Below, piece after piece: positions 1 through 64,000 of a stretch of DNA of 64,000 bases. The position numbers were made by a program, and so were the translations under genes. The notes beneath the pieces were generated by a model. It saw nothing but the letters and a program-made list of their open reading frames with translations, searched no databases and was not told the DNA's origin. Each line of letters opens with the position of its first letter. Position 1 is the first letter of the stretch. The stretch covers positions 68,363-132,362 of the forward strand of contig JAGVWA010000001.1 of assembly GCA_018304505.1 (NCBI GenBank), read 5' to 3'. Source of the stretch: Nanobdellati archaeon (GTDB taxonomy: Archaea; B1Sed10-29; JAGVWA01).

Positions 1-29
1 ATTGTAACGATCAAAAAAGGAAGAATAAC

Positions 30-1313
30 ATGAATCACGAACTAATCATACTCGGCATCATTTTAGCCACGATTCCTGCATGGATTTTCGGCAGGCACTT
101 TAAGTCAGCCCAGAATCACGGGCCACTGGTCTTGTGGAAAACCAAGAAGGGCCTAAAGTACCTGGATAAGCTGGCTGCACACGAGAATTTCTTTACCGTG
201 CTAGCCGACTTGGGCATCATATTCTGCCTTGGCGTCTTCGGCGCGTATTACTTCTACAAGAAAAAAACGCATTCGCTCAGGCGCATCATTGCTTATTACG
301 TTTTCTTCCTCGCCGCAGGTTACGGCATCTACTACATAGCAACGCTTAACACCACCGGCCTTGATCTGCTCGCAGCCCTCGCCGTTGGGGGCTTTGCCCT
401 CTTTATAACCTACTCGCTGGTACTCAACACGGGCCTAATAATAATGAGCTACCTCCTCGGCATGGCCCCTAGCCCCGGCATTGCACCGGTTATTCCAGGT
501 GTCGAAATCCCCGGATCACCGTTGTTTGTCCCGCTGGTTCCTGGCGTCATTGCCCTGATAATTCTGATGGTGGTGCACGAGTTCAGCCACGGCATCCTCG
601 CGAGGGTTGAAAAAATCCACGTGAAGTCCCTCGGCATCCTTAGCCTGGGCATCTTCCCTATAGGCGCATTTACCGAACCTGACGAGGCGCAGCTAAAACG
701 CGTGGATGAACAGCGACGCATGCGGGTTTACGCGGCCGGCTCGATGGCGAATTTTGCAGCCATGGCCTTTTTTCTGTTGCTGCTGTTCGGAGCGCAATCG
801 CTAATCTCAGATGGGATGCAGCAGGAGTACCTCTCGACGCTGGATTACATCAACGTCACAGGCACAGCAGCGGGCTTAGAACGTCTTGCTGGCTTGCAGA
901 TCTACAACACCCAAGATGTTTTTTCTCAAGAGCGGGTTCCAGGAAAACAGCTGACACTACAAACCAACCAAGGCGACATCCAGGTTACCAGAAACGATCA
1001 GGGCATGATCGGCATATCAAGCTACACGGCGCACCAGTTCATGCAGCCAAGCCTCGGGTTCCAGGTAAAACAGGGCTTGCTTGAGGTGCTTTTGTGGTCC
1101 TTCATGCTGAACCTGCTTGTAGGCATTGTCAACTTCCTGCCCTTTTTCGTGTTTGACGGGGCCAAGATCTTTGAAGACGCCGTGAAGTTTTATGGAAGAA
1201 CACTCGGTACGCCTGACGGGATTTTTGCACACAGTGCCACGGTCTCGATGAGCATCTTCATCTTTATCCTGTTGATAATAAATGTGATGCCGTACTTCGT
1301 GGCGCGCATTTAG
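30..1313 (+). CDS. Site-2 protease (peptidase M50, RseP-like) membrane zinc metalloprotease
   Basis: Multi-TM protein with HEFSHG (HExxH) motif and downstream NLLPFFVFDG (LDG) motif typical of the M50 family. Confidence 0.75.
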   Translation: MNHELIILGIILATIPAWIFGRHFKSAQNHGPLVLWKTKKGLKYLDKLAAHENFFTVLADLGIIFCLGVFGAYYFYKKKTHSLRRIIAYYVFFLAAGYGIYYIATLNTTGLDLLAALAVGGFALFITYSLVLNTGLIIMSYLLGMAPSPGIAPVIPGVEIPGSPLFVPLVPGVIALIILMVVHEFSHGILARVEKIHVKSLGILSLGIFPIGAFTEPDEAQLKRVDEQRRMRVYAAGSMANFAAMAFFLLLLFGAQSLISDGMQQEYLSTLDYINVTGTAAGLERLAGLQIYNTQDVFSQERVPGKQLTLQTNQGDIQVTRNDQGMIGISSYTAHQFMQPSLGFQVKQGLLEVLLWSFMLNLLVGIVNFLPFFVFDGAKIFEDAVKFYGRTLGTPDGIFAHSATVSMSIFIFILLIINVMPYFVARI

Positions 1314-1336
1314 GGACTTTTTTCCGCAATAGAATC

Positions 1337-1681
1337 TCAGTGGCCTCGCGGGGTCACAAGCGCACCTTGGAGATCATCCGGAACACCATTGTCGCCATTG
1401 ATGAAGTCAGTCAGCACTTGCGAGGCGCGCTCTGCTTTTTCAAGATCTATTGTATCATTGCGGCTTATGTCACGCACCCATCGGCACAACCGCATGTCCT
1501 CAATTTTAGTGACCTTCCTATGTAGCTTGTCCTGTTCCACCTGCGTTAAGGCAATGCCATAACCTGTTTGGTAGCCTATAGGCAAAATCCTTACAAGGTT
1601 GTGTGGCTTTATTGAGGTAGCTAGTGGAACCTGCGCCTTGTAGTCATCATATTTCATTAATTGCGCCCACATACAGATCAC
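1337..1681 (-). CDS. hypothetical protein
   Basis: 114-aa ORF with no recognisable motif; it fits the intergenic spacing. Confidence 0.3.
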   Translation of the reverse strand: MICMWAQLMKYDDYKAQVPLATSIKPHNLVRILPIGYQTGYGIALTQVEQDKLHRKVTKIEDMRLCRWVRDISRNDTIDLEKAERASQVLTDFINGDNGVPDDLQGALVTPRGH

Positions 1682-1831
1682 TGCCAGAAAAGCATATACG
1701 AAATTATCTGCACCTTATTAAATATAAAGTTAACTAAAGCTAACGCCACACCCCAACAAATAAAGAAAAAAGAGAGAAAGGGATAGCCCTTGTAAGGGGG
1801 CTATTCAGTTGTTTGTTACTGGTTTGGGTTT

Positions 1832-2908
1832 TTATCGCAGGAAGCTTAGGCCCATCATTTCTTCTGGCACGTCCCTGCCGCGCGCTGCGGGCGCTTGGCT
1901 CCTGCCCCGTATGTGGGCACTCTTGACGCCAGTAAGGATTGCGATGACCTCTATCTTGCCTTCGTTTTCAGGCACAACCCTGGCACCCCAGATTACAGGG
2001 TTCTCTGGAGGCAGGCTCTCTGTGAGCATTTCGCCGATTTTGTTGCACTCCCCTAGTGTGAGATCGTTGCCACCGGTTATGTGTATCAGTGCACCCTTTG
2101 CTGTGGAGTAGTCCACGTCTAGCAGCGAGTTGTTGAGCGTGTCGTTTACAACCTCTTCCACCCTGCTGTGTCCGCGGGCCTCTCCAACGCTGATCATTGA
2201 CACACCGCCGTGCGTCATGGTTGCCCTGACGTCTGCGAAGTCCAGGTTAATGAGGCTCGGGGTTGTGATTGTTTCTGTTATGCCCTTTACTGCCCGCGCC
2301 ATGACTTCGTCAGCAACGCTGAATGCTTCTTCCAAAGGCAAGTTCGGCACAAGTTCAACAAGTCGGTTGTTGTCTAGAATGATTACAGTGTCAGCAACCT
2401 CTTGCAGCCTTTCTATGCCTTGGTCTGCTTTCTGTAGTCTTGCGCGTTCTAACTTGAATGGGTATGTCACCATGGCAATGACGATCGCACCTGTTTCCTT
2501 TGCAATGTCTGCAATTACGGGTGCTGCGCCCGTGCCTGTGCCTCCGCCCATGCCGGCTGTGATGAACAACATATCGACACCGTCAAGTAATTGAGACAAA
2601 GCTGCTCTTGAGACTTCTGCTGATTTTTCTCCCACATCAGCGAAGCCTCCTGCGCCCAATCCTCGTGTTACACTCGCTCCGATCAAGAGTTTCTTGACAG
2701 AGTCGTGTACCAGGGTTAGATGTTGCCTGTCAGTGTTGACGGCAATTAGATCTGCGCCAGTAATTCCTATCCTGGCGAGCCTGTTCAAAGTGTTATTTCC
2801 GCCGCCACCGACGCCGATAACACTAATTCGCGGGCCATCAACAAGAGTTGTTGGGGCCTTTTTGTTTCCTTTATCAAGGGAAATGGCATCTCTTACAATA
2901 GATTCCAC
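1832..2908 (-). CDS. ftsZ: Cell division GTPase FtsZ
   Basis: Tubulin/FtsZ signature GGGTGTG (here [15 protein letters not shown]) and N-terminal GGGGNN motif; 358 aa. Confidence 0.9.
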
Positions 2909-3216
2909 TAAACGTCACCTCGAACAAATAACTCCATTCTCATATATATATGTATCGAAACGAAATCGGGCCCAGAAAGACACGTCCATCCAAACGTGGC
3001 TTTTTCTGCTAGCGATTTCATTTCTCTTTCCCGATGTTCTCCTGATTTTTTCGAGCTGACTATGTTGACTAAATTGACTAAATGCAAGATGAAAAATAAC
3101 TAACTGCACAAAATTCAAACCGATTTAAACCAGATAAGTTCACAAAATCACTATACGTAAGCCAATCCACAAAGATAGCCGATGTTGCGAACCAACATTA
3201 TATATATCGTTCAATT

Positions 3217-3495
3217 TTATTCAGGTCTCAGTACCGAGAGCGCGCCGCTTTCTTCCATTTCACGAGTCTTCTCAATTCCAAGCAACTTAGTTGCACCATT
3301 AATTATGGCCTCGCCCCACGCGCGTTTTTCTTCTGGCGTCAAGTCCACCATTTCTATTTTTTCAAAACCCGCGGCAGTATTCCTCGACTCCCTTAGGACA
3401 CCCCTGAGAAGATTAGCTGCAACCACCTCGCTCATTCCCCCATAGGCCCTTCTGAAACCATCTTGGCCAGCAATGTCAGTAACAGCGTTCCACAT
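3217..3495 (-). CDS. small hypothetical protein adjacent to ftsZ (start uncertain, alternatives at 3522 and 3555)
   Basis: ORF of 92-112 aa. A palindromic TATA-overlapping site lies immediately upstream on the minus strand. Confidence 0.35.
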   Translation of the reverse strand: MWNAVTDIAGQDGFRRAYGGMSEVVAANLLRGVLRESRNTAAGFEKIEMVDLTPEEKRAWGEAIINGATKLLGIEKTREMEESGALSVLRPE

Positions 3496-3520
3496 TAAAT
3501 CCCCACCACAAAATTGCAGC

Positions 3521-3548
3521 ATACATGTATACCTACATGTATAAATAC
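3521..3548 (-). promoter_or_regulatory. Two copies of the 8-bp palindrome TACATGTA overlapping a TTTATAC TATA-like element
   Basis: Sequence ATACATGTATACCTACATGTATAAATAC: two perfect palindromes 12 nt apart, 27-53 nt upstream of ATG 3495 on the minus strand. Confidence 0.4.
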
Positions 3549-3568
3549 TTTTCAATTAATGCCGAACA

Positions 3569-3666
3569 GTTTAACCCCAAATTCACCAAACCGAGTTAAG
3601 GAACGCTTATATTGACAAAGAAATAGAAAAGAGAACATAAAACGCGGGAATCCCATTCCCGGCGCC
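3569..3666. repeat. ~95-nt repeat, copy 1 (near-identical copy at 17262-17353)
   Basis: ccaaattcaccaaaccgagttaaggaa...aaaacgcgggaatcccattcccggcgcc. On the minus strand it reads as a hairpin (CGGGAAT-GGG-ATTCCCG) plus T-tract, followed by an AATATAAG TATA-like box. Confidence 0.7.
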
Positions 3667-3775
3667 TATTTCTCCACGCCCTAATTATAACCAACACGCC
3701 ATATAAAAGTTAATTACAACTACCACGGGTTAAGAATTACACAAAACATATAAAAACCAAAACACATAAAGTAAA

Positions 3776-4052
3776 TGGCAGGCTAGGCTGGGAGGTTAGC
3801 GGTCTCCTGTTACTCCAGATCCGCTTTACGGGAGAGCTGAAGTTGGGAGAGCGCGATGCATGTTGCGTTAAAGCCTAGTGCTGAGCGCTGACTTCCTGTC
3901 CTGTTGGATTCGTAGTACTTGGAACCTGGTCAGGCCTTGACGGGAGCAGCCATAACATCTATTGCGGATGTCTTCAGGGTAGCAGGAACGAGCAAGGTGC
4001 TAGACCACTTTGGTGCAGTGTGCATTGTCATTTCCTAACGTGCCTGCCACCG
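3776..4052 (+). ncRNA. ffs: Signal recognition particle RNA (7S/SRP RNA)
   Basis: Domain IV motif CUGGUCAGGCCUUGACGGGAGCAGCCAUAA matches the conserved GGUCAGGxCCGGAAGGxAGCAGCC helix-8 signature. The 5' GGCAGGC pairs with 3' GCCUGCC, giving ~277 nt. Ends are approximate. Confidence 0.75.
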
Positions 4053-4067
4053 TTTGCGTGATGAAAA

Positions 4068-4796
4068 ATGACGAACGACATGAAAATAATTCTCTTGGCC
4101 ATTATGCTGCTATTCGGAGCAATGGGCTTCAGGGCTTACGAAATAGCCACCGCGCAAACAACGCCGCAGATCGTAGACAACGGGGGCTTCACAAAAACAC
4201 AGGTGTTCCTGCCAGCACTGACAGAGCTGAACAACGGCTTCCTCGTCCCGCTATACGTTGAAATAAAACCAGGCGCGGGAAAAATCCTGGTGAACATCGA
4301 CAACCCGAGCTTCATTGTTGACACGCAGCAGAGCGTCAGAAAAGCGGTTGAGCAAGCCGCATCATTGACAAACACAGACCTATCGGGTGTGGACGTGATT
4401 TTCTCAATGTCAACTCAGGGAGACACTGTAGTAAGTGGCCCCAGCGCCGGCGCCGCAATGTCGGTAGCCCTCTCATCGATTTTGCTTCAACGCCACATCA
4501 AGCCCGGCGTCATAATTACCGGCCAGATACTCGACAACGGAAAAATCGGCATTGTCGGCGGCATCATCGAGAAACTCAGGGCAGCAGAAAAAGGCAACAT
4601 GTCCATGATGTTGGTGCCCCCGGGAGAACTTGTTACCGAAGAGCCGATACAGGAGTGCACTGAAAAATCATCTACAGGATATGTTGAGAGGCGGTGCACT
4701 GTCTCATACCGCAAGGCAGGTGTTGCAGAGCAAACGTCTATTAATGTGAAAGAAGTGTCTACACTACAAGAAGCCATTGACTTAATGCTGGAGTGA
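4068..4796 (+). CDS. Secreted/membrane-anchored Lon protease C-terminal (S16) domain protein, no ATPase domain
   Basis: N-terminal hydrophobic anchor. Has the Lon catalytic Ser motif GPSAGAAM and Lys-containing GGIIEKLRAAEKG...LVP. Confidence 0.6.
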   Translation: MTNDMKIILLAIMLLFGAMGFRAYEIATAQTTPQIVDNGGFTKTQVFLPALTELNNGFLVPLYVEIKPGAGKILVNIDNPSFIVDTQQSVRKAVEQAASLTNTDLSGVDVIFSMSTQGDTVVSGPSAGAAMSVALSSILLQRHIKPGVIITGQILDNGKIGIVGGIIEKLRAAEKGNMSMMLVPPGELVTEEPIQECTEKSSTGYVERRCTVSYRKAGVAEQTSINVKEVSTLQEAIDLMLE

Positions 4797-5491
4797 AAAA
4801 CAAAATGAAGTTATCACTGGTGCTGCTGTACCTTGTAATCATCGCCGGGTTTTTCTACCTCGGCCTGCAAACCGAGCTGCCTGTGAAAACCCAGATGATT
4901 GAAAAGGAAACCATAGTTTACACGGTGCTCGAGAAGCCCACCAACACCACAGTAGAAGTATCGGCGTTTCCGAGCAACGCAGTCACTGTTTACGGCATCG
5001 GCGTTTTCAGGGACACTGACACAGGCCGCCTTGTACCGATTGACGTAGGCTTAGCAGACGGCACCGGCAATACCTATATTGACGTGCGCGCCAATGTCTT
5101 TGGCAAGACCTTTCAAGACTCGCTGCGCATCATCAGGCAAGTCGTGGCAAGGGAAACAAACCAGGATATATCACGCAAGGACATCTTCATCAAAGTCCAA
5201 GCCCCGGAATTATCGATTGAGGGGGAGTCAGGCAGTGTAGAAATCGCCCTGGGCCTCTATTCGCTAATTGAAAACAAACCCCTACGCGAGAGCACAATTG
5301 TTTCCGGGACATTGCAAGAAGACGGCTCAATAACCATGGTGGAAGCACTTGAAACCAAGGTACAGGTACTCGAAAACCTCGGCGTGAAAAGGTTCTTATA
5401 CCCCGCGACGCAGAAATTACCAGACAACGGCTTCTCCATAGAAACAATACCTATAAAGAACTTTTCAGAAGCCGTAAAACAATCTTTCTAA
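4793..5491 (+). CDS. Paralogous Lon-C-like (S16) domain protein, membrane-anchored
   Basis: N-terminal TM segment. EGESGSVE is a variant of the GPSAG motif; ALETKVQVLENLGVKRFLYP matches the Lon Lys region. Lies in tandem with the previous gene. Confidence 0.5.
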   Translation: MKNKMKLSLVLLYLVIIAGFFYLGLQTELPVKTQMIEKETIVYTVLEKPTNTTVEVSAFPSNAVTVYGIGVFRDTDTGRLVPIDVGLADGTGNTYIDVRANVFGKTFQDSLRIIRQVVARETNQDISRKDIFIKVQAPELSIEGESGSVEIALGLYSLIENKPLRESTIVSGTLQEDGSITMVEALETKVQVLENLGVKRFLYPATQKLPDNGFSIETIPIKNFSEAVKQSF

Positions 5492-5511
5492 ACAATGTCA
5501 TTCTAAACAAT

Positions 5512-5627
5512 GCTGAGGTCGCATAGACCTCGGAGAATCCCCGATTCTCCGCAGGATGCAATGGTATTGCGCAGGGTTGCTAACCCTGTTCCGCAAGGAA
5601 TCGTGGGTTCGAATCCCACCCTCAGCG
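5512..5627 (+). tRNA. tRNA-Ser(GCU) with ~37-nt intron at a non-canonical position between acceptor and D stem
   Basis: Acceptor GCUGAGG/CCUCAGC, anticodon arm CAGGG-UUGCUAA-CCCUG, long variable arm UUCC-GCAA-GGAA, T arm GUGGG-UUCGAAU-CCCAC. An extra ~37 nt follows the acceptor 5' strand. Confidence 0.6.
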
Positions 5628-5777
5628 TCAAAGTTCGCCTAGCGGCGCATCAAGCATAGCTTGACGCACCTGTTTTTACGTCCCAGCTAATAAATAAACT
5701 TCCGCTGGTTTAAACCCAAACCAGTTAGCAAAAATTATAAAAACAACGAACGCGTAAAGAATATCTAGGTGAAAAAA

Positions 5778-5942
5778 ATGGCAAGGCCTATTGCAGCAAC
5801 CCCGATTCTCAAGGGACCAGAAGCCGACAAGTTCTTAGAGCAAATGCTAAAGGGCCCAACAATAGCAGAACGGGAACGAGCACAAAAAATATGGTCAAAA
5901 TTACTCAAAGCACCATATGTCAGGGGTTTCCAACTCGAATAG
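5778..5942 (+). CDS. Putative antitoxin partner of the GNAT toxin (54 aa)
   Basis: Small ORF immediately upstream of the GNAT toxin and overlapping it. This is the typical TacA/TacT-type arrangement. No strong motif. Confidence 0.35.
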   Translation: MARPIAATPILKGPEADKFLEQMLKGPTIAERERAQKIWSKLLKAPYVRGFQLE

Positions 5943-6496
5943 GTAGCCCTTCTAGGGCAAACAACGTCCTCAACGAACTTATTATAAAACCCCTAAACGA
6001 AGACGATGTCGGGGCCATACAAGTTTTTGAGTGCGACGAAAAAGAGCTAACCGATTGGCTAAAGACCGACGCACTACGCGATCAAGCGCTCATGATCTCT
6101 AGAACATTCCTTGTAAAACACCCAAAAAACGGGGCATTAGGATACTTTTCCCTGCTTAACGATAGCATACGGCTAGACCCTGAACTAAAAGGCAAATGGA
6201 AGCGCAGGGAGATTGAATATTCATCCTTACCTGCCCTGAAAATCGGGAGGTTGGCAACCCACAAGAACCATATCAAAAAAGGAATCGGAAAGGCAATGCT
6301 AGCTAACATACTCAAAGAAACACTAAAAAACATAACCCCCAGATCGGGCTGCAGATACATAACCGTTGACTCGCTGCCAAACGCAATTGGCTGGTACAAG
6401 AAACTGGACTTTGAAGAACTCAAAACCAAAACAAAAAGAAAGCTCAGCGTTCCGATGTACTTTGACCTCGAGCGTATAGCACAGGTTGCTTCATGA
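5891..6496 (+). CDS. GNAT-family acetyltransferase toxin (TacT/AtaT-like)
   Basis: N-terminal region VFECDEKELTDWLKTDALRDQALMISRTFLV resembles TacT. The GNAT motif is LKIGRLATHKNHIKKGIGKAML (R/Q-x-x-G-x-G/A). Confidence 0.65.
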   Translation: MVKITQSTICQGFPTRIGSPSRANNVLNELIIKPLNEDDVGAIQVFECDEKELTDWLKTDALRDQALMISRTFLVKHPKNGALGYFSLLNDSIRLDPELKGKWKRREIEYSSLPALKIGRLATHKNHIKKGIGKAMLANILKETLKNITPRSGCRYITVDSLPNAIGWYKKLDFEELKTKTKRKLSVPMYFDLERIAQVAS

Positions 6497-6544
6497 GGCG
6501 CCAGTACCAACGTACTAATATACACCTCATATTTTCGCATATGG

Positions 6545-6889
6545 ATGCAAGACCTGACACAGTCAAACCAGGATGAAGTGCTTGACATAATGCTCGGGCG
6601 CAACAACGGCAAGGGCCCAAGACAAAAACGCATGGTTGCCATCGAACGAAAAACAGGCATAATTAACTACATCGACTTGAACGACGACTTCGGCATAATC
6701 GCAACGCGTGTAAGCCCTAACGGCGCTGTGTTAAGTCGCGACCTGTACGAACATCAGGAGTTCTTTGACAAAGTGGCGGGCACTTCTTCAGGACAGACGA
6801 CAACCAAGTCAACGGCACGTTCTCGAAAATTATTCAACGGCCATTGCATTCCGAAGAACTCGAGGCCATCTCAGACCTACAAAGGGTAA
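6545..6889 (+). CDS. hypothetical protein
   Basis: 114-aa ORF between the TA pair and priS with no recognisable motif. Confidence 0.3.
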   Translation: MQDLTQSNQDEVLDIMLGRNNGKGPRQKRMVAIERKTGIINYIDLNDDFGIIATRVSPNGAVLSRDLYEHQEFFDKVAGTSSGQTTTKSTARSRKLFNGHCIPKNSRPSQTYKG

Positions 6890-6922
6890 TATAGAAAAAC
6901 AACAAGCTGCAGAACTAGATGC

Positions 6923-8023
6923 ATGGATCCCACACTGCAGAACAGACCCGACAGCATGCCCTTTATCAAACAAAAGTTCTCAAGGTACTACCAGGAAAAC
7001 CCAGTTACAGCGCCACGGGACGTGGGACACAGGGAATTCGGCTTCGGGAACGACAAGAAAATCGACTTCCGGCATTACAGCTTCAAACAAGAGCAGGATT
7101 TGCAGAATTACTTTGTCTCCGAGACCCCATTGTATGGCAGCTATTCCTGCGCCTACTACGAATTCCCGGCAGGCAGGCCAATGCTGAAAAAGAACAAGCA
7201 GGGCTCAGAACTGACGTTCGAATTCGACGTGCACTGCACACACAACACCTTGACGTGCAACATCTGCATGGACACTACAAAGCAAGACACACTAAGCCTA
7301 ATCGAGGACTTTCTCATTCCCGACTTCGGTTTTTCCAAAAATGACGTAAGCGTGAACTTCTCCGGCAACAGAGGTTATCACATTCACGTAGAGAACGACA
7401 AGGTCCAGGAACTAAATTCGCGCGCAAGACGAGAGATTATCGACTACGTGATGGGAAGGGACATCGAGTTCATGCCCCAGCAGCGCCCACTTCCAGCGCA
7501 CCACGGCTGGCAGGGCAAGCTGTCAAGGGCACTGCATAGCGTTATCGAAAACGCAACGCCCGAATCACTACGAGAATACGGGTTCAAATCCACGACAATA
7601 GAAAAGATCATCCAGAATAAAAACGCCATACTGCATGACATAAACCTGGGGATCTACACAAACTTTCCCAGAAGCATGAACGCGTGGCAGAAAATTCTCC
7701 AAAAGAAAATCGATGAAACGAGGCTTGAAATCGACGCCGGTGTGACCCTAGACGTGTCCCGGCTGATGAGAATACCCTCAAGTTTGCACGGCGGCACGGC
7801 CTTCTGCGCTTCCATAATCAAGAACCTCGACGCATATGAGCCGCTGCGCGACTCTGTTGTTTTCCCTGACAAACCCCGCAGGATACAGGCAATCAAGGAC
7901 ATCCCAGACTTCCAACTCAAAGATCAGACAATAAACAGCATCAGCAACGGCCACGAAGCCGAGGTTCCTGAATTTGCAGCAATGTATCTGATTTGCCAAA
8001 ACTTAGCAATACCGAAGGAATAA
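6923..8023 (+). CDS. priS: DNA primase small (catalytic) subunit PriS
   Basis: Archaeo-eukaryotic primase motifs REFGFG and SGNRGYHIHV; 366 aa. Confidence 0.9.
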   Translation: MDPTLQNRPDSMPFIKQKFSRYYQENPVTAPRDVGHREFGFGNDKKIDFRHYSFKQEQDLQNYFVSETPLYGSYSCAYYEFPAGRPMLKKNKQGSELTFEFDVHCTHNTLTCNICMDTTKQDTLSLIEDFLIPDFGFSKNDVSVNFSGNRGYHIHVENDKVQELNSRARREIIDYVMGRDIEFMPQQRPLPAHHGWQGKLSRALHSVIENATPESLREYGFKSTTIEKIIQNKNAILHDINLGIYTNFPRSMNAWQKILQKKIDETRLEIDAGVTLDVSRLMRIPSSLHGGTAFCASIIKNLDAYEPLRDSVVFPDKPRRIQAIKDIPDFQLKDQTINSISNGHEAEVPEFAAMYLICQNLAIPKE

Positions 8024-8061
8024 AAACCACAACGTCCTTAGATAAGCAGGGCTGATTTCTG

Positions 8062-8637
8062 ATGAACTACGAAGACCTGAGACGATTCCACCGCATAGAG
8101 AAGGGTTCACCAAAGATTGTGCAGGTGCCTGAAAACTTCTACGAGGAGATTGCACAACTAATGAACAGCCAAAAAAAAACGTACCTAAGCAGCAACAACC
8201 CGGATGAGCTAAGGGTTTACGAAAACATCCGCGTAATCGCGAATGACCTATACGAACGGAGAGAACAAAAAATCATTATGAAGAGCCTCCGGAATGTCAG
8301 GACCGAGAGCCTGGAAGACCACGACCTCACTGCAACGGAAAAACACCTGTTCAGAACCATTACAGGCGCAATACAATATGCCCGGGCATCGTTCTTTGAC
8401 GCCCAAACAGATAACAGCATAGACAACACAAAAGTGGTGCTGGGCACTGAAATAAGTGCAGTAAACCACGAACCTAGATTAACTGAACCGCCATTAATAA
8501 AGATGACCGCGGACGTGCCCAGGTTTGTTTCCCAGGACATGCATGAATACGGCCCGTTCCAGGCCAACGAGATAGTAAAAATCCCTAAAAAGGAAGCCGA
8601 TCTCCTCCTCAACCGCAACCTAGCGGAAATCGTGTAA
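8062..8637 (+). CDS. Putative GINS subunit (Gins15/Gins51-like)
   Basis: 191-aa protein directly downstream of priS, which is the conserved archaeal priS-gins neighbourhood. Assignment is by synteny and size only. Confidence 0.45.
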   Translation: MNYEDLRRFHRIEKGSPKIVQVPENFYEEIAQLMNSQKKTYLSSNNPDELRVYENIRVIANDLYERREQKIIMKSLRNVRTESLEDHDLTATEKHLFRTITGAIQYARASFFDAQTDNSIDNTKVVLGTEISAVNHEPRLTEPPLIKMTADVPRFVSQDMHEYGPFQANEIVKIPKKEADLLLNRNLAEIV

Positions 8638-8858
8638 CACAAAGAGGCCGTTCCGTTCAATTGAGGGATGTTCATTCTCGGCTGTTCAGGTAGGCTGTTG
8701 TCAGGGGAGAGCCTATGATTTTTTTTCCAAGAAACTTTTTTAGGGGCCATACATTACTTCCATTTACTTATAATTTAGATATGATTTACTTCTAATCTAT
8801 CGATTTACGCAAATTATAGAACCACATTTAAATACTTCTAATTTACTTATTATAACTA

Positions 8859-10235
8859 ATGGAAGCAAATCAAATAATCTCGATTATTGAAGGGGGAGAA
8901 ACGCAAGAGGTTGAGTTTAAACAGTCTTTCCACAGTGCTCGGGAAGTAAGTAAAGCCATATGTTCTTTTGCAAATACTTTTGGAGGAATACTTCTAATTG
9001 GAATATCAGATAAAAAGGAAATCTTGGGGATTCAATCAGATATTGATACCTTACAGCAACAGATTTCGGCAGCTAATCAATCTGTTCTCCCAACTCCTCT
9101 TATCTCAGTTGAGATTCATAAGGTCAAAGATAGAACGATTCTTGTTGTAATCGTCCAAAAATCCTCTGACAATTCATACCACACATTTCATGGGGCGATT
9201 TATGTAAGGGTGGGAAGCACTACAAAAAGAATTGATGGGCAAACTCATCTGGAGTTTTTGAGAAATAGACAAATTCTTTCATTTGATGAAAGCTACGAAA
9301 CAACCTTTAGCCTTGATGAAATTGATATAGAAAAAGTAAAAGAGTATCTTACAATAAGAAAACAGGAAAAATATCTTGAAAGTCATACTCTGCAGGATTT
9401 TCTTTTGAGCAACAAGCTTGCTTCAAGAAATGCAGAATTCAAAATAAAAAATCCTGTTATTCTCCTTTTTGCCAAGAATACTGTTCAGAATTTTCCTCAG
9501 GCAGAGGTAAAGCTTGTCCAGTTTTCTGGGAAGGAAGCGGTCACTATTCTTTCTCATAAGCTTGTGCAGGAGAGCCTGCCTCATGCTATTGGTCAGGCAA
9601 TTGCTTTTGTTGAGAAGCACCTTACAAAAAACATTGAAGTGACCGGCTCACCGAAACGTACTGAACATTATGAATATCCTCTGAATGTTATTAGAGAAGC
9701 GATAGTGAATGCGATTGCGCACAGGGACTATTTTAGCAGGGATTCAGTGCAAATCTATATTTTTGATGATCGAATTGAGATAACAAATCCAGGGTCTTTA
9801 CCTAATGCTCTCCCAAAAGAGATGTTTGGAACAATATCTGTGCAAAGGAATCCTATAACGTACAGATTCTTACGAGACATGGGCTATGTTGAAGGATTGG
9901 GTACAGGTATTCCTCGTATGAAAAACGCAATGCGGCAGGCAGGGCTTTCTGATCCAGAATTCAAGATTACTGAGAGCTTTTTTAGGATAATATTACACAA
10001 TGCTAAAGGGAAGAAAAAACCGATTGAATCCTTAAAAGATTTAAGTGAAAGACAGAAGAAAGCGCTTGAATACGTAAGAAAGCATAAATCAATCAAAGCA
10101 CAGACATATACGGAGTTAAATAAAGTTTCTTATGCTACAGCTGTCAATGACATCAATGAAATGATGACTTTTGGCTACCTAAAGAAAGTCGGAGCTTATC
10201 GCGGTGCGTATTATGTGTTGGAGGGGGAAGAATGA
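8859..10235 (+). CDS. AlbA_2 (Schlafen-like) DNA-binding domain plus HATPase_c_4 ATPase domain protein (RecG-C-terminal-related putative regulator)
   Basis: The N-terminus (ETQEVEFKQS...FANTFGGILLIGISD) is typical of AlbA_2/divergent AAA-4. The C-terminus has an HATPase-like region and a wHTH. The gene and its flanks are markedly AT-rich compared with neighbours. Confidence 0.65.
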   Translation: MEANQIISIIEGGETQEVEFKQSFHSAREVSKAICSFANTFGGILLIGISDKKEILGIQSDIDTLQQQISAANQSVLPTPLISVEIHKVKDRTILVVIVQKSSDNSYHTFHGAIYVRVGSTTKRIDGQTHLEFLRNRQILSFDESYETTFSLDEIDIEKVKEYLTIRKQEKYLESHTLQDFLLSNKLASRNAEFKIKNPVILLFAKNTVQNFPQAEVKLVQFSGKEAVTILSHKLVQESLPHAIGQAIAFVEKHLTKNIEVTGSPKRTEHYEYPLNVIREAIVNAIAHRDYFSRDSVQIYIFDDRIEITNPGSLPNALPKEMFGTISVQRNPITYRFLRDMGYVEGLGTGIPRMKNAMRQAGLSDPEFKITESFFRIILHNAKGKKKPIESLKDLSERQKKALEYVRKHKSIKAQTYTELNKVSYATAVNDINEMMTFGYLKKVGAYRGAYYVLEGEE

Positions 10236-10447
10236 GTAAATCAGAAATAAAGAAATTTGTCCAGGAAACAGTATACTGACAATATTTCAAGAACAGCCTA
10301 TTTGAACATCCGCTTCTTAACATCCACAGGGTGAACGGAACACAAAGAGGCAAATCTTTATAAACAAAAAGAAGGCAAAAATATACAACAACCACAAGAG
10401 AAGCTATCTTTCTCTAGCTGTTCAAGCACCTAATAAGAGGCATTCTA

Positions 10448-10753
10448 ATGAAATTTCCAAAGGAAGTCAATTCATACTGCAAATTCTGTCAGAAGCACAC
10501 AGAACAGGTAGCCAAGAAGCTGGAGCAACAGCACAGCCCGAGCAAGAAACGAACAATGAGCAAGGGCCAGCTGCGACACAGTAGAAAGACAAAAGGATAC
10601 ACGAGTAAGCTGGCTACAAAGAAAGAGCGCGTAAAGCAGTCCAGCAGAAACTGGGCGCTGATGGAGTGCAAGGACTGCAAGAAAAAGACGCGCAGAACAT
10701 TAACTGGACGCACCAGAAAAAAAACAGAATACAAACGCGAAGAGGCAGCATAA
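10448..10753 (+). CDS. rpl44e: Ribosomal protein L44e (eL42)
   Basis: N-terminal K-x-P-x-x-x-x-Y-C-x-x-C-x-x-H-T-E motif and a second Cys pair CKDCKKK. Sits at the start of the conserved L44e-S27e-aIF2a-Nop10 operon. Confidence 0.7.
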   Translation: MKFPKEVNSYCKFCQKHTEQVAKKLEQQHSPSKKRTMSKGQLRHSRKTKGYTSKLATKKERVKQSSRNWALMECKDCKKKTRRTLTGRTRKKTEYKREEAA

Positions 10754-10755
10754 AC

Positions 10756-10923
10756 ATGGCGAACAAGTTTCTCAAGGTAAAATGCCCCGAGTGCGGAGGG
10801 GAGCAAATCACGTTCAGCAGGCCCGCAATGAAAGTCAATTGCTTGATCTGCGGCAAAGAATTAGCAGAACCAAAGGCGAGCAAACCGGAAATAAAAGCCA
10901 AAATCACCAAGAGCATGCACTAA
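10756..10923 (+). CDS. rps27e: Ribosomal protein S27e (eS27)
   Basis: 55 aa with the C4 zinc ribbon VKCPECGGEQITFS...VNCLICGKEL. Confidence 0.85.
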   Translation: MANKFLKVKCPECGGEQITFSRPAMKVNCLICGKELAEPKASKPEIKAKITKSMH

Positions 10924-10966
10924 CACACACTGCTTGCATTGACGTGTTTTTTAAGGGTGTTGTTTT

Positions 10967-11740
10967 TTGATAACAAGAGAATGGCCTGAAAGGGGCGACC
11001 TGGTAATAATCAAGATAAAGAGAGTTACTACTTTTGGAGCCAACGCGGACATAGAGGATTACAACAAGGAAGGATTCATTCACATCTCCGAAGTTTCCTC
11101 AAGCTGGGTAAAGAACATCAGGAACTTCTTGTCAGAGGGCCAAATTCGGGTTGCAGAAGTGAAACGCGTAAAGCCCGACGAAAACCTGATCGACCTGTCT
11201 CTCCGAAGGGTGAGCGAACAGCAGTCCAAGAGAAAGCAGACAGAGCACAAGCGCGAAAAGCGGGCAGACAAGCTATTCGAGAAACTGTGCAAGGAAAAGA
11301 AAATCGACCTAAAGGAAACTTACCAAAAAATCGCGGTCCCGCTCATTGATGAATACGGCGAGCTCCTCACAGCGCTGGAAAACATAGCGGTCTACGGCAA
11401 GGAAACATTCGAGGGCGTCAACATTGACAAGAAGTGGCAAGAAGACCTGCTGACGTTCGCGCAAGACAACATCAAGGTCTCAGAAGTCGTACGACACGGA
11501 GACTTAACAATATCCTCAACAAGCGGCGAAGGTGTCGATTTGCTCAAAAGCGCGCTAAAGGAAGCGCAGAAAATCACAGGCAAGGACATTGAATACATCT
11601 CTGCCCCGAAATACCGCATCTCAGCCAGTGGCATCGATTACAGCGAGGCAGACAAGCTTTTACAAAAAGCAGCAGACGCGGCCATCACTTACATTAAAAA
11701 GCACGGCGGCGAAGGCAGTTTCGAGAAAGTGAAGGTATGA
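10967..11740 (+). CDS. eif2a: Translation initiation factor 2 alpha subunit (aIF2-alpha)
   Basis: S1 domain N-terminus (GDLVIIKIKRVTTFGANADIEDYNKEGFIHISEVSSSWVKNIRNFL) plus helical and alpha-beta domains; 257 aa. Confidence 0.9.
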   Translation: MITREWPERGDLVIIKIKRVTTFGANADIEDYNKEGFIHISEVSSSWVKNIRNFLSEGQIRVAEVKRVKPDENLIDLSLRRVSEQQSKRKQTEHKREKRADKLFEKLCKEKKIDLKETYQKIAVPLIDEYGELLTALENIAVYGKETFEGVNIDKKWQEDLLTFAQDNIKVSEVVRHGDLTISSTSGEGVDLLKSALKEAQKITGKDIEYISAPKYRISASGIDYSEADKLLQKAADAAITYIKKHGGEGSFEKVKV

Positions 11741-11743
11741 GGT

Positions 11744-11917
11744 ATGACTGCAAAGCAGCCCCATTTACAAATAAAAAAGTGCGCTAATTTTCATTACACA
11801 CTAAAAGACCAATGCCCGATATGCAGTTTAACAACAAACAAGGCTCGCCCCCCACGATTCTCGACAATAGACAAACACGCAGACAAACGCAGAAAAGAGT
11901 TATACACGCAGGAATAA
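11744..11917 (+). CDS. nop10: H/ACA RNP protein Nop10
   Basis: 57 aa: KKCANFHYTLKDQCPICSLTTNKARPPRFSTIDKHADKRR matches the Nop10 zinc-ribbon consensus. Confidence 0.85.
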   Translation: MTAKQPHLQIKKCANFHYTLKDQCPICSLTTNKARPPRFSTIDKHADKRRKELYTQE

Positions 11918-11947
11918 AAACAACAAAAAACACAAAACCCACTAATT

Positions 11948-14392
11948 ATGGAATACATTGCTGACTTACATTTGCACTCTGCTTATTCTCGCGCAACAAG
12001 CCCAAAAATGAACCCAATTGACTTGTCAGAAGCAGCAAAGGTAAAAGGCGTCAACCTCATCGGCACTGGCGATTTTACACACCCAAAGCACCTCGATTTT
12101 TTGAAACAAAACCTAAAACAAGACACAGCTACCGGCTTTTACCAATATAATGGCATGGATTTTGTCTTGACTGCAGAAATAAGTTTAATGTACACCCAGG
12201 GTGGCAAAGGACGACGGGTTCATCACTTGCTCTTCGCGCCAGACTTTGAAACAGTAGACCAAGTCAACGCAGAGCTGGACAAGTGGGGCCGCAGGGACTA
12301 TGACGGCCGGCCCATTTTCGGCAAGCCCAGTATAGACCTAGTAGAAATGACACAATCAATTTCAGACAAAATCGAGATCATACCGGCGCATTGTTTGCTT
12401 CCTAAAACACCAATACATTGCAACCCCCAAACCAAAGATATTGATAAAGTCAAAAAAGGGGATATTGTCTATACCCACACCGGAAAAAAAAGAAAGGTTA
12501 AAGCAGTATATTCCAGACCATATATTGGAAAAACATATACTATAAAACCATGGTATTTCTCGCTAGGACTGACAACAACTGATGAGCACCCCTTCTTTGC
12601 TATAAACTCTTATAAGAACTGCTCTTGGATTAACGGCAAACCACAATGTTCCCAAAAGGACACCTATAAAAAAACCCCCTTCAAGAAGTATAAACCTGAA
12701 TGGATACAAGCAAAAAACCTGAAAATTGGAGACGTTATCCTCTACCCCCGATTTAGACAGATTAAAGACATTCAACAACTTGGCACTAGAAAAATAGTAA
12801 AACAAAACCTTAGAAACAAAAAGAAAGTGCCGGCTCAAATACAAATAGATGCAGATTTCTGCAGACTAATAGGGTACTATCTCGCTGAGGGCTATTCGAA
12901 TAGGAGGGATAGAATAGGGTTCACATTTAGAGAGACAGAAACAGAGTACTTAAACGACATACAACACATTATCAAAAATCAATTTGATCTTACTCCAAAA
13001 ACAGGAAAAGATAACGGCTTAAGCAAAGATCTTGTGTATTCTTCTAAAGAACTAATGCAATTGTTTGAGCACTTATGCTATTCACAAAATTCCAAAAAGA
13101 ATGCTATAACTAAAAAACTAAACCCCATCTTCATGGAATTACCAATGGCAAAACAAAAGGAGCTCTTTAGAGGTTGGTGGAGAGGCGATAAAGGATATAC
13201 CTCTTCAAGAGAATTGATGAACCAAATGAAAGTAATATGCTTAAGAATGGGCATTATCCCTTCTGTTCTTGTGGATTCAAAAGATAAACATACTCGCAGA
13301 GGAAATCATTACTACACAACAGAAAAAAGATTAATCAAATCCAATGCAGACAACTATAGTTTAAGCAACCTCGCATTCTTTGGAGAAAATCTTGACTTAT
13401 TAAAAGACCCATCCTTTAAAAAATTCAAAACAAAAATGAAAAGGCGACATGGGTGGATTGATGAAAATTATGCCTACCTTCCAATACGCGAAATAATCGA
13501 AGAAGAATATACAGGGCCTGTTTTCAACCTAGAGGTAGACATCGATAACTCGTATGTATCTGAGTTTGCCACAGTACATAATTGCTGGACCCCGTGGTTC
13601 GGAATCTTTGGCAGCAACGGCGGCTTCGACTCAATCAAGGAATGCTTCCAGGAAAAATCGAAACACATACACGCAATCGAGACCGGGCTCTCTAGCGACC
13701 CTGCAATGAACTGGCGCTTATCGAATTTAGATGACATTGCATTGATTTCCAATTCCGATTCGCATTCACCCTATCCGTGGCGCTTTGGCAGGGAAGCGAC
13801 GGCATTCGACATAACTGGATACGCAGACATGCTTACCGCAATAAGAAAACGCGATCCAAAAAAACTGCTGTACACCATCGAAGTCGACCCAGCCTACGGA
13901 AAATACCATTACGATGGCCACCGAAACTGCGGTTTTGAGTGCTCGCCAGAAGAAACCAAAAAACTCAGCGCAGTTTGCCCCAAGTGCAACAAGCCCATTA
14001 CAATTGGCGTTGAATCCAGGGTGGACGAACTCGCCGACAGGCCACACGGTTACACGCCAAAGAACGCCATACCCTACAAGACCTTGCTGCCGCTAGCAGA
14101 GCTGATAGCAAACCTTACAGGATCTGGTTTAGCAACAAAAAAGGTAATGGAGCCACACGACCTCCTAGTTAGTAGGCACGGCACTGAACTAAATGTACTG
14201 CTCAACGTGCCTGAAGAGGAATTGAAAAAAACGGTGCATGAGAAACTAGTTAAAGCAATCATGCTGAACCGCGAAGGCAAAATCAGTGTGAAGCCGGGCT
14301 ATGACGGCGTCTATGGCGTACCCCAATTCGATTTCTCGCTCGACAGCACACAAAAACAAAACATTCCTCAGAAGACCTTGAACGATTTCTAG
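11948..14392 (+). CDS. Endonuclease Q (PHP-domain, TIGR00375 family) containing an intein
   Basis: N-terminal PHP motif DLHLHSAYS...GTGDFTHP; C-terminal Zn finger CPKCNKPITIGVESRVDEL. The extein is ~417 aa once the 397-aa insertion is removed. Confidence 0.75.
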   Translation: MEYIADLHLHSAYSRATSPKMNPIDLSEAAKVKGVNLIGTGDFTHPKHLDFLKQNLKQDTATGFYQYNGMDFVLTAEISLMYTQGGKGRRVHHLLFAPDFETVDQVNAELDKWGRRDYDGRPIFGKPSIDLVEMTQSISDKIEIIPAHCLLPKTPIHCNPQTKDIDKVKKGDIVYTHTGKKRKVKAVYSRPYIGKTYTIKPWYFSLGLTTTDEHPFFAINSYKNCSWINGKPQCSQKDTYKKTPFKKYKPEWIQAKNLKIGDVILYPRFRQIKDIQQLGTRKIVKQNLRNKKKVPAQIQIDADFCRLIGYYLAEGYSNRRDRIGFTFRETETEYLNDIQHIIKNQFDLTPKTGKDNGLSKDLVYSSKELMQLFEHLCYSQNSKKNAITKKLNPIFMELPMAKQKELFRGWWRGDKGYTSSRELMNQMKVICLRMGIIPSVLVDSKDKHTRRGNHYYTTEKRLIKSNADNYSLSNLAFFGENLDLLKDPSFKKFKTKMKRRHGWIDENYAYLPIREIIEEEYTGPVFNLEVDIDNSYVSEFATVHNCWTPWFGIFGSNGGFDSIKECFQEKSKHIHAIETGLSSDPAMNWRLSNLDDIALISNSDSHSPYPWRFGREATAFDITGYADMLTAIRKRDPKKLLYTIEVDPAYGKYHYDGHRNCGFECSPEETKKLSAVCPKCNKPITIGVESRVDELADRPHGYTPKNAIPYKTLLPLAELIANLTGSGLATKKVMEPHDLLVSRHGTELNVLLNVPEEELKKTVHEKLVKAIMLNREGKISVKPGYDGVYGVPQFDFSLDSTQKQNIPQKTLNDF
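12392..13582 (+). mobile_element. Intein (Hint plus LAGLIDADG homing endonuclease) inside the EndoQ gene
   Basis: Begins CLLPKTPI and ends VHN followed by Cys. LAGLIDADG blocks LIGYYLAEGYS and KELFRGWWRGDKGYTS. The insert is AT-rich relative to the extein. Confidence 0.8.
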
Positions 14393-14421
14393 TTCGTCAA
14401 GTTTAAATATGGATCTTGTGT

Positions 14422-14583
14422 TATGAAACACATGCCGGGACGACTCAGTGTAGAACAGAGACTGCTGCTTAGCATTATTCTCGCAGCGGTTGCGGCCATT
14501 GTGCTACTGATGATTATTTTCCTCGTCCTGCCACCTGAACTGCTGCCAAGCTCTATTTCTGTAGGTAACGTGCAAGCCCCATG
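14422..14583 (+). CDS. small hydrophobic ORF (53 aa)
   Basis: MKHMPGRLSVEQRLLLSIILAAVAAIVLLMIIFLVLPPELLP, one predicted TM. Below the ORF-track length cutoff. Confidence 0.25.
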
Positions 14584-15827
14584 ATCTGGACCTTTTCTTC
14601 TGAGCCAGTCTGCATGTCCCTTACCGTCACTTGTTTTTCCACCAACTCTTGCGGCCCAACAATTACACAATATTGAATATTCTTTGAGTTGCAGTAATCA
14701 AACTGCTTCTTCAGGTTGCGTTTCATTAAGTCAATGTCAGTTGCGATGTTTTCCTTGCGGAGCATGCTAGCGATCTCTATGGCGCTGCCCCTGACTTCAT
14801 CTTTCACAGCTGCAACAAAGACCTTCGCGTATCCCGATTTGTCATAATCAGTGTCTGGAACGAGGTCCATTAGCCTGTCGAGGCCAATTCCGCAGCCAGT
14901 TGCTGCTGTGGGCTTGCCGCCGAACTGTTCCACTAGGTTGTCATAGCGCCCACCGCTAGCGATACTCCCAAGCCCCTCTTTGCCCTTGACAAAGGTTTCA
15001 AAGACAAAGCCCGTGTAGTAGCCAATGCCCCTGACTATTGATAGGTCAATCTTGATGTTCTTGACATTCATCTTTTCCGCGAACTCCACAACTTGTTTCA
15101 GCTCTTCATAATCCTTCATCGCGTCAGGGTCTTTCGAAATCTCCAGCAGCAGATCTTTTTCCTTCAGCCGGGTCATTGAAATGAACTTGCTGATGGCCTT
15201 TTCCGGTATCTTGTACCGTTCCATTTCGCCCCTGGCCTCCTTTTCACCGAGCTTGTCGAGCTTGTCTATGGCCCTGAACGCGTCTCCTGTTTTCGATTCT
15301 GGAATTCCCGCAATTTTGGCGAGGCGGTCGATGATCTTCCTGCTATTGATTCTGAAATAGTACTCTGTAATGCTTACCTGCTGGAGGACTGAATTGACAA
15401 CAGCAATGACTTCAGCGTCTGCCTCAGGTTCAGAGGAACCGAAGATTTCGTAACTCGCCTGCCAGAATTCCCTGTACCTGCCTGCTTGCGGTTTGTCGTA
15501 GCGCCACATTCTGTCGATTGTGTAGAACTTTGCCGGCTTTGCCATTGCCGGATTTGATGCAACGATCCGCGCATTCGGCACCGTGAGGTCAAAGCGCAGG
15601 CCGAGTTTTCTTTTTGACTTGTCTTCGAACGCGTAAATTTCGTTTTCAATGTCGGGGCCAGCCTTGGCAGCCAGTAACTCGAACGATTCGAAAGCGGGCG
15701 TGTTGACTTCACCATAACCGTAGCTTTCTAGGACTTGGCGCGCTGTCTCAAAAACCCTGCGACGTTTCTTCATTTCTTCAGGCAGGAAGTCCCGCGTTCC
15801 ACGGGGAACTTGGTATGTCATTGTCAT
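14553..15827 (-). CDS. hisS: Histidyl-tRNA synthetase
   Basis: Class II aaRS with HisRS N-terminus MTMTYQVPRGTRDFLPEE and motif 2/3 regions. The listed ORF extends upstream across tRNA-His, so the start was trimmed to the MTMTYQ methionine. Confidence 0.9.
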   Translation of the reverse strand: MTMTYQVPRGTRDFLPEEMKKRRRVFETARQVLESYGYGEVNTPAFESFELLAAKAGPDIENEIYAFEDKSKRKLGLRFDLTVPNARIVASNPAMAKPAKFYTIDRMWRYDKPQAGRYREFWQASYEIFGSSEPEADAEVIAVVNSVLQQVSITEYYFRINSRKIIDRLAKIAGIPESKTGDAFRAIDKLDKLGEKEARGEMERYKIPEKAISKFISMTRLKEKDLLLEISKDPDAMKDYEELKQVVEFAEKMNVKNIKIDLSIVRGIGYYTGFVFETFVKGKEGLGSIASGGRYDNLVEQFGGKPTAATGCGIGLDRLMDLVPDTDYDKSGYAKVFVAAVKDEVRGSAIEIASMLRKENIATDIDLMKRNLKKQFDYCNSKNIQYCVIVGPQELVEKQVTVRDMQTGSEEKVQIMGLARYLQK

Positions 15828-16156
15828 TGCTTGATCAACTCCTCTATTGTTTTTAAGGATTCGTTTCTCGAAAACGCGATGGGGCCGATGCCGAGAATCG
15901 AACTCGGGCTGCCAGAGCCACAATCTGACGTGCTAACCGCTACACTACATCGGCCGTTAGTTGGACCTTCTGCTTCAGAAATGTTTTTCGATGACTTCAA
16001 AAATGAGCCCCCAATGCACGGCTGCTTTAGAATTGCGTTGCTGCCCTTGATTTCGAGTTGCACAGAATCCAGTATGCCAAGGCTTTGGCGGAGTTTTTGC
16101 GGTATCACTATCCTATTCTTATCGTCTAGTTTACATAGGTAGGTGAAGTGAACCAC
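15824..16156 (-). CDS. SpoVT/AbrB-like swapped-hairpin domain ORF; C-terminal part overlaps tRNA-His (questionable)
   Basis: The N-terminus KLDDKNRIVIPQKLRQSLGI...VQLEIKGSNAILK resembles AbrB/MazE. GTG start. Residues ~68-93 are encoded by the tRNA-His sequence. A ctttataaag TATA sits ~30 nt upstream. Confidence 0.3.
   Translation of the reverse strand: MVHFTYLCKLDDKNRIVIPQKLRQSLGILDSVQLEIKGSNAILKQPCIGGSFLKSSKNISEAEGPTNGRCSVAVSTSDCGSGSPSSILGIGPIAFSRNESLKTIEELIKQ
15880..15955 (-). tRNA. tRNA-His(GUG) with genomically encoded G-1 and 3' CCA
   Basis: Reverse complement gives G-1 plus GCCGAUG acceptor, D arm, anticodon arm UCAGA-UUGUGGC-UCUGG (anticodon GUG), T arm CCGAG-UUCGAUU-CUCGG and 3' CAUCGGC-C-CCA. 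Confidence 0.8.
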
Positions 16157-16242
16157 TCATTTTTACTCACTTACATCATTGTGGCGTTCCCACTTTATAA
16201 AGCTTTTCTTTATTCGAAAATTAATGCATTTTTTATGACGTG

Positions 16243-16641
16243 CTACCCTGCCCCAGTAGCATGTTTTTTCGTTGTCGCTGTCGCGTCGAGCGTTTCTGAC
16301 ACCATCAGGGCGTAGGGCGTTGGCCCAATCATGGCCATTTTGGCGGCGAAGGTTTCTGCGAGGATCCCGCCGTTTTTCTTGCGCACGTTGATTTTTAGCC
16401 TGGCCTGACCCCTCATTACGATTTCTTTTATTGCGCCACCTATTAACTCATTTGACTCACGGTCTACAAAATTCCTTGAATGCTCGCCGATGACCTCGCT
16501 GCGCGTTCTGCCGGTTTCCTTTAGGTGCCTCGCAGAATCGTGTTCTATCGTGAGGTCGTACAGATTAACAATTAGGTCTGGTTCTCTCCCAAGCTTCTTG
16601 GTTGCTGCTTTTAATAACGTATCCTGAGCCATGCAAACCAC
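16243..16641 (-). CDS. hypothetical protein
   Basis: 132-aa ORF co-directional with the following gene; no motif recognised. Confidence 0.4.
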   Translation of the reverse strand: MVCMAQDTLLKAATKKLGREPDLIVNLYDLTIEHDSARHLKETGRTRSEVIGEHSRNFVDRESNELIGGAIKEIVMRGQARLKINVRKKNGGILAETFAAKMAMIGPTPYALMVSETLDATATTKKHATGAG

Positions 16642-16675
16642 ATGTAGACTTCACGCGCCTCAATTCAGGCACTGC

Positions 16676-17200
16676 TTAACCGATGTACCGCTCAATTTCC
16701 TTTTCCATTTGCTGCCTGTACCTTTTGGAAACGTCTTTTGAAACGATTATAGAGATCAGCATGCCGATGGTGTGCGCCTTCTCCCCAAGCTCGAATGACG
16801 CCAACACATACTCTGACATCTGCCTCTTTTTGCCTGCAGGGATCTTCTGAGTATATCGTTTATAATTTATCCGCTCGCGCTTCAGCAGCTTTGCCAGGTA
16901 ATCAGGCTGATGCTCAAAGGCCTTCCCCAGCTCCATGCCCTCCTCGAGCTGGATACCAATGAACTTCCTGATCGCATCCTCAAGAGCCTTCGTGTAAACC
17001 TTGTCGGTCTGCAAATGTGCAAGCATGATTTCGATGCTCTGGAGCACCTCCTCAAACAGCTGCGTTGTCCTCCTGGCCCCGTCAGTGTCAAGGCACTGCT
17101 TTATCGTAGATATGACGAGCTTCTGGATCGCCGGGCTTACGCGCTCTGGAATATCGACATCTACAACGCAGGTCCTTCCCCTGATTTTGTGGTGCGTCAT
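16676..17200 (-). CDS. hypothetical protein
   Basis: 174-aa ORF, helical and charged. Preceded by copy 2 of the 95-nt repeat module. Confidence 0.4.
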   Translation of the reverse strand: MTHHKIRGRTCVVDVDIPERVSPAIQKLVISTIKQCLDTDGARRTTQLFEEVLQSIEIMLAHLQTDKVYTKALEDAIRKFIGIQLEEGMELGKAFEHQPDYLAKLLKRERINYKRYTQKIPAGKKRQMSEYVLASFELGEKAHTIGMLISIIVSKDVSKRYRQQMEKEIERYIG

Positions 17201-17261
17201 GGTTTCAGAATGCCATTTGAGTTTATAAACATTTGTAACCCCGCAACAGCGGACGAAATAA

Positions 17262-17353
17262 ACCCAAATTCACCAAACCGAGTTAAGGAAGACTTATATT
17301 TGTTGAGAAACAGAAAAGAGGACATAAAACGCGGGAGTCCCATAGTTTGGTAA
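17262..17353. repeat. ~95-nt repeat, copy 2, interrupted/extended by a 115-nt structured insert
   Basis: cccaaattcaccaaaccgagttaaggaagacttatatt...aaaacgcgggagtccca is ~90% identical to 3569-3666. The terminal ttccgggcgcc segment resumes at 17451-17461. Confidence 0.7.
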
Positions 17354-17468
17354 TTGGGATGGTTTTAGGAACAACCATATCTCCCCCGAGATCCGTGGGT
17401 TCAAATCTGCAACGAACGCAGTTCGTTGAGCTTTCCGCATAGCGGAAATCCCCTTCCGGGCGCCATGT
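17354..17468. ncRNA. 115-nt highly structured element inserted within repeat copy 2 (function unknown)
   Basis: Several perfect hairpins (CAACGAA-CGCAG-UUCGUUG; UUUCCGC-AUA-GCGGAAA; AUGGUU...AACCAU) and a GUGGGUUCAAAUC T-loop-like segment. It is flanked by the imperfect direct repeat CGGGAGTCCCA / CGGAAATCCCC. Confidence 0.3.
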
Positions 17469-17567
17469 ACACCCCCCTTAATTATGCACCAACAGCTATT
17501 TAAACTTAATCAAAACCCGCCGCGGTTAATACAGTTATTACGGTTATCGATATATTTGTCGAGCGCA

Positions 17568-18890
17568 TTATCCAAGCTCTGCCCTGATCTTGATCCATGG
17601 CAACAGTGCCGTGCCAAGGTTTTTTCGTTCCCTGCTGACCTCGATTATTTGCTTCATGAAGTCAATGCCATTGGTTTTGAACACCCAGCTTCCTGGGCTC
17701 GGCTGTGCAGTGTACTTGCCGTTCTCGATTACGAGACCCTCATTAACGTTGAAGTTGAAATTCCCGGTTACGTCATCGGCGCTGTGGGTACCCATAGACC
17801 GAATTGCGAGAATGCCCTTATCGACTGAAGACAGCATTTCTTCTAACGGGGTTTGGCCAGGCTCCATTATGAGGTTCGATGGAACGGGCCTTATTGAATT
17901 GCCTGTGCGTGCAGCGTTTCCTGTCGGCTCCTGATTTGCCTTTTGCGCAGTATCGAGGTCATTAACAAACATCTTGAAGACGCCGTTCTCGATCAGTGTT
18001 TTTTTCCTTCCCGGAATGCCTTCATCATCGCAGCGATACGATCCTGTCATGTAGTCCTCCAGCGGGTTGTCATGGAGTGTTATTGGTAATTCTGACAGCG
18101 TCATTCCACGTTCTAGTTTTGACAAGCCCTGTTGTTTCGTTAATAATGAGAAATGATTGCTGGCGATGCCTTCTAAGAGCTCTGCAACCGCGTCTGGCGC
18201 CAGAATAATGACGGCGTTTTTCCTGTCAATGCCGATGTCCTCCGGGGACTTTTTGTCCTTCAGCACCCGTGCCAGGCATTCAGTTGGAACCCTCGAAAAA
18301 GCATCGGGGGAGAGCATTTTCCCGGATTCCTCATATTCTAATTGCTCGTCGTTTATCCCGACCGCAAGCGAAACGCTAGTTCTAGCACCAGGCAGCGGCT
18401 CTGCGTTTTTTGATGACTGAAAAATGGATTCTGAGTACTTAAGGGTCAGGTAAGCCTCAGCGGTTTCAAGTTCAACACCCTTGTATTTTGCCTCAGTTTC
18501 TATTGTGTCAACCGCTGTTTGTATGAGCTGCTTGGCCCTGGCAGGGTCTTCAATTAGGGCCTTGATTTCGCTGTCCCAAAGCTCAACTTTCGCGGGCACT
18601 ACTTGGGGAAACTCCCTGACGCTTGCTTCTGAGTCTGACTCGAGGGCCTTCTTGACAGCGCTTTTCATTACCTGGGCATCAAAGCTGCTCACTGCCGCTG
18701 ATGCTTTTTTGCCGCCCTTCACCATGTCAATCACCAGGGACTCGGCCTTGTCGCTCAACAGCGGCGTTATCTCCCGGTTTTTTGCCTTGAACTTAAGCGT
18801 CGTGTGTTCTGCGGCCTTGTACCGCCACTCGGTGACGCCGTTGCTACTAAGGGCGCTTATGACGTTCTTCGCTAGTTCTTCAGTATTCAT
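17568..18890 (-). CDS. pmbA: PmbA/TldE (peptidase U62 family)
   Basis: 440 aa with CDDEG and GNAAR-type motifs; adjacent to tldD. Confidence 0.8.
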   Translation of the reverse strand: MNTEELAKNVISALSSNGVTEWRYKAAEHTTLKFKAKNREITPLLSDKAESLVIDMVKGGKKASAAVSSFDAQVMKSAVKKALESDSEASVREFPQVVPAKVELWDSEIKALIEDPARAKQLIQTAVDTIETEAKYKGVELETAEAYLTLKYSESIFQSSKNAEPLPGARTSVSLAVGINDEQLEYEESGKMLSPDAFSRVPTECLARVLKDKKSPEDIGIDRKNAVIILAPDAVAELLEGIASNHFSLLTKQQGLSKLERGMTLSELPITLHDNPLEDYMTGSYRCDDEGIPGRKKTLIENGVFKMFVNDLDTAQKANQEPTGNAARTGNSIRPVPSNLIMEPGQTPLEEMLSSVDKGILAIRSMGTHSADDVTGNFNFNVNEGLVIENGKYTAQPSPGSWVFKTNGIDFMKQIIEVSRERKNLGTALLPWIKIRAELG

Positions 18891-18908
18891 TATTACATCC
18901 CCTTGCTG

Positions 18909-20387
18909 CTAGGCCTGCACCGTCAGGTTTATGTGTTCTGTTTTTTTGAACCTCGTGAACTCAGGGCCCCCGTCAGACACTGGCTTACGTTGGCCTTCCT
19001 TTCCGCAGTGCCCAATGCCATCAACGCTGATTTTACCGGCAAAGGCGTCTATGTCAAAGAGTGCCTTTTTGGTGTCCATGGAAATGGTTGCCGGTTTTAA
19101 GTATCCTGTGACTTTGCCGTTCTCGACGTAGTGTCCATAGGCTGCCGTAACGTTCATGTTTTCCTTTGCAACAGTGCCTCCGGTCATCCTATACAAGATG
19201 ACGCCTTTCTTTACGTCTTTTAGTAACTCGTGCAGCGATTCCTTGGTCATCGAGCCGTCTGCGGGCTCCAAGTAGGTGCAGTTCATCCTGGGAATCCTCG
19301 AAGAGCCTAATTGGGAGAACGCACCGCCGTTTGGCTTTTTCCCATACCTAGCCGCGGTTTCGCGGGAATGGATCATGCCGTTCAGCTTGCCGTTCTTGAT
19401 TAAGTACTTCTTCTGCGGTTCATTACCCTCGTCGTCTATGTATTCGGAGCCGTGTTTTCCTTGCACATTGCCGTCGACGACGTTGACAAAGGGCGGCGCA
19501 ATGACGTCCTGCTTTGGTTTTCCGTCCTTGCTCCAGAATGCACTAGAGCCGTCCCTGACAATGTCTGCCTCGAAAGGGTGGCCAATGGCCTCGTGCATAA
19601 ACGTGCCGATGACAGATGAGTGGACTATAACGTGGTCCAGTTCCCTTGTATCATTGCCTGTCATGGTTCGGGCATTGTGCAATTGAACTGACGCCTCGCA
19701 GGCTGTTTCAAACATCGCCTTTGTGGCCGCGTTTAGTGTGCCGTTTTCGTCAACGTAGTGCGAGATGTCCTCGGTCACTGACGTTGATTCCATGTTGTTT
19801 GTTATCGCGCCGTTTCTCTTTGTCTTGTAATAACAATACAGGCTGCTCCGGGGCAGCTCCTGGGTCTTGAACATGCCGTCAGTGTCTGCAATGATTTTTT
19901 GGTCTATCGCTGATGCCACAACAACGTCTGTCTTTATCTCTGTCCCAAGGTGCTCTTTTTCCTTTGCCCGCGCAATTTGCTCGAGCTGCTCTGCAACACG
20001 GGCCATGACCTTAGTCATATTCACTGTGCGCAGATCGACCTTCGCATTTGTTGAATAGTGCCCCTCCGTTGGCTCTATTGGGGCCAGCCTAAACTCGCCT
20101 TCTGGCTGCAGTTTCAGCAATGCGGCAGCCTTGTCTATTGCGCCTTTCAAATTGTCAGGGTTCGTCACGCTCAGCTCGATGTTCTGCCCGTTGTTGTTGA
20201 CGAGGCGCATGTGCACCCCGACTGAATAGGTGTACGGCGTCATGTCGATCTTTTCAGGCAATTCCCTCGTCAATATGGCCCTGTGCGACGCCTCGTAAAG
20301 CAGATCTGCGTAATCGCATTTGGTCTTAGCATACTCCAGGGCCTCAGTGATCTTGGACCTGAGTTTTTCGTAGAATTCTTGCACCAT
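18909..20387 (-). CDS. tldD: TldD metalloprotease (peptidase U62)
   Basis: Zinc-binding HEAIGHPFEAD motif; start trimmed to MVQEFYEKL. Confidence 0.85.
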   Translation of the reverse strand: MVQEFYEKLRSKITEALEYAKTKCDYADLLYEASHRAILTRELPEKIDMTPYTYSVGVHMRLVNNNGQNIELSVTNPDNLKGAIDKAAALLKLQPEGEFRLAPIEPTEGHYSTNAKVDLRTVNMTKVMARVAEQLEQIARAKEKEHLGTEIKTDVVVASAIDQKIIADTDGMFKTQELPRSSLYCYYKTKRNGAITNNMESTSVTEDISHYVDENGTLNAATKAMFETACEASVQLHNARTMTGNDTRELDHVIVHSSVIGTFMHEAIGHPFEADIVRDGSSAFWSKDGKPKQDVIAPPFVNVVDGNVQGKHGSEYIDDEGNEPQKKYLIKNGKLNGMIHSRETAARYGKKPNGGAFSQLGSSRIPRMNCTYLEPADGSMTKESLHELLKDVKKGVILYRMTGGTVAKENMNVTAAYGHYVENGKVTGYLKPATISMDTKKALFDIDAFAGKISVDGIGHCGKEGQRKPVSDGGPEFTRFKKTEHINLTVQA

Positions 20388-20400
20388 CGTCACTACCCCC

Positions 20401-20760
20401 CTACAGCCACCCGAAAAACGTTGCAATCAACAAGGCTCCGACACCGCCGACACCGCCAAGGACCGTGACGAGGATAACAAGCCCATTCATGGGAATCGGC
20501 ACGTTGAACAAGTACACTATAATAAGTAGCGCCGCGACGCCCGCGATCGAGTTGACGACGAGGTTCTTGAGCATGTTGAAGATCATGAACGCCAAAACGA
20601 AGAGTATGACTGCGGCCACGATAAGCGTGAAGTCGCCCTGGAAGCACTTTATGGGCTCGCTCAGGTCACAACCTGCCAGCCTCGAAACAGTGCTTGAAAC
20701 AAAACCCGTGGCCACGTCACCTACCAGATCCCCTGTGATGTTCGACACCGCATCAACCAT
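20401..20760 (-). CDS. small membrane protein (3 TM), hypothetical
   Basis: 119 aa with hydrophobic helices and a Gly-rich C-terminus GGVGGVGALLIATFFGWL. Confidence 0.4.
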   Translation of the reverse strand: MVDAVSNITGDLVGDVATGFVSSTVSRLAGCDLSEPIKCFQGDFTLIVAAVILFVLAFMIFNMLKNLVVNSIAGVAALLIIVYLFNVPIPMNGLVILVTVLGGVGGVGALLIATFFGWL

Positions 20761-20796
20761 ACGCCTTTATAAGGCCCCCATATTATAAAAGCCTTC

Positions 20797-21450
20797 ATGT
20801 ACACTGAGGAACAGGAAAAGATAGCTCGATTATTGCTGAAAGGCCAAAAAACTGTTGAGGACTTGCGCGACGAACTCGACATGCCTGCTGCGGACCTGCT
20901 CAGCGGACTCAAGGAGCTCATCAAGCTCAGGGTTGTGGAAAAACAGGGCAACAACTACAAGCTGATAGACAAGATAACTGCAACTGCTTCTGACGACATT
21001 GAAGAGCACTTCAAGCTTCACATGATCATAGAAGGAAGCGGGCCTGAAAAGGACGCCGTGGAAAAGCAGATGAACCTCATGACCCAAAGGCTGAAGGCCG
21101 ACAGGATCAAGATCACTATGTTCGAGAAATCCGAGATGCTCAAGACCGACGTTGGTTATAACCAGCACATCGACATCGAGTTCTACGTGCCAGAATTTCA
21201 GGATGCCGTGAAGATGGTCATGAACTACGGGCCGACAATTGTTGAGGTACTGGAACCCAGGGAGACCGAGATTACGGCCGAGACCATGGAAAGGGCCCTC
21301 CAAGAGCTCACAGCATCAGTACACTATTACAGCGAATGGATCGCCAAGTACGAGATGGCAGTCCAGGAGTTGACGAAGAAGCTCAAGGAGACCGCAGGGG
21401 TCGAGAACGTGCTTTTCAGGGACACTACGCAAAAAAAATCGAGGTCCTGA
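20797..21450 (+). CDS. putative winged-helix transcriptional regulator
   Basis: N-terminal wHTH-like segment (ARLLLKGQKTVEDLRDELDMPAADLLSGLKELIKLRVVEKQG) followed by a coiled-coil. Confidence 0.4.
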   Translation: MYTEEQEKIARLLLKGQKTVEDLRDELDMPAADLLSGLKELIKLRVVEKQGNNYKLIDKITATASDDIEEHFKLHMIIEGSGPEKDAVEKQMNLMTQRLKADRIKITMFEKSEMLKTDVGYNQHIDIEFYVPEFQDAVKMVMNYGPTIVEVLEPRETEITAETMERALQELTASVHYYSEWIAKYEMAVQELTKKLKETAGVENVLFRDTTQKKSRS

Positions 21451-21592
21451 AGGCCTAAAATCACAAGGCACGGCCACCCAGAGGGCAAGGTATATATACC
21501 CTTTACGTCAAAAGGAGTAAAAACAACCCGAAAAAGGCGAAAAACTTAGGCAAATGCCGAAGTCAACATAGACAAAAACGCTATGTAGTACC

Positions 21593-21608
21593 AAAAGCTT
21601 TATATATA
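21593..21608 (+). promoter_or_regulatory. BRE/TATA promoter (aaaagcTTTATATATA) of the S-layer candidate gene
   Basis: Matches the archaeal BRE plus TATA consensus. A GGAGG Shine-Dalgarno sits at 21700-21704, 8 nt before the ATG at 21712. Confidence 0.5.
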
Positions 21609-21711
21609 GAAAATCGATGATGTTTACGAAGCCTAGACTTTGTTCTGGGCTTCTGTAAATCTTGATATACAAGAAAACAAAAAAACAAAAATAAAAAATG
21701 GAGGAAATACC

Positions 21712-24495
21712 ATGAAAAGCTTGAACATAAAGCGAGCAGCAGCAGTTGCAAGTGGCCTTGCAATGGTTGGAAGCATGATAGCTCCTGGTATCGCTCAAGT
21801 ATCAGTAGGCGACGGCGTTGCCAACTTGGTTAGCACTATGAAGTCTAACCTGGACGCAACACAATGTGTCGTCGGTACAAACGGAGCAGCAATCAGTGAC
21901 GGTGTACAATGTGCAAAAGTTGTACAGGCACTAATGGCTGCAAACTACGTCGCATCAGCAGACGGCCTCTCAACAGACACAACTGGAGTAGGCGCAACAT
22001 CTACAGGCGACAAGTCTGTTACAGTAACTGTAGCAGGCGGAACAACAGGCACGGTAAAATCACAAACAACCAGCACAAGAGTCGTAGAAATGACCCGAAC
22101 CGCGGCTGGAACAGGAGCACCTGCAGTCTACCTAACCGATGAAACAAACAAGACAATCGGACAATCAGAGTTCCCAGACGCACTAAGCAAGACAACAATA
22201 CAGAGCACTGTAAACGGCAGCTCGGACACATACGTGTACGAGGAAAAGATCTGGCTCTGGAACGTGAACGCACAATACCTCGAAGCAACGTCCACAACCT
22301 ACCCAGGACACGGACTATACTTCGTAGCACCATATACTGAACCCGGAGCAACTGGAGAAACAGGACAATCTACAAGTGCAGCCATTGAATATGGTATTGA
22401 ATTCTCCGGAAATGGAATAAAGACCGGCTCTGGTTGGAGCTACCTAGAATCGCCAAGCATTGTAATGTTTGGCAAGGAATTTGGTCTTGACACATCAAAC
22501 ACAAGAGATGGACAAGCAAAACTATTCCAAGGTGGAACCACAAGCCTGAACTCCGGAGAAACAGTAGTAACAGCTGAGGGCGTGTCAGTAACCTTCACCA
22601 CAGGATCAAAAGTGGGCACAACCGTCTACGGACAATTCAAGGTAGAGGGAACATACTCTGACGGAACAACCTACAGCTTCTCAACAAGCCAACTAGCAGC
22701 AGGGCAAAGCCAAGAATTCGGAAGTGGAACAAAACAAATAACCGTATTCGTAGACTTTGTCGGTGAAGTAGGCACAGGAACATACACTGGAAGGGTAAGG
22801 GTCGGTGCAGCAACAATAACACTAACAGAAGGCTCACCAGTGCCAGCAGCATTCGGAGACGACCGATGGTACGTGTCTGAAGTCAATGGAACCAACACAT
22901 CAACAGCAATAGCTGGTTACGTAAAAAGAATCAAGTTCAGATACGGTAACCCAGCATACACCACAAAACTAGAACGAGGACAATTCGACACAAGCACACA
23001 GTACGGCCTAGCACAAGGGGTAACTGTAAACGGACCAAAGAACCTAGGAACAGGCGAAGGATACCTCTTTGACTTGGCAATGACCGGCTTTGGCTCAACA
23101 AGCAGCCAAGTAGACACAACCGCAGTAAAACTGCAAGGCTCTGGATCAACTACAGCTGAGCAATACATCCGAGCAGAATGGACCTCAAGAGATGGAACAG
23201 CAAACGTTTTTGCACCAAGCACAGGGGCATTTGCAGTGTTTGCAGTCAACGAAACCGCATCTTTAGGTGTTACAATGACACCAACAACACCAACAACAAT
23301 AGTTAACGACAAGGTCGTAGAGTTCGTCAATGTCGACGACTCAACATCAAGCAACGTCAAGGTAACACTGCGCGTAGGTGGTTTAGGTGGAGAACAGGTA
23401 ACCTTTAGCGGTTTCGCAAACGCTAGCGGTGACTCACAAACAGGCCTAAGTGTATGGGACAAGGGAGCAAACCCAATCACCTGTACAATAACCATCAACT
23501 CAGTAACCAGCGTAACACTAGGCTTTGCAGGAACAACGGCAGCAACGTCAGACGCCTCAAGCGGACTCTGTGACTCACATCCAAACATCATCCCAGTAGG
23601 CGACGCAACAAGGATAACCAACACTGGTGGCAGTGTGCCATACCTCGACATGCTGGGTGCAAAAAATGGGACATACGCAGATGGGTCAGCCATCATAGTT
23701 GACTTGGCCGGCAACGTAACCTTCACTGACGACCAACGAGACTGGAGCTATATTAGACTAGTTGAACCAAATGGAGACAACATAACAGCAGTCTACGACA
23801 GGGATGTCACTGGTGACATAGATGACACAAGCGACACAGCAGGACAAGGTTTCTTGCTGTACAACGTCCTAGCACCAAACGAATCTGGTTACCTAAACTT
23901 GACTGGAGCAACAGCAATGGTCCACCAAGTAGCAAGCACAAACGAGGCTAACATCTACGAAAACAACAAGTACCACACAACCAGAGGCGGATCTGTGATC
24001 GACGGCGCAACAAGGTCATCACTAACACTGGACGTGCCAGAAACAAGCACAGGCAGGAACGTCATCTTGGAAATCACCAAGACCGCAGCAGCGCCAACAG
24101 GCGAAGCAGTAGAAGCTGGCGACCAGGTAGTGTCTGAAGGAGGCATCGTGAGCGGAGTAACAATCAAGTCAATCACATGCCCAACAGCAACAGTAACTGG
24201 CCTCGACTCAGTAACCGTAGTCGGCGGAGCAGGTGGGGCCCTCTTTGAGAGGCAAGCAGCTCTGACACCAGGCAGCTTGATCGCAACAGACACCACAGCA
24301 ACAGCAACCTACCAGATCGTTGTCGGTGGACCATTCGTCAACAGAGTGGCACAGGCCATGGCAGCTGGACAAAGCACAACAGAACTCGGCGCACAAGTAC
24401 TTGCAGCAGAAAGCAACAAAATCTTAGCAGCAGGATACTCTGGAACTGACACAGCAGCAGCAGTCGACGAACTGATCAAATTGCTACGAGCGTAA
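21712..24495 (+). CDS. Surface-layer (S-layer) protein candidate
   Basis: 927 aa with signal peptide MKSLNIKRAAAVASGLAMVGSMIAPGIA. Extremely Thr/Ser/Gly/Val-rich with many N-x-S/T sequons, a strong promoter and SD, a T-rich terminator, and a glycosylation gene cluster downstream. Confidence 0.65.
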   Translation: MKSLNIKRAAAVASGLAMVGSMIAPGIAQVSVGDGVANLVSTMKSNLDATQCVVGTNGAAISDGVQCAKVVQALMAANYVASADGLSTDTTGVGATSTGDKSVTVTVAGGTTGTVKSQTTSTRVVEMTRTAAGTGAPAVYLTDETNKTIGQSEFPDALSKTTIQSTVNGSSDTYVYEEKIWLWNVNAQYLEATSTTYPGHGLYFVAPYTEPGATGETGQSTSAAIEYGIEFSGNGIKTGSGWSYLESPSIVMFGKEFGLDTSNTRDGQAKLFQGGTTSLNSGETVVTAEGVSVTFTTGSKVGTTVYGQFKVEGTYSDGTTYSFSTSQLAAGQSQEFGSGTKQITVFVDFVGEVGTGTYTGRVRVGAATITLTEGSPVPAAFGDDRWYVSEVNGTNTSTAIAGYVKRIKFRYGNPAYTTKLERGQFDTSTQYGLAQGVTVNGPKNLGTGEGYLFDLAMTGFGSTSSQVDTTAVKLQGSGSTTAEQYIRAEWTSRDGTANVFAPSTGAFAVFAVNETASLGVTMTPTTPTTIVNDKVVEFVNVDDSTSSNVKVTLRVGGLGGEQVTFSGFANASGDSQTGLSVWDKGANPITCTITINSVTSVTLGFAGTTAATSDASSGLCDSHPNIIPVGDATRITNTGGSVPYLDMLGAKNGTYADGSAIIVDLAGNVTFTDDQRDWSYIRLVEPNGDNITAVYDRDVTGDIDDTSDTAGQGFLLYNVLAPNESGYLNLTGATAMVHQVASTNEANIYENNKYHTTRGGSVIDGATRSSLTLDVPETSTGRNVILEITKTAAAPTGEAVEAGDQVVSEGGIVSGVTIKSITCPTATVTGLDSVTVVGGAGGALFERQAALTPGSLIATDTTATATYQIVVGGPFVNRVAQAMAAGQSTTELGAQVLAAESNKILAAGYSGTDTAAAVDELIKLLRA

Positions 24496-24690
24496 GCTAG
24501 TAGATAAAACCCAAAAAATAAAAAAGGGAAAAACCCTTTAGGGACGCGCGAGGCGCAGGCTCCGACACGGAGCAGCAGGCCACAAAAGCGCCCACCCCTA
24601 TTGTTTTTCCCTTTTTTCTATTATCTTTTTTTATTTTCTCTACAACAGAAAGCGATAGCTATAAAAAGCGAATAAAAGACAACTGATTGC

Positions 24691-25200
24691 ATGAACAAAA
24701 AAACAACAGCTGTAATGCTCATAGTAGCAGGCCTCCTAATCGCAAACCTGCTGATTTTCGGAGGCTTCATAACAAAGCCCAGTACGCTGGTGTACAAGGA
24801 CGCAGAAATCATTGGCCAGAATGACGTGGAGCTAGAAATCCTTCAGGCACTCTCCAAACCAAAAATAGTCCTCATTGCAGAAGGCGACAAGGAAGCATCG
24901 CAAAAAACCCTGGCAACAACCAACGCCCTCGTGGGGCTGGTCAAGGCCTTGCCTGGAAAGCAAACCGAAATCCTAGGCATTGAGTACCAAAACGGCGAAG
25001 TCGTGAATTGCGTAGACAATGACCTTGAGTACTGCTTAAACCGCGTGCCTGGAGAAGACGAACTCCTAATATTACTTAAGTATCCCAATTACCAACACAA
25101 CCGAATCCTGATAAATGGCAACACCCTCGAGTTTCAGGCCAAGTCCGGGGTCGAGGTGCTGGCCTTAACTCAACTCTTCGAAAAGGCCTTCATAAAGTGA
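24691..25200 (+). CDS. membrane-anchored hypothetical protein
   Basis: 169 aa with an N-terminal TM segment; no motif. Confidence 0.4.
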   Translation: MNKKTTAVMLIVAGLLIANLLIFGGFITKPSTLVYKDAEIIGQNDVELEILQALSKPKIVLIAEGDKEASQKTLATTNALVGLVKALPGKQTEILGIEYQNGEVVNCVDNDLEYCLNRVPGEDELLILLKYPNYQHNRILINGNTLEFQAKSGVEVLALTQLFEKAFIK

Positions 25201-25207
25201 GACAAAT

Positions 25208-26113
25208 ATGAAGAATTTCGCGTGGCTTTTACTCAGTTTTCTCATTCTTGCTGCAATCTATGCGCTGACAGGGCCCGAAATCGCCCTTCACAACCTCAAC
25301 TTTACCTCAATAGCTGTTGCTGAACTGGCCCTGCTTTCATCAATCTGGGCGTGGGGAATAGCCTGGGGTTTCATCCTGGGGCTAACTCCAAAACAAGCCC
25401 TGAAAAGCAACACCCGGGCGATGCTTGGAATCTTCGCCCCCCTTGGCTTTGGGGCAGATGCCATCAGGGCAATGGAAGGCAAGCGCTATGGTTTGAGAAA
25501 GCGCGAATCAATCAGCGCCAGCTTCATTGTAAAGCTCTTCAAATTTTTACTAATGCTGCTCTTTTTGGGGTTCTCCATCCTGCTACTGAAAACATTATCA
25601 ATAGAGCCTGGCCAACAGATCTCGCTGTTCATAGGCGCAATCGTCTTCACGAGCCTCGGAATCCTCTTCATCATCGCCGCGTCCATGCCGGACATTGCAC
25701 GCCTCATTGGAAAAAAATTCAAAAAGAGCACTCTGCTCGACTTCCAACAAGAGCTCTACAACCAGCTGAAACAAATGAGCTTAAAGAAATCAATACAATT
25801 AACCCTCATTTTGCTCGCTTCATCATTGCTAGAAATCACAGCCGTGTTGTTTACCTTTGACGCAATCTCGAGGCCAGTAACGAGCATCCATGCGTTCATT
25901 TATTCTGCAATCTCGCACTCGCTGGCCCTAATAACCGTGACGCCGCAGGGCCTTGGCTTTGTCGAAACAGGATCATATCTGGTGCTGCAGAGCGGTTTCT
26001 TTTCATTCCCCGCAAAGGCTATCGGCCTCTTCATCATACTGTGGGCCATAATCCGAATATGGGTACCCAGCCTCCTCGGCCTAGCGTCATACAAGCTGCT
26101 CAGGCACGATTAA
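25208..26113 (+). CDS. Flippase-like integral membrane protein (UPF0104/TIGR00374-like)
   Basis: 301 aa, ~8 TM. This family typically neighbours GT2 genes in archaeal glycosylation clusters. Confidence 0.55.
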   Translation: MKNFAWLLLSFLILAAIYALTGPEIALHNLNFTSIAVAELALLSSIWAWGIAWGFILGLTPKQALKSNTRAMLGIFAPLGFGADAIRAMEGKRYGLRKRESISASFIVKLFKFLLMLLFLGFSILLLKTLSIEPGQQISLFIGAIVFTSLGILFIIAASMPDIARLIGKKFKKSTLLDFQQELYNQLKQMSLKKSIQLTLILLASSLLEITAVLFTFDAISRPVTSIHAFIYSAISHSLALITVTPQGLGFVETGSYLVLQSGFFSFPAKAIGLFIILWAIIRIWVPSLLGLASYKLLRHD

Positions 26114-26159
26114 AAGCTTTATATACACCGCTGTGCAGAAAGAACATTGGTGCGTAAGA

Positions 26160-26828
26160 ATGCCCAAAATAAGCGTAGTGATACCTGCTTTTAACGAGGA
26201 AAAGCACATTCGGGCAGGGGCCCTGGAGAAAATCGAGGCTGATGAGATCATCGTGGTTAATGACGGATCTACAGACAACACCGAGGAAGCCATCAAGAAA
26301 GCCATGAGCCGAGACGAGCGCATCACCCTGATTTCATACGAACAAAACCGTGGTAAGGGTTACGCAATGCGCCAGGGGGCTCTTGCTGCGGCTAATGACA
26401 CGATTGTGTTCACTGAATCTGACAGGCAGTTCTCACACAGCGACATTCCAAAACTCGCCCAGGCCCTTGAAAACGCAGACATTGTAATTGGAAAACGAGA
26501 AAACAAGCACAGCATCCCAAATAGACGCCGCATGAACCTGTTTTTGACAAAACTCGCCACCTTCCTTGCAACCGGCCACTGGTACCACGATCCGCTTAGT
26601 GGTTTCCGGGCCATCAGAAAAAAGGACTTTGAAGCCCTGGGCCTGCACGAGGACAGGTTCAACATAGAGGCTGAAATGAACACAAAGGCCATCTGGAGAG
26701 GCCTGCGCAGAATCAAATACGTCCCCGTTATTGTAACTTATCACAGCAAGGAGTTCAACAAATTCAATTGGAAGGACGCGAAGAGCCTTGCCAAATACCT
26801 AACACGGGCAGTTTTTAGACGCGCGTAA
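26160..26828 (+). CDS. Glycosyltransferase family 2 (dolichol-phosphate sugar synthase-like)
   Basis: N-terminus ISVVIPAFNEE...VVNDGSTDNT and a DxD-like ESD motif. Confidence 0.8.
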   Translation: MPKISVVIPAFNEEKHIRAGALEKIEADEIIVVNDGSTDNTEEAIKKAMSRDERITLISYEQNRGKGYAMRQGALAAANDTIVFTESDRQFSHSDIPKLAQALENADIVIGKRENKHSIPNRRRMNLFLTKLATFLATGHWYHDPLSGFRAIRKKDFEALGLHEDRFNIEAEMNTKAIWRGLRRIKYVPVIVTYHSKEFNKFNWKDAKSLAKYLTRAVFRRA

Positions 26829-26855
26829 CAGCGCAGACAGCATGACGGTGTAACA

Positions 26856-27290
26856 ATGCAGCTCCAAGACGAAGTACCAAAGCACGACAACATTGTGTAC
26901 GTAGCTTTGATTGCCCTATCGATATACTCTCTGTACACTGTTTTCACGTACTCGCTTATCGACACCAAGGCCACTTACACAATGCGCTTCATCAACAAAC
27001 CAGAAGCCCTTAATGCAACGCAGAATTTAGACTTTTCAGTATCCCTCAGAACAGACGCTAGCATCCCCGTGAATTTCACTACACTCGTACTTATTGATGG
27101 AATTATCGTGGAAAGCGACAGCAAAACAATTGGCCCGCAAAGCGAAAACACACTGCAATTTTCGTTAGCAAATCCCGGTGTTGGAAAACACCGTGTACTG
27201 TTAAAGGTATTTGATCCTCTGCGGGATTACGATTCTTATTCCAGCAGGGCACGGCCATACGAATTATACTTCAACGTTGATGTGAAATGA
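26856..27290 (+). CDS. membrane-anchored hypothetical protein
   Basis: 144 aa with one N-terminal TM segment. Confidence 0.35.
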   Translation: MQLQDEVPKHDNIVYVALIALSIYSLYTVFTYSLIDTKATYTMRFINKPEALNATQNLDFSVSLRTDASIPVNFTTLVLIDGIIVESDSKTIGPQSENTLQFSLANPGVGKHRVLLKVFDPLRDYDSYSSRARPYELYFNVDVK

Positions 27291-28726
27291 TTTCAAAACA
27301 GCTATTCATAATCGCAGTGCTCCTGATTTTCATTAGCGGAAGCGCAATTCGCGTGGCCCCAACTATTGTTTACGACAAGCCCCTTAAGTACGACTCATAC
27401 TATCACGTACGCGTGGCAGAACTACTTAAAGAAACCGGCAACATTCCCGAAGTTTTTCCATATCCAAAGACGGGCAGGCCCCACCTTTATCCTCCACTGT
27501 ACCACGTCCTGCTCGGGTTTATCAGCTTTGCCATCGGCCTCTCTGTTATCGATTCTGTTCGGTTGCTACTGCCGTTCATGGCGTCCATAATACCGATAGG
27601 CGTGCTGTGGTTTGCCACAAAACGATATAATTACTCCACCACAGCCCTGCTTGCGATGTTCTTCGTCTCATTCAGCCCCTTCTTTTTAACGTCAAGCTTC
27701 GATTCGCCAGAACTGATCAGCATCTTCATAAGCATCTTTGCAATAAACTATTTTCTCCAAGAAAAGTACATGCAGGCCAGCATGCTCTACGGCGTCAGCT
27801 TCCTGTTCAGCGCACTATCATCAATTTACACCGCAATCCCCCTCGTGATTCTGTTGCTTTCAGAGAAAAATTTCAAAAAAATCGCTATCCTGCTTTCAAT
27901 ACCTGCCGTTACAATGGCAGCATGGTATTTGCCGAGATTTGAGCTACTGTACGCATTCGACAATTCCTTCGGCACGATCTTTGTAGAAAAAACGATAGAC
28001 TTCTGGACCAAATTTTACACGCCATTCATTGTTGGCTCTGTCATCTCGGCCTTTGCGCTGTTCAATTTGCAAATGGACAGGACAAGGAAGCTTTGGATCA
28101 TCTGGACGCTGTTCTTCATCACTGTATTCTTAACGCATTTCGTGACGCCGGCGTTCCACCCCTGGCGCATGCCCATCTACCTGAACCTCGGCTTTGCATT
28201 CCTGTTAAGTGACACACTGACACATAATCGGCACAGGCTCAAGTCCCTATTTGCGATCTTCTTCGTCCTTTCATTCTTCTTGATAAGCATGAACGTATAC
28301 GAGTCAAGGATACTCAAGCCCCCATTGCCGAATAATGAGTACGACATGATCTCGTGGATTGACAAGAGCATCCCGAATGACAAAAACGTCCTCTCGGGCT
28401 ACGTGTTCTGCAGTAACTTAATGACGTTCAGCGACAACAATTGCCTCCTCGATACGTATTTTGAAAGCATTCCAAACAAGACTGCGTGGTTCGATTACGA
28501 AAACTTCTTCTGGAACTCGAACATCCAATTCACGCAACGTGTTTTCGATAACTATGACATTGACTACATAGCGTTTTCAAGCCAGGACTGGGGGCAAGAG
28601 CTCGTGAACGACTTTGACTCAGAAAAACTATACGCGACGTGGGAGTGCAAACTCAATTGTCTTCGTGATGCCTCGGTGTACAAGCTTAATAAGCAAAACG
28701 GCACAGTGAAATACTTAGGTGGTTAA
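27287..28726 (+). CDS. GT-C fold membrane glycosyltransferase, AglB/STT3-like or ArnT/PMT-like
   Basis: 479 aa, ~11 TM. Loop-1 motif YDSYYHVR resembles the D-x-Y-Y-H-x-R motif of oligosaccharyltransferases. The C-terminal soluble domain carries WFDYE, a variant of WWDYG. Confidence 0.5.
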   Translation: MISKQLFIIAVLLIFISGSAIRVAPTIVYDKPLKYDSYYHVRVAELLKETGNIPEVFPYPKTGRPHLYPPLYHVLLGFISFAIGLSVIDSVRLLLPFMASIIPIGVLWFATKRYNYSTTALLAMFFVSFSPFFLTSSFDSPELISIFISIFAINYFLQEKYMQASMLYGVSFLFSALSSIYTAIPLVILLLSEKNFKKIAILLSIPAVTMAAWYLPRFELLYAFDNSFGTIFVEKTIDFWTKFYTPFIVGSVISAFALFNLQMDRTRKLWIIWTLFFITVFLTHFVTPAFHPWRMPIYLNLGFAFLLSDTLTHNRHRLKSLFAIFFVLSFFLISMNVYESRILKPPLPNNEYDMISWIDKSIPNDKNVLSGYVFCSNLMTFSDNNCLLDTYFESIPNKTAWFDYENFFWNSNIQFTQRVFDNYDIDYIAFSSQDWGQELVNDFDSEKLYATWECKLNCLRDASVYKLNKQNGTVKYLGG

Positions 28727-30212
28727 AGACGGTGATCGAAAAATGAACAAGAAAATATTGTGGATATCCCTAGCATTTCTGATACTCTACTCCACGCCGC
28801 AACTACTGCGCGACGTGTACCTTGACGGAAACCTGATAGGCTTCACCACATATTTCCACGAACGCTCTGCAGAGAACCTTTTGCAGGGACAATTCTATGA
28901 TAACCTTAGCTTTGGAGGCAGGCCGTACACATACCCCCCTGGATTCCACGTGCTCCTAGCCCTGTTAATGCCAATAGGCAAATACCTAGTTCCATTGTTC
29001 GGCGCCATCGGAATAGTTGTTTGTTATTTCTTCAGCAAGCAGATAGGGCTGAGCGAAAAAGAGGCAACCCTTGCATCGGTTTTCCTTGGAATAATTCCAG
29101 GGTTCTTCTACTTGTCTAGCCACATCAATCCAAGGCTGCCGGCACTGGTTGCGCTTGTTGCGGCGTTTTACTTCCTGCAGAAAACAGAAATGAGAGACAA
29201 ACTCGCCGCAGCATTGCTCTTGTCATTTGTTTTCCTGCTGCACCCATTGGTTGGCTTCACTGGCCTTGTTTTCGGCGCAGTCCTGTTTAACAAGAACAAA
29301 ATCGCCATTCCGTACGCAATCGCCCTTGGCGCATTCGCATTATGGTTTATCCCTTTCACTTACGCCAATGGTCTTCCGATGCCGAGCGAGTTCTACAGCA
29401 ACTACTCTGAATTGCAGCGCGGGGTTCAATACTTTATTTACGAAACAGGCACAGCTGGCGACAGCGTCGGCATAATAATGCTTGCCATCGCAGCTTTCGG
29501 CTTGTTCAAGGTCTCTGGGAAAGAAGAGCGGACCATTGCACGGTGGTTCGTTCTCGCCGTTGTTGCAGCATTGGTGCTGGGAAATAGGCTTGATGAACAA
29601 ATCCTGTTCCCGACAGCGATTTTGATGAGCATTGTCATTTCCAGGCATTTAGCTGACTTTGAAAAATCATTCAACCTGAATAAATTCATAGCCCGAAGCA
29701 AGTTAAAGATGCTCTTCAGCGTGTACTGCATTGGCCTTGTTGCCGCGGTTTTCATCAACATGACGACTTTCATGCCCTACCAGAATGACTACCATGCGTT
29801 GCAGTGGATCAAGCTCAACACCCCGCAGGACGCGGTCGTGGCGAGCGCGTGGGAACTGGGGCACTGGGTCACTGGAATCGCAGAGCGAAAGAACATTATT
29901 GACGCGTATGCAGAGTATGCGCCTGAAATTGACGAGCGCTACAAGGATGTGCAGAACATCTTCTTTTCATCCGATGTTGATGAAGTGCTCCCCATCCTCA
30001 GGAAATACAACATAACATACATATACTATCGCGTAACTGAACTAAACCACTGTTCGGGCCTGCCGTTCCTGACAAGATCAGGGTACTTAGACACGGTTTT
30101 TCAAGAGGCGTCTGCTGATGGCAGATCAACAAGCTTAGTTTTCAAGATTGAGTATAGTGGTACCAACGCAAAACAAGACCTGTGCAGCTCATTAATAGCT
30201 TCAAGCAAATAG
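28719..30212 (+). CDS. Paralogous GT-C fold membrane glycosyltransferase
   Basis: 497 aa, multi-TM. YFHERSAENL loop resembles the previous protein. Probable start is at M9 (28743). Confidence 0.5.
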   Translation: MVKDGDRKMNKKILWISLAFLILYSTPQLLRDVYLDGNLIGFTTYFHERSAENLLQGQFYDNLSFGGRPYTYPPGFHVLLALLMPIGKYLVPLFGAIGIVVCYFFSKQIGLSEKEATLASVFLGIIPGFFYLSSHINPRLPALVALVAAFYFLQKTEMRDKLAAALLLSFVFLLHPLVGFTGLVFGAVLFNKNKIAIPYAIALGAFALWFIPFTYANGLPMPSEFYSNYSELQRGVQYFIYETGTAGDSVGIIMLAIAAFGLFKVSGKEERTIARWFVLAVVAALVLGNRLDEQILFPTAILMSIVISRHLADFEKSFNLNKFIARSKLKMLFSVYCIGLVAAVFINMTTFMPYQNDYHALQWIKLNTPQDAVVASAWELGHWVTGIAERKNIIDAYAEYAPEIDERYKDVQNIFFSSDVDEVLPILRKYNITYIYYRVTELNHCSGLPFLTRSGYLDTVFQEASADGRSTSLVFKIEYSGTNAKQDLCSSLIASSK

Positions 30213-31280
30213 TTCTTCAATAGCAACAGTTGCATAGCTGCCCTTAGGCAACTCGAATTGTACGACCTTGTATTCCTGAGTTGACTCGAGCACGTTGAAG
30301 TTTCTCAATTCGACATACAGCGCCCTTCTGTGGCCCTTTGAGGAAAGCTCTTTTAGCTCGCGAATTTCGAACGCCCCTTTTTCCAAACCGTGCTTTTCGA
30401 AAACTTCCCGTTCGAGGGGATTCATAAACTTTGTCTGCGAGCCAAACAGCGGGCCGTCTGTGTAATTCAGTTTTCGTTCAATAACAATGTCCAAGAACTC
30501 ATTGAAGAGCCTTGACTGGAACGCATGCACAAACATCTTCTTTATGCGCCTCGGCAGGCTGTTTATCGCCCCTCTGAAATCCCCCGGGTTCGCGTCAAGA
30601 TATCCAAGTAAGGTGCGCTCGTATTTCAAATGCATTGGGTAGTACTGCAGCGCCCCGTGGAAGTCTCCCCAATTATCTACAAGTTTGCGCCTCGCGTCCA
30701 GCGATTCTTTTTCCTCTTTTTCATGTATGTCACAGAGATAGATTTTCACGGCCTGTTCATAATTACGCTTTAAGATCTGCCCCCCCACCACGTCAGTTAT
30801 AGCCCGGGTTTTTCCAAAGCGCTGCTCTCCAAAGTAGTTTGGTATTTTAGTAACACTGCGCGGTTCTCTTTCAGTGTACACCTTAATCGTGAACTTGTTG
30901 CCTGAGAGATCGCCGAGCATTATTTGGGCATCTGAAAAATAAATGGGCTGCAGTTCAATGTCGCGTATCCGAATGCCTTTTAATTCCCCGATCTTTTCAG
31001 CCGGCAATGATACCCTCTGTGCTGTTACTGCTTTTTTGTCCTTGGTTCCAGCAATGCCGATTTTGTTGTGGCTCATCCTGAGTTGCTTGGCGATGGCCTT
31101 CAGGGCCTGCTGGTTATCCCAGTTTGTTTTTTGTAATTTACAAATTAGGTATTCCCCCTTCGACGTAGAATCAAAGGATTCAGGCGTGTTGATTTTCATT
31201 ACCTGGGCTTGTGGCGTTATCTCCTCTACTATGAAGTCTTCGGGTGACTTCTTGATTTCGTAGGCCTGTTTATCTGGCAT
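30201..31280 (-). CDS. truD: tRNA pseudouridine synthase TruD/Pus7
   Basis: Catalytic motif IGIAGTKDKKAVTAQ (GxKD) and NYFGEQRFG motif. Confidence 0.8.
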   Translation of the reverse strand: MPDKQAYEIKKSPEDFIVEEITPQAQVMKINTPESFDSTSKGEYLICKLQKTNWDNQQALKAIAKQLRMSHNKIGIAGTKDKKAVTAQRVSLPAEKIGELKGIRIRDIELQPIYFSDAQIMLGDLSGNKFTIKVYTEREPRSVTKIPNYFGEQRFGKTRAITDVVGGQILKRNYEQAVKIYLCDIHEKEEKESLDARRKLVDNWGDFHGALQYYPMHLKYERTLLGYLDANPGDFRGAINSLPRRIKKMFVHAFQSRLFNEFLDIVIERKLNYTDGPLFGSQTKFMNPLEREVFEKHGLEKGAFEIRELKELSSKGHRRALYVELRNFNVLESTQEYKVVQFELPKGSYATVAIEELFA

Positions 31281-31283
31281 GCC

Positions 31284-32003
31284 TTACCACTGCTCTTTGT
31301 GCAATAGGTCTTTAGGGATGCCGTTTTCTTCAAGCATGCTTATCATGGCTTCTGCAAACTGCGGAGAGCCGCAGACGTAGTAATGGCACTCCGCTGGTTT
31401 TTCAACGTACTTCTTGACCATTTCGTAATCTATTCTGCGAGCTTCCCCATCCAGAGTTTCGCCTTCAGCCAAACGGGTAAACGCATTAACTACTACGATT
31501 TTTTCTTTTGGCACGCCCCTCAATTCCTGGAACTCGGTTTTACACAAGAGCATGTCCTTGTTTTTGCACGAGAAGAAAAAGTAAATCTGCTTTGGAAAGC
31601 CACTTTCCAGTAAGAACTTTGCCATGCTCCTTAACGGCGTTATTCCTGTTCCAGCACCGAGCAGCACCACTGGCCTTGTTTTGTCGTCAAGCAGGTTGAA
31701 CTTACCAAATGGCCCATGCACGTTGATTTCTCCACCGATCACGAGTTGATCCTTGAGCTTGTTTGTGAATTTTCCTTCTATGCCTATGATTAGCTCAATT
31801 TTGTCTGTGACATTTGGTGAGCTGGCTATCGAATACGACCGTTTAAGGTTCGGCTCATCGTCGAAGAACAGCATCACGAATTGCCCGGGAATGAACCTAA
31901 AATCATTAACAGGCAACTTGAGCGTGAATTTGTATACCGTTGGCGCGTCTTCTTCGATCTTCGCGAGTGTGGCTTTCAGAATTCTCGGTTTTGATGACTC
32001 CAT
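31284..32003 (-). CDS. FAD/NAD(P)-binding oxidoreductase (ferredoxin-NADP reductase / PyrK-like)
   Basis: RSYSIAS (RxYS FAD-binding) and GAGTGITP (NAD-binding) motifs. Confidence 0.6.
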   Translation of the reverse strand: MESSKPRILKATLAKIEEDAPTVYKFTLKLPVNDFRFIPGQFVMLFFDDEPNLKRSYSIASSPNVTDKIELIIGIEGKFTNKLKDQLVIGGEINVHGPFGKFNLLDDKTRPVVLLGAGTGITPLRSMAKFLLESGFPKQIYFFFSCKNKDMLLCKTEFQELRGVPKEKIVVVNAFTRLAEGETLDGEARRIDYEMVKKYVEKPAECHYYVCGSPQFAEAMISMLEENGIPKDLLHKEQW

Positions 32004-32066
32004 ACAATCGTCCGCTCCATTGCCATTTGATTACTTACACGGATTACTTACCTTTTATTATTTACA

Positions 32067-34829
32067 TTACTTGTACCGAAGCATTGCGCCGATTCCGCCG
32101 AAGCCCTGCAGGAACTTCCTCCCAGCTTCTGTTTCCGTTGAAATTATTTCAATCTCCGCGCCGGTTTGTTCAGCAAGTTCAATGAACACATCGACTAAAT
32201 CCTTAAGTTCCACTTCCTGTTTTGCATTGCATTCCTTGCAAACGTGGTTCTCCTTGTTGAACTGAAAAACGCTTTTTACTGTTTGCTCCTCAACATGCCC
32301 ATTCGTGCACGTCATGGTTGCGCGCTTCCAGTCAATGTCCTCGGACAGCAAAACCAACTTGGCCTGCCCATTTAGTAGGACCTGCTTTACAATCTCTTCC
32401 CCATACACAGCCAAACCTTTTTTGGCGGCCTCCGCGATGAAGTCCTCGACGAGTTTCATTTCCTTGTGTATCTCCAGGTCCTTGATCAGGCCCTCTGACA
32501 TGTTCACTGCTTCCTGAATTCCAAATTCGTCTGTGTAGCCCGTATCGACAATGCCAATGAACTTGGCGGTGATGTTGTTGTGCAGGTTCGAGTTTTTCGC
32601 GAACGCGTGCTTAGTGGGCCCGCTGCCCCCGAGTATGATGCCCGTGATTTTCTCGTCTGCAAAGATCTCATTCATTGATTCTGCGATTTCCTTGAAAAAC
32701 AATTCTGCTTGTTCTTCTATTAGGCGATCGAAACGCAGGGCTGAATTGTGTACCACGAGATTGTTGGCTACAAAGGATTCGGTAGCCGGAACCGCCAAGT
32801 CCCAGTACTTTCCTGTTGGGTTTTCAAGCACCTGTTTTTCCTTAACCTCTACCTGCATAAGTTCTGAGGCTCCGATTTTTTCCAGCAGGTTTAGGTATGA
32901 ACGCTCTTCAAAAGACAATAGCTTACCGTGAAGCGCTTTTTTGGCGGCTGAGACAATGTTTTTGTTGTAAACCTTGAAACTGATGTTCCTGTGCCCGTTC
33001 AAAAACCCATTTGCTGCCTGAAACATGGTGGCTTTGAAGCCTAGCCGTAGTAACAGTTCTTTGATGAACCTTCCGCTTACAGGCACTTGGTCTGTGGTGC
33101 TCCTATAAGCCTCGGATAACTTTATCTTCGCTTGTTTTTTGGCGCTTGCAAACCCTATGTGCTCTTTAAAAAGTGCTCTTGAAGTTGGTTCTGAAATGTC
33201 GATTTCGAATTGGTTTGACTGCGCCTTGACTTTATAGTTTGGCTTTGAGATCACTGATGATATTATGCCAAAGCGCAATAGGAGTAATTGGATTTGCTTT
33301 ATCATTAGCTCGTTGGCCATTGCAAGGCAAATTCGTGACCCTCGGCATGAATCCCCTGTTTTTCTGTTGTTGACGTAGCCCTCGCCATCGAATAACCCTC
33401 TGAGGAAACCTTTCAATACCCGGTTTTCTGCCCTCATGATTTTCTCGGGAACGCTTATGGTCTTGCTTTTCTTTTCGAGTTCGGGGAAATTCATAACTAA
33501 GAAATCCCGGAAGTCGAGGCTGTGGATGGATACGACGTAATGGCCTTTGCTTGGCCTGTTTCTCATCGAGGGTTTGAGGCCTGTGGTTTTTTCAACCAAT
33601 GTGCAGTAGTGCCCTGCCACTTGTTTGTCGCCTTCATATAGCCTGATTCTGTTCCGCTCAAGGTTGCCGTCTACGAGCATATACCCGACTAACTGGACCA
33701 AGTCGCTTGTTAGCGTTTCCTGAGCAATGAAGGGCTCGTACTTCGTCACGTATCTTGAAAAAAAGTCCTCCTTGTCGAGTCCATAAATCGCTAGTATCCG
33801 TTCTATTGTTGTGTCAAGTAAATCCGCTTTTCCTATCTCAAAGTTAGATAGTGTGGCTTGTGCAATGCCTGCTTTTTCGGCGGCATCCCGCTGAAGCATT
33901 TTCAGGGATTTGCGTTTGCTTATCAGTTGCTCTCTACCGCTGTTTGTTATTCTATAGACCAGCGGCAGTTGTTGAAGGCTTACAGGCCCTGTGTTGACAT
34001 AAATCTTTCTGACTGACAAAATCATATCCCCTTTTTCGATGTCTGCTGCCTGTTTTGCCCTGATGCCCGTATTGCCTAAGGTGAAGAAATAGTGCTCGGG
34101 TGTGGTGTTGATTTCAAGCTGGGGAGATGTTGTTCTGATAATGTAGGCTTCGTCGCTTGTTTTTGAAAACACTTGCTCGCACTTTTGGCACCCAAGCTTG
34201 AAGTTCACGTTGTCTGAAGACACGACAACGTCGCCCGCCTTCACGTGCTTTAGCGGCAAGATCACGCCATCTTGTCTCTGTATCAGCGTGTCTTCGTGCA
34301 GGCATTGCCCCCCTTTGTGGTGTTTTCCCGGCACTGTGGAGTGCATTTTTTTGATGATGTTTGACTGCTTGCCTTTCATGATCGCCAGGGTCGCCTCGCG
34401 GCGGTCCATTACCACGATGCCGTACTGATCCTTTGCCTCTAAGTATCGCTCTAGGGGCTCTACAAGAAATGTTGAGTCGCAGCGATAGGTCTGAATAGGT
34501 ATTGGGTCTTCAGGAGGCACTACTGTAAACACCTCAATTTTGTTGTCGATGCTGCCGGCGAAAATCGCTACGCCGTTCTCTGGCGGTTTATTGACCCCTT
34601 TAAGCATGTGCAGAATCCGCTCCAGGGCAGACTGCACGTTCTTTCTGGTCTGCTTCGACTTGATGTTCGAGGCTTGCCCCATCTCATCGCGCAGTTTGGC
34701 AACTACATCGTTAACATTGTAGCTCGGCGGAATGTAAACACTAATCAACTCTGTGCCCTGCCCGCGTAGCGTTTTCAGGTGCTTGAGCTTCTTCTGGAAC
34801 TCGTAGAACTCCCTTGAATGCCGTGCCAT
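32067..34829 (-). CDS. prf1: Peptide chain release factor aRF1 containing a 520-aa intein in the GGQ motif
   Basis: NIKS motif (ASNIKSKQTR). GGQ is followed by the intein Cys, and the sequence resumes SALRFDRL after VVHN. The extein is ~400 aa. Start trimmed to MARHSREFYEF. Confidence 0.85.
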   Translation of the reverse strand: MARHSREFYEFQKKLKHLKTLRGQGTELISVYIPPSYNVNDVVAKLRDEMGQASNIKSKQTRKNVQSALERILHMLKGVNKPPENGVAIFAGSIDNKIEVFTVVPPEDPIPIQTYRCDSTFLVEPLERYLEAKDQYGIVVMDRREATLAIMKGKQSNIIKKMHSTVPGKHHKGGQCLHEDTLIQRQDGVILPLKHVKAGDVVVSSDNVNFKLGCQKCEQVFSKTSDEAYIIRTTSPQLEINTTPEHYFFTLGNTGIRAKQAADIEKGDMILSVRKIYVNTGPVSLQQLPLVYRITNSGREQLISKRKSLKMLQRDAAEKAGIAQATLSNFEIGKADLLDTTIERILAIYGLDKEDFFSRYVTKYEPFIAQETLTSDLVQLVGYMLVDGNLERNRIRLYEGDKQVAGHYCTLVEKTTGLKPSMRNRPSKGHYVVSIHSLDFRDFLVMNFPELEKKSKTISVPEKIMRAENRVLKGFLRGLFDGEGYVNNRKTGDSCRGSRICLAMANELMIKQIQLLLLRFGIISSVISKPNYKVKAQSNQFEIDISEPTSRALFKEHIGFASAKKQAKIKLSEAYRSTTDQVPVSGRFIKELLLRLGFKATMFQAANGFLNGHRNISFKVYNKNIVSAAKKALHGKLLSFEERSYLNLLEKIGASELMQVEVKEKQVLENPTGKYWDLAVPATESFVANNLVVHNSALRFDRLIEEQAELFFKEIAESMNEIFADEKITGIILGGSGPTKHAFAKNSNLHNNITAKFIGIVDTGYTDEFGIQEAVNMSEGLIKDLEIHKEMKLVEDFIAEAAKKGLAVYGEEIVKQVLLNGQAKLVLLSEDIDWKRATMTCTNGHVEEQTVKSVFQFNKENHVCKECNAKQEVELKDLVDVFIELAEQTGAEIEIISTETEAGRKFLQGFGGIGAMLRYK
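32745..34304 (-). mobile_element. Intein with LAGLIDADG endonuclease and an embedded HTH_XRE domain, inserted between GGQ and S of aRF1
   Basis: Starts CLHEDTLIQ and ends LVVHN followed by Ser. LAGLIDADG blocks LVGYMLVDGN and GFLRGLFDGEGYVN. The XRE-type HTH is LKMLQRDAAEKAGIAQATLSNFEIGKADLLDTTIERILAIYGL. GC content is close to that of the host gene. Confidence 0.8.
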
Positions 34830-34924
34830 GCCGATTTCATCTCTGGTGTGTGCGCCTGTGTGCAAAGAAAAGTCTTATATTGGTATTATGGGTTCTGTTA
34901 ATTATAAATGTTTCAGGGTATATT

Positions 34925-35590
34925 ATGGTTGTTGTCGTCAGTCTCGGCGGGTCTCTCGTGTTCGACAAGAAACTCGATACTGGCTATTTGAAAAAGCTGG
35001 CTAGGTTACTCCGCGAGTCGAAAAAGCAATACTGCATCACTGTTGGAGGTGGAAAGATTTCCCGAGACTACATCTCTGCTGCGCGGGAGTTCAAGGAAAA
35101 CAACTTTGAACTTGACATGATCGCCATTCAACTTACTAAGGCCAACGCGCGCATTGCTGCATCTGCTTTTGGGGGCCTGTTCTTTGACAAGATCTCTGAG
35201 GCCGCGGACTTCATTGCTATTGAGGACAAAACCGTTGTGCTCGGCGGCACTTCGCCTGGGCAGAGCACAGACACTGTCGCAGCGCTGTTGGCCGAGGACA
35301 TTAAGGCAGAGCGCTTTGTCAACCTGAGCAACGTGAACGGGATTTATGATAAAGACCCGAAAAAGCGCGGTGCGAAGCTGATCAAGAAAATGACGCACAA
35401 AGACTTGACGAAATTTGCTTTTGAGAATGACGAGCGGCAGCCCGGAAAGCACTTCATCATCGACAGCATGGCTGCCAAGATTCTAGAACGGGCCAACATC
35501 GAGGGGCACTTTGTCAATGGAAAAAAATGGAAAGACGTGAAGCCTGCCTTGCTGGGCAAGCCTCACAGCGGCACCTTAGTCAAAAATTGA
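34925..35590 (+). CDS. pyrH: Amino-acid kinase family protein, probable archaeal uridylate kinase
   Basis: N-terminus MVVVVSLGGSL and GGTSPGQSTD motif; ~222 aa. Confidence 0.55.
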   Translation: MVVVVSLGGSLVFDKKLDTGYLKKLARLLRESKKQYCITVGGGKISRDYISAAREFKENNFELDMIAIQLTKANARIAASAFGGLFFDKISEAADFIAIEDKTVVLGGTSPGQSTDTVAALLAEDIKAERFVNLSNVNGIYDKDPKKRGAKLIKKMTHKDLTKFAFENDERQPGKHFIIDSMAAKILERANIEGHFVNGKKWKDVKPALLGKPHSGTLVKN

Positions 35591-35917
35591 GCGTTCGCTT
35601 GCCTGCCATGAACCCATTAAGTCTTGTCTTCCTGCTTCTTTTCTCGAGAAGCCATCCTCGGACCCCCCAATAACAGATCTCGGTTCTTGGCTTAGGTCAA
35701 CACCTGACGCGTTTGCGTAGAACGCTGCTGCATCTTCTGACGTAGTTGGGCCTTCCATTCGTGCCGTAAATAATTTGCCTCTACTATCTAACGGTTCTGG
35801 TAGTCGCCTCACGAGACCTATTATCTGCGCGCCATCCCTGTTGCTATCGATAATTACACTTCCCCGTGGGCCTTCCCATTGGTCGTCTTGTTGATTCCAC
35901 ATGCTGTATTCCTCCAC
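35576..35917 (-). CDS. hypothetical protein
   Basis: 113-aa ORF with no motif. Confidence 0.3.
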   Translation of the reverse strand: MEEYSMWNQQDDQWEGPRGSVIIDSNRDGAQIIGLVRRLPEPLDSRGKLFTARMEGPTTSEDAAAFYANASGVDLSQEPRSVIGGSEDGFSRKEAGRQDLMGSWQASERSIFD

Positions 35918-36032
35918 ACTGTTGATTTTTTGATTTATTTTACAGAATCGTAGCTAGGGTGAGCTTTCTGTAATAAAATTAAACTTCTCTTGTATTTAAA
36001 CATATCGGAGATATCGGGATTTGCCGACATCG

Positions 36033-36980
36033 CTAGGCTTGTAGCGCTTTTAAGGCCTCGTCGGGCAACAAAATGGGCTTTTTGTAGTTCTTCCAGTCAT
36101 CGATGACTATTCTTGGGCAGGCGGTAATGACAAAGGCGTCGTATGGCAAATACTCGATTACCTGGGGGCTGACGTGCTCGAGCTCGATCAAGGCTGAATT
36201 GGGGAGTTTTTCCTTGACCCTCTCAGCCGTGGCCATTAATCGCTGGCCCGGCTTGGTTGAAATGATGATTCCAAACGACTTGGCGTTGAAGGCCTTGCTT
36301 ATCCGGAGGTATTTTTCCTTCTCCCATGCCCCGCTCTCAAGTTCCTCGACTTCCCCGCTATACGGGTTGGCCTGAATCACTGGTTTTTTGGCCCAGTTCT
36401 CGATACCGAGGCTGTGGAATTTTCCTGAGCCTATGAAGAGAAATGAATCGACTTGTTCTTGGATCTCTATTGCAGCGCTTACGTCGCACCCCAGCACCTG
36501 CCCTGAGGCTGTGGCGCGCATAATGTCGCCGTTGGCGAAATTCTCACGCTGCTTGCCGCGGCTTAATACCGGAACTTTGCCCCTATTTTTCAAAAATTCC
36601 TGTACCTCGTTAAGTTGGTGAATGTGCTGCGAAGTCGTCAAAATGCCGATTTTTTGGCCTTTTAATACTGGAAGTGCCTTCTCGAGCAGTTCATCAATAC
36701 GAGATTGATAATGGCAAGGTATGTAGAGCACGTTGTCATTTGTTTTTATGAATTCGTTGTGGCCAAAGTGCACGGTCAGGTCGTAGCCGGTCTTGATGTC
36801 GCACGCGCCATAGCAGGGGTCGCTTTGCAGTATCAACATGGCCCCTGTGTCCTCTAGCGCCGTGGAGATGCCAGGGAATTCGCTCTTGAGGCCCTCCGGC
36901 AGCTGTACAAGCACGCGTTTCGCCTTATCTTGCAAGATTCTGGCTTTCACCTTGTCGAGTTCGAAATTGTACTGCCCCAT
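36033..36980 (-). CDS. dph2: Diphthamide biosynthesis enzyme Dph2
   Basis: Hallmarks VLVQLPEGLK, DPCYGACD and ITACPRI (three Cys ligands of the radical-SAM-like 4Fe-4S cluster). Confidence 0.8.
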   Translation of the reverse strand: MGQYNFELDKVKARILQDKAKRVLVQLPEGLKSEFPGISTALEDTGAMLILQSDPCYGACDIKTGYDLTVHFGHNEFIKTNDNVLYIPCHYQSRIDELLEKALPVLKGQKIGILTTSQHIHQLNEVQEFLKNRGKVPVLSRGKQRENFANGDIMRATASGQVLGCDVSAAIEIQEQVDSFLFIGSGKFHSLGIENWAKKPVIQANPYSGEVEELESGAWEKEKYLRISKAFNAKSFGIIISTKPGQRLMATAERVKEKLPNSALIELEHVSPQVIEYLPYDAFVITACPRIVIDDWKNYKKPILLPDEALKALQA

Positions 36981-37156
36981 TATATCCCATTAAATTTGCA
37001 GAACTGAGATGCGTATCAGAGTGCTTTTGTCGTCATTCTCTCCAATGTTGGAGATCGGTGGTTGTTCATTTCATCATCTACGCATATTATTTGCAACGAA
37101 TTGGTATATAAGGCTTGCGACACCCCTGCGCAGGGAATTTCCGCTCAGTGAAGCGT

Positions 37157-37552
37157 TTAGCACCTGAAACCGAAAATGCGCGAGGCATTACTCAAGAAAT
37201 ACCACGAGTCAGGCGACATGTTGGCTATGTTGATAATCTGCGGTGGGTCGCTTTTGTTCTGCACCTCAAAAACATCGAAGCCAGACGCGTTCAGGGTAAT
37301 GTTCACCATGGCCCCCAGGTCGCGGTTGGTGTAGACCGTAAAATGAACTTGGTCTATGTCCTCAAAACCCATGTTCTTGATCCAGATAGATGAGCCGTTG
37401 CACTTGTCAACCCTGATCTTGACAGCCTCCAAATTCGGGCTCCGCTGCTCCAGAAATGCGGGTATCGTGAACACGGTGATGATGAGTATTATTGTGAAAC
37501 TGAGGGCTGCTATAAACATGTAGCTCATTAGCGGCGTGATGGCTTTTCTCAT
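37157..37552 (-). CDS. membrane-anchored hypothetical protein (possible class III signal peptide)
   Basis: 131 aa with an N-terminal hydrophobic segment and several N-x-S/T sequons. Confidence 0.35.
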   Translation of the reverse strand: MRKAITPLMSYMFIAALSFTIILIITVFTIPAFLEQRSPNLEAVKIRVDKCNGSSIWIKNMGFEDIDQVHFTVYTNRDLGAMVNITLNASGFDVFEVQNKSDPPQIINIANMSPDSWYFLSNASRIFGFRC

Positions 37553-37957
37553 GCCAGTATAACGTAGCAGTCATTAAAAAGCCTTCGCCGTGGCATTGTT
37601 ACCGTGGTGTTGTTGCCGTAGGCGTTGTTGTATTGCATGCCTACCATGGGTCTTCGTCAGAGAGCCTATCAAGGATTGATCCTCTGCTGCCGCCAATGCC
37701 CCGACATTCTTTAGGGTCCAGCACAACGTACTGAAAGGCGGGCTTCGCCTTCTTTCCCGATTCTCCCGTTGTTTCTGGTTCTTGCTGATTCCACATAGAT
37801 TGGTCACCTCGACGTCTAAGAATTCTACATGGCTTTATAAACCTTTCGGAAATTGCAACAAGCTTGCTGCAATTGTTTATACGTCTCCGGGGGTATAAAG
37901 TTTTTTATATCCCAGGAAACCTAAGGAACAACAGCCACAAAATCAAAAGAACAACAT

Positions 37958-38093
37958 GGGGATTTAGGGTAGCTTGGCATCCTAGCTGGCTCCAGACTTA
38001 CTGATCTGGAGCGATGAGCTCTATTTTTGAGCAATGATATCCGATTGGTATCGGAAGATACCAGCCGACCTGGGTTCGAATCCCAGAGTCCCC
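37958..38093 (+). tRNA. tRNA-Trp(CCA) with ~64-nt intron after position 37
   Basis: Acceptor GGGGAUU/AGUCCCC, anticodon loop CUCCAGA, T arm CUGGG-UUCGAAU-CCCAG. The intron contains CUGA and GAUGAG/AAUGAUA box-C/D-like elements. Confidence 0.75.
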
Positions 38094-38160
38094 ACTCATC
38101 ATTACACAACCAAGTTACACAACCCAATCATCATCAAGCAACTTGATTTCAAAGAAAAAA

Positions 38161-38232
38161 CGACCCCGGGAGGGCTCGAACCTCCACCACAAGGTTAACA
38201 GCCTAGCATCCTGCCAGTTAGACTACGGGGTC
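38161..38232 (-). tRNA. tRNA-Asn(GUU)
   Basis: Reverse complement gives GACCCCG acceptor, anticodon loop CUGUUAA, T arm GGAGG-UUCGAGC-CCUCC and 3' CGGGGUC-G. There is one U-U mismatch in the anticodon stem. Confidence 0.65.
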
Positions 38233-38256
38233 AACCAAAATGCTTAATAATCTAAT

Positions 38257-38321
38257 ATTACTAACAACCAAAACATTACTAACAACCCAAACATTACTAA
38301 CAACCCAAGATTACAACAGCC
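38257..38321. repeat. 18-nt tandem repeat, ~3.5 copies (ATTACTAACAACC[C]AAAC)
   Basis: Direct tandem copies between tRNA-Asn and gatC. Confidence 0.7.
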
Positions 38322-38336
38322 ATTAAGGGGATAACT

Positions 38337-38555
38337 ATGGACATACCAGAACTGTGCAGGATTAAACTGACAGACGAAGAACAAGAACGCCTAGAGGCGG
38401 AAATGAAACAGATCCTCGACTGGGCAGGCGAAATCGGGGTGCCAGAGGCCAAACCAACAGCCTTTGAGGCCATAGTGCCCCGGGGCGACCGTGCGAGAAA
38501 ATCGGCTTATGACATACGTTTTCCAAAAACAAAGGACGGGAAGATAGTTATATGA
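38337..38555 (+). CDS. gatC: Asp/Glu-tRNA amidotransferase subunit C
   Basis: 72 aa; first gene of the gatCAB operon. Confidence 0.75.
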   Translation: MDIPELCRIKLTDEEQERLEAEMKQILDWAGEIGVPEAKPTAFEAIVPRGDRARKSAYDIRFPKTKDGKIVI

Positions 38556-39727
38556 CACTCAAGGATAGGCACGGCGCGTTCATTTCTCTTACCGACACGC
38601 CCGGCGAGTTGGCTGTGAAGGACAACATCTGCGTGCAGGGCTTCATGTGCACGGCTTCCTCAAAGCTGCTGGAAAACTATGAGCCACCTTACACAGCCAC
38701 AGCCGTACAAAAACTCCAAAAACAGGGCCTGACTGTGATGGGGAAAACAAGCTGCGACGAATTCGCCTGCGGCAGCACCGGAACCCACACAAGCCTCGCT
38801 AATCCACGGAACCCGTTGGACGAAAAGCGCGTGCCTGGAGGCAGTTCAAGCGGTAGTGCAATAGCAGTAAAAGACGGCCTGGTGAGGTATGCAATTGGCT
38901 CAGACACTGGGGGTAGCGTAAGGTGTCCAGCAACGTTCTGCCAAATCGTTGGATACAGGCCAAGCTACGGCCAGATATCGAGATACGGGCTTATGGACAT
39001 GTGCATGAGCTTCGACACCATCGGTACACTGACAAGGAACGTCGACGATGCCATTTACCTCATTACGGGCATGAGCGGCAAGGACGACAAGGACTTAACA
39101 ACCATGAATTCAGTTGATGTTAAGGAAACGCCCGGCTTGGCAGGCAAGCGATTGGTGGCTTTCAGGCAAATCCTGGAATCGTGCGATCCGGGAATCAGGG
39201 AAAAATTCAACGAGGCAACTGAAAAAGCCAAACTCCATGTTGACGTGATCGACTTTCCAGAGATACACAAAAGCATTCCGACATACTACATGATCGTGTT
39301 TGCTGAGTTTGCGAGCGCAATGCAGCGCTTTGACGGAAAATTCTTTGGCAAAAATCGAGAGCTTCTGGGCCAAGAGGTGAAGCGGCGCATTCTACTGGGC
39401 ACATTTATTTCGCAGAAGGAAAACAAGGACAAGTGGTACACACAAGCAATCAATGCGAGAAAGTGGTTCCAGCAGAAATTCGAGGCCATGTTTGCGAAAT
39501 ACGATTTCGTCATAAACCCGACAATGCCCTCGCCTGCACCCCTGGTTGGCGAAATCACTGACCCGATAACAGAGTACTCAATGGACCTTGGCACGATTTT
39601 CCCAAGTTTAATGATGGGGCCCAGCATCAGCCTGCCCTACCAGGGCATGGGGATACAGCTCACAGGCAAGCGATTTTCTGACTCCGCGCTTCTGTACAGC
39701 GCGCGTGACTTGGAGGGGGCGCTATGA
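38552..39727 (+). CDS. gatA: Asp/Glu-tRNA amidotransferase subunit A (amidase)
   Basis: Amidase signature GGSSSGSAIAV...GSDTGGSVRCPA. Confidence 0.9.
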   Translation: MTLKDRHGAFISLTDTPGELAVKDNICVQGFMCTASSKLLENYEPPYTATAVQKLQKQGLTVMGKTSCDEFACGSTGTHTSLANPRNPLDEKRVPGGSSSGSAIAVKDGLVRYAIGSDTGGSVRCPATFCQIVGYRPSYGQISRYGLMDMCMSFDTIGTLTRNVDDAIYLITGMSGKDDKDLTTMNSVDVKETPGLAGKRLVAFRQILESCDPGIREKFNEATEKAKLHVDVIDFPEIHKSIPTYYMIVFAEFASAMQRFDGKFFGKNRELLGQEVKRRILLGTFISQKENKDKWYTQAINARKWFQQKFEAMFAKYDFVINPTMPSPAPLVGEITDPITEYSMDLGTIFPSLMMGPSISLPYQGMGIQLTGKRFSDSALLYSARDLEGAL

Positions 39728-40509
39728 AGGTGGGCTTTGAATTGCACGTTACGCCACTGACAGAAAGCAAGATGTACTGCGATTGTCCAACAAAAAACGC
39801 GCAACCGAATTTGCAGGTATGCCCCATTTGCACTGGCCAGCCTGGCAGCAAGCCCATGGCACCAAACGAAACCGCATTACGGGCAGGCATTAAACTTGCC
39901 AAGGCGCTGAACTGCACGCTTAATGAGAGCGTTAGCGTGATGCGTAAGCACTACTTCTACCCCGACCTGCCGAACAACTATCAGCTGACAAGCGAGCCGT
40001 TTGGCGAAAACGGTTCTTTCAACAACGTTGGGATCACCGAAATTCATTTTGAGGAGGACCCTGGGCAATATGACCCAAAGTCGGGCTTGGTTGACTTGAA
40101 CCGCAGTGGGTCGCCGTTGCTGGAAGTCGTGACAGAGCCGGACATTGACTCGATCGAGAAGGCGCGCGATTTCCTTGAGGAATTCAGTGCACTGCTCGGC
40201 TTTCTCGGCATATCCCAGAAAATCAAGGCAGACACCAATGTCTCTATCAATGGCGGCGCGCGCGTCGAGGTTAAAAACATAGGGTCGATTAGCGGAGCCC
40301 TGAACGCCATACAGTATGAAGTGAATAGGCAGGCGAAGGAAGGCGCCGTACTCGAGACGCGGCATTACGACAAGGACACCATGACAACCAAGCCGGCTAG
40401 GTTGAAGGAAACCGTGGCCGATTATCGCTACATGCGAGAGCCGAACCTGCCGAGACCGCGCGCATCATTACAAGCGAAAAATGGCTCTACGACTTATTCA
40501 ACAACGTGA
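39724..40509 (+). CDS. gatB: Asp/Glu-tRNA amidotransferase subunit B, N-terminal part (frame interrupted)
   Basis: VGFELHVTPLTESKMYCDCPT matches the GLEIHxQL...TKLFC start. It ends shortly after ADYRYMREPNLP. Confidence 0.8.
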   Translation: MKVGFELHVTPLTESKMYCDCPTKNAQPNLQVCPICTGQPGSKPMAPNETALRAGIKLAKALNCTLNESVSVMRKHYFYPDLPNNYQLTSEPFGENGSFNNVGITEIHFEEDPGQYDPKSGLVDLNRSGSPLLEVVTEPDIDSIEKARDFLEEFSALLGFLGISQKIKADTNVSINGGARVEVKNIGSISGALNAIQYEVNRQAKEGAVLETRHYDKDTMTTKPARLKETVADYRYMREPNLPRPRASLQAKNGSTTYSTT

Positions 40510-40895
40510 ACATGGACAAGGCTGAATTGGCGAAATTCCTGCGCCGTGACCTGCTAAATGAACTGAAGTACCGCCAGATTAGTTTTGAAAACAGCAGCCT
40601 TGACGTGCAGAAGCTAGAGCAGCTTTTGAACGAGGGCATAAGCCCGCGAGCCAGGACAGAGAAGTTACGCGCGTTGTTGGACAACAAGGCAGTGGACGTA
40701 ACGGAAGCGAGCCACGATGATTTGGAAAAAGCAGTAGACGCAGTGCTCGAAATTGAGGCCGCAGCTGTTGAGAAATACAAAAACGGGAAAAAGAACTTGT
40801 TCAATTATTTCCTCGGCGAGGTTGACAAGAAACTAGGGCACAGTGTAAAACCGGGCGACATCGCACGCGTGTTGAAAAAGAAACTCGGAAGCTAG
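40506..40895 (+). CDS. gatB: GatB C-terminal (GatB/YqeY) domain, separate reading frame
   Basis: This frame stays open upstream to 40398 and reads ...IITSEKWLYDLF..., which continues GatB after EPNLP. A frameshift therefore lies at about 40455-40470. Confidence 0.7.
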   Translation: MNMDKAELAKFLRRDLLNELKYRQISFENSSLDVQKLEQLLNEGISPRARTEKLRALLDNKAVDVTEASHDDLEKAVDAVLEIEAAAVEKYKNGKKNLFNYFLGEVDKKLGHSVKPGDIARVLKKKLGS

Positions 40896-40932
40896 GGCCG
40901 CTTTCCGTTGCTAGAACCACTTTCCACTTTTG

Positions 40933-41682
40933 CTAGAACAGCTTTCGCATGCTCTCGCTGAAGTACGGGCTCCTGATCCAGGAGGCGACTTCTGTCTTCG
41001 AGTTCTCTGGCGTGAGGAACAAAAGCACGTCGTTGTCTACTATCATCATCCTGTGAAACGATTCAGACTTGACTGAATGCGCAATCTGCCGGGCTTCCTT
41101 CAGAACGGCGGTAGAGCTCTTTGAGTTGATCTTTATCTCCACGCCCCGGTCTCGCGCTGTCTTAAGATGAGTGCTGAAGAGATCAAGCTTGTCCTTGAGC
41201 TTCTTCTCAGATGTCGCAATGTAAATGTGCTTCTGCGCACCTGTGAGAAGGTTATCGATTTTTGAGTTGATGTTCTGGCTGTCCTTGAGCACCCACACGA
41301 AATCGCCTGCAGACGGGCTCTCTTTCATGTCAGTGTCCTTCATGGTTTTTTTGAAGTCATTCTTTATGACCTCCATGTCACCGAGGTCCTGATTGTGTTC
41401 AGACACCTTGTGCTTTTTCAGATTCATGAATGCCTCTTCTATAGGCACTGCGGCAAACTTGATTGGCCTGCCAGGTTGCGAACTTATCAAGCCGCGCTTT
41501 TCCAGTTTATCCAGGACATCGTACGCCCTCGGCCGGGGAATGTCGGCTATGTTTGCCGAGTCACTGGCAGACGTAGCACCCTTGGTAAGCAAAGCTAAAT
41601 ATAACCTTGACTCGTATTGATTTAAGCCCACCCTTTTCAGCAAATTGAGCGCGTCTTCATTCATCTTGACTTCCATAATCAC
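40933..41682 (-). CDS. TrmB-family transcriptional regulator
   Basis: N-terminal wHTH LKRVGLNQYESRLYLALLTKGATSASDSANIADIPRPRAYDVLDKLEKRGLI. Confidence 0.75.
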   Translation of the reverse strand: MIMEVKMNEDALNLLKRVGLNQYESRLYLALLTKGATSASDSANIADIPRPRAYDVLDKLEKRGLISSQPGRPIKFAAVPIEEAFMNLKKHKVSEHNQDLGDMEVIKNDFKKTMKDTDMKESPSAGDFVWVLKDSQNINSKIDNLLTGAQKHIYIATSEKKLKDKLDLFSTHLKTARDRGVEIKINSKSSTAVLKEARQIAHSVKSESFHRMMIVDNDVLLFLTPENSKTEVASWIRSPYFSESMRKLF

Positions 41683-41751
41683 TCCACGTATATATTATTT
41701 ACCACAACCTTTAAATAGTTTACTACTTCATAATAGTAACAAGGTAATAAT

Positions 41752-43362
41752 ATGAGATTATTGCACGCCGCGGTGTTTCTAATCCTCCTGATGTCAACAG
41801 CCATTGCTATAACCCAAACAGACCCAACAATAGAGACGCAAAGCTCAAAAACCGTGTTCCATGGGGACACGGCAAACTACCGCATCTCGATTACCAACAA
41901 CGAGGCCACGAGCAAGGCCTTTAAGCTCACAATAAGCGAGAACCCCCAAAACCTCCCAATCAGGATACCGACAACTGATTTAACAATACAACCCAAGGCC
42001 ACCAAGGCCTTTGACATCTTTATAGATACTACTAAACTGAGTCTCGGCACATATACCTTTGGGTTGTCAGTATCAAAAGACAGCGACGTGTTCGAAGGCC
42101 CGTTCACGCTGCAGGTCCAGGGAGCCTCGGGTGACTTATCCATAAGTTCGGCTTACAAAACGCTGGAAGTGACGCAAGGCGAGTACAAAGAACTGCGTTT
42201 TACCGTCACAAATAGGGGCGCAATCCAGCTGAAAAACCTAATCCTAACCTCGAACTTGCCGGCAGAATTCCTGCCAAAGTACCCTGAGCCCTTTAACCTG
42301 GCCGCGTCTGAAAGGCGTGAAGTCAAAATCGGCATCACAACCCAAGACGGCGCAGCAGTTGGCGAGCGAGACTTCAGGATAGAAGCGGCCTCTGGTAATG
42401 TAGAGGCATCAACAACAACCACGCTAAGGGTGCAGAAATCGCTAGACTTAACGCAAGACCTCATCCTTGAACTCTTACTGCCCTGGGATCCTATCAAGGA
42501 AAACGGCAACGTCATCGGATACCAAATCCCATACAGGCTGACGAATCGCGGTGACCACAAAATCTCTCAGGTATCAGTAGACGTCCTTAATGTCTCCCCA
42601 GAATGGACCGTGGAGAAGAACAGGCCCATAGACTTAGACAGCAAGGAAACCAAGGACTTTACATTAAGAATTATTCCAACAACACTCGAAGACACGCAGG
42701 CAATCATTTCCATGTCGCAAAACATGCAGCCCGTAGAGAATGTTACAATAAACCTCGCAGGCTACAAGGTGGGCGCGGCCAGCAGCGCTTCCGGCAACGT
42801 CATCATGGGCGGCTCTGGCACGGCCGGCATAATGCTCATACTCGTATTTGTCCTGGGCTTCCTGGTTTACAAGCAGCGCAACGAATACAAGGAAAAACTG
42901 CAAGACGTAAAGCGCCAAACCTATCTTGACCAACTTGCAGATGACATCACAAAGGAGATGGCGCTCGATGACCCCAAGGAGATCTTTGACAACACCGAAC
43001 TACGGCCTCTAAAGGCCGCGCTTGATAAAGAAAAGCAAACGCCGCAAGAGCCACCTGTAACAAAACAAGATGCCCCGGAGGAAATCCGCCTTGGGCCATT
43101 GACGCTTGTAAAGCCAACGCAAGAACCAACACAAGAACCAACACACGAACCAACACAAGAAAACCTAGAAAAAGCAGCAGAGGAAGACGTGCTCTTTTAC
43201 ACCTCAAAAAACCCAAAGCCTGAAGCCCCTGAGCCAACAGACGCGGAACCAGAAGACGACGATGATGACGACGCAAGCGCAAGCGAATCACATGAGCCTG
43301 CATCAACACCAGCAGCAGCGAAGCCCAGGAACTTCGCCGAGGTTCTCAGAAAACGCAAGTGA
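41752..43362 (+). CDS. Cell-surface protein with CARDB/DUF11-like repeats, C-terminal TM anchor and acidic PTQE-repeat tail
   Basis: Signal peptide, beta-rich repeat domains, a TM segment (GIMLILVFVLGFLVY), then a PTQEPTQEPTHEPTQE tail and a poly-Asp run. Confidence 0.55.
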   Translation: MRLLHAAVFLILLMSTAIAITQTDPTIETQSSKTVFHGDTANYRISITNNEATSKAFKLTISENPQNLPIRIPTTDLTIQPKATKAFDIFIDTTKLSLGTYTFGLSVSKDSDVFEGPFTLQVQGASGDLSISSAYKTLEVTQGEYKELRFTVTNRGAIQLKNLILTSNLPAEFLPKYPEPFNLAASERREVKIGITTQDGAAVGERDFRIEAASGNVEASTTTTLRVQKSLDLTQDLILELLLPWDPIKENGNVIGYQIPYRLTNRGDHKISQVSVDVLNVSPEWTVEKNRPIDLDSKETKDFTLRIIPTTLEDTQAIISMSQNMQPVENVTINLAGYKVGAASSASGNVIMGGSGTAGIMLILVFVLGFLVYKQRNEYKEKLQDVKRQTYLDQLADDITKEMALDDPKEIFDNTELRPLKAALDKEKQTPQEPPVTKQDAPEEIRLGPLTLVKPTQEPTQEPTHEPTQENLEKAAEEDVLFYTSKNPKPEAPEPTDAEPEDDDDDDASASESHEPASTPAAAKPRNFAEVLRKRK

Positions 43363-43476
43363 TTGCTAAACAACACTTTTCGGTATACCAACAGCATTGC
43401 CTTAAACTGCTGTTCAGTAGTCTCATTATTCCAGTAAATCGAAAGCGCTATATATCCCCGCTGCTTTCTCTTTGTT

Positions 43477-44475
43477 ATGAACGTGCACCAAAGCGCCGAG
43501 GGGATCCTAGTAGAAGACAGGGAAACGAAATTATTCCTAGATCCAAGCCGGCAGATCAAACCAGCACAGGGGATCGTCGGAATTTCGCACGCGCACCAAG
43601 ACCATGTACGGAACCACAAGACAGAGTGCATACTAACCCCCGCAACATCTGACTTGTTCCATGCAAGCGAAGCCAAGAGGAAAAAACACGCGTACGGCAA
43701 AAAGACAAGACTCGACAACCTCGTCATCAGCATGCACAGCGCCAACCACATCCTCGGTTCTTCTCAATTCAGGATCGAGAATTCCCAAGTACTGACTTAT
43801 ACCGGCGATTTCAAACTCCAAAGGTCATTGCTGTATCCTAAATGCGATGTCATCGACACTGACATCCTGATAATGGAAGCCACTTATGGCTCGCCCGAAT
43901 ACGTTTTCCCAAACCCAGATGGGGTCTACAGGGACATGGGGCTCTGGATCAAATCGAACCCCGGAAAAAACGTGATCATAGGCGCCTACGCCCTTGGAAA
44001 GAGCCAAGAACTCATCAAGGCCCTCAATGAAATGAGCATCGTGCCCGTGACGCATCCAAGCGTTACACAAAACAGCGAAGTCTACAAAAAGCACGGCGCC
44101 AGCATTGAATACATTGACTCAGAATCGCCAGAAGGGAACGAAGTCATGAAGCAAGGCTTTGTCGGAATCGTTCCAAGGCATTTATTAAAGTATGAATTCA
44201 TCCACGGCCTTGAAATGCAGTACATGAAACCTGTTTTGACTAGCTTCGTTTCAGGTTGGGCTACCAAGTACAACTTCGGGGTAGACAAGACCTTTATCCT
44301 TTCTGACCACGCCGACTTCAGCCAGCTAATGTCCTACGCCGAACTCAGTGGCGCGAAGCAGATTTACACCGTGCACGGGCAAAATCACGAACTGGCTCGA
44401 CAGATAAGAAAGCAGCTGGGCATTCCAGCGATTCCGTTAGCAGACAAGGCACAGAAAACGCTGGCAGAATACTGA
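43477..44475 (+). CDS. Metallo-beta-lactamase fold nuclease, beta-CASP/RMMBL-like
   Basis: HAHQDH (HxHxDH) motif. C-terminal SDHADFSQL...YTVHGQ matches the RMMBL motif. Confidence 0.55.
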   Translation: MNVHQSAEGILVEDRETKLFLDPSRQIKPAQGIVGISHAHQDHVRNHKTECILTPATSDLFHASEAKRKKHAYGKKTRLDNLVISMHSANHILGSSQFRIENSQVLTYTGDFKLQRSLLYPKCDVIDTDILIMEATYGSPEYVFPNPDGVYRDMGLWIKSNPGKNVIIGAYALGKSQELIKALNEMSIVPVTHPSVTQNSEVYKKHGASIEYIDSESPEGNEVMKQGFVGIVPRHLLKYEFIHGLEMQYMKPVLTSFVSGWATKYNFGVDKTFILSDHADFSQLMSYAELSGAKQIYTVHGQNHELARQIRKQLGIPAIPLADKAQKTLAEY

Positions 44476-44543
44476 GGAAATTGAAACCTTTATAAACCCT
44501 ACACTTCAGAAATATCAACAAGCAATCAACAAGTGAACTTATT

Positions 44544-44765
44544 ATGAGAGGAAAAGCAAAACTCATATCCTGTACATACTGCGGGCGCAGGGTACCCGTG
44601 GACAAGGCAAACAGGATTAGGACGACCAACTTCAGGTATAGTGACGACAGGACCGGTTTAAACTACTTTGGCGGCTTTGACACCGCACGATGCTGCCCAA
44701 GCTGTGCTAGGCACAGGCATGTGAAAAACCTGGTGCCAATGAAAGGCAGGCCAAAGCGACGCTAA
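44544..44765 (+). CDS. rps26e: Ribosomal protein S26e (eS26)
   Basis: CTYCGRRVPVDKA and CCPSCARHRHV correspond to the eS26 motifs CTNCARCVPKDKA and YCVSCAIHSKVV. Confidence 0.55.
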   Translation: MRGKAKLISCTYCGRRVPVDKANRIRTTNFRYSDDRTGLNYFGGFDTARCCPSCARHRHVKNLVPMKGRPKRR

Positions 44766-45259
44766 ATATCCACAAAGTCCAAGAGCAAATGCGAGAAGTA
44801 TCCAAGAGAAGCAAATGCCCCAATGATGGCGCTCAATTCTACAGACCCAAGAACAATGTACGTGAGGCCCATTGACAGCAAGCCGTAAACAACCCCTGTC
44901 TTTAGCCTATGAACAACGCCCCTGTGCCTTGGCAAAAACAAGCCGATGAACATTATAAAAAGCAGGGACAGCGCTGACGACACAAGAATCGAAACCCCCA
45001 ATGCATTGTTGCCAGACAAAATAAAGAACGAAACCACGAACACGGCGCCCGCAAGGAAAAACTTCAACTGCTTAAAGATCCATGATTTCTTCGTGTCAAT
45101 GTCCGGCAAAACAGACCCTACAATGATAAAGAACAAGCCTATGGCGAGCAGCAAAAGCAAGTCAAGCATTGGGGGATCTGGAAGAAACACAACAGCAAAT
45201 GCCGCGTAAATTAAGAAAACCAAGAAGCCAAAAAACTTGTGCACTTTTTGAAAAGGCAT
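44762..45259 (-). CDS. DUF457/YdjM-like membrane-bound metal-dependent hydrolase
   Basis: Four TM segments and an LPDIDT motif. Confidence 0.45.
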   Translation of the reverse strand: MPFQKVHKFFGFLVFLIYAAFAVVFLPDPPMLDLLLLLAIGLFFIIVGSVLPDIDTKKSWIFKQLKFFLAGAVFVVSFFILSGNNALGVSILVSSALSLLFIMFIGLFLPRHRGVVHRLKTGVVYGLLSMGLTYIVLGSVELSAIIGAFASLGYFSHLLLDFVDI

Positions 45260-45281
45260 CCTTTAATCACACAGCCCAGAC

Positions 45282-46544
45282 TCACTTTTTAGCTGCTTTA
45301 GGTTTTACATGAGCCGATTTTTTACCTAACCGCCCTGCTTGAACATTCCCATCGTCATCGTAGTGAATTCTGCCAATGTAAAAAAGCGCAAGTGTTGAAA
45401 TCAGAACAGTGGTGAGAATTATTCCAAACGTCACGTCTGCAAAGAAATACGTGTTGTGGATTCCACGCGTAAACGGGATGTAAGCCAAAACAGCAGCAGC
45501 AAGACCTCTCGGGAACATCGCCATCATTAAATGCCGTTCCTTGTCACTAATCTTCATTTTGTGCATAGCGGCCCGTATTGCCAATGGCCTTATTGAGAAG
45601 AGCGCAATGGCAAGCAGGATCCCAAAAATGATGCTCCTGAAGTCAATGAATGAAACCAGGATGCCGAGGTAGACAAAGAAGAACGTTCTTATGATAAACG
45701 CTATGAGGGCATGATACCTGCGTGCGGGCTTGTCTAATTCAAACTCCATGTTCTGGTATTTGAGCATTCCAAATATCTTTTTTCCGTTTCCAAGCACAAC
45801 GCCGAAACTCAAGCAGGCAATGGCCCCGCTTCCGCCAAGGCTTTCCACGAAGCTGTAGAGCAGAAATATAATACCGAGGGTTACAAGGTATGAGAATTCT
45901 TCTTCCCTAAATCTCCGGCTTATTGGAATCCAAAACAAGCCGCTGAGCGAGCCGATAACGATTCCGATAGAAAAACCAGAAGCGAGGATCTGTCCAACAG
46001 CCTGCAGGCCAATACCTGAAATTATGGTTTCCATTACTACAATCGCCATCAGGATCGACAAGGCATCGGTTAAAGCAGACTCTATGCTCAGGACTGTTCT
46101 GACGTGGTTGCTTACACCAGGAATCTTATTAATGATCGGAATAACGATTGGCGAGCTAGTTCCACCGACAATTACACCGAGCAGGAGCCCAGTGAGAACA
46201 TTAAAACCAAGCGCCACCATAATTACGGTAACGATTAAAGCAGAGAACGTAAACGCGAGCAGCGTTAACATCAATCCCCTTGGGGCTTCCCTAAACAACT
46301 TGTAAATGTCAAGATTAAGGCCGCCCTCGAACAGGATAATGATTACGGCAATAGCTGCAAACAACTCGCTGATGTTCAAGAACACTGAGGCGTCCACAAT
46401 TTTCAAAATCGGGCCTAGCAGCAAGCCGAATAGGAGCAGCCAGATAATGCTTGGCACGTCTGTCTTTTTGAAAATCAGGTCTCCTACAAAGCCGATGAAG
46501 ATGATTACACCAATTATGGTTATCGGCAACAATACGTCTACCAT
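45282..46544 (-). CDS. Na+/H+ (cation:proton) antiporter, CPA1/NhaP type
   Basis: 420 aa with ~12 TM and the typical NhaP composition. Confidence 0.75.
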   Translation of the reverse strand: MVDVLLPITIIGVIIFIGFVGDLIFKKTDVPSIIWLLLFGLLLGPILKIVDASVFLNISELFAAIAVIIILFEGGLNLDIYKLFREAPRGLMLTLLAFTFSALIVTVIMVALGFNVLTGLLLGVIVGGTSSPIVIPIINKIPGVSNHVRTVLSIESALTDALSILMAIVVMETIISGIGLQAVGQILASGFSIGIVIGSLSGLFWIPISRRFREEEFSYLVTLGIIFLLYSFVESLGGSGAIACLSFGVVLGNGKKIFGMLKYQNMEFELDKPARRYHALIAFIIRTFFFVYLGILVSFIDFRSIIFGILLAIALFSIRPLAIRAAMHKMKISDKERHLMMAMFPRGLAAAVLAYIPFTRGIHNTYFFADVTFGIILTTVLISTLALFYIGRIHYDDDGNVQAGRLGKKSAHVKPKAAKK

Positions 46545-46585
46545 GATTTGAAAATGAATCCTTGGTTATTAAACATTCCCATATA

Positions 46586-46645
46586 AACAAGTAAACAAGC
46601 AAACGAGTAAACAAGCAAACAAGCAAACGAGTAAACAAGCAACGG
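46586..46645. repeat. Tandem AC-rich repeats (GTAAACAAGCAAACGA units)
   Basis: Imperfect tandem copies in the divergent intergenic region between the antiporter gene and the Zn-ribbon gene. Confidence 0.6.
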
Positions 46646-46732
46646 GCGTGCGATTAACAAGTGCGCGGTGACTCGGTGCGCGATGAACAAATGCGTGGCC
46701 GAGCGCGGCTGGGCTGGTATGCTTATATACCA

Positions 46733-47056
46733 ATGTCCCCTAGCTATCTTATGGTGTTTTGCGGAGTTTGTAAAGAAACGAAAGAAGTTAAAAACAGATG
46801 GAACATTAATGAGCACTCTGCCGACAACAACATAATGCGCAATTTCAAGGTGTGCGACGGCTGTGCCGTTTCCCTTGTCAAGCGCCTCAGCGAGGAAGAG
46901 CGCGATGATAGCGCGCCGGACAAAATTAATATGGTGAGAAGCTCCCTCATCAAGGAGTTCTATCTGGCAGAAGACGGAAATCTTGAACTGACTATTTCGA
47001 TGGACCTGGCAAAAGCCAGAAAACTAATTCTCGAAGAAACAAATACCAAAGAATAA
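46733..47056 (+). CDS. Zn-ribbon hypothetical protein
   Basis: CGVC...CDGC pair; ~107 aa from MSPSYLMVF. Confidence 0.35.
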   Translation: MSPSYLMVFCGVCKETKEVKNRWNINEHSADNNIMRNFKVCDGCAVSLVKRLSEEERDDSAPDKINMVRSSLIKEFYLAEDGNLELTISMDLAKARKLILEETNTKE

Positions 47057-47287
47057 CGGGCCTTAAAAGTAAAGGAATTTTATAACCGCCCCTATCAAAA
47101 AAGCCAGCAACGCAAAGCCTATGGCTATGTTCCAGTAAATCAGGCCCCGCAATTCGAGCTGCCTCCTACGGAGAAGCTCATTCTGAACCTCCAGCATTCT
47201 TAGTCTGTACCCTCCCCCTGAATCAGGTGCAGGCATAACTGCTTTTATTGCTGCCTTTACTGCCCTTGGTTTTGGTTGCCGCCATTT

Positions 47288-48076
47288 TTATCCTCCTAAA
47301 GACATGACATGAAACTCGCAAAATGTGCTGCCTGTGCCCCAGCACTTTGTCTCATTAACACTAATGGCTTCTGAGTTTTTAAACTTAACAAATGCCCCCC
47401 TCAAAAAGCCACGTATGTAATTGCACACGGCCCTGTTAACGTAGGGCATGCCAGCTGCAAATGCAGACTCATGGATTCGCAGCACTGCGTCCTTGGCGAT
47501 TTTTTGGTCGCCCTCAATTTTTTCCAGGATGCCGATGCCCTCTTCTTTGAATCTCTTTGCGACAACATCAATTAATTCATCCTTGCTATCTGGTTTAATT
47601 GATGACACAAATTCCCTCGCCTTCAATTCCCCAGCCTGCGATGCTACGCGCTCTGCCTGAAAGTCACCGGCGATATCATAAAGCGCTAAGTGCAGATTTC
47701 GCAAAACTGACACGTCGACGCTCGATTTCGTGGTCTTTCTTACAGATACATCTACATCAACGATATCCCCTTGCGACCCGAGGGACAGCACTTCCTTGGT
47801 GTCAAATTTTAGCCCCAGGGTTCTCTTGATGTCCTCAATCGCCGTAACCAAATCGACAGCAGCGCTAGCAATCTTTTCCTTCAGGTAATCAAAGCCCTGC
47901 CCTTCAACAAAGGCAGTGATCTTGCCATCGGAAAAAAAGAAGATTCTCACTTCATCAGAACGCCGCTCCAGGACAGTTTTTTCCTCGTCAGCATAATCTA
48001 GATAATCAAGCTTTGACAGCTTGCCTAAGTCAAGCTGATGCTTTAAATCATAGACCATCGCTTCTGATTTCAACAT
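47288..48076 (-). CDS. V4R (4-vinyl reductase-like) domain protein, probable partner of the KaiC-like ATPase
   Basis: C-terminal GMPYVNRAVCNYIRGFLRGAFVKF...ETKCWGTGSTFCEF is typical of V4R. Adjacent and co-directional with the KaiC-like gene. Confidence 0.5.
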   Translation of the reverse strand: MLKSEAMVYDLKHQLDLGKLSKLDYLDYADEEKTVLERRSDEVRIFFFSDGKITAFVEGQGFDYLKEKIASAAVDLVTAIEDIKRTLGLKFDTKEVLSLGSQGDIVDVDVSVRKTTKSSVDVSVLRNLHLALYDIAGDFQAERVASQAGELKAREFVSSIKPDSKDELIDVVAKRFKEEGIGILEKIEGDQKIAKDAVLRIHESAFAAGMPYVNRAVCNYIRGFLRGAFVKFKNSEAISVNETKCWGTGSTFCEFHVMSLGG

Positions 48077-48143
48077 ACTCACCTTTTGATACACGCACAC
48101 CTTTTGCTACAACCACACTCGCAACAGCCATTAACAGCACGCG

Positions 48144-48845
48144 CTACAAGAGCTCTTCTTGCAGAAGCACTATGCCTTCTGGCGTTATGTGGAATGGATA
48201 AATGTTCTTGCTGTGATCAGTGCCGCGCATTTTCAAGATCTCCAGGGCCCTGATGCGCTCGTTCTTCCGGGTAAAGTTGTACAGCACAATGACCCCGTCG
48301 GTAATAAACTCCTCAAGGCCGAACTCAATGCCGCCACGCTCCGAAAACGACCGCTCTGCAATTAATAAGGTTGTCACGTCCTGCTGCCCAAGGAACTCGA
48401 GCATGTTGAAAAGCCCGACCCTGAACTCGGTTTCGTTTTTGAAACACATGTGCATCAGGGACAGCGGGTCGATAACGATCCGCTTGACATTCTGTTGTAG
48501 TATCGTTGACTGCATCATATCCATCAGATTCTGGAAGTTGAACTTCTCCATTTTCAAGATGAACAAATCCTGGTTTTCAACAAGCTCCTTGAGATTCCAG
48601 CCAAAAGCCTGCCCCGTATCCTGGATTAAGCGCTCTGGCGTCTCTTCAAGGCTCAGGTAAGCGCCTTTTTGACCATGCTTTATAAAACCATTGTACAGGT
48701 ACTGCATTCCAAACATGGTTTTTCCAGAGCCCGGGCCGCCCATCACGAGCACGTTGTGTTTCCTAGGTAAGCCCCCATTGAGCATTTCGTCAAGCCCTTC
48801 GATACCCGTCAAAACTTTTTCAAGCGCCTTCACCATACTTGACAT
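48144..48845 (-). CDS. Single-domain KaiC-like/RecA-superfamily ATPase
   Basis: GIEGLDEMLNGGLPRKHNVLVMGGPGSGKT Walker A within the KaiC signature. Confidence 0.8.
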   Translation of the reverse strand: MSSMVKALEKVLTGIEGLDEMLNGGLPRKHNVLVMGGPGSGKTMFGMQYLYNGFIKHGQKGAYLSLEETPERLIQDTGQAFGWNLKELVENQDLFILKMEKFNFQNLMDMMQSTILQQNVKRIVIDPLSLMHMCFKNETEFRVGLFNMLEFLGQQDVTTLLIAERSFSERGGIEFGLEEFITDGVIVLYNFTRKNERIRALEILKMRGTDHSKNIYPFHITPEGIVLLQEELL

Positions 48846-48916
48846 AATGAACGCTTGATTAATAAAACCTACGCCATTGCCAAAAAATTTGGTCCAAAAC
48901 CCCTGTTCATTTATAA

Positions 48917-48928
48917 AGCTTTATATAT
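48917..48928 (+). promoter_or_regulatory. BRE/TATA promoter (aaagcTTTATATAT) upstream of the TBP gene
   Basis: Same consensus as the S-layer and GT2 promoters. GGAGG sits at 48990-48994. Confidence 0.45.
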
Positions 48929-49001
48929 GAAGACGTTCAGAACCAATGTGGGGTTTATAAATACCCAGAACAGCCCTAATTTTCAACGAGGAGGTAAAAA
49001 A

Positions 49002-49976
49002 ATGGAGATTGATTTTAACATCGTGAACATCGTAGCATCAGCCAATCTAGACTGCGAACTCGACCTTTACAGCATCGCGCGCGAAGTAGACAACGTGGAA
49101 TACGAACCAGAACAATTCCCCGGTGCAATACTGAAACTAAAGTCACCGAAGACCAGCCTGCTTTTGTTCAAAAACGGCAAACTAATATGCACAGGCGCAA
49201 GAAGCGAAGAAGACGTAGGAAAGGCTGTAAATCGGACCTTCGAGAAAATCAAGCACTGCGTCCGGGGCAAGGTTGCAGATAAACCAGACATACCATTCGA
49301 AATCGTGAACATCGTAGCTGCAGCCAACCTTGAAAAGGAACTTGACCTTTACGGCATCGCGCGCGAAGTAGACAACGTGGAATATGAACCAGAACAATTC
49401 CCCGGTGCAATACTGAAACTAAAGAAACCGAAGACCAGCCTGCTTTTGTTCAAAAACGGCAAACTAATATGCACAGGCGCAAGAAGCGAAGAAGACGTAG
49501 GAAAAGCCCTGTCAGTAGCCGTGGAAGCCATAAAAGACAACATCAAGGGCAAGGCCAAGGAGAAGCCCAAGGAGGAGCGCAAGCTGACCCAGGTCTCCAA
49601 GACCAAACAAGAGATCATAACACCAACAATCACCTTTGAAGGCAAGAAGAAACCCAAGAGGAAGGTTGTTGCCGCGCTAAAAGAAGCGGTGGCAAAACCA
49701 AAAGCAACGGCGGTAAAGCCAGTAGTAAGGGCAAAAGCCCCCAAGGCAAAACCAAAAGCAGTGGCAGCAGCAAAAACAAAAACAAAGGCACCGACAAAGA
49801 AACCAGCAATGAAGAAAAAAGCAGCCCCACGAAAAGCAAAGGCCACAAAGAAAGTGACGGCCAAAAAAACCCCCACGAAGAAAGCAGTAAAGAAAAAAAC
49901 AGCAACATCAAGTGCAAAGAAAAAGCCACAGAAAAAGGGGGCACTTTCACGGCTGTTAAAAGCGGTCCGCGGCTGA
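49002..49976 (+). CDS. tbp: TATA-box binding protein with near-identical internal repeats and a Lys/Ala/Pro-rich basic C-terminal tail
   Basis: Two TBP repeats (IVNIVASANL...EYEPEQFPGAILKL...LLFKNGKLICTGARSEEDV). A ~140-aa KAKPKA/KKT-type tail follows. Start trimmed to MEIDFN. Confidence 0.9.
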   Translation: MEIDFNIVNIVASANLDCELDLYSIAREVDNVEYEPEQFPGAILKLKSPKTSLLLFKNGKLICTGARSEEDVGKAVNRTFEKIKHCVRGKVADKPDIPFEIVNIVAAANLEKELDLYGIAREVDNVEYEPEQFPGAILKLKKPKTSLLLFKNGKLICTGARSEEDVGKALSVAVEAIKDNIKGKAKEKPKEERKLTQVSKTKQEIITPTITFEGKKKPKRKVVAALKEAVAKPKATAVKPVVRAKAPKAKPKAVAAAKTKTKAPTKKPAMKKKAAPRKAKATKKVTAKKTPTKKAVKKKTATSSAKKKPQKKGALSRLLKAVRG

Positions 49977-49988
49977 GCGGACAGCTCT

Positions 49989-50657
49989 TTATTTCTTATC
50001 CTTTTTCTCGTTCTTCACAAACCGGAAGCCCCCTGGCCTGCGAATGGCCTCGAGGCGCTTCTTGTACTTTTTCTCCTCTTCTTCTGACTTCTTTATTTCC
50101 TGAAAAATCTGCTCAACATTAAATGCCAACAGAAGCAGCTCGTACACATTTCCAAGCTTGTCAGGCCGTGCCTTGTATCTAACGAATTCCTCCCTGATGG
50201 CGTTGACTACGCTGCCAATAGTCGCTGTTTTTGGCATGAAGCCTATTATCCGCTCAAGTTCTTTGACCAACGCCTTTTTGTCATTCATGATCTCCTGCTT
50301 GGGGGCTATGTTCTGTACCGCCAGCATCGCAAACTGGTGGAGCTCTTCGATTGATACGTGCGCCGGCTCCTGCATTTGATACATGCCGGTGTAAAAGTCC
50401 TTTTCTGGCATGCTGCCAAAGATTTTTTTCGTCATCCTGCGGACATACAGCGCCTTGGATGAAAAATAAGTCGCCTCTGAATCAGAACCCTGCGCGCTGG
50501 CCTGAGCACTCATGTTTATGTAGTTGTCCGCGAGCATCGCAAAAGCGAAGTGCAAAACGTGGCGCTTCTCGACATCTTTGTAAACAATCAGGTTCTTTAG
50601 GTCCTCAGAATGCTTTTTCAAGTCTTCTATGAATTTATCAATAAGCGACGCATCCAT
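49989..50657 (-). CDS. hypothetical protein
   Basis: 222 aa, helical, with a basic C-terminus. Confidence 0.4.
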   Translation of the reverse strand: MDASLIDKFIEDLKKHSEDLKNLIVYKDVEKRHVLHFAFAMLADNYINMSAQASAQGSDSEATYFSSKALYVRRMTKKIFGSMPEKDFYTGMYQMQEPAHVSIEELHQFAMLAVQNIAPKQEIMNDKKALVKELERIIGFMPKTATIGSVVNAIREEFVRYKARPDKLGNVYELLLLAFNVEQIFQEIKKSEEEEKKYKKRLEAIRRPGGFRFVKNEKKDKK

Positions 50658-50704
50658 GGATATCTAAACTTACCAAGCAATTTAAAGATATCCATAAACT
50701 GGAT

Positions 50705-51550
50705 TCAATTGGATCCGCTGGCGGACAGCTCGAACAGCTTCTTAAAATAGTCCAGCTGCTCCTTGCCCAATCCGAGCAGGGGCGCCAGCACCAGCTTGCC
50801 CGAACCGTTCTTGATTCTCGAATAGGTTTGCAGGTCAGATGCTCCAGAAACAAGCGTTCCTAGGCGCGTTTGCTTAACATCCGCAAGGTCACTGTACCCA
50901 TGTACATCGATCTTGTGGCCATTCATATAATTATTCACGGATGCCTCCAATGCCGGCTTGCGGTTTTTCGCATAAAACACGGGAAGTGCTCCGCGCTTCA
51001 TCACCAAAAGCGCCGCCAGGGCATCATTCTCGTTGTCCAACAAAGCAGCAGCATGCTCTCCAGTGCCCATTGGCAGACCCCCTAGGCCCTTAAAGCTCTG
51101 CGTTGAAATGTAAGCCTTCCCTTTGTATATCTCGATCTTGATTTCAAATCCGGGGTTTTTCAAGTCGACCTTCGTATTGGTTAAGTCCTTAAGCGCCCCG
51201 CCGACGTGCCTTGATATTTCAGGCGACGTCATTTCCATTTCCTTTGAAAGCCGCTGCGTGTTCACTGCAAAGGTTTCCGCTTTACCCACATCTGATTCAT
51301 ATTGCATGCACGCCGCAGTAATGAGATCCAGGTTTGCCTCAACAACCGTGCATTGGGAATAGGTCGTCACGCCAAACACACGGCCAATGCTCTTCAACGC
51401 AAGCTCATAATTTTCAACGTAAACCGCGATGCGCCAGTACAAGTTACTCACCTTGGCTTCCGGCAGTACCATACGCAGGTTCCTCGCCAGCTGCGAAATG
51501 AATCTCTTTCTTACAGGCGGCGATTTTGTGAAGATTTCCCCGTGCCTTAC
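50705..51550 (-). CDS. ThiI-like THUMP-domain protein with degenerate PP-loop
   Basis: N-terminus MIIVRHGEIFTKSPPVRKRF matches ThiI. At the position where ThiI has SGGIDS, this protein has LLDNENDALAALLVMKRG. The C-terminus is short. Confidence 0.5.
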   Translation of the reverse strand, partial: VRHGEIFTKSPPVRKRFISQLARNLRMVLPEAKVSNLYWRIAVYVENYELALKSIGRVFGVTTYSQCTVVEANLDLITAACMQYESDVGKAETFAVNTQRLSKEMEMTSPEISRHVGGALKDLTNTKVDLKNPGFEIKIEIYKGKAYISTQSFKGLGGLPMGTGEHAAALLDNENDALAALLVMKRGALPVFYAKNRKPALEASVNNYMNGHKIDVHGYSDLADVKQTRLGTLVSGASDLQTYSRIKNGSGKLVLAPLLGLGKEQLDYFKKLFELSASGSN

Positions 51551-51632
51551 AATTATCATGTTCAAAATATGATCTTTTTCGTTAAAAAGCGACATGGCAA
51601 GGTTTATAAAGCACATTATAGAAAAGATTTGC

Positions 51633-52361
51633 ATGAACTCATCCGCGGCAGAGGTATTGAGAGAAATAGAGCAAGGGGAACTAGCTAAGAAGACCATCGA
51701 TCTGTACATTGAAATGGCCCTCATGGGAACTGAAATAGAGCCTAGCCAAAACTTTGCCCACTGCCATGACGTGGCAATTAAGGCAGTGGAAGACGCAGTT
51801 AACGAAGGCAAGATCTATGACAGATATGCCTTGCAGAGAATCTATGCGGCCGGTTTCTTTCACAATTCACGATTTAATCCAGAAGAAATAGGCACAAAAC
51901 TCAATGACAAATCAATAGCAGACATCATAAACAAAAAATCAAAACACTGGGAACACGTCGCGTTCGCAGACGCCCGCGAAGCCCTGAAGACTGACCGGAT
52001 ATTTTCTGTCGGCTTGTTTGAAAGAAAATACCTATGGCTCATTCCAGGCATGAGAACAACGATGCTGGAACGCGGTTTAGTCCATAAATTCAATCAACTC
52101 CCAGAAAAACGACGGAAGCAATTGATGCCAAAGGTTGAGGAAAAAATCAGGAGCCAGGAAATCCAGAACCAAAAGGCCCTCGGACGAGACAAACAGGCCC
52201 TTGATCAGCTCGCAAAAGACGCGGTTAAAAGCCGCATACAACGGACGAGGGAAAAAATCAGGTACCTGCGTGAGATCCACCCTGATCTTGTCGAAAAATA
52301 TGGGAACGACTTTTCAGAAGACGCTGCAATACTCTTCATTAAAATGCCTGACACAAAATAA
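51633..52361 (+). CDS. hypothetical protein
   Basis: Divergent from the ThiI-like gene; no motif. Start chosen at MNSSAAEV. Confidence 0.35.
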   Translation: MNSSAAEVLREIEQGELAKKTIDLYIEMALMGTEIEPSQNFAHCHDVAIKAVEDAVNEGKIYDRYALQRIYAAGFFHNSRFNPEEIGTKLNDKSIADIINKKSKHWEHVAFADAREALKTDRIFSVGLFERKYLWLIPGMRTTMLERGLVHKFNQLPEKRRKQLMPKVEEKIRSQEIQNQKALGRDKQALDQLAKDAVKSRIQRTREKIRYLREIHPDLVEKYGNDFSEDAAILFIKMPDTK

Positions 52362-52370
52362 GCCATTTTT

Positions 52371-52922
52371 TTATTTATCAAGAATCAGATACATGTAGCC
52401 ATTTTCTTCAATGATTTTGCCATTGAATTCTTTATAAAACTCTCTCAACTCATCCTTAGACAGCCAGTCTTCATGATCATTTATCCCGTCTGCATCCAGA
52501 ACGTGATTAAATCTTTCAAGGAACCCCCCAGTGTCGTAAGGCTCTACCGCTATCACACGTTTCTTGGCTATCCTATTTGCTTGCCCCATTAAATCGTACT
52601 TCTTGGAGGGCATATGATGCAACGCGTCTATAATGACAACGGTATCTGCTTTTGGAATGTCTTTGTCGAGGACGTTCTTCAATATGACATTGAGGCCACG
52701 TTTTTTCCCATCGCTAATGAATTTCTTGTTCAAGTCATACCCTCTATAGTCCTGGTTTTTCAAGTGGCTCGCGAGCTTCGCAGAGCCACAGGCCAGGTCT
52801 ACAACTGAATTGCCCCTGACTTGTTGTGCTATGAAATCAAATCTTTTATTCCGTTCTTTGCCATGTATAATGTTTAAAATGAATTCATAGATCCAGGGAG
52901 AGGCATACAACGGGCTCTTCAT
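52371..52922 (-). CDS. Class I SAM-dependent methyltransferase
   Basis: Motif I VVDLACGSAKLA and an acidic residue after the beta2 strand. Confidence 0.6.
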   Translation of the reverse strand: MKSPLYASPWIYEFILNIIHGKERNKRFDFIAQQVRGNSVVDLACGSAKLASHLKNQDYRGYDLNKKFISDGKKRGLNVILKNVLDKDIPKADTVVIIDALHHMPSKKYDLMGQANRIAKKRVIAVEPYDTGGFLERFNHVLDADGINDHEDWLSKDELREFYKEFNGKIIEENGYMYLILDK

Positions 52923-53086
52923 GAATAATACATGGCATCTGCATTTATAAAACAAACACCTACATTTATTTACACACCCATAATAATGCATTACAGGGAT
53001 TCGAAAGTTTATGCAAAGATTTATATACCCCTTCCTTCAGAATTCGTATACTCAACAAAATTAACATAACAGAAGGTGAATTATAC

Positions 53087-53368
53087 ATGTGGGAAAACAG
53101 AATATCCGGAAGGGTTATTGACGTAGGCGCACTATCGCATTCCGACAGCCATGAGGGGGGCGCTACTATCCTCTTAGCAGGGCTGAAAAGTATGCTAGCG
53201 ATCGACCGTCAAAACTGGCAAAATCTCCAAGACCTAGTTCCGGGCGGGGGACGCGATAGTGCTATATGCGCACTGCACGACAAGGGTCCAGAGATAGAGA
53301 AAGCAGCATCTGACGACAGAACCGTTGTCCTGAATCCGTTTATCGCGAACATTGGAAAAGGGCAATAG
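53087..53368 (+). CDS. hypothetical protein
   Basis: 93 aa with no motif. Confidence 0.3.
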   Translation: MWENRISGRVIDVGALSHSDSHEGGATILLAGLKSMLAIDRQNWQNLQDLVPGGGRDSAICALHDKGPEIEKAASDDRTVVLNPFIANIGKGQ

Positions 53369-53385
53369 TTAATTTAAACATCAAC

Positions 53386-53772
53386 ATGCAAAAGAAGGGC
53401 ATGCGCTATGCATTGCCCCCCCTTTTATTTCTAGCACTCGTCCTGATTAGCGGCTGCACTGCCCCAAACACGCAGGACATCGATTACAGCACCGTAACGA
53501 GCAAGGCAACGCAGGCTAGTGGAGCAGCACAAGCTCCACGCGTGCTATACCTCAACGTCACGGGGCTATGGTGCGGCCAATGTGATGAGCGCGTAGAAAA
53601 CTTAATAGCAGCAGCCCCCGGCATTGAATCAGTTGAGGTCACGATTACTGACCGAGAAAACGAACTCGGGGTGGCGCGCGTTGTTTACGACCCCTCGCTG
53701 ATTATGAAAGAGCAAATCTCTGCACTGACAGAACCGTACTCTTCGAGCATTGTTTCTGACCGAGTTCTGTGA
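53386..53772 (+). CDS. Lipoprotein with HMA-like (heavy-metal-associated) domain
   Basis: Lipobox LISGC. GLWCGQCDERVE is a variant of the GMTCxxC metal-binding motif. Confidence 0.45.
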   Translation: MQKKGMRYALPPLLFLALVLISGCTAPNTQDIDYSTVTSKATQASGAAQAPRVLYLNVTGLWCGQCDERVENLIAAAPGIESVEVTITDRENELGVARVVYDPSLIMKEQISALTEPYSSSIVSDRVL

Positions 53773-53783
53773 CAAAACCAAGG

Positions 53784-53820
53784 TAAGTGAAAAGCGTCCC
53801 CACCGGGATTTTCTCCGCAA
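53784..53820. repeat. R1: direct repeat derived from the tRNA 3' end (aagtgaaaagcgtccccaccgggatt + ttctccgcaa)
   Basis: On the minus strand it reads GCGGAGAAAAUCCCGGUGGGGACGC-UUUUCACUUA, which equals the downstream tRNA 3' exon with an internal deletion. Confidence 0.6.
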
Positions 53821-53902
53821 ACCAACGCGCGCTTAATAAATGCACAATAAATCAACAATAAACCTTATATACAATAAACACTGAATATACATTGGTGATG
53901 CA

Positions 53903-54139
53903 ATGAATGTAGCTCTAGGAACCCCCTATGAAGTAATCATGACCAAGCTCATTGAAAGAGGCTATGCTGGAAACCAAACCGAGGTAATTAGACAAGCACT
54001 CATGGCTTATGAACGCCAAGTAGACCAAGAGGAAGTTGAGCTCGTTAACAAGGCCATTGAACTCGACATGCAAGACATACGATCCAGCAAGGCGAAAACA
54101 TACAGCCTGGCAGAAGTAAAGAAAAAACTCAAACTGTGA
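53903..54139 (+). CDS. ParD/CopG-type antitoxin
   Basis: 78 aa; KLIERGYAGNQTEVIRQALMAYE matches the COG3609 antitoxin. Confidence 0.6.
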   Translation: MNVALGTPYEVIMTKLIERGYAGNQTEVIRQALMAYERQVDQEEVELVNKAIELDMQDIRSSKAKTYSLAEVKKKLKL

Positions 54140-54405
54140 TTTTCATGGAAATTGAGTTTTCAGAGCTAGCACTAAAACAGCTAGGCAACATGGACAAACA
54201 TCTACAGACCTTATTTTACAAACACGCCGAGAAATTACAAAACTTGCCCCCGCGGCGGCACATGAAATTCGGCATGCCGTTCAACGTTGAAGAAGTGACA
54301 AAACAAGCGCGCATGCTCTATGATATTGAAGAAAACACGATGTATATCACCCGGTGTTTCGCAACCCACAAGGACTATGAGAAATTTTTCACGTCCTACA
54401 AGTGA
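54136..54405 (+). CDS. ParE/RelE-family toxin
   Basis: 89 aa with a 4-nt overlap with the antitoxin and the C-terminal RCFATHKDYEKF (H-K-D-Y) motif. Confidence 0.6.
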   Translation: MIFMEIEFSELALKQLGNMDKHLQTLFYKHAEKLQNLPPRRHMKFGMPFNVEEVTKQARMLYDIEENTMYITRCFATHKDYEKFFTSYK

Positions 54406-54409
54406 AAAA

Positions 54410-54433
54410 TAAGTGAAAAGCGTCCCCGCCAAG
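54410..54433. repeat. R2: direct repeat (taagtgaaaagcgtccccgccaag)
   Basis: Shares the AGTGAAAAGCGTCCCCGCC core with R1, R3 and the tRNA 3' end. Confidence 0.6.
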
Positions 54434-54544
54434 TTTATGCTTTAGAGAAAAAAACCTGTTCTAAAATATCAGCTTGCTTTAAAATGCTCTTAAAGGTCTT
54501 CCGTGGCAACTGGCCCTTTTTGTCAGGCACAACCGCTGTTAACT

Positions 54545-54661
54545 TAACTTCACCCTAGAATTTAATAAGGCATACAGGGCTTCCCTTGCGCCGTATTGGT
54601 GAGAATCCGAAGTTGTTGCACAGAATCTTGAGAACGTCATGCCCTGACAACGGTTTTCGCT
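54545..54661 (-). pseudogene. Truncated HicA-like toxin remnant (38 aa)
   Basis: MSQKRKPLSGHDVLKILCNNFGFSPIRRKGSPVCLIKF resembles the HicA N-terminus (ILKK.GF...R.KGSH) but stops early. It overlaps the hicB 3' end by ~25 nt. Confidence 0.3.
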
Positions 54662-54939
54662 TCTGCGACATCGCTTCCCCCCTCCCGCGCAAGGTTTACC
54701 TTGACCTTTATTGGGGGGTTTTCCTCATAGTATACTGAAAGTGCTTCTTCAAATGCCTTTACAGCTTCTTGTTTTGTATCGCCATAACTGCTGACGTGGG
54801 TCACGGGATCTGTCACTACCCAGACCGCACCTTCTTTCTCGATCTCGATTTTTCTCCTCTCAATCTTGTTGAATTGAATTTCAACAGTTTTTAGAGCCAT
54901 CATATTTATTGCCCCCCCTGCGTTAATAAACCTTGGCAT
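54637..54939 (-). CDS. HicB-like (UPF0150) antitoxin
   Basis: VWVVTDPVTHVSSYGDTKQEAVKAFEEALSVYYEE matches the HicB/COG1598 consensus. Confidence 0.55.
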   Translation of the reverse strand: MPRFINAGGAINMMALKTVEIQFNKIERRKIEIEKEGAVWVVTDPVTHVSSYGDTKQEAVKAFEEALSVYYEENPPIKVKVNLAREGGSDVAEAKTVVRA

Positions 54940-55007
54940 AACTTATGACTGGCTTTGCTTATAACGATTTTGCCACAGGAGATAGTTTAAACTGGTTTAA
55001 ACCAGAA

Positions 55008-55035
55008 TGAGTAAAAAGCGTCCCCGCCGGGATTC
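55008..55035. repeat. R3: direct repeat (tgagtaaaaagcgtccccgccgggattcc)
   Basis: Its last 18 nt (gcgtccccgccgggattc) are identical to the tRNA 3' end at 55774-55791. Confidence 0.6.
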
Positions 55036-55126
55036 CATTGATGATGTGAAATGACACCAACCTTTATATACGAGTTAATACAAAATAGTTATTAAGTAAT
55101 ATCAATTCATGGGGGGGTAATGTAAA

Positions 55127-55420
55127 ATGGCAGGGCACGGGCAAACCGTAATGATACAAAAGCAGATGGTGCACCCATCACCGACACTGAATACAGTAAT
55201 AATGGTCGAAGAAACATTGAAGAACATGCCTGGAAGCGTTATGAAGGTATCAGATCTCAAACGGGCACTACCAAAAAAGGTTAACCACAACGCCCTTATG
55301 GTGATTTTAGAATACTTAGACATAAGCAACAAAATCTACATCGGTGTAAAGGGTATCACCTGGCTAGGAGAACCAAATAAGAGGCTACAACGGGCCATAG
55401 ATACAGGTTTCGAACTATGA
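55127..55420 (+). CDS. putative antitoxin (wHTH-like) of the third TA module
   Basis: 97 aa with a 4-nt overlap with the downstream RelE/ParE-like toxin. Confidence 0.35.
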   Translation: MAGHGQTVMIQKQMVHPSPTLNTVIMVEETLKNMPGSVMKVSDLKRALPKKVNHNALMVILEYLDISNKIYIGVKGITWLGEPNKRLQRAIDTGFEL

Positions 55421-55764
55421 AAACAACAAGGGTCGTTTTTTCAGATGAAGCAGAGGAAGTCTACAAATATCTAAATGTGCAGGCTAAGAAATCAAAAATA
55501 GAAGCCAGCATCTTAAGGGCCATCAAAAACAAATCAGAACTCATAAAAGCTAATCCCCAATACGGCGAGACTATAGCTAAAAGCAAAATACCTGAAGACT
55601 ACAAAATCAAGTACGATGTTAAAAGCCTGTACTGGGTTCCCCTGCCAAATTTTTGGCGCATGTTTTACACGCTTTCCAAAAATGGAGAAATAGAAATCAT
55701 AGCCTTTGTTCTAGATTTTCTTGACCACAAACAGTACAATAAGAAATTTGGATACAAAAGTTAG
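55417..55764 (+). CDS. RelE/ParE-superfamily toxin
   Basis: 115 aa; C-terminal LDFLDHKQYNKKFGY has the H-K-x-Y signature. Confidence 0.5.
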   Translation: MKTTRVVFSDEAEEVYKYLNVQAKKSKIEASILRAIKNKSELIKANPQYGETIAKSKIPEDYKIKYDVKSLYWVPLPNFWRMFYTLSKNGEIEIIAFVLDFLDHKQYNKKFGYKS

Positions 55765-55773
55765 CAAAGAAGC

Positions 55774-55996
55774 GTCCCCGCCGGGATTCGAACCCGGGTC
55801 TCAGGCTCCGCAAGCCCATATTCTATTTGCCCTACAGTGCCTGGTTTGGAACAGCTCCATTGCGAAGCAATGGGGCGAATCTGCTTTTCTACAGCAAATT
55901 AAAGATTTACTGAGAAATCGAAAAAGCTTTGCTTTTTCGTATTTCCCCAGGCTTTTGCAGTTGCAAAAGGCTGTATCCAGGCTATACTACGGGGAC
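55774..55996 (-). tRNA. tRNA candidate, probably Arg (GCG), split by a ~150-nt intervening sequence between the D arm and anticodon arm
   Basis: The 3' part (55774-55820) reads UGGGC-UUGCGGA-GCCUG, then AGAC, then CCGGG-UUCGAAU-CCCGG and CGGGGAC-G. The matching 5' acceptor GUCCCCG and a perfect D arm (UA GUAU AGCCUGG AUAC) lie at 55996-55972. Confidence 0.45.
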
Positions 55997-56079
55997 ACTT
56001 ACATTGATTGTGATTTTTGAGTTAATAAAAACAATGGGCTGTGCAAAGCATTTTATAGCGCGGGGGCATAATTAAACTC

Positions 56080-56358
56080 ATGTGGAAAATTAACTTAACA
56101 GATTTAGATCGCGATGCCTTGAGGGAATTTGAAAACACCTGCGGCGGCCTTAGGGCACGGCTTGTTGTGAGGCCATACATTCAACACGCAGCCAATGCGA
56201 TGATCACCATAATGCAGGACGACTCAATCATTGCCGAAAAGCCGGACGCTGGGGCCATGGCGGGCATTACAAGAATTCACTACGGTCCTCATGAATTCAG
56301 AAGAGACAACAAATTCATAGAAACAAAAGACGGCTTTGTTGTCGGGCGCATAGTGTAA
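56080..56358 (+). CDS. hypothetical protein
   Basis: 92 aa with no motif. Confidence 0.3.
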   Translation: MWKINLTDLDRDALREFENTCGGLRARLVVRPYIQHAANAMITIMQDDSIIAEKPDAGAMAGITRIHYGPHEFRRDNKFIETKDGFVVGRIV

Positions 56359-56383
56359 TTGATTAAAAAATGATTAATGAGCC

Positions 56384-56638
56384 TTACGAAATCAGTGACA
56401 CGCCAAGCGATTCCAAGTTCTTCACATGCGGAATGTTCCTGATCCGTTCTTCTGTTTCTTCCGGGTTGTCGTTCTTGTCGTCGAAGACAGCGCCGACCTT
56501 TATGGCCCTTAAGCCGAATGCGAGGTCCTCAAACTCAATCGCCTTGACCTTATCGATATTTTTTAGCTCTTCAGCTATTTGGATTTCTTGTCCCGGTTCT
56601 TCCGGATAAACTCGATATAATGCCATTGCCATACCCAT
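56384..56638 (-). CDS. ef1b: Elongation factor 1-beta (aEF-1beta)
   Basis: 84 aa; LAFGLRAIKVGAVFDD matches the IAFGLKALQI consensus. Confidence 0.8.
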   Translation of the reverse strand: MGMAMALYRVYPEEPGQEIQIAEELKNIDKVKAIEFEDLAFGLRAIKVGAVFDDKNDNPEETEERIRNIPHVKNLESLGVSLIS

Positions 56639-56651
56639 TTATTCCACCTTT

Positions 56652-56807
56652 TTACGGACCTTCAAATCCGCATTCTTCGCACTTGTACTTAGTCACGGTC
56701 TGCCTGCACTTGATGCAGCGGTATATCGTGCTTTTTCCGCATGCGGGGCAAGGGAATTTGATATAGTCTGATGAAACTTCCTTATGGCAAGTCGAGCATT
56801 TCAGCAT
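56652..56807 (-). CDS. Zn-ribbon protein (COG2888-like) usually encoded next to EF-1beta
   Basis: MLKCSTCHKEVSSDYIKFPCPACGKSTIYRCIKCRQTVTKYKCEECGFEGP has four CxxC pairs. Not in the ORF track because it is shorter than 60 aa. Confidence 0.55.
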   Translation of the reverse strand: MLKCSTCHKEVSSDYIKFPCPACGKSTIYRCIKCRQTVTKYKCEECGFEGP

Positions 56808-56822
56808 TTGTCATTCACCAAC

Positions 56823-57014
56823 TTAAAGCACTTCTTCCCCCGCGAGCTTCACGAGGTATCCTGCAGAGATGTTTCGTGAAATCTTTGACTGGAAAATACG
56901 GAGTTTGTTAAGCGAGTCCTTGTTTTTCTCAAAATCCGTAGAGAAGTCCTGCGGGAACATCTTGTACAGTTCCTCTGTTTTCCTTCTTAGAATCTTTGAT
57001 CTCTGCTTACCCAA
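56823..57014 (-). CDS. rps17e: Ribosomal protein S17e (eS17)
   Basis: MGKQRSKILRRKTEELYKMF...DFEKNKDSL...SKISRNISAGYLVKL matches the eS17 consensus. Confidence 0.8.
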   Translation of the reverse strand: MGKQRSKILRRKTEELYKMFPQDFSTDFEKNKDSLNKLRIFQSKISRNISAGYLVKLAGEEVL

Positions 57015-57222
57015 TTACTTCACCCTGTGAATTTACCAGTACCTCTTTTCCGTGGTTGTCGATCCTGACAACGGTTAATGGAATCAGGTGCTCCTCGAAC
57101 TCCTGCTCAGCGATCTCTAAGCTCCTTGTTGATTTCGGGCTCTTTAGCAAAACCGGAGCTCCCATTCCTATCTGCAGCGCCCTTGCACTTATGATCCTAG
57201 CGACCTCAAAACGAGTCAACAT
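57007..57222 (-). CDS. rpoK: DNA-directed RNA polymerase subunit K (Rpo6/RpoK)
   Basis: LTRFEVARIISARALQIGMGAPVLL matches the Rpb6/RpoK consensus. Confidence 0.8.
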   Translation of the reverse strand: MLTRFEVARIISARALQIGMGAPVLLKSPKSTRSLEIAEQEFEEHLIPLTVVRIDNHGKEVLVNSQGEVIG

Positions 57223-57298
57223 GTTATTTCATCACCTGAGAATTAGGTTCTGTGCTGTAATTCGGCGCTCTTTGGGTTTATAAAGCTTTGCGTAGGCT

Positions 57299-57568
57299 TT
57301 ACCCAAAGTTTATCGAGCGGGGGTTGTCCCTTACGTGTGCTTCAAGATCCCTGACAAGGCTGTTGTCAAAAACCGGCTTTACCTCTAAAAATACCCCATT
57401 GACCTTTACAATGGCCGTTCTGTCGCCATGGCGATCTATTACCCGAACTTGCGCTTCTAGCGACCTTCCTTGTCCCGTGCCTGCGTGCACTATTACTGGC
57501 TCCCTTGGCCTTCCAATTGCAAAGCCCGCATAACCTTGGTGCTCGTCTAGTTCTGAAACTCTCCACAT
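57299..57568 (-). CDS. possible ribosomal protein L35Ae (eL33)
   Basis: 89 aa. IDRHGDRTAIVKVNG weakly resembles the L35Ae HGNSGVVRAKF motif. Confidence 0.35.
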   Translation of the reverse strand: MWRVSELDEHQGYAGFAIGRPREPVIVHAGTGQGRSLEAQVRVIDRHGDRTAIVKVNGVFLEVKPVFDNSLVRDLEAHVRDNPRSINFG

Positions 57569-57887
57569 ACTAATGAACCTCTTGTTATTTTTGCTGATCG
57601 GCCGTGCTTTGATGTTGCTTTGTTGCAGTTTTGCCGATTTTGCATGAATTATCCCATGGCGGTTTATAAACCTTTCGCTGGTTTAAACTAGTGTAAACTG
57701 GATAACGTTGCAAAATCTATATATGTTTCATGAGGCATAACTTAAAAGGATGATAAGGATCAGCCGCATCAGATTTATACGACGCAGGCGCGTGGTTTAC
57801 ATGCCAGTTGAAGAAGAGTTGGAGCTGGCAATGATTTTCAAGGAACTTGTCGAAGCAAAGGGGTACAAGTGCTCTGTACGGCTGGAG

Positions 57888-57927
57888 TGATGTGGACTGA
57901 TGTGGACTGATGAGGACCGATGCGGAC
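57888..57927. repeat. Four tandem decamers GATG(T/A/C)GGAC(T/C)
   Basis: tgatgtggac tgatgtggac tgatgaggac cgatgcggac, ~25 nt upstream of the pth2 ORF. Confidence 0.6.
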
Positions 57928-57991
57928 TAACGCAACATGACACGGGGATTACATGATTAGCCTTTTATACATCCCGTGGTTTCAAAAACAC

Positions 57992-58342
57992 ATGCTGAAG
58001 CAGATGATCGTTGTCCGTAAGGACTTGAAGATGACCCGCGGGAAAATGAGCGCGCAGGTGGCGCATGCGTCACTGGAGGCGTTTTTAAAGACCCAGAAAC
58101 AGCACCCCGACAAGGCGAAGAAATGGCGCGCAAACGGCATGAAAAAAATCGTGCTGGAAATCGACAGCAAGGAAGCCCTTCTCGCCCTGAAGGCCGACAT
58201 TGGAAGCAAGATCCCCACTGCGCTGATAACAGACGCCGGGCACACTCAACTTGAGCCCGGGACCATTACATGCCTCGGCATCGGGCCTTTTGATGAAGAA
58301 GAAATCGACAAGTACACAGGCCACTTGAAGCTGATAAACTAG
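57992..58342 (+). CDS. pth2: Peptidyl-tRNA hydrolase PTH2
   Basis: MIVVRKDLKMTRGKMSAQVAHASLEA...DAGHTQLEPGTITCLGIGP...TGHLKLI matches PTH2. Confidence 0.85.
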   Translation: MLKQMIVVRKDLKMTRGKMSAQVAHASLEAFLKTQKQHPDKAKKWRANGMKKIVLEIDSKEALLALKADIGSKIPTALITDAGHTQLEPGTITCLGIGPFDEEEIDKYTGHLKLIN

Positions 58343-58364
58343 TTTATTAAATCAACGGCTCGTA

Positions 58365-58739
58365 TTGATCACGATGACGAACATCAACTACAAGCGCGGC
58401 TACAACCTAGAATACAAGGCGAAGCAAATCTTGACAGAGAACGACTTCCTCGCATTCCGTAGCCCGGGCAGCAAGTCAGAGTCGGACCTGTACGCGTTCA
58501 AGGGCTCAACCAAGCTCTTTATACAGTGCAAAAAGACCACTGGTGACTCGATGTACATCTACAAGCTTGACGATTTAAAGAGCAAGGCAAAGACCCACCA
58601 GGCCATCCCGCTACTTGTTTACTCATTCAATCGCACGCCAGTGTACGCAACCCTTGTAAAGGCCGAGAAAATAGCCCTGAAAAAATCAGACAGCAACACC
58701 CCCCTAAAGGACATCCTAGAGGTTTTTGCAAAACCGTAA
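58365..58739 (+). CDS. hjc: Holliday junction resolvase Hjc-like
   Basis: KRGYNLEYKAKQILTENDFLAFRSPGSKSESDLYAFKGSTKLFIQCKKT parallels the Hjc signature KGSAFERELV...RSAGS...DLIA...IECKST. Confidence 0.55.
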   Translation: MITMTNINYKRGYNLEYKAKQILTENDFLAFRSPGSKSESDLYAFKGSTKLFIQCKKTTGDSMYIYKLDDLKSKAKTHQAIPLLVYSFNRTPVYATLVKAEKIALKKSDSNTPLKDILEVFAKP

Positions 58740-58777
58740 GCATATTAAACCCAAAATGCCCTAATGATTCAAACGAG

Positions 58778-59341
58778 GTGAAAAAACACATGATTGCAAA
58801 CATCGCAATAAAAGACATAATGACAAAGGGGATTGTGACAGCAAGACCCACAGACTCAGTTCTCACGATCTCACGAATGCTGAAAGCGGCAGGCATCGGC
58901 GCAGTCGTTATAACAGAAGGGCACGACATAAAAGGCATACTTACAGAAGGCGACATCATCCGCAAGGTCGTGTCATTGGACAAGAAACCCGGGGACCTGC
59001 AAGCAAAGGACATAATGACAAGCCCTGTAAGGAGCATCGACGACGACTTTGACATTGAAGAAGCATCGCGCATAATGAGGGACCTCCGTGTTGAGAGGCT
59101 GCCGGTAGCGCGAAACGAAAAACTCGTCGGCATCATTACACAGAACGACTTAACGAGAATCGAGCCTGCACTGCACGTCATCCTCAGGGAAGAGCGCGAA
59201 TTGCGGGCAATGAAAGGCGAGGAATACGACCGCCTGTTTTCCGGCATATGCGAAAACTGCAACAGCGCAGTAGTCGATGACCTGAAGATAACCGAAGACA
59301 AGCGGTTACTCTGCTCTGAATGCAGGGGCGAGACGTCATAA
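58778..59341 (+). CDS. CBS-domain pair protein with C-terminal Zn ribbon
   Basis: Two CBS motifs (IMTKGIVTARPTDSV...; IMTSPVRSIDDDFDIEEA...) and a terminal CENC...CSEC. Confidence 0.7.
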   Translation: MKKHMIANIAIKDIMTKGIVTARPTDSVLTISRMLKAAGIGAVVITEGHDIKGILTEGDIIRKVVSLDKKPGDLQAKDIMTSPVRSIDDDFDIEEASRIMRDLRVERLPVARNEKLVGIITQNDLTRIEPALHVILREERELRAMKGEEYDRLFSGICENCNSAVVDDLKITEDKRLLCSECRGETS

Positions 59342-59621
59342 CGCGCACTGATTTTTCGTCCAAGCACGAACAGAAGATTTATAAAGACAAAAACTCAATA
59401 AAACATTAGCGTGGGGATGAAAGCCACCGACACAATGAAGTTGGCTACAACACCACGCTGCACATCACCAACAATCAATCCAACAAACAATTCCCCAATC
59501 AAAAAATCATAAGTTCATTACATTCACAAACCTTCACAACCTTGCTTTCACAAAAAGCAAAACCATGAAGTAAACGCGCGCAGCAAAAGGCGTGCAAACA
59601 AAAGCGGACTACTTTTTTTGA

Positions 59622-59930
59622 TTGGTGCAAACAACAGATGATGAAGCCAACAGCATGATGAAGCAAACACAAAATGGAACGATCATAGAAGTCGAAGTAA
59701 CGACAAACGGCAGAAAATTTGGCCTCCGCGGAATCGATCCGTGGACACAAAGGCTCAAAATCAAACTGACGCAAAGGGCTCAGGACAACAAGGCAAACCA
59801 AGAGCTCATACAAGAAACATCAAGGCTATTCAAAGCTGACGTAATAATACTAAAAGGCTCAAAGAGCAACAAGAAAACCCTGCTCGTAAACACGGGCATT
59901 GACAAAATAAGAGAAGTAACATCACAATGA
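59622..59930 (+). CDS. DUF167 (YggU-like) family protein
   Basis: IIEVEVTTNGRKFGLRGIDPW...LKIKLTQRAQDNKANQELI matches the DUF167 pattern. Confidence 0.55.
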   Translation: MVQTTDDEANSMMKQTQNGTIIEVEVTTNGRKFGLRGIDPWTQRLKIKLTQRAQDNKANQELIQETSRLFKADVIILKGSKSNKKTLLVNTGIDKIREVTSQ

Positions 59931-60301
59931 CGCTTGAAAACCTTGACAAGCTCCTAACAGAGCTGCAAGAAGACGATCGGATAAAGATCGTCGAAGGGAA
60001 ACGAGACCAGCAAGCCCTAGAGGCTTTCGGCATAAAGAACATCAGAAAAATCAAAGGAAGATTATCAACCTTCATGTCCCGCATAAAAGAAGAAGCAATG
60101 GACGTGATCGTGCTAACAGACCATGACACGCGTGGAAACCAGCTCGCTGAAAGGCTAAAAGAACTGGCCCACCACGAAGGCATAAAAGCAGACCTCGGGT
60201 ATCGAAAGAAACTCAGGATGCTGTCTGGTGTTCTAGAATTCGAAGACCTCGTTTCCCACTATGAAGAAATCAAAAGAAAAGAATCAAAAAAAACGAGGTA
60301 G
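59927..60301 (+). CDS. Small Toprim-domain protein (COG1658-like)
   Basis: Toprim Glu motif IKIVEGKRDQQALEAFGI and DxD region VIVLTDHDTRG. Confidence 0.55.
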   Translation: MTLENLDKLLTELQEDDRIKIVEGKRDQQALEAFGIKNIRKIKGRLSTFMSRIKEEAMDVIVLTDHDTRGNQLAERLKELAHHEGIKADLGYRKKLRMLSGVLEFEDLVSHYEEIKRKESKKTR

Positions 60302-60307
60302 ATAAAA

Positions 60308-61630
60308 ATGGGAAAAACATACATTGACACAGTCAAATACTTAGTACGCGCAGACTTATACATCGACGGTCTCGTGGAAACACCGGACGCGGTCGGCGCA
60401 ATTTTCGGGCAAACCGAAGGGCTCCTAGGCGAAGAACTCGACTTACGAGAGCTGCAAAAATCAGGACGCATTGGGAGAATAGAAGTAAAGCTTAATCCAA
60501 AGAACGGCAAATCATACGGCGAAATCATCCTTCCAAGTTCACTCGACAGAATTGAAACGAGTATCCTGGCCGCATCGCTAGAAACAGTCGACCGGGTCGG
60601 GCCATGCGAGGCAAAGATCAAGGTCACGACCATAGAGGACATGCGCACAACCAAACGCGACCAGCTGGTCGACAGGGCGAAATTCATTCTCAGGGAACTG
60701 ATAACAGACAAAGTGCCAGAATCCAGAGAGATCTCTGATATGGTACGGGAAGAAGTCAAGGTCGCTGAAGTCGAGACTTACGGCCCAGAAAAACTGGCAG
60801 CAGGCCCGAACATCAAGGAAGCAGAGCACATCATAGTGGTAGAAGGGCGCGCTGACGTTTTAACAATGTTAAGGGCAGACATCAAAAACGTAATATGCCT
60901 CCAGGGCAAGAACATTCCGCAATCCGTAATCGACCTGAGCAAACAAAAAACCATAACGCTGTTCGTTGACGGCGACCGCGGAGGGGACCTCATTATTAAA
61001 AACATGACCGAACTCGGCGGCGAAGTCGACTTCATCGCAAAGGCCCCTGCGGGCAAGGAAGTCGAAGAACTCACGCAGAAAGAGATCATCAAGTGCCTCA
61101 GGAGAAAGGAACCACTAGAGCAGTACATGGCACGAAAAGGAAACCAAATATCAGGGACTGTAAGCACCGCGGCACCACTACCAGCAGCGCTAGGAACACC
61201 CAACCAAGGCGACAGGAGAGAACCAACACACCCCGGCCCAGGATTGCGCACAAGGCGCCCAGAAAGGTCAGACACCAGAGGGCCGCGCGAATACGACCGC
61301 ACAGTTACACCTAGGGCAACAAGGCTCCCTATTGCTATTGCGGAAAAACCAAGAGTGGACGTGCCATTCAAGGAAGAGCTCGAAAAATTGAAAGGCTCAC
61401 TCAAGGCCGTGCTCCTTGGAAAAGACAAGAAGCCCCTGGCAGAAGTCAACGTCCGTGACTTAGCTAAAGAAGTCGAAAACACAAAGGACATAGAAACAAT
61501 TGTGCTCGATGGCATCGTCACACAGCGCCTTGTGGATCTTGCAAGCAAAGGCCAGGTAAAACAAATTGTCGGCATCAGAAAAAGCAAGATCGAAAACCAG
61601 GGGAATGTCGAGATAAGCACCGTGGCCTAA
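60308..61630 (+). CDS. dnaG: Archaeal DNA primase DnaG (exosome-associated Toprim protein)
   Basis: N-terminus VGAIFGQTEGLLGEELDLRELQKSGRIGRIEV...SSLDRIETSILAASLETVDRVGPCEA. Toprim IIVVEGRADV and FVDGDRGGD. Confidence 0.85.
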   Translation: MGKTYIDTVKYLVRADLYIDGLVETPDAVGAIFGQTEGLLGEELDLRELQKSGRIGRIEVKLNPKNGKSYGEIILPSSLDRIETSILAASLETVDRVGPCEAKIKVTTIEDMRTTKRDQLVDRAKFILRELITDKVPESREISDMVREEVKVAEVETYGPEKLAAGPNIKEAEHIIVVEGRADVLTMLRADIKNVICLQGKNIPQSVIDLSKQKTITLFVDGDRGGDLIIKNMTELGGEVDFIAKAPAGKEVEELTQKEIIKCLRRKEPLEQYMARKGNQISGTVSTAAPLPAALGTPNQGDRREPTHPGPGLRTRRPERSDTRGPREYDRTVTPRATRLPIAIAEKPRVDVPFKEELEKLKGSLKAVLLGKDKKPLAEVNVRDLAKEVENTKDIETIVLDGIVTQRLVDLASKGQVKQIVGIRKSKIENQGNVEISTVA

Positions 61631-61668
61631 AACACCACGGCATCTGCCTTTTTTCCTTTTTTTCTCGT

Positions 61669-62070
61669 TTATTTCCTCTTCTTTAATTTTCTTTTCTTGT
61701 GCAACAGTTCAGGCAATGCAGTGGCTTCTTCCTCAACTGGGACAATAACGCTGCCCGATTGGTAGATCACACCACCCAGAATCACTATGGCGCTCCAAAA
61801 CAACAGGTTGGCCAAACTCGGCAACAACAGGCCTAATTGGGTGTTGAGGTCTCGCGGTCCAATGGTTTGTTCAACAGCAAAGCCGCCGATGTTCGCCGTG
61901 ACGGTCTGTGCAACGCCGCGGTTGGCCTGCTCCAGCAAATCAGATACTAAAAAAGTCTGATACACCGACGTCAAAAACATAAGAGCGGCGCCGAAAAACA
62001 CGAATGCCCCAATTAGTTTCAATACGTGCAATCGTTTGCTGCCGATCTTGAATATCATCACGCGATGCAT
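61669..62070 (-). CDS. membrane protein, hypothetical (start trimmed)
   Basis: The listed ORF N-terminus (MGPDGFEPS) is encoded by the tRNA-Val gene, so an internal Met was used. ~133 aa, 3-4 TM. Confidence 0.35.
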   Translation of the reverse strand: MHRVMIFKIGSKRLHVLKLIGAFVFFGAALMFLTSVYQTFLVSDLLEQANRGVAQTVTANIGGFAVEQTIGPRDLNTQLGLLLPSLANLLFWSAIVILGGVIYQSGSVIVPVEEEATALPELLHKKRKLKKRK

Positions 62071-62146
62071 GCCAATTCCCCGGGTAAACTCAAAGTTTAA
62101 AAAACCATTCAAGTATATAAATACCAAGGGGCACAATAACACGGAC

Positions 62147-62281
62147 AGGGCCCATGGTCTAGAATTCACATCCTTCCGAGGAGGCGAGTGGAAAACGGTT
62201 ATGACGCCACCCTTACAAGCCCATGCAAAAAGCAACTGGCGGAGAAAGGTGGAGATCGATGGTTCAAATCCGTCTGGGCCC
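62147..62281 (+). tRNA. tRNA-Val(UAC) with two introns (canonical 37/38 of ~29 nt and a ~25-31 nt intron in the D loop)
   Basis: GGGCCCA UG GUC-UAG...GGUUAU-GAC G CCACC-CUUACAA-[intron]-GGUGG AGAUC GAUGG-UUCAAAU-CCGUC UGGGCCC A. The exons match the archaeal tRNA-Val consensus. Confidence 0.65.
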
Positions 62282-62367
62282 ACTCACAGGAATACACATA
62301 CGAGCAGCATACTAACTGTGGAACAACAAATAAAAACGGCACCTTCCAATAATTAAATACTCTAATC

Positions 62368-62514
62368 GCACCAGTAGTCTAGTGGTATGACTCGGCCTTG
62401 CCAACGAAGGGTTTCACCCTCTCGACACCTGAAGCGCACCTTCAGTAGCGCGGTGTTCATGATGAAATCTCAGGTAAACAGGCCGTGGCCCGGGTTCAAT
62501 TCCCGGCTGGTGCA
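62368..62514 (+). tRNA. tRNA-Gly(GCC) with 76-nt intron carrying box C/D-like motifs
   Basis: GCACCAG UA GUCUAGUGGUAUGAC U CGGCC-UUGCCAA-[76 nt]-GGCCG UGGC CCGGG-UUCAAUU-CCCGG CUGGUGC A. The intron contains CUGA and AUGAUGA. Confidence 0.7.
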
Positions 62515-62872
62515 CTCAACCTTTTATACCAGAAATTGCAGAATTCATGCTGTGATCAACATGTGGACAAAACAAGGAGCAACAGCCGCACTACACGACC
62601 TGCAGAAACACTGGCAAAGGAACCCACCACAAAAAGATTCACAGCAACAACGCCGACAACGAGAAAGGCTGCAGGACACAATAACAAGCCTAGCAATAGG
62701 CGCACCCAATGAACTAATCATGACACAAATTCAACTCATCCAAGATACCGCCCCTGACAAAAAAACACAGCACCTCACTCAACTAGCACTACATGAACTT
62801 GAGCCAGAAAACCTATAACCCATATAATAAAAGCTTTTTATTCTCAATATCACATAAGTTGAATTGATACCA

Positions 62873-64000
62873 ATGATGGACATCAAACTCATTCGAGATG
62901 AGACAGACAAAGTCAGGGACAACATCAAGTACCGCGGAACCGATTTCGACATCGACGCCTTTGTCCAGCTAGACAAGGAATGGAAGGAAGCCAAGCAGGA
63001 GCTCGAGGAAAAGCGCGCGCTGCGAAACAAGGTTTCAGAGGAAATCAACGCGGCGATAAAACAGAACCAGAGGCCTCAAAAACAAATAGACGAAATGAGG
63101 ATTGTTTCATCGCGAATCAAGGAACTAGAAAAACTGTACACTGAACTTGACGAGCGGAGAAGCCGCGACTGGCTCAAGATTCCAAATTTTGTTCACAAGG
63201 ACGTTCCTCAGGGAAAAGATGAACGGGAAAACAAGGAAATCCACAGATGGGGCGACCGCAAACAAAAATTCGAACTAAAAGACCACCTAACCTTGCTGCA
63301 AAACCTCAACCTGATAGACCTCGACAAAGCCGGAGAAATTGCGGGCGCCGGATTCGTGTACCTCAAAGGCGATTTAGTCCTGTTGGATCACGCCCTGCAG
63401 CGCTTTGCACTGGATTTCCTGCTAAAAAAAGGATTCACATTAATGGAGCCCCCATTCATGGTGCGCCGAGAACCCTACGAGGGCCTCGTGGAAATTCAAG
63501 AATTTGAAGACACAATGTTCAAAATCCAGGATGAGGACTTGTACCTGATTGCGACAGCGGAGCACGGTTTAGTGCCCCATTACATGAACACCACAATACC
63601 AGAAGAAGAACTCCCGCTCAGGCTGGCCGGCGTCAGCCCAGCATTCAGAAAGGAAATCGGCTCGCATGGAAAGTACACAAAAGGCCTATTCAGGATGAAG
63701 CAGTTCAACAAAATCGAGCAGGTTTCATTTGCGCATCCCGACCAGTCATGGGAAGAATTCACGTTCCTGCAGACCAACAGCGAGGAAATCCTGAAAGAAC
63801 TCGAAATACCTTATCGGACCATAGTGCTCTGCACCGGCGACCTCGGAACAATGAAGGCGATGCAATACGACAATGAATTCCTAATGGCCGACGGGGAATA
63901 CCGTGAAATCGGCTCGTGCAGCAACTTAACTGATTTCCAGCCGCGCAGGCTCAACATAAAATACATAACAAAGCGCAACGAAAGAGAATACGTGCATGCG
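62873..64000 (+). CDS. serS: Seryl-tRNA synthetase (3' end beyond window)
   Basis: N-terminal coiled-coil region, then class II motifs (AGFVYLKG..., AFRKEIGSHGKYTKGLFR). The ORF is open to the window end. Confidence 0.85.
   Translation, partial: MMDIKLIRDETDKVRDNIKYRGTDFDIDAFVQLDKEWKEAKQELEEKRALRNKVSEEINAAIKQNQRPQKQIDEMRIVSSRIKELEKLYTELDERRSRDWLKIPNFVHKDVPQGKDERENKEIHRWGDRKQKFELKDHLTLLQNLNLIDLDKAGEIAGAGFVYLKGDLVLLDHALQRFALDFLLKKGFTLMEPPFMVRREPYEGLVEIQEFEDTMFKIQDEDLYLIATAEHGLVPHYMNTTIPEEELPLRLAGVSPAFRKEIGSHGKYTKGLFRMKQFNKIEQVSFAHPDQSWEEFTFLQTNSEEILKELEIPYRTIVLCTGDLGTMKAMQYDNEFLMADGEYREIGSCSNLTDFQPRRLNIKYITKRNEREYVHA

Follow-up and report, generated by a model that had tools for sequence, protein, structure and literature searches.

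Organization of the toxin-antitoxin array

Within the window (the whole 64,000-nucleotide stretch of DNA that we analyzed, from an uncultured DPANN archaeon), a tRNA gene on the minus strand is adjoined by three small cassettes, here called A, B and C, which are set apart by partial direct copies of the tRNA 3' end (Table 1). The three inter-repeat intervals measure 599, 585 and 734 bp, and each consists of one promoter and one type II toxin-antitoxin (TA) operon; no gene fragments other than TA sequence are left in any of the three. The first-pass annotation had placed a single TA module in every interval, and this is what we directly observed, with the labels of the modules changed as described below. 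The cassettes have a GC content of 39-44% and the flanks one of 43-52%, a difference too weak to use.

Table 1. Repeats, cassette genes and anchor tRNA, in order along the window
Feature	Position	Strand	Remarks
R1 (outermost)	53775..53810	.	AAACCAAGGTAAGTGAAAAGCGTCCCCACCGGGATT; 1 core mismatch
Cassette A antitoxin, ParD/RelB-like (putative)	53903..54139	+	78 aa; NCBIfam TIGR02606 E=2.6e-5, below cutoff
Cassette A toxin	54145..54405	+	86 aa; predicted RelE/YoeB/YafQ fold
R2	54410..54430	.	TAAGTGAAAAGCGTCCCCGCC; degenerate
Cassette B hicA pseudogene	54435..54692	-	in-frame TAG at 54555-54557
Cassette B hicB-like antitoxin (putative)	54637..54939	-	100 aa; overlaps hicA
R3	54999..55035	.	20-nt core at 55016-55035, no difference from copy 0
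Cassette C antitoxin candidate	55127..55420	+	97 aa; 4-nt overlap with toxin start
Cassette C toxin	55417..55764	+	115 aa; predicted ParE/HigB-type fold
Copy 0	55770..55789	.	AAGCGTCCCCGCCGGGATTC; 3 nt of trailer and last 17 nt of tRNA
tRNA, read as tRNA-Arg(GCG); array anchor	55773..55996	-	exon 1 55971-55996; intron 55819-55970; exon 2 55773-55818

Cassettes A and C are predicted from structural models to encode toxins of known TA toxin folds. The AlphaFold model of the cassette A toxin (pLDDT 86) matched YoeB, YafQ and RelE in Foldseek with a probability of 1.0, homologs of the protein are named as members of the RelE/ParE family, and Pfam Gp49 was found on one of them (P0125). The name 'ParD/ParE' originally given to this cassette had to be abandoned, as the toxin model is of the RelE/YoeB-type fold. 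The ParD match of the antitoxin is weak and falls below the cutoff. A TATA-like box, aaccttatatac, lies at approximately 53861-53872, and a promoter-like repeat (D9) was noted for the same cassette. In cassette C the TATA-like box is aacctttatatac, at approximately 55059-55071. The model of the cassette C toxin (pLDDT 83) matched PfiT, ParE1 and HigB2 in Foldseek, and the protein matched Pfam ParE_toxin with E=0.047; 8 nt separate its stop codon from the tRNA 3' end, and 784 homologs with 60-69% identity are spread across DPANN and Thermoplasmata. The antitoxin candidate of this cassette, a putative 'wHTH' protein in the first-pass annotation, gave no family match and no PDB match, and its pairing with the toxin is conserved in homologous loci. 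Sequence-only PDB searches with toxins A and C, HicB and antitoxin C turned up nothing useful, and PADLOC gave no result.

Cassette B is inverted relative to A and C. Read through its TAG codon, the hicA pseudogene matches Pfam HicA_toxin with E=7e-9, above the cutoff, and it has Pro at the position of the catalytic His when judged against what we take to be typical HicA sequences; the gene is assigned to the HicA family by Pfam and, from its sequence, appears to be inactivated. The hicB-like antitoxin has weak matches to Pfam DUF7387 (E=9e-6) and PHD_like (E=0.0045), both below cutoff, and to HicB in the PDB (E=0.77). In the earlier description of this cassette as HicB with a truncated HicA, the HicA part stands, as a pseudogene with an in-frame stop, while support for HicB is weak.

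The anchor tRNA and the repeat family

A tRNA candidate had been placed at 55774-55996. It is a real tRNA gene, whose span we have corrected (Table 1) and which contains an intron of 152 nt at a non-canonical position (~26/27); CCA is not encoded. When run without introns ARAGORN missed the gene, and with introns it returned Ala(TGC) with an aberrant variable arm. We dropped this call and read the anchor as tRNA-Arg(GCG): in-silico splicing at ~26/27 yields tRNA-Arg(GCG) for nearly all splice choices, UUGCGGA forms the anticodon loop in the alignment to the Rfam tRNA model, and an Ala identity is unlikely because the G3:U70 pair is absent. Strain SNPs at the tRNA gene all fall in the intron and none in the exons.

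The repeats that bound the cassettes reproduce the tRNA 3' end together with trailer sequence. In copy 0, which is joined to the tRNA, the tRNA part comprises the discriminator, the acceptor 3' strand, the T-stem 3' strand and part of the T-loop. With up to three mismatches allowed, AAGCGTCCCCGCCGGGATT is found on the plus strand at 53792 (1 mismatch), 54418 (3), 55016 (0) and 55770 (0) and nowhere else in the window. These four copies, all direct and all at the array locus, compare with 0.01 expected, and 0 of 100 shuffles attained four matches; we regard the repeats, their origin in the tRNA and their non-randomness as directly established. The count, which includes the tRNA itself, agrees with the initial claim that the last ~20 nt of the tRNA recur as three direct copies. 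A repeat search of the window returned a single four-copy family, 36 nt long, with spacings of 626, 598 and 754.

The tRNA-joined copy is intact and the distal copies are partial. R1 starts 2 nt past the stop codon of an HMA lipoprotein gene (53386-53772), and in R2 the likeness to the tRNA ends at GCC, with the hicA stop codon 4 nt further on. The extra conserved flank that had been noticed among the repeats is real: R1 and R3 are 83% identical across 36 nt, with the likeness continuing for ~17 nt past the tRNA end (the 17-nt left flank of R3, AAACCAGAATGAGTAAA, is similar to that of R1), and R1, R2 and R3 have trailer sequence beyond the tRNA in common. We also checked the possibility, raised at the outset, that the motif is a generic terminator. 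It is not one: the repeat core is confined to the array locus within ~84 kb (the window plus ~20 kb of flanks), and the window has five further stable-RNA genes, none of which is accompanied by partial 3'-end copies. An inverted copy of the core with two edits, at 53240-53254, is not significant alone (0.64 expected).

Recombinase search and population context

No integrase had been recognized in the window by the first-pass annotation, and we can extend this result: a six-frame translation of the window and ~20 kb of flanks (~84 kb) contained no tyrosine- or serine-recombinase motif, and Pfam searches on 10 unassigned larger ORFs revealed no recombinase. Assemblies from ENA (three), Logan, JGI and NCBI all carry the identical array, which rules out an assembly artefact. 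Contigs with flanking or cassette proteins are 99.6-100% identical. An empty site, a shorter or variant array and a circular junction were absent from every assembly examined, and look-ups for population variants via toxin C, ORF92, the HMA protein and toxin A gave one arrangement throughout. The protein P0010 was found on 24 contigs, in a single context. A search for relatives through EF-1beta homologs returned the organism itself only, and a metagenome scan for the repeat core returned only a same-strain 1.2-kb contig, unrelated bacterial tRNA-Glu loci and chance matches. The core was absent from viral contigs, and the toxin-C family was absent from IMG/VR viral contigs.

Repeat-bounded cassettes at other loci and anchors

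The same plan was observed directly at other loci and at other anchors. Homologs of toxin C are flanked by direct repeats that match exactly over 15 nt or more and stand 760-880 nt apart at 10 of 54 loci, compared with 3 of 260 shifted controls, and a mismatch-tolerant repeat score gave a similar picture (10 of 55 toxin-C loci, 2 of 186 controls); at ~80% of toxin-C loci elsewhere a flanking repeat is absent. The repeats that bound TA pairs in other archaea are 15-107 nt long, some being 100% identical over 30-107 nt, and around the repeats of toxin-C loci imperfect similarity runs past the exact core. A toxin-A homolog occupies a 620-nt unit between 42-nt repeats of the 3' end of a methyltransferase gene, and the 3' end of an aaRS gene also serves as an anchor elsewhere. 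The toxin-C cassette adjoins a XerA-family recombinase gene in 2 of 80 loci. A general linkage of the toxin-C family to tRNA genes was considered and rejected, a tRNA being found within ~1 kb of a toxin-C homolog in only ~6 of 80 loci, which by rough estimate is near chance. One locus (L025) has the tail-to-tail tRNA geometry seen here, with the distal copy absent. No conserved motif was found downstream of toxin-C genes.

A second array is present in the same genome, ~1.5 kb outside the window and behind the 5S rRNA gene, where the 5S rRNA 3' end, GTGCTAGGCAGCGTC, is repeated three times and bounds an NYN-domain gene and a DUF2683-ParE TA pair. In Thermoplasmata, shuffled TA cassettes lie behind RNase P RNA, and the repeat between cassettes is the RNase P RNA 3' end; homology between loci ends at the repeats, and the neighbors and order of the cassettes vary, which shows that cassettes move singly. 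Both the 5S and the RNase P arrays have conserved arms of ~30-50 nt beside the core. Five repeats were found downstream of 23S rRNA in a Woesearchaeote.

Discussion

We tentatively favor the possibility that integrase-less mini-cassettes were captured one after another at the 3' ends of stable RNAs, through a recombinase acting in trans, a reading that we rate as plausible and only a little short of probable. Serial integration at a tRNA classically leaves the pattern seen in the four direct copies, of which the tRNA-joined one is intact and the distal ones are partial; descriptions exist for tycheposon islands (bioRxiv 10.1101/2020.12.28.424599) and CIME/ICE accretion (PMC5704250). In the scenario that we envisage, the array would have grown through successive rounds of conservative (att-type) recombination at a single site, made up of the last 17 nt of tRNA-Arg(GCG) and the first trailer bases. 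The incoming unit, of 0.6-0.75 kb and presumably in the form of a circular intermediate, would carry a site copy, a promoter and a type II TA operon and nothing more. Each integration would restore the tRNA 3' end and leave a partial copy on the far side, such that successive captures could produce the order tRNA / C / R3 / B / R2 / A / R1 / chromosome; the order of capture would follow from this layout. The enzyme would have to act in trans because the units carry no recombinase. If it is a tyrosine recombinase, a member of the XerA family may be considered a candidate on the basis of the adjacency in 2 of 80 loci. The TA pairs could serve as addiction modules that prevent loss of the captured cassettes.

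Several observations speak against att-type capture. The window and its flanks yielded no recombinase, the assemblies no empty site, shorter array or circular junction, and at toxin-C loci elsewhere flanking repeats are mostly absent (~80%) and nearby tRNA genes are about as frequent as chance would have it. Two unrelated cores (tRNA-Arg and 5S) in one genome would demand two specificities or a flexible enzyme, and the trailer common to R1-R3 is not predicted by a simple attP x attB exchange. The shared trailer could be reconciled with capture if the cassette att sites reach into the trailer or if the repeats were homogenized. The crossover region is itself blurred because R3 retains just four of the seven T-loop bases.

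The first-pass annotation had offered two alternatives, a decayed stack of integrative elements or an integron-like cassette array. A cassette array fits better than a decayed stack because the intervals hold a promoter and TA genes only, the unit recurs elsewhere and the same genome has a second array at the 5S rRNA gene; the 'integron-like' part of the proposal does not apply in the strict sense, there being no significant single-strand hairpin, promoters that belong to the cassettes themselves and an inverted cassette B. For the array to be a decayed stack, three full-size viruses or plasmids, each with an integrase, would have entered the tRNA in turn and then lost everything but their addiction modules. 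Decay to att-flanked remnants and tandem accretion are well documented (PMC5704250; bioRxiv 10.1101/2020.12.28.424599), TA modules resist loss, and the array does show wear in the form of the hicA pseudogene and the degenerate R2. We nevertheless consider this history unlikely: no interval contains a fragment of a non-TA gene, a repeat-bounded unit of promoter plus TA operon is found in at least 10 other genomes as well as in the second array here, the RNase P arrays show one cassette between differing neighbors, and IMG/VR viral contigs lack the toxin-C family. A true integron or CALIN, in which cassettes bounded by attC sites are moved by an IntI integrase, is hardly credible. Archaeal integrons and integrase-less attC clusters do exist, TA proteins make up 10.5% of their annotated cassette proteins (PMC9668308), and cassette size and array form are alike. 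Against this, (i) the inter-cassette DNA folds no better than shuffles on either strand (z -0.4 to -1.9); (ii) the sites are 19-36 nt of plainly tRNA sequence, where attC sites are imperfect palindromes of 57-141 nt; (iii) by our reading the R''/R' boxes (RYYYAAC/GTTRRRY) are absent; (iv) with TATA-like boxes upstream of A and C and with B inverted, these are not promoterless cassettes in one orientation and (v) no IntI with its extra domain and adjacent attI was found in the ~84 kb.

It is also conceivable that capture is driven by homology and involves no dedicated recombinase, a cassette circle that recombination between the flanking repeats has looped out, with one copy of the RNA 3' end, re-inserting by a RadA-type single crossover at the same conserved RNA 3' end of another genome. 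The anchors would suit this, no available sequences being more conserved than tRNA, 5S, RNase P RNA, the 23S trailer, and aaRS and methyltransferase 3' ends, and so would the variation in repeat length from 15 to 107 nt with imperfect similarity past the exact core, the presence of two different cores in one genome and the failure to see a recombinase. Precedent comes from SAR11, where the rRNA genes flanking HVR2 are thought to be sites of homologous recombination (PMC2217521). We still regard the explanation as fairly unlikely, since exact identity at the arrays of this genome extends over just 15-20 nt, which is very short for homologous recombination, the origin of the first repeat-flanked copy is left unexplained, and the ~30-50-nt arms of the 5S and RNase P arrays resemble the protein-binding arms of att sites. 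A last scenario is insertion with target duplication, in which an integrase of the transposase, casposase or Cas1-like kind would cut in staggered fashion around the RNA 3' end, and filling of the gaps would double the target, as for CRISPR repeats. With tRNA and trailer both present in the repeats, duplication of a single unbroken stretch of target fits better than a simple crossover between att sites, some repeats elsewhere are fully identical over their 30-107 nt, and casposons target tRNA 3' ends. We consider it very unlikely all the same: the cassettes have neither terminal inverted repeats nor conserved ends, duplication lengths of 15 to 107 nt are not fixed, no such enzyme is visible and, by our bookkeeping of R1-R3, no order of insertion would yield the flanks of R2 and R3.

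We would put forward as a possibility, with less confidence than for serial capture at this locus, that DPANN and Thermoplasmata share an undescribed system that works like an integron. Sub-kb TA and defence cassettes would be inserted serially at the 3' ends of stable RNAs (tRNA, 5S, RNase P RNA, the 23S trailer) and of certain protein genes that are conserved, with a site copy for each cassette. Their movement would depend on an enzyme of the host or one acting in trans, or else on short-homology recombination, instead of an element-encoded integrase. How TA modules move between genomes is largely unexplained, and most of them lack mobility genes; at this locus and its counterparts, TA pairs form separate units of 0.6-0.9 kb between repeats, stacked at stable-RNA gene ends in very small archaeal genomes. 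If movement by a trans-acting recombinase or by short-homology recombination proves true, it would give DPANN archaea a general way to acquire accessory and defence genes, and it would also explain small fragments of tRNA, 5S and RNase P RNA in archaeal genomes. The arrays also offer a concrete substrate, with defined sites of 20-45 nt, for archaeal recombinases such as XerA.

Relation to known systems

Tandem accretion at att sites is known, and in our best reading the array would be a variant of it, built of integrase-less TA mini-cassettes. CIME/ICE accretion in streptococci, tycheposon islands in Prochlorococcus and ssrA islands in Dehalococcoides likewise have successive units beside an intact tRNA, split only by partial 3'-end copies, and in such tRNA/tmRNA systems newer units push older ones outward, as they would in the array here. 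They differ in that our units are bare TA operons of 0.6-0.75 kb, with no remnants of integration, replication or transfer functions and no integrase in ~84 kb, and in that the host is a DPANN archaeon in which a 5S rRNA gene is also used. CIMEs are integrase-less units that retain att sites and can be mobilized in trans (PMC5704250; bioRxiv 10.1101/2020.12.28.424599; PMC3146451). They are defined as remnants of a larger ICE, IME or provirus, and the intervals, with a promoter and TA genes only, contain none.

Integrons and CALINs, including archaeal ones, share with the array small, single-function, TA-rich cassettes that are separated by sites and often have no adjacent integrase (PMC9668308). 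The sites here are copies of the adjacent stable-RNA 3' end and not attC hairpins, and the cassettes bring promoters of their own and differ in orientation. IMEX such as CTX-phi are small elements without a recombinase that use the host Xer proteins at dif and stack in tandem at one chromosomal site; the site here is the 3' end of an RNA gene and not dif, and a role for XerA would be a guess from its adjacency at 2 of 80 loci. In comparison with type II TA modules (RelBE/YefM-YoeB, HicAB and ParDE/HigBA), the antitoxins here are putative (weak matches in A and B, a candidate in C) and HicA is inactivated, but the pairs are likewise two small overlapping genes, and the predicted folds of toxins A and C and the Pfam family of HicA match.

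The repeat and its tRNA anchor

The first-pass annotation proposed that three toxin-antitoxin (TA) cassettes, here A, B and C, are delimited by partial copies (R1, R2 and R3) of the 3' end of an adjacent tRNA. That origin for the repeats was borne out: the 19-mer AAGCGTCCCCGCCGGGATT, with up to 3 mismatches, matched four times in the window, all on the + strand, against 0.01 expected by chance, and 0 of 100 shuffles gave four. A repeat search returned a 36-nt family of four members spaced at 626, 598 and 754 nt; R1 and R3 are 83% alike across the full 36 nt, so the similarity runs about 17 nt past the tRNA end. The repeat takes in three trailer bases, the discriminator, the 3' strands of the acceptor and T stems and four T-loop bases. 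Across about 84 kb of genome searched the core is confined to the tRNA array, and the window's other five stable-RNA genes have no 3'-end copies of such kind; the objection that the repeats are a generic terminator motif therefore fails. An inverted, two-edit copy of the core (GCGTCCCCCGCCCGG, 53240-53254, minus strand) lies near the array within an ORF (53087-53368), about 540 nt from R1; with 0.64 expected per window it is not significant alone.

The tRNA candidate placed at 55774-55996 is a real gene, with its bounds now at 55773-55996 and an intron. ARAGORN without introns did not detect it. With introns, the program's Ala(TGC) call was rejected on an abnormal variable arm and an acceptor stem (GUCCCCG/CGGGGAC) that has no G3:U70 pair. 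The Rfam tRNA model on the 3' half gives the anticodon loop UUGCGGA, and with an intron of about 150 nt spliced out from between position 26 and the anticodon stem, almost all splice choices yield tRNA-Arg(GCG); on these grounds, and given the lack of G3:U70, we read the anchor as tRNA-Arg(GCG). The intron, in a non-canonical position, holds every strain SNP of the locus (55909, 55911, 55925 and 55949) and a near-perfect palindrome with 12-bp arms (55948-55973), close to which several short-read assemblies break (contig ends 55915-55969). A second intron-containing tRNA (Gly GCC, 62368-62514, 76-nt intron; ARAGORN) has no 3'-end copies downstream.

Features of the arrays and of recombinase genes beside toxin-C homologues (window positions unless a locus is named)
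Feature	Position	Strand	Basis or content
Core, R1	53792	+	mismatch search, 1 mismatch
Core, R2	54418	+	mismatch search, 3 mismatches
Core, R3	55016	+	mismatch search, 0 mismatches
Core, tRNA's own 3' end	55770	+	mismatch search, 0 mismatches
Cassette A	53811-54409		putative antitoxin and toxin operon
Cassette B	54431-55015	inverted	hicB-like gene and hicA pseudogene
Cassette C	55036-55769		97-aa partner and toxin operon
tRNA read as Arg(GCG), whole gene	55773-55996	-	ARAGORN with introns, Rfam tRNA model, in-silico splicing
Exon 1	55971-55996	-
Intron, 152 nt	55819-55970	-
Exon 2	55773-55818	-
5S rRNA gene	L123 8333-8448	-	Rfam, 67.5 bits
XerA-family tyrosine recombinase gene	within L056 4862-6354		intact; toxin-C cassette begins 8 nt past its stop codon
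XerA-family tyrosine recombinase gene	within L039 4403-5595		beside toxin-C cassette; N-terminally truncated, divergent

Cassette content and genomic setting

A single two-gene operon with one promoter-like TATA box makes up the whole content of each of the three intervals. The count of one type II TA module in every interval thus stands, and the family labels originally given (ParD/ParE, HicB/HicA, winged-helix antitoxin with RelE/ParE) are to be adjusted after profile and structure matches. In cassette A a 78-aa protein weakly matches the ParD family (TIGR02606, E=2.6e-5, below cutoff); homologues of its 86-aa toxin carry RelE/ParE names, and the AlphaFold model (pLDDT 86) matches YoeB, YafQ and RelE. 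The hicB-like gene of cassette B has weak family support. Its hicA partner matches Pfam HicA_toxin (E=7e-9) on reading through an in-frame TAG and, beside typical HicA sequences, has Pro at what we take to be the catalytic His position; judged from its sequence, it is a pseudogene. The 97-aa partner in cassette C is a candidate antitoxin, and the model of its 115-aa toxin (pLDDT 83) matches PfiT, ParE1 and HigB2.

Contigs carrying the locus, from ENA, Logan, JGI and NCBI assemblies, are 99.6-100% identical, and all assemblies with the locus showed neither an empty site nor a changed cassette number. An EF-1beta homologue search for relatives matched the source organism alone. The absence of an integrase from the window extends to its flanks: neither a tyrosine nor a serine recombinase emerged from a motif scan of six-frame translations covering the window plus about 20 kb of flanks on the same contigs, or from a Pfam search of ten larger unassigned ORFs. 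The host is an uncultured DPANN archaeon: the window also encodes an archaeal SRP RNA, and proteins matching it are labelled 'DPANN group archaeon' at NCBI. Assembly ERZ27254845 has an insertion of about 70 nt (L001 1778-1854) at window position ~47270-47277. In the TBP gene (48855-49976), segments of 206 nt (49020-49225 and 49302-49507), 282 nt apart, are 93% identical; at the DNA level its two repeats thus hardly differ, which points to their recent homogenisation.

The cassette as a possible mobile unit

Homologues of toxin C were collected at 80 loci from species-representative genomes, mostly in Micrarchaeota, Woesearchaeota, Nanoarchaeota, Aenigmatarchaeota, Altiarchaeota and Thermoplasmata. 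When the region upstream of the antitoxin was compared with that downstream of the toxin, exact direct repeats 15 nt or longer (maximum 107 nt) were found at 10 of 54 usable loci against 3 of 260 shifted control windows, with a spacing of 760-880 nt in all ten; a mismatch-tolerant score gave 10/55 against 2/186. Repeat sequence varies from genome to genome, and there is no conservation at the cassette ends. Wherever it can be identified, the repeat is the 3' end of the neighboring gene. In L030 it copies the final 18 codons of an Asp/Asn-tRNA synthetase gene (57 nt, 91% identical), at whose 3' end a cassette-C pair is inserted; in L106, beside a toxin-A homologue, it copies the final 13 codons of a methyltransferase gene (42 nt, 80% identical, 620-nt unit). 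Together with arrays at other stable RNAs, these observations lead us to argue that the sub-kilobase, repeat-bounded cassette may itself be the moving unit.

At L030 (2515-4504) an identical 34-nt repeat, at 2515 and 3717, also brackets the neighboring gene, which reads as diphosphomevalonate-decarboxylase-like. In a Micrarchaeota population (L111-L119, ~1-3345) the toxin-C pair lies within a small defense/TA island with HEPN-MNT and AbiEii genes, a context that is identical in the 9 places listed among 24 contigs.

Arrays at other stable RNAs

The same genome has a second array, at its 5S rRNA gene (L123 5662-8448; L123 is the window's contig, and subtracting 9971 converts its coordinates to those of the window, which puts the array about 1.5-4.3 kb to the left of where the window starts). 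Exact copies of the 5S 3' end, GTGCTAGGCAGCGTC, lie 1227 and 1876 nt farther downstream (L123 7104 and 6455), with a possible fourth copy at 5662 (12/14 positions). These copies enclose an NYN-domain gene, a DUF2683-ParE TA pair (a 649-nt unit) and a nucleotidyltransferase-like ORF, in an arrangement with the geometry of the tRNA array. Among six Thermoplasmata loci (L042, L045, L061, L065, L069 and L084), five have 3-5 copies of GGCTTACGGCCTACACCCA and the sixth has one; in L042 (493-4230) the repeat belongs to the RNase P RNA gene (188 bits), whose 3' end it forms. ParE, HigB-like and DUF2683 pairs are among the TA and other small cassettes there, and blastn homology between loci is limited to single cassettes, stopping at the repeats, with neighbors and order differing. 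In a woesearchaeote (L081, 540-5900), five direct copies of a 17-32-nt repeat, AAGAGCGAGAGAAACTT, follow the 23S rRNA 3' end. Given these counterparts at 5S, RNase P RNA and 23S, we argue that the tRNA array is probably one case of a wider habit.

Next to the GGCTTACGGCCTACACCCA copies lies a conserved arm about 50 nt long, whose variable portion has two forms that are reverse complements of each other. At L081, 3/5 copies have a hairpin partner, GTGTCTCTCAAAGCT, and the units enclosed are 0.75-2.3 kb, one being a toxin-C TA pair. A high-GC organism has at least two extra copies of a tRNA-Glu(TTC) 3' end (GCGTCCCCACCGGGATTCG; L094 12688-13613, also L095 and L098) downstream of the gene, inside longer degenerate repeat units.

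Origin of the arrays

The observed structure is what conservative recombination would yield when repeated in series at an att site that overlaps the RNA 3' end, and att-plus-TA mini-elements would then be captured by a recombinase working in trans. Since the array matches the product of such recombination, we tentatively favor this capture, at a little short of an even chance. A XerA-family gene (NCBIfam NF040815) adjoins the toxin-C cassette in 2/80 loci, which makes XerA a candidate enzyme, no more. Capture in trans has its weak points: (i) no enzyme was found in the window and about 20 kb of flanks; (ii) two unrelated cores occur within one genome and (iii) trailer sequence is common to R1-R3. 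Short-homology recombination, with conserved RNA ends serving as portable homology, would look the same as capture in trans by structure alone; it has SAR11 HVR2 as a comparison (PMC2217521), and we consider it unlikely. That three full-size elements decayed to remnants seems more doubtful still, and a target-duplicating insertion would be improbable.

It had also been suggested that the array is integron-like. Integrons do occur in Archaea, as do attC clusters that lack an integrase, and TA cassettes are abundant in them (PMC9668308). In the strict sense the suggestion does not hold, as the defining attC feature is absent: on both strands the spacers fold no better than shuffles (z -0.4 to -1.9). 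In contrast to an integron, the sites are short tRNA fragments and the cassettes have their own promoters, one being inverted; we regard a true integron as highly improbable.

Both tandem accretion at tRNA genes and cassette arrays rich in TA modules have been described before. In the literature searched we found no account of units that consist of nothing but a TA operon, of a repeated site supplied by the ends of tRNA, 5S, RNase P and 23S genes, of such arrays without any recombinase in cis, or of their occurrence across DPANN and Thermoplasmata. Serial att-site integration is well documented for tRNA and tmRNA islands, which include tandem units divided by partial tRNA copies alone and integrase-less, att-flanked remnants mobilised in trans (PMC5704250; bioRxiv 10.1101/2020.12.28.424599; PMC3146451); like them, the array in the window shows the structure expected of serial att-site recombination.

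Follow-up and report, generated by a model that had tools for sequence, protein, structure and literature searches.

On the minus strand of the analyzed stretch of DNA (64,000 nt, in the following the window), positions 55996 to 55774 constitute a real gene for tRNA-Arg(GCG) in an uncultivated DPANN archaeon. Very probably, this functional-looking gene contains one 150-nt bulge-helix-bulge (BHB) intron in its D loop, and, independently, its 3′ end is the attachment site for three serial cassettes. The D-loop intron and the cassette array both belong to known kinds, and the current understanding is not overturned. The occurrence of an intron and of mini-cassettes bounded by tRNA ends on one tRNA gene bears on the debated link between integration and tRNA disruption (PMC3293823).

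Gene layout and position of the intron

A sequence-only reading of the region had proposed a tRNA-Arg(GCG) candidate with about 150 nt between its two parts. The candidate was borne out: it spans exactly 55774 to 55996 on the minus strand, the intervening segment has exactly 150 nt, and ARAGORN called a tRNA-Arg(GCG) on the spliced sequences. For the unspliced locus, no tRNA was called by ARAGORN or by Rfam at the gathering threshold, and at a permissive Rfam threshold (E up to 10), T-arm fragments alone matched. The recovery of a gene that is missed by both programs helps to explain the "missing" tRNAs of DPANN genome bins. The gene has the following features (a vertical bar within a motif marks a junction):

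56022 to 56031, minus strand: TATA-like box TTTTTATTAA, 26–35 nt ahead of the 5′ end of the tRNA, identified by inspection only
55774 to 55996, minus strand: complete tRNA-Arg(GCG) gene with intron, 223 nt
55977 to 55996, minus strand: exon 1, 20 nt (GUCCCCG UA GUAU AGCCUGG), comprising the 5′ strand of the acceptor, U8 and A9, the 5′ strand of the D stem, and D-loop nucleotides 1–7
55827 to 55976, minus strand: intron, 150 nt, 43% GC, four or five hairpins
55774 to 55826, minus strand: exon 2, 53 nt (AUA GAAU A UGGGC UUGCGGA GCCUG AGAC CCGGG UUCGAAU CCCGG CGGGGAC), which provides the remainder of the D loop and the 3′ strand of the D stem, followed by the anticodon arm, a variable loop of 4 nt, the T arm, and the 3′ strand of the acceptor
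55809 to 55811, minus strand: anticodon GCG
55976 to 55982, minus strand: 5′ half of the BHB motif, with the central-helix strand GCCU (55982–55979) and the bulge GG|A (55978–55976)
55826 to 55837, minus strand: 3′ half of the BHB motif, with the inner-helix strand CUGUA (55837–55833), the central-helix strand GGGC (55832–55829), and the bulge AA|A (55828–55826)

CCA is not encoded in the gene, and the discriminator G is nucleotide 55773. As judged by inspection, the spliced product has kept every universal tRNA position (U8, A14, G18 G19, A21, U33, G53 U54 U55 C56, A58, C61). Archaeal TATA boxes are usually situated at −26/−27, and because its distance fits this position, TTTTTATTAA was read as the putative promoter of the gene.

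The junction cannot be fixed by running ARAGORN over enumerated deletions, as the program accepts too much. A BHB scan of the locus yielded a strict motif only for exon 1 ending at nucleotide 20 and exon 2 starting at nucleotide 170. The insert thus follows linear nucleotide 20 and interrupts the D loop (AGCCUGG|AUA, Sprinzl G19|A20). Both the intron and exon 2 start with AUA, so that four junction registers lead to one identical product; GG|A was chosen because the BHB geometry selects it among the four equivalent registers. The central helix can be formed at 4/4 pairs, the inner helix comprises 5 bp, in which CUGUA pairs with UACAG (55975–55971), and the outer helix comprises 2 bp. The predicted cleavage sites are 55977/55976 and 55827/55826. 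Two opposite 3-nt bulges and a 4-bp helix, the hallmark of archaeal EndA-spliced introns, are therefore present in the tRNA-Arg intron, and a strict BHB was reproduced in only 7 of 200,000 shuffled introns. Within the 64-kb window, no gene was assigned to the EndA or RtcB Pfam families. A second BHB-type intron in the same window resides in a tRNA-Gly gene; it is at the canonical position and implies that the splicing machinery is present in the host.

The comparison with orthologous tRNAs in relatives, which the sequence-only reading had recommended, was informative. In a Woesearchaeota MAG (locus L006), the tRNA is interrupted at the identical nucleotide by a 34-nt insert whose BHB (central helix GCCU/AGGC; bulges GG|U and AC|A) is in the register found in the window, and removal of these 34 nt results in exactly the intron-less tRNA of locus L005. 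The spliced 73-nt product of the window could be aligned to intron-less orthologs without gaps, with 65/73 identical positions for L005 and 59–61/73 for L008–L010. The equivalent of exon 1, GTCCCCGTRGTRTAGCCTGG (20 nt, R at two positions), opens the orthologs L005, L006, and L008–L010. RNAalifold with four sequences predicted a consensus other than the cloverleaf, and therefore, the pairs were counted explicitly. Pairing was observed for 83 of the 84 base-pair cells in the common cloverleaf, with A12xA23 as the single exception, and compensatory changes occur at 5 pairs; the slid controls paired at 33–55%. Once the intron is removed, a canonical cloverleaf is therefore restored, in line with the orthologs that have no intron. 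The window and its relatives represent three states at one nucleotide, i.e., no intron, 34 nt, and 150 nt, and this series is a useful snapshot of the gain or expansion of non-canonical tRNA introns.

Closer relatives that carry the big intron were not found. A scan of the genome collection for closer relatives with the big intron yielded two species only, and a metagenome scan for the same intron yielded intron-less orthologs and two other tRNAs only. For the neighboring EF-1beta gene, no close relatives were found, and the relatives of DnaG are at most 68% identical. One syntenic relative (L032) does not have the tRNA-Arg gene. Four contigs that end inside the intron (L004, L018, L019, and L022) were considered as alternative alleles and rejected, as each is in agreement with the window up to the final base of the contig; these breaks are thus assembly effects.

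The sequence-only reading had placed the insert between positions 26 and 27, with a 3′ part of 47 nt. The corresponding gene model has an intron of about 153 nt, which would result in a 70-nt tRNA (...GUAU-AGCCUGG-AUAC-A + UGGGC) with a perfect 4-bp D stem, GUAU/AUAC, and this product is accepted by ARAGORN as tRNA-Arg(GCG). The 3′ strand AUAC of the supposedly perfect D arm, however, turned out to be the first four bases of the intron; the true stem is GUAU/GAAU, and exon 2 has 53 nt. A BHB, which had been suggested as a check of the junctions, was not found at 26/27, where at most 2/4 pairs of a central helix can form and which was absent from the scan for three or more pairs, but it does bracket the insert at G19|A20. 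Furthermore, the 26/27 product would have a 7-nt D loop without A21 and a 3-nt gap compared to every ortholog, the bases discarded (AUAGAAUA) are homologous to AUAGCAUU/AUAGCACG of the orthologs, and the intron of the relative follows AGCCUGG instead. An intron at 26/27 is thus extremely improbable. The sequence-only reading had left undecided whether the insert is a large non-canonical intron or a disruption of the gene. The former is much better supported, by the BHB and by the intron of L006 at the same site, albeit not at the position proposed. It is unlikely, although several observations would fit, that the tRNA is decaying or disabled, either as a pseudogene disrupted by an insertion or as a poorly spliced and defective tRNA, and that Arg CGY decoding is accomplished by another gene. 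The D stem of the spliced product contains the mismatch A12xA23, where the relatives have G12-C23, and the anticodon stem UGGGC/GCCUG, which had been described as perfect, contains two G.U pairs. The fold that contains the BHB (−81.6 to −82.4 kcal/mol) differs from the unconstrained MFE structure (−91.4 kcal/mol), which is about 9–10 kcal/mol more stable; the competitors for the exon sequence GCCUGG are a pairing with CCAGGC of the intron or a pseudo D arm with AUAC of the intron. The duplication of AGCCUGG..AUAC inside the insert, which occurred in 21 of 100,000 shuffles, hints at an origin by insertion or duplication at the DNA level, and the SNP density of the intron is high. On the other hand, the strict BHB is very unlikely to occur by chance precisely at the junction defined by the orthologs, the spliced product keeps all universal tRNA positions, the TATA-like box is at the expected distance, and the exons are identical in all sampled strains, whereas the intron is variable.

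The A12xA23 mismatch, the two G.U pairs, and the lower stability of the BHB-containing fold also count against the preferred reading, i.e., a tRNA with a D-loop intron. Under this reading, the 223-nt body would be transcribed from the TATA-like box about 30 nt upstream. In the sequence, GCCU of the D loop and GGGC near the 3′ end of the intron can form the 4-bp central helix, next to which lie the two 3-nt bulges (GG|A and AA|A) and the inner helix UACAG/CUGUA. As is known for this family of introns, EndA would cut both bulges, and an RtcB-type ligase would join the exons. The predicted mature junction is ...AGCCUGG|AUAGAAUAUGGGC..., and the product would be a 73-nt tRNA whose D loop is AGCCUGGAUA and which is co-linear with the orthologs that have no intron. 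The excised intron would fold into four or five hairpins and would probably be circularized, with the circle junction ...GGGCAA|AUACAGCC....

Structure and variation of the 150-nt intron

Its length of 150 nt is close to the largest sizes known for archaeal tRNA introns. The sequence-only reading had described the insert as rich in perfect hairpins, e.g., CGAAAAAGC-AAA-GCUUUUUCG, and this was confirmed by folding. Compared to shuffled sequences, the fold of the intron has a z of −5.0 (0 of 300 shuffles were as stable), and that of the whole gene has a z of −5.85. The hairpin mentioned is the inner part of a longer one:

55910 to 55950, minus strand: long intron hairpin CUGGGGAA-AUA-[CGAAAAAGC-AAA-GCUUUUUCG]-A-UUUCUCAG, gene positions 47–87

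CCAUUGC-UUC-GCAAUGG forms another perfect hairpin. In strain L019, the pair U48-A86 of the long hairpin is replaced by G48-C86, which is one compensatory change. All differences between L019 and the window (4/4) fall within the intron; the exons are invariant across all strains sampled. This concentration of strain differences suggests that the sequence of the intron is under weak constraint.

The searches turned up no homolog of the 150-nt intron, and there is no other copy in the window or in the collected loci. Because of this, the intron structure rests on thermodynamics and a single covariation. A search of the intron against Rfam gave no match, and box C (RUGAUGA, up to 1 mismatch) and box D (CUGA) are absent from it. 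After excision, the multi-hairpin intron may be a stable, probably circular RNA with its own function. In Haloferax and other Euryarchaeota, a tRNA-Trp intron of about 100 nt at the canonical position 37/38 contains a box C/D guide RNA. Similarly to this intron, the tRNA-Arg intron is long and structured and could act after excision; in contrast to it, it is located in the D loop and has neither C/D boxes nor an Rfam match. The intron of the tRNA-Gly gene in the window contains CUGA...AUGAUGA, unlike the tRNA-Arg intron.

BHB introns in the D loop and frequent tRNA disruption in DPANN archaea, including Woesearchaeota, have been documented, and examples of such introns are the pre-tRNA-Glu(UUC) of Methanopyrus kandleri (20b/21), tRNA-Thr of Aeropyrum pernix, and many cases in Thermoproteales (PMC5829648). 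The tRNA-Arg intron resembles these in being of the predicted protein-spliced type, in its location in the D loop, in being missed by standard tRNA finders, and in its DPANN host. However, the motif in M. kandleri is a relaxed HBh′, whereas that of tRNA-Arg is a strict hBHBh′, and with 150 nt, the multi-hairpin intron without a recognizable family is several times longer than the 34-nt intron of the relative.

The cassette array at the tRNA 3′ end

The region downstream of the tRNA contains displaced copies of its 3′ end. The 19-nt core AATCCCGGCGGGGACGCTT consists of the last 15 nt of the tRNA-Arg and 4 nt of the trailer. Within 2 kb, it occurs in four copies (19/19, 19/19, 18/19, and 16/19), which are situated at the boundaries of three cassettes, and it occurs nowhere else in the window:

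55770 to 55788, minus strand: att-like core at the 3′ end of the live tRNA, AATCCCGGCGGGGAC + GCTT; plus strand AAGCGTCCCCGCCGGGATT
55035 to 55769, plus strand: cassette 3, comprising a TATA-like box of its own and a pair of overlapping genes, for a 97-aa protein (55127–55420) and a predicted 115-aa ParE/RelE-fold toxin (55417–55764; 4-nt overlap)
55016 to 55034, minus strand: displaced core copy, 19/19 identical
54437 to 55015, minus strand: cassette 2, with a single 100-aa gene (54637–54939, minus strand) that has weak PHD-like/DUF7387 matches
54418 to 54436, minus strand: displaced core copy, 16/19 identical
53811 to 54417, plus strand: cassette 1, with the gene for a 78-aa ParD-like protein (53903–54139) overlapping an 89-aa gene (54136–54405)
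53792 to 53826, minus strand: most distal displaced copy, with the core at 53792–53810, 18/19 identical

Beside the most distal core lies GGTTTGCGGAG, which matches the segment GGCTTGCGGAG of the tRNA anticodon loop; this copy looks like the remnant of a longer 3′-half copy with an internal deletion. The tRNA had been suspected to be the anchor of the neighboring cassettes, and the three displaced copies at their boundaries are in full agreement, all the more as no other tRNA of the window has displaced 3′-end copies. Direct tRNA repeats flanking inserted DNA, the characteristic of tRNA-targeting elements, are thus present in the array. The cassettes are 0.6–0.75 kb each, contain a TATA-like box each (by inspection), and have a GC content of 39–43%, compared to 46% in the flanks.

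The AF2 model of the 115-aa toxin has a pLDDT of 81, and its top 24 PDB matches are ParE/HigB/RelE-type toxins with probabilities of 0.97–1.0; the match to Pfam ParE has an E of only 0.047. The gene pair is kept together in other genomes, and the toxin family has 784 matches spread over phyla, whereas the neighboring EF-1beta has no close relative. Judged by the modeled fold and the overlapping partner gene, cassette 3 is a predicted type II toxin-antitoxin (TA) module of the ParE/RelE superfamily. A homologous TA pair was observed in a Nanoarchaeia genome (L023), in a cassette run separated by a different repeat. The idea that this repeat marks a second array anchored on a tRNA was dropped, as no parent tRNA was found within reach.

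An integrase or recombinase was found neither among the cassette genes nor among the Pfam calls of the whole 64-kb window. Viral contigs gave no match to the att core, and neither an excised form nor a relative with an empty site was found for the array. The tRNA-Arg loci L005–L010 have no displaced copies; they are distant and not syntenic with the window.

Serial integration at tRNA 3′ ends that leaves partial tRNA copies is known from the tycheposons of Prochlorococcus (bioRxiv 10.1101/2020.12.28.424599), and further cases of integration at tRNA ends are the archaeal pNOB8/SSV-type elements and the tRNA-Thr of Caldiarchaeum (PMC3293823). As in these known cases, newer units would have moved the older ones outward and regenerated the live tRNA, and the cargo is of the defense/TA type. 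The units of the present array, in contrast, have only 0.6–0.75 kb with one or two genes and a core of about 19 nt, and no integrase was found in the 64 kb. The absence of an adjacent integrase and the small TA-type cassettes are shared with archaeal integron arrays, which are mostly CALINs (attC without integrase), consist of small, promiscuous, head-to-tail cassettes, and are enriched in TA modules (PMC9668308). An integron-type CALIN with a merely coincidental link to the tRNA would also be in line with the cassette size, which is integron-like, and with the repeat-separated run around the homologous TA pair in L023. Yet none of the inter-cassette regions contains a pair of R″(RYYYAAC)...R′(GTTRRRY), i.e., there is no attC, and their hairpin potential is not in excess (z −2.1 to +0.8). 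The sole shared element corresponds to the terminal 15 nt of the tRNA itself together with 4 nt of the trailer, the array adjoins the tRNA 3′ end, and not an attI, in the orientation expected for integration at tRNA genes, and a remnant of the anticodon loop was kept in the distal copy. In addition, a TATA-like box is present in every cassette, which is not typical of integrons. Local duplication does not explain the array either, because the cassette genes are unrelated to one another. The probability of a CALIN or a local duplication is thus very low.

Integration at the tRNA 3′ end, which is the preferred explanation, could have proceeded as follows. About 19 nt of the gene end plus trailer (AATCCCGGCGGGGAC-GCTT) would have served as the attachment site, and three cassettes with their own promoters, of which at least one is a ParE/RelE-type TA pair, would have been inserted one after another. 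Every insertion would have regenerated the tRNA end and displaced the older core copy outward. The enzyme would presumably be a tyrosine recombinase acting in trans. A more far-reaching view, which we regard as rather unlikely, is that, in DPANN archaea, a system for the capture of cassettes that differs from integrons uses the tRNA-Arg 3′ end as its docking site, so that miniature (0.6–0.75 kb), promoter-bearing, integrase-less TA/defense cassettes are mobilized in trans and stacked at the core of about 19 nt, or, independently, that the intron is a stable RNA with its own function. The cassette run in L023 hints at a possibly wider phenomenon.

It has been proposed that introns protect tRNA genes from integration, an idea attributed to Randau and Soll 2008 in a passage of PMC4033280. 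In the case of the tRNA-Arg gene, the D-loop intron clearly failed to protect the site at the 3′ end.

The tRNA-Arg gene and the predicted site of its intron

The + strand sequence from position 55774 starts with GTCCCCGCCGGGATTCGAACCCGG, whose reverse complement reads as a T arm plus an acceptor 3′ strand, and therefore, the tRNA-Arg gene lies on the minus strand, from 55996 to 55774. The neighboring genes have housekeeping functions (EF-1beta, S17e, RpoK, PTH2, Hjc, DnaG, and SerRS). The DNA is archaeal; its NCBI source label is "DPANN group archaeon", and the closest relatives of DnaG are just 58–68% identical, the named ones among them being Micrarchaeota. On the whole window, ARAGORN called three other tRNAs and left this locus uncalled. 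At the Rfam gathering threshold, the window had matches to four tRNAs (one of them intron-bearing) and to an archaeal SRP RNA, but none at the tRNA-Arg locus; at E values up to 10, the T arm alone was matched, via tmRNA and mascRNA fragments.

When the insert of about 150 nt was deleted in silico, ARAGORN called a tRNA-Arg(GCG) at almost every junction tried, and thus this test cannot place the intron. All junction pairs were scanned for a bulge-helix-bulge (BHB) motif, i.e., an outer helix, a 4-bp helix, 3-nt bulges on opposite strands, and cleavage after the second bulge base, the register of yeast and archaea. A single candidate had a tRNA-sized product (73 nt). Here, the 20 nt of exon 1 end with ...AGCCUGG, and gene position 171 is the first base of exon 2 (AUAGAAUAUGGGC...). 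The motif consists of a central helix (GCCU/GGGC), an inner helix (UACAG/CUGUA), an outer helix of 2 bp, and two bulges, GG|A and AA|A. None of the nearby junctions was comparable to this 20/171 junction. With shuffled introns and fixed exons, 7 of 200,000 trials had a full central helix (4/4) together with 5 bp or more in the inner helix at the same junction. Because the intron and exon 2 share the start AUA, four registers yield one product, and GG|A was picked by the BHB geometry.

The sequence-only reading had placed the insert at position 26/27, behind a perfect D arm. The scan found no BHB at 26/27, and AUAC, which had been taken for the 3′ strand of the D stem, represents the first four bases of the intron. 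Orthologs allowed a comparison of the two junctions. Species-representative genomes were scanned with the pattern from the anticodon arm to the 3′ end, and two loci were returned. L005 is a tRNA-Arg(GCG) of 73 nt without an intron (GTCCCCGTGGTGTAGCCTGG·ATAGCATTGTGGCTTGCGG...). In L006, from a Candidatus Woesearchaeota MAG, the exons of L005 are split by 34 nt exactly after AGCCTGG; without these 34 nt, it equals the L005 tRNA at every base. The BHB register of L006 is the same as that in the window (GCCU/AGGC, bulges GG|U and AC|A). A metagenome scan added three further 73-nt orthologs without an intron (L008–L010). The BHB-spliced product aligned without gaps to these three and to L005 (65/73 identical to the latter), whereas the 70-nt product of the 26/27 junction fitted only with a D-loop gap of 3 nt. 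When the cloverleaf was stated explicitly and pairs were counted on the spliced product and three orthologs, 83 of 84 cells were paired, with double (compensatory) changes at five pairs; in a control with slid 3′ partners, pairing fell to 33–55%. Because of the gapless alignment, the L006 intron site, and the cloverleaf pairing, the predicted intron site is in the D loop, between Sprinzl positions G19 and A20. A tRNA-Arg(GCG) gene interrupted by a 150-nt D-loop BHB intron is a highly probable gene model. The gene, its anticodon, and the 150-nt insert with its hairpins were upheld, and the reading as an intron was supported; the D arm and the site of the insert had to be revised.

The spliced product reads GUCCCCG-UA-GUAU-AGCCUGGAUA-GAAU-A-UGGGC-UUGCGGA-GCCUG-AGAC-CCGGG-UUCGAAU-CCCGG-CGGGGAC. 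By inspection, all universal positions are present (U8, A14, G18 G19, A21, U33, G53 U54 U55 C56, A58, and C61). The first base of exon 2 is A20, which in several systems serves as an identity element for arginine. Weak points are an A12xA23 opposition in the D stem, where relatives pair G12-C23, and U.G and G.U pairs that open the anticodon stem. A precursor model that included the BHB and the acceptor, anticodon, and T arms had −81.6 kcal/mol, compared to −91.4 kcal/mol for the unconstrained minimum, in which the exon GCCUGG pairs elsewhere than in the BHB. Inspection also revealed a TATA-like TTTTTATTAA 26–35 nt upstream of the tRNA start and T-rich runs downstream of its end.

D-loop BHB introns are known from the M. 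kandleri tRNA-Glu (20b/21) and the A. pernix tRNA-Thr, and tRNA genes are reportedly more often disrupted in DPANN, including Woesearchaeota, with tRNA sets that are incomplete with standard predictors (PMC5829648). Integration of mobile elements is a proposed route of tRNA intron gain (PMC3293823; PMC4033280). Unusual in the present locus are the length and architecture of the intron and the series of 0, 34, and 150 nt at one site. For the L006 gene (400–506, +), ARAGORN places its call wrongly at 432–508, and the gene is below the Rfam tRNA gathering threshold. Both outcomes show that D-loop-intron tRNA genes are systematically missing from DPANN annotations. The L005 contig (CAZKVR010000003.1) is labeled 'Methanosarcinales archaeon'; as its tRNA-Arg and downstream flank closely resemble L006, the bin assignment may be wrong.

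Structure and variation of the predicted intron

The intron has a GC content of 43%, compared to 62% in the exons. Its predicted fold is very stable (z = −5.0; 0 of 300 shuffles equally stable) and consists of several hairpins, with the inner helix of the BHB as the closing stem.

Hairpins in the predicted fold of the intron
CUUUUGCA.../...UGCAAAAG
CUGGGGAA...UUUCUCAG, long stem, cap CGAAAAAGC-AAA-GCUUUUUCG
UUUGCUG.../...CAGAUU
CCAUUGC-UUC-GCAAUGG

The intron matched no Rfam family, box C and box D motifs were absent, and no further copy was found in the window and the fetched loci. AGCCUGG...AUAC, which forms the exon/intron boundary at gene position 14, is repeated at position 44 (reproduced by 21 of 100,000 shuffles). 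This duplication may be a trace of the origin of the insert. In the BHB model, the AGCCUGG copy at position 44 would pair with CCAGGC, leaving the exon copy free for the BHB.

The same tRNA-Arg gene is present in four near-identical contigs from other samples. All 4 real differences between the strain contig L019 and the window (1,159 bp) fall in the intron, as do 2 of 6 differences for L001 (13.7 kb). In L019, two of the changes turn the predicted pair U48-A86 into G48-C86, with L001 as a single-change intermediate, one covariation event favoring the long hairpin. Otherwise, the strain differences in the intron suggest relaxed sequence constraint. Several contigs end within the intron without divergence from the window up to the break, most likely because perfect hairpins break assemblies.

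Small cassettes at the tRNA 3′ end

The tRNA had also been read as the anchor of a toxin-antitoxin (TA) array, and this was borne out: a 19-nt core at its end (AAGCGTCCCCGCCGGGATT on the + strand, AATCCCGGCGGGGAC + GCTT on the tRNA strand) recurs in three displaced copies that bound the cassettes.

Copies of the core in the window (position, identity)
55770, core at the tRNA end
55016, 19/19
54418, 16/19
53792, 18/19

At up to 4 substitutions, the core was not found elsewhere in the window. The most distal copy is preceded by GGTTTGCGGAG, matching the anticodon-loop segment GGCTTGCGGAG, which suggests an older, longer copy of the tRNA 3′ half with an internal deletion. Displaced end copies were found neither for the other four tRNAs of the window nor at the orthologous tRNA-Arg loci, and the core was not found in a viral contig collection. 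Just beyond the distal copy, 53386–53772 (+) encodes a lipoprotein-like protein of 128 aa with a heavy-metal-associated (CopZ/MerP-like) domain.

The intervals between the core copies have 607, 579, and 735 bp. One or two small genes lie in each interval, preceded by TATA-like boxes of their own. The cassettes are AT-richer than the flanks (39–43% versus 46% GC). In cassette 1, a ParD-like gene (NCBIfam match below the cut-off, E = 2.6e-5) overlaps an 89-aa gene, the 100-aa protein of cassette 2 weakly matches PHD-like/DUF7387 families, and in cassette 3, nearest to the tRNA, a 97-aa gene overlaps a 115-aa gene. The 115-aa protein has 784 homologs (60–69% identity) in Micrarchaeota, Nanoarchaeia, Thermoplasmata, and others, always paired with the small upstream gene and in differing neighborhoods. 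The top 24 PDB matches of its AlphaFold model (pLDDT 81) are ParE/RelE/HigB toxins. In contrast, no close relative was detected for EF-1beta beside the cassettes. The core copies, the cassette composition, and this difference all fit horizontally mobile modules that were inserted one by one at the tRNA 3′ end.

Archaeal integron arrays can carry many TA cassettes (PMC9668308). An integron or CALIN (an integrase-less array with attC sites) was not supported here, as R''/R' core pairs and excess hairpin potential between the cassettes were missing. In tycheposons, tandem integrations are separated by nothing but partial tRNA copies (bioRxiv 10.1101/2020.12.28.424599). The precomputed Pfam calls of the window included no integrase family; the unusual feature is very small cassettes without integrase, bounded by a tRNA-end core.

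A homologous two-gene TA module lies within a run of small cassettes in the Nanoarchaeia locus L023 (3700–7000; GCA_028713895.1, JAQTNH010000001.1), which includes an Apyc1-like metallo-beta-lactamase, the TA pair, and a HEPN/NTase pair. These are set apart by a 40–90 nt repeat (reverse strand: ...TCCAGTAATTCTTTGAGTCCTGGGGGCACG[C/G]TTCGTTAAC...), the 3′ part of which is similar to GGGGACGCTTCTTTGCTAAC of the window. The 10-kb locus contains no parent tRNA for it.

Further features of the window

62368–62514 (+), tRNA-Gly(GCC), intron of 76 nt at the canonical site (37/38)
49020–49507 (+), direct repeat of 206 nt (93% identity, spacing 282) within ORF 48855–49976
32067–34865 (−), eRF1 with an intein and a LAGLIDADG homing-endonuclease domain
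11948–14392 (+), MJ0043-like protein (814 aa) with faint intein and LAGLIDADG matches

One metagenome assembly has contig breaks near the direct repeat. In the tRNA-Gly intron, CUGA lies 5′ of AUGAUGA; the two motifs resemble boxes D and C, arranged as D'/C' or permuted. Judged from these motifs, the intron may be a candidate C/D-box guide RNA gene, possibly functional once circularized.
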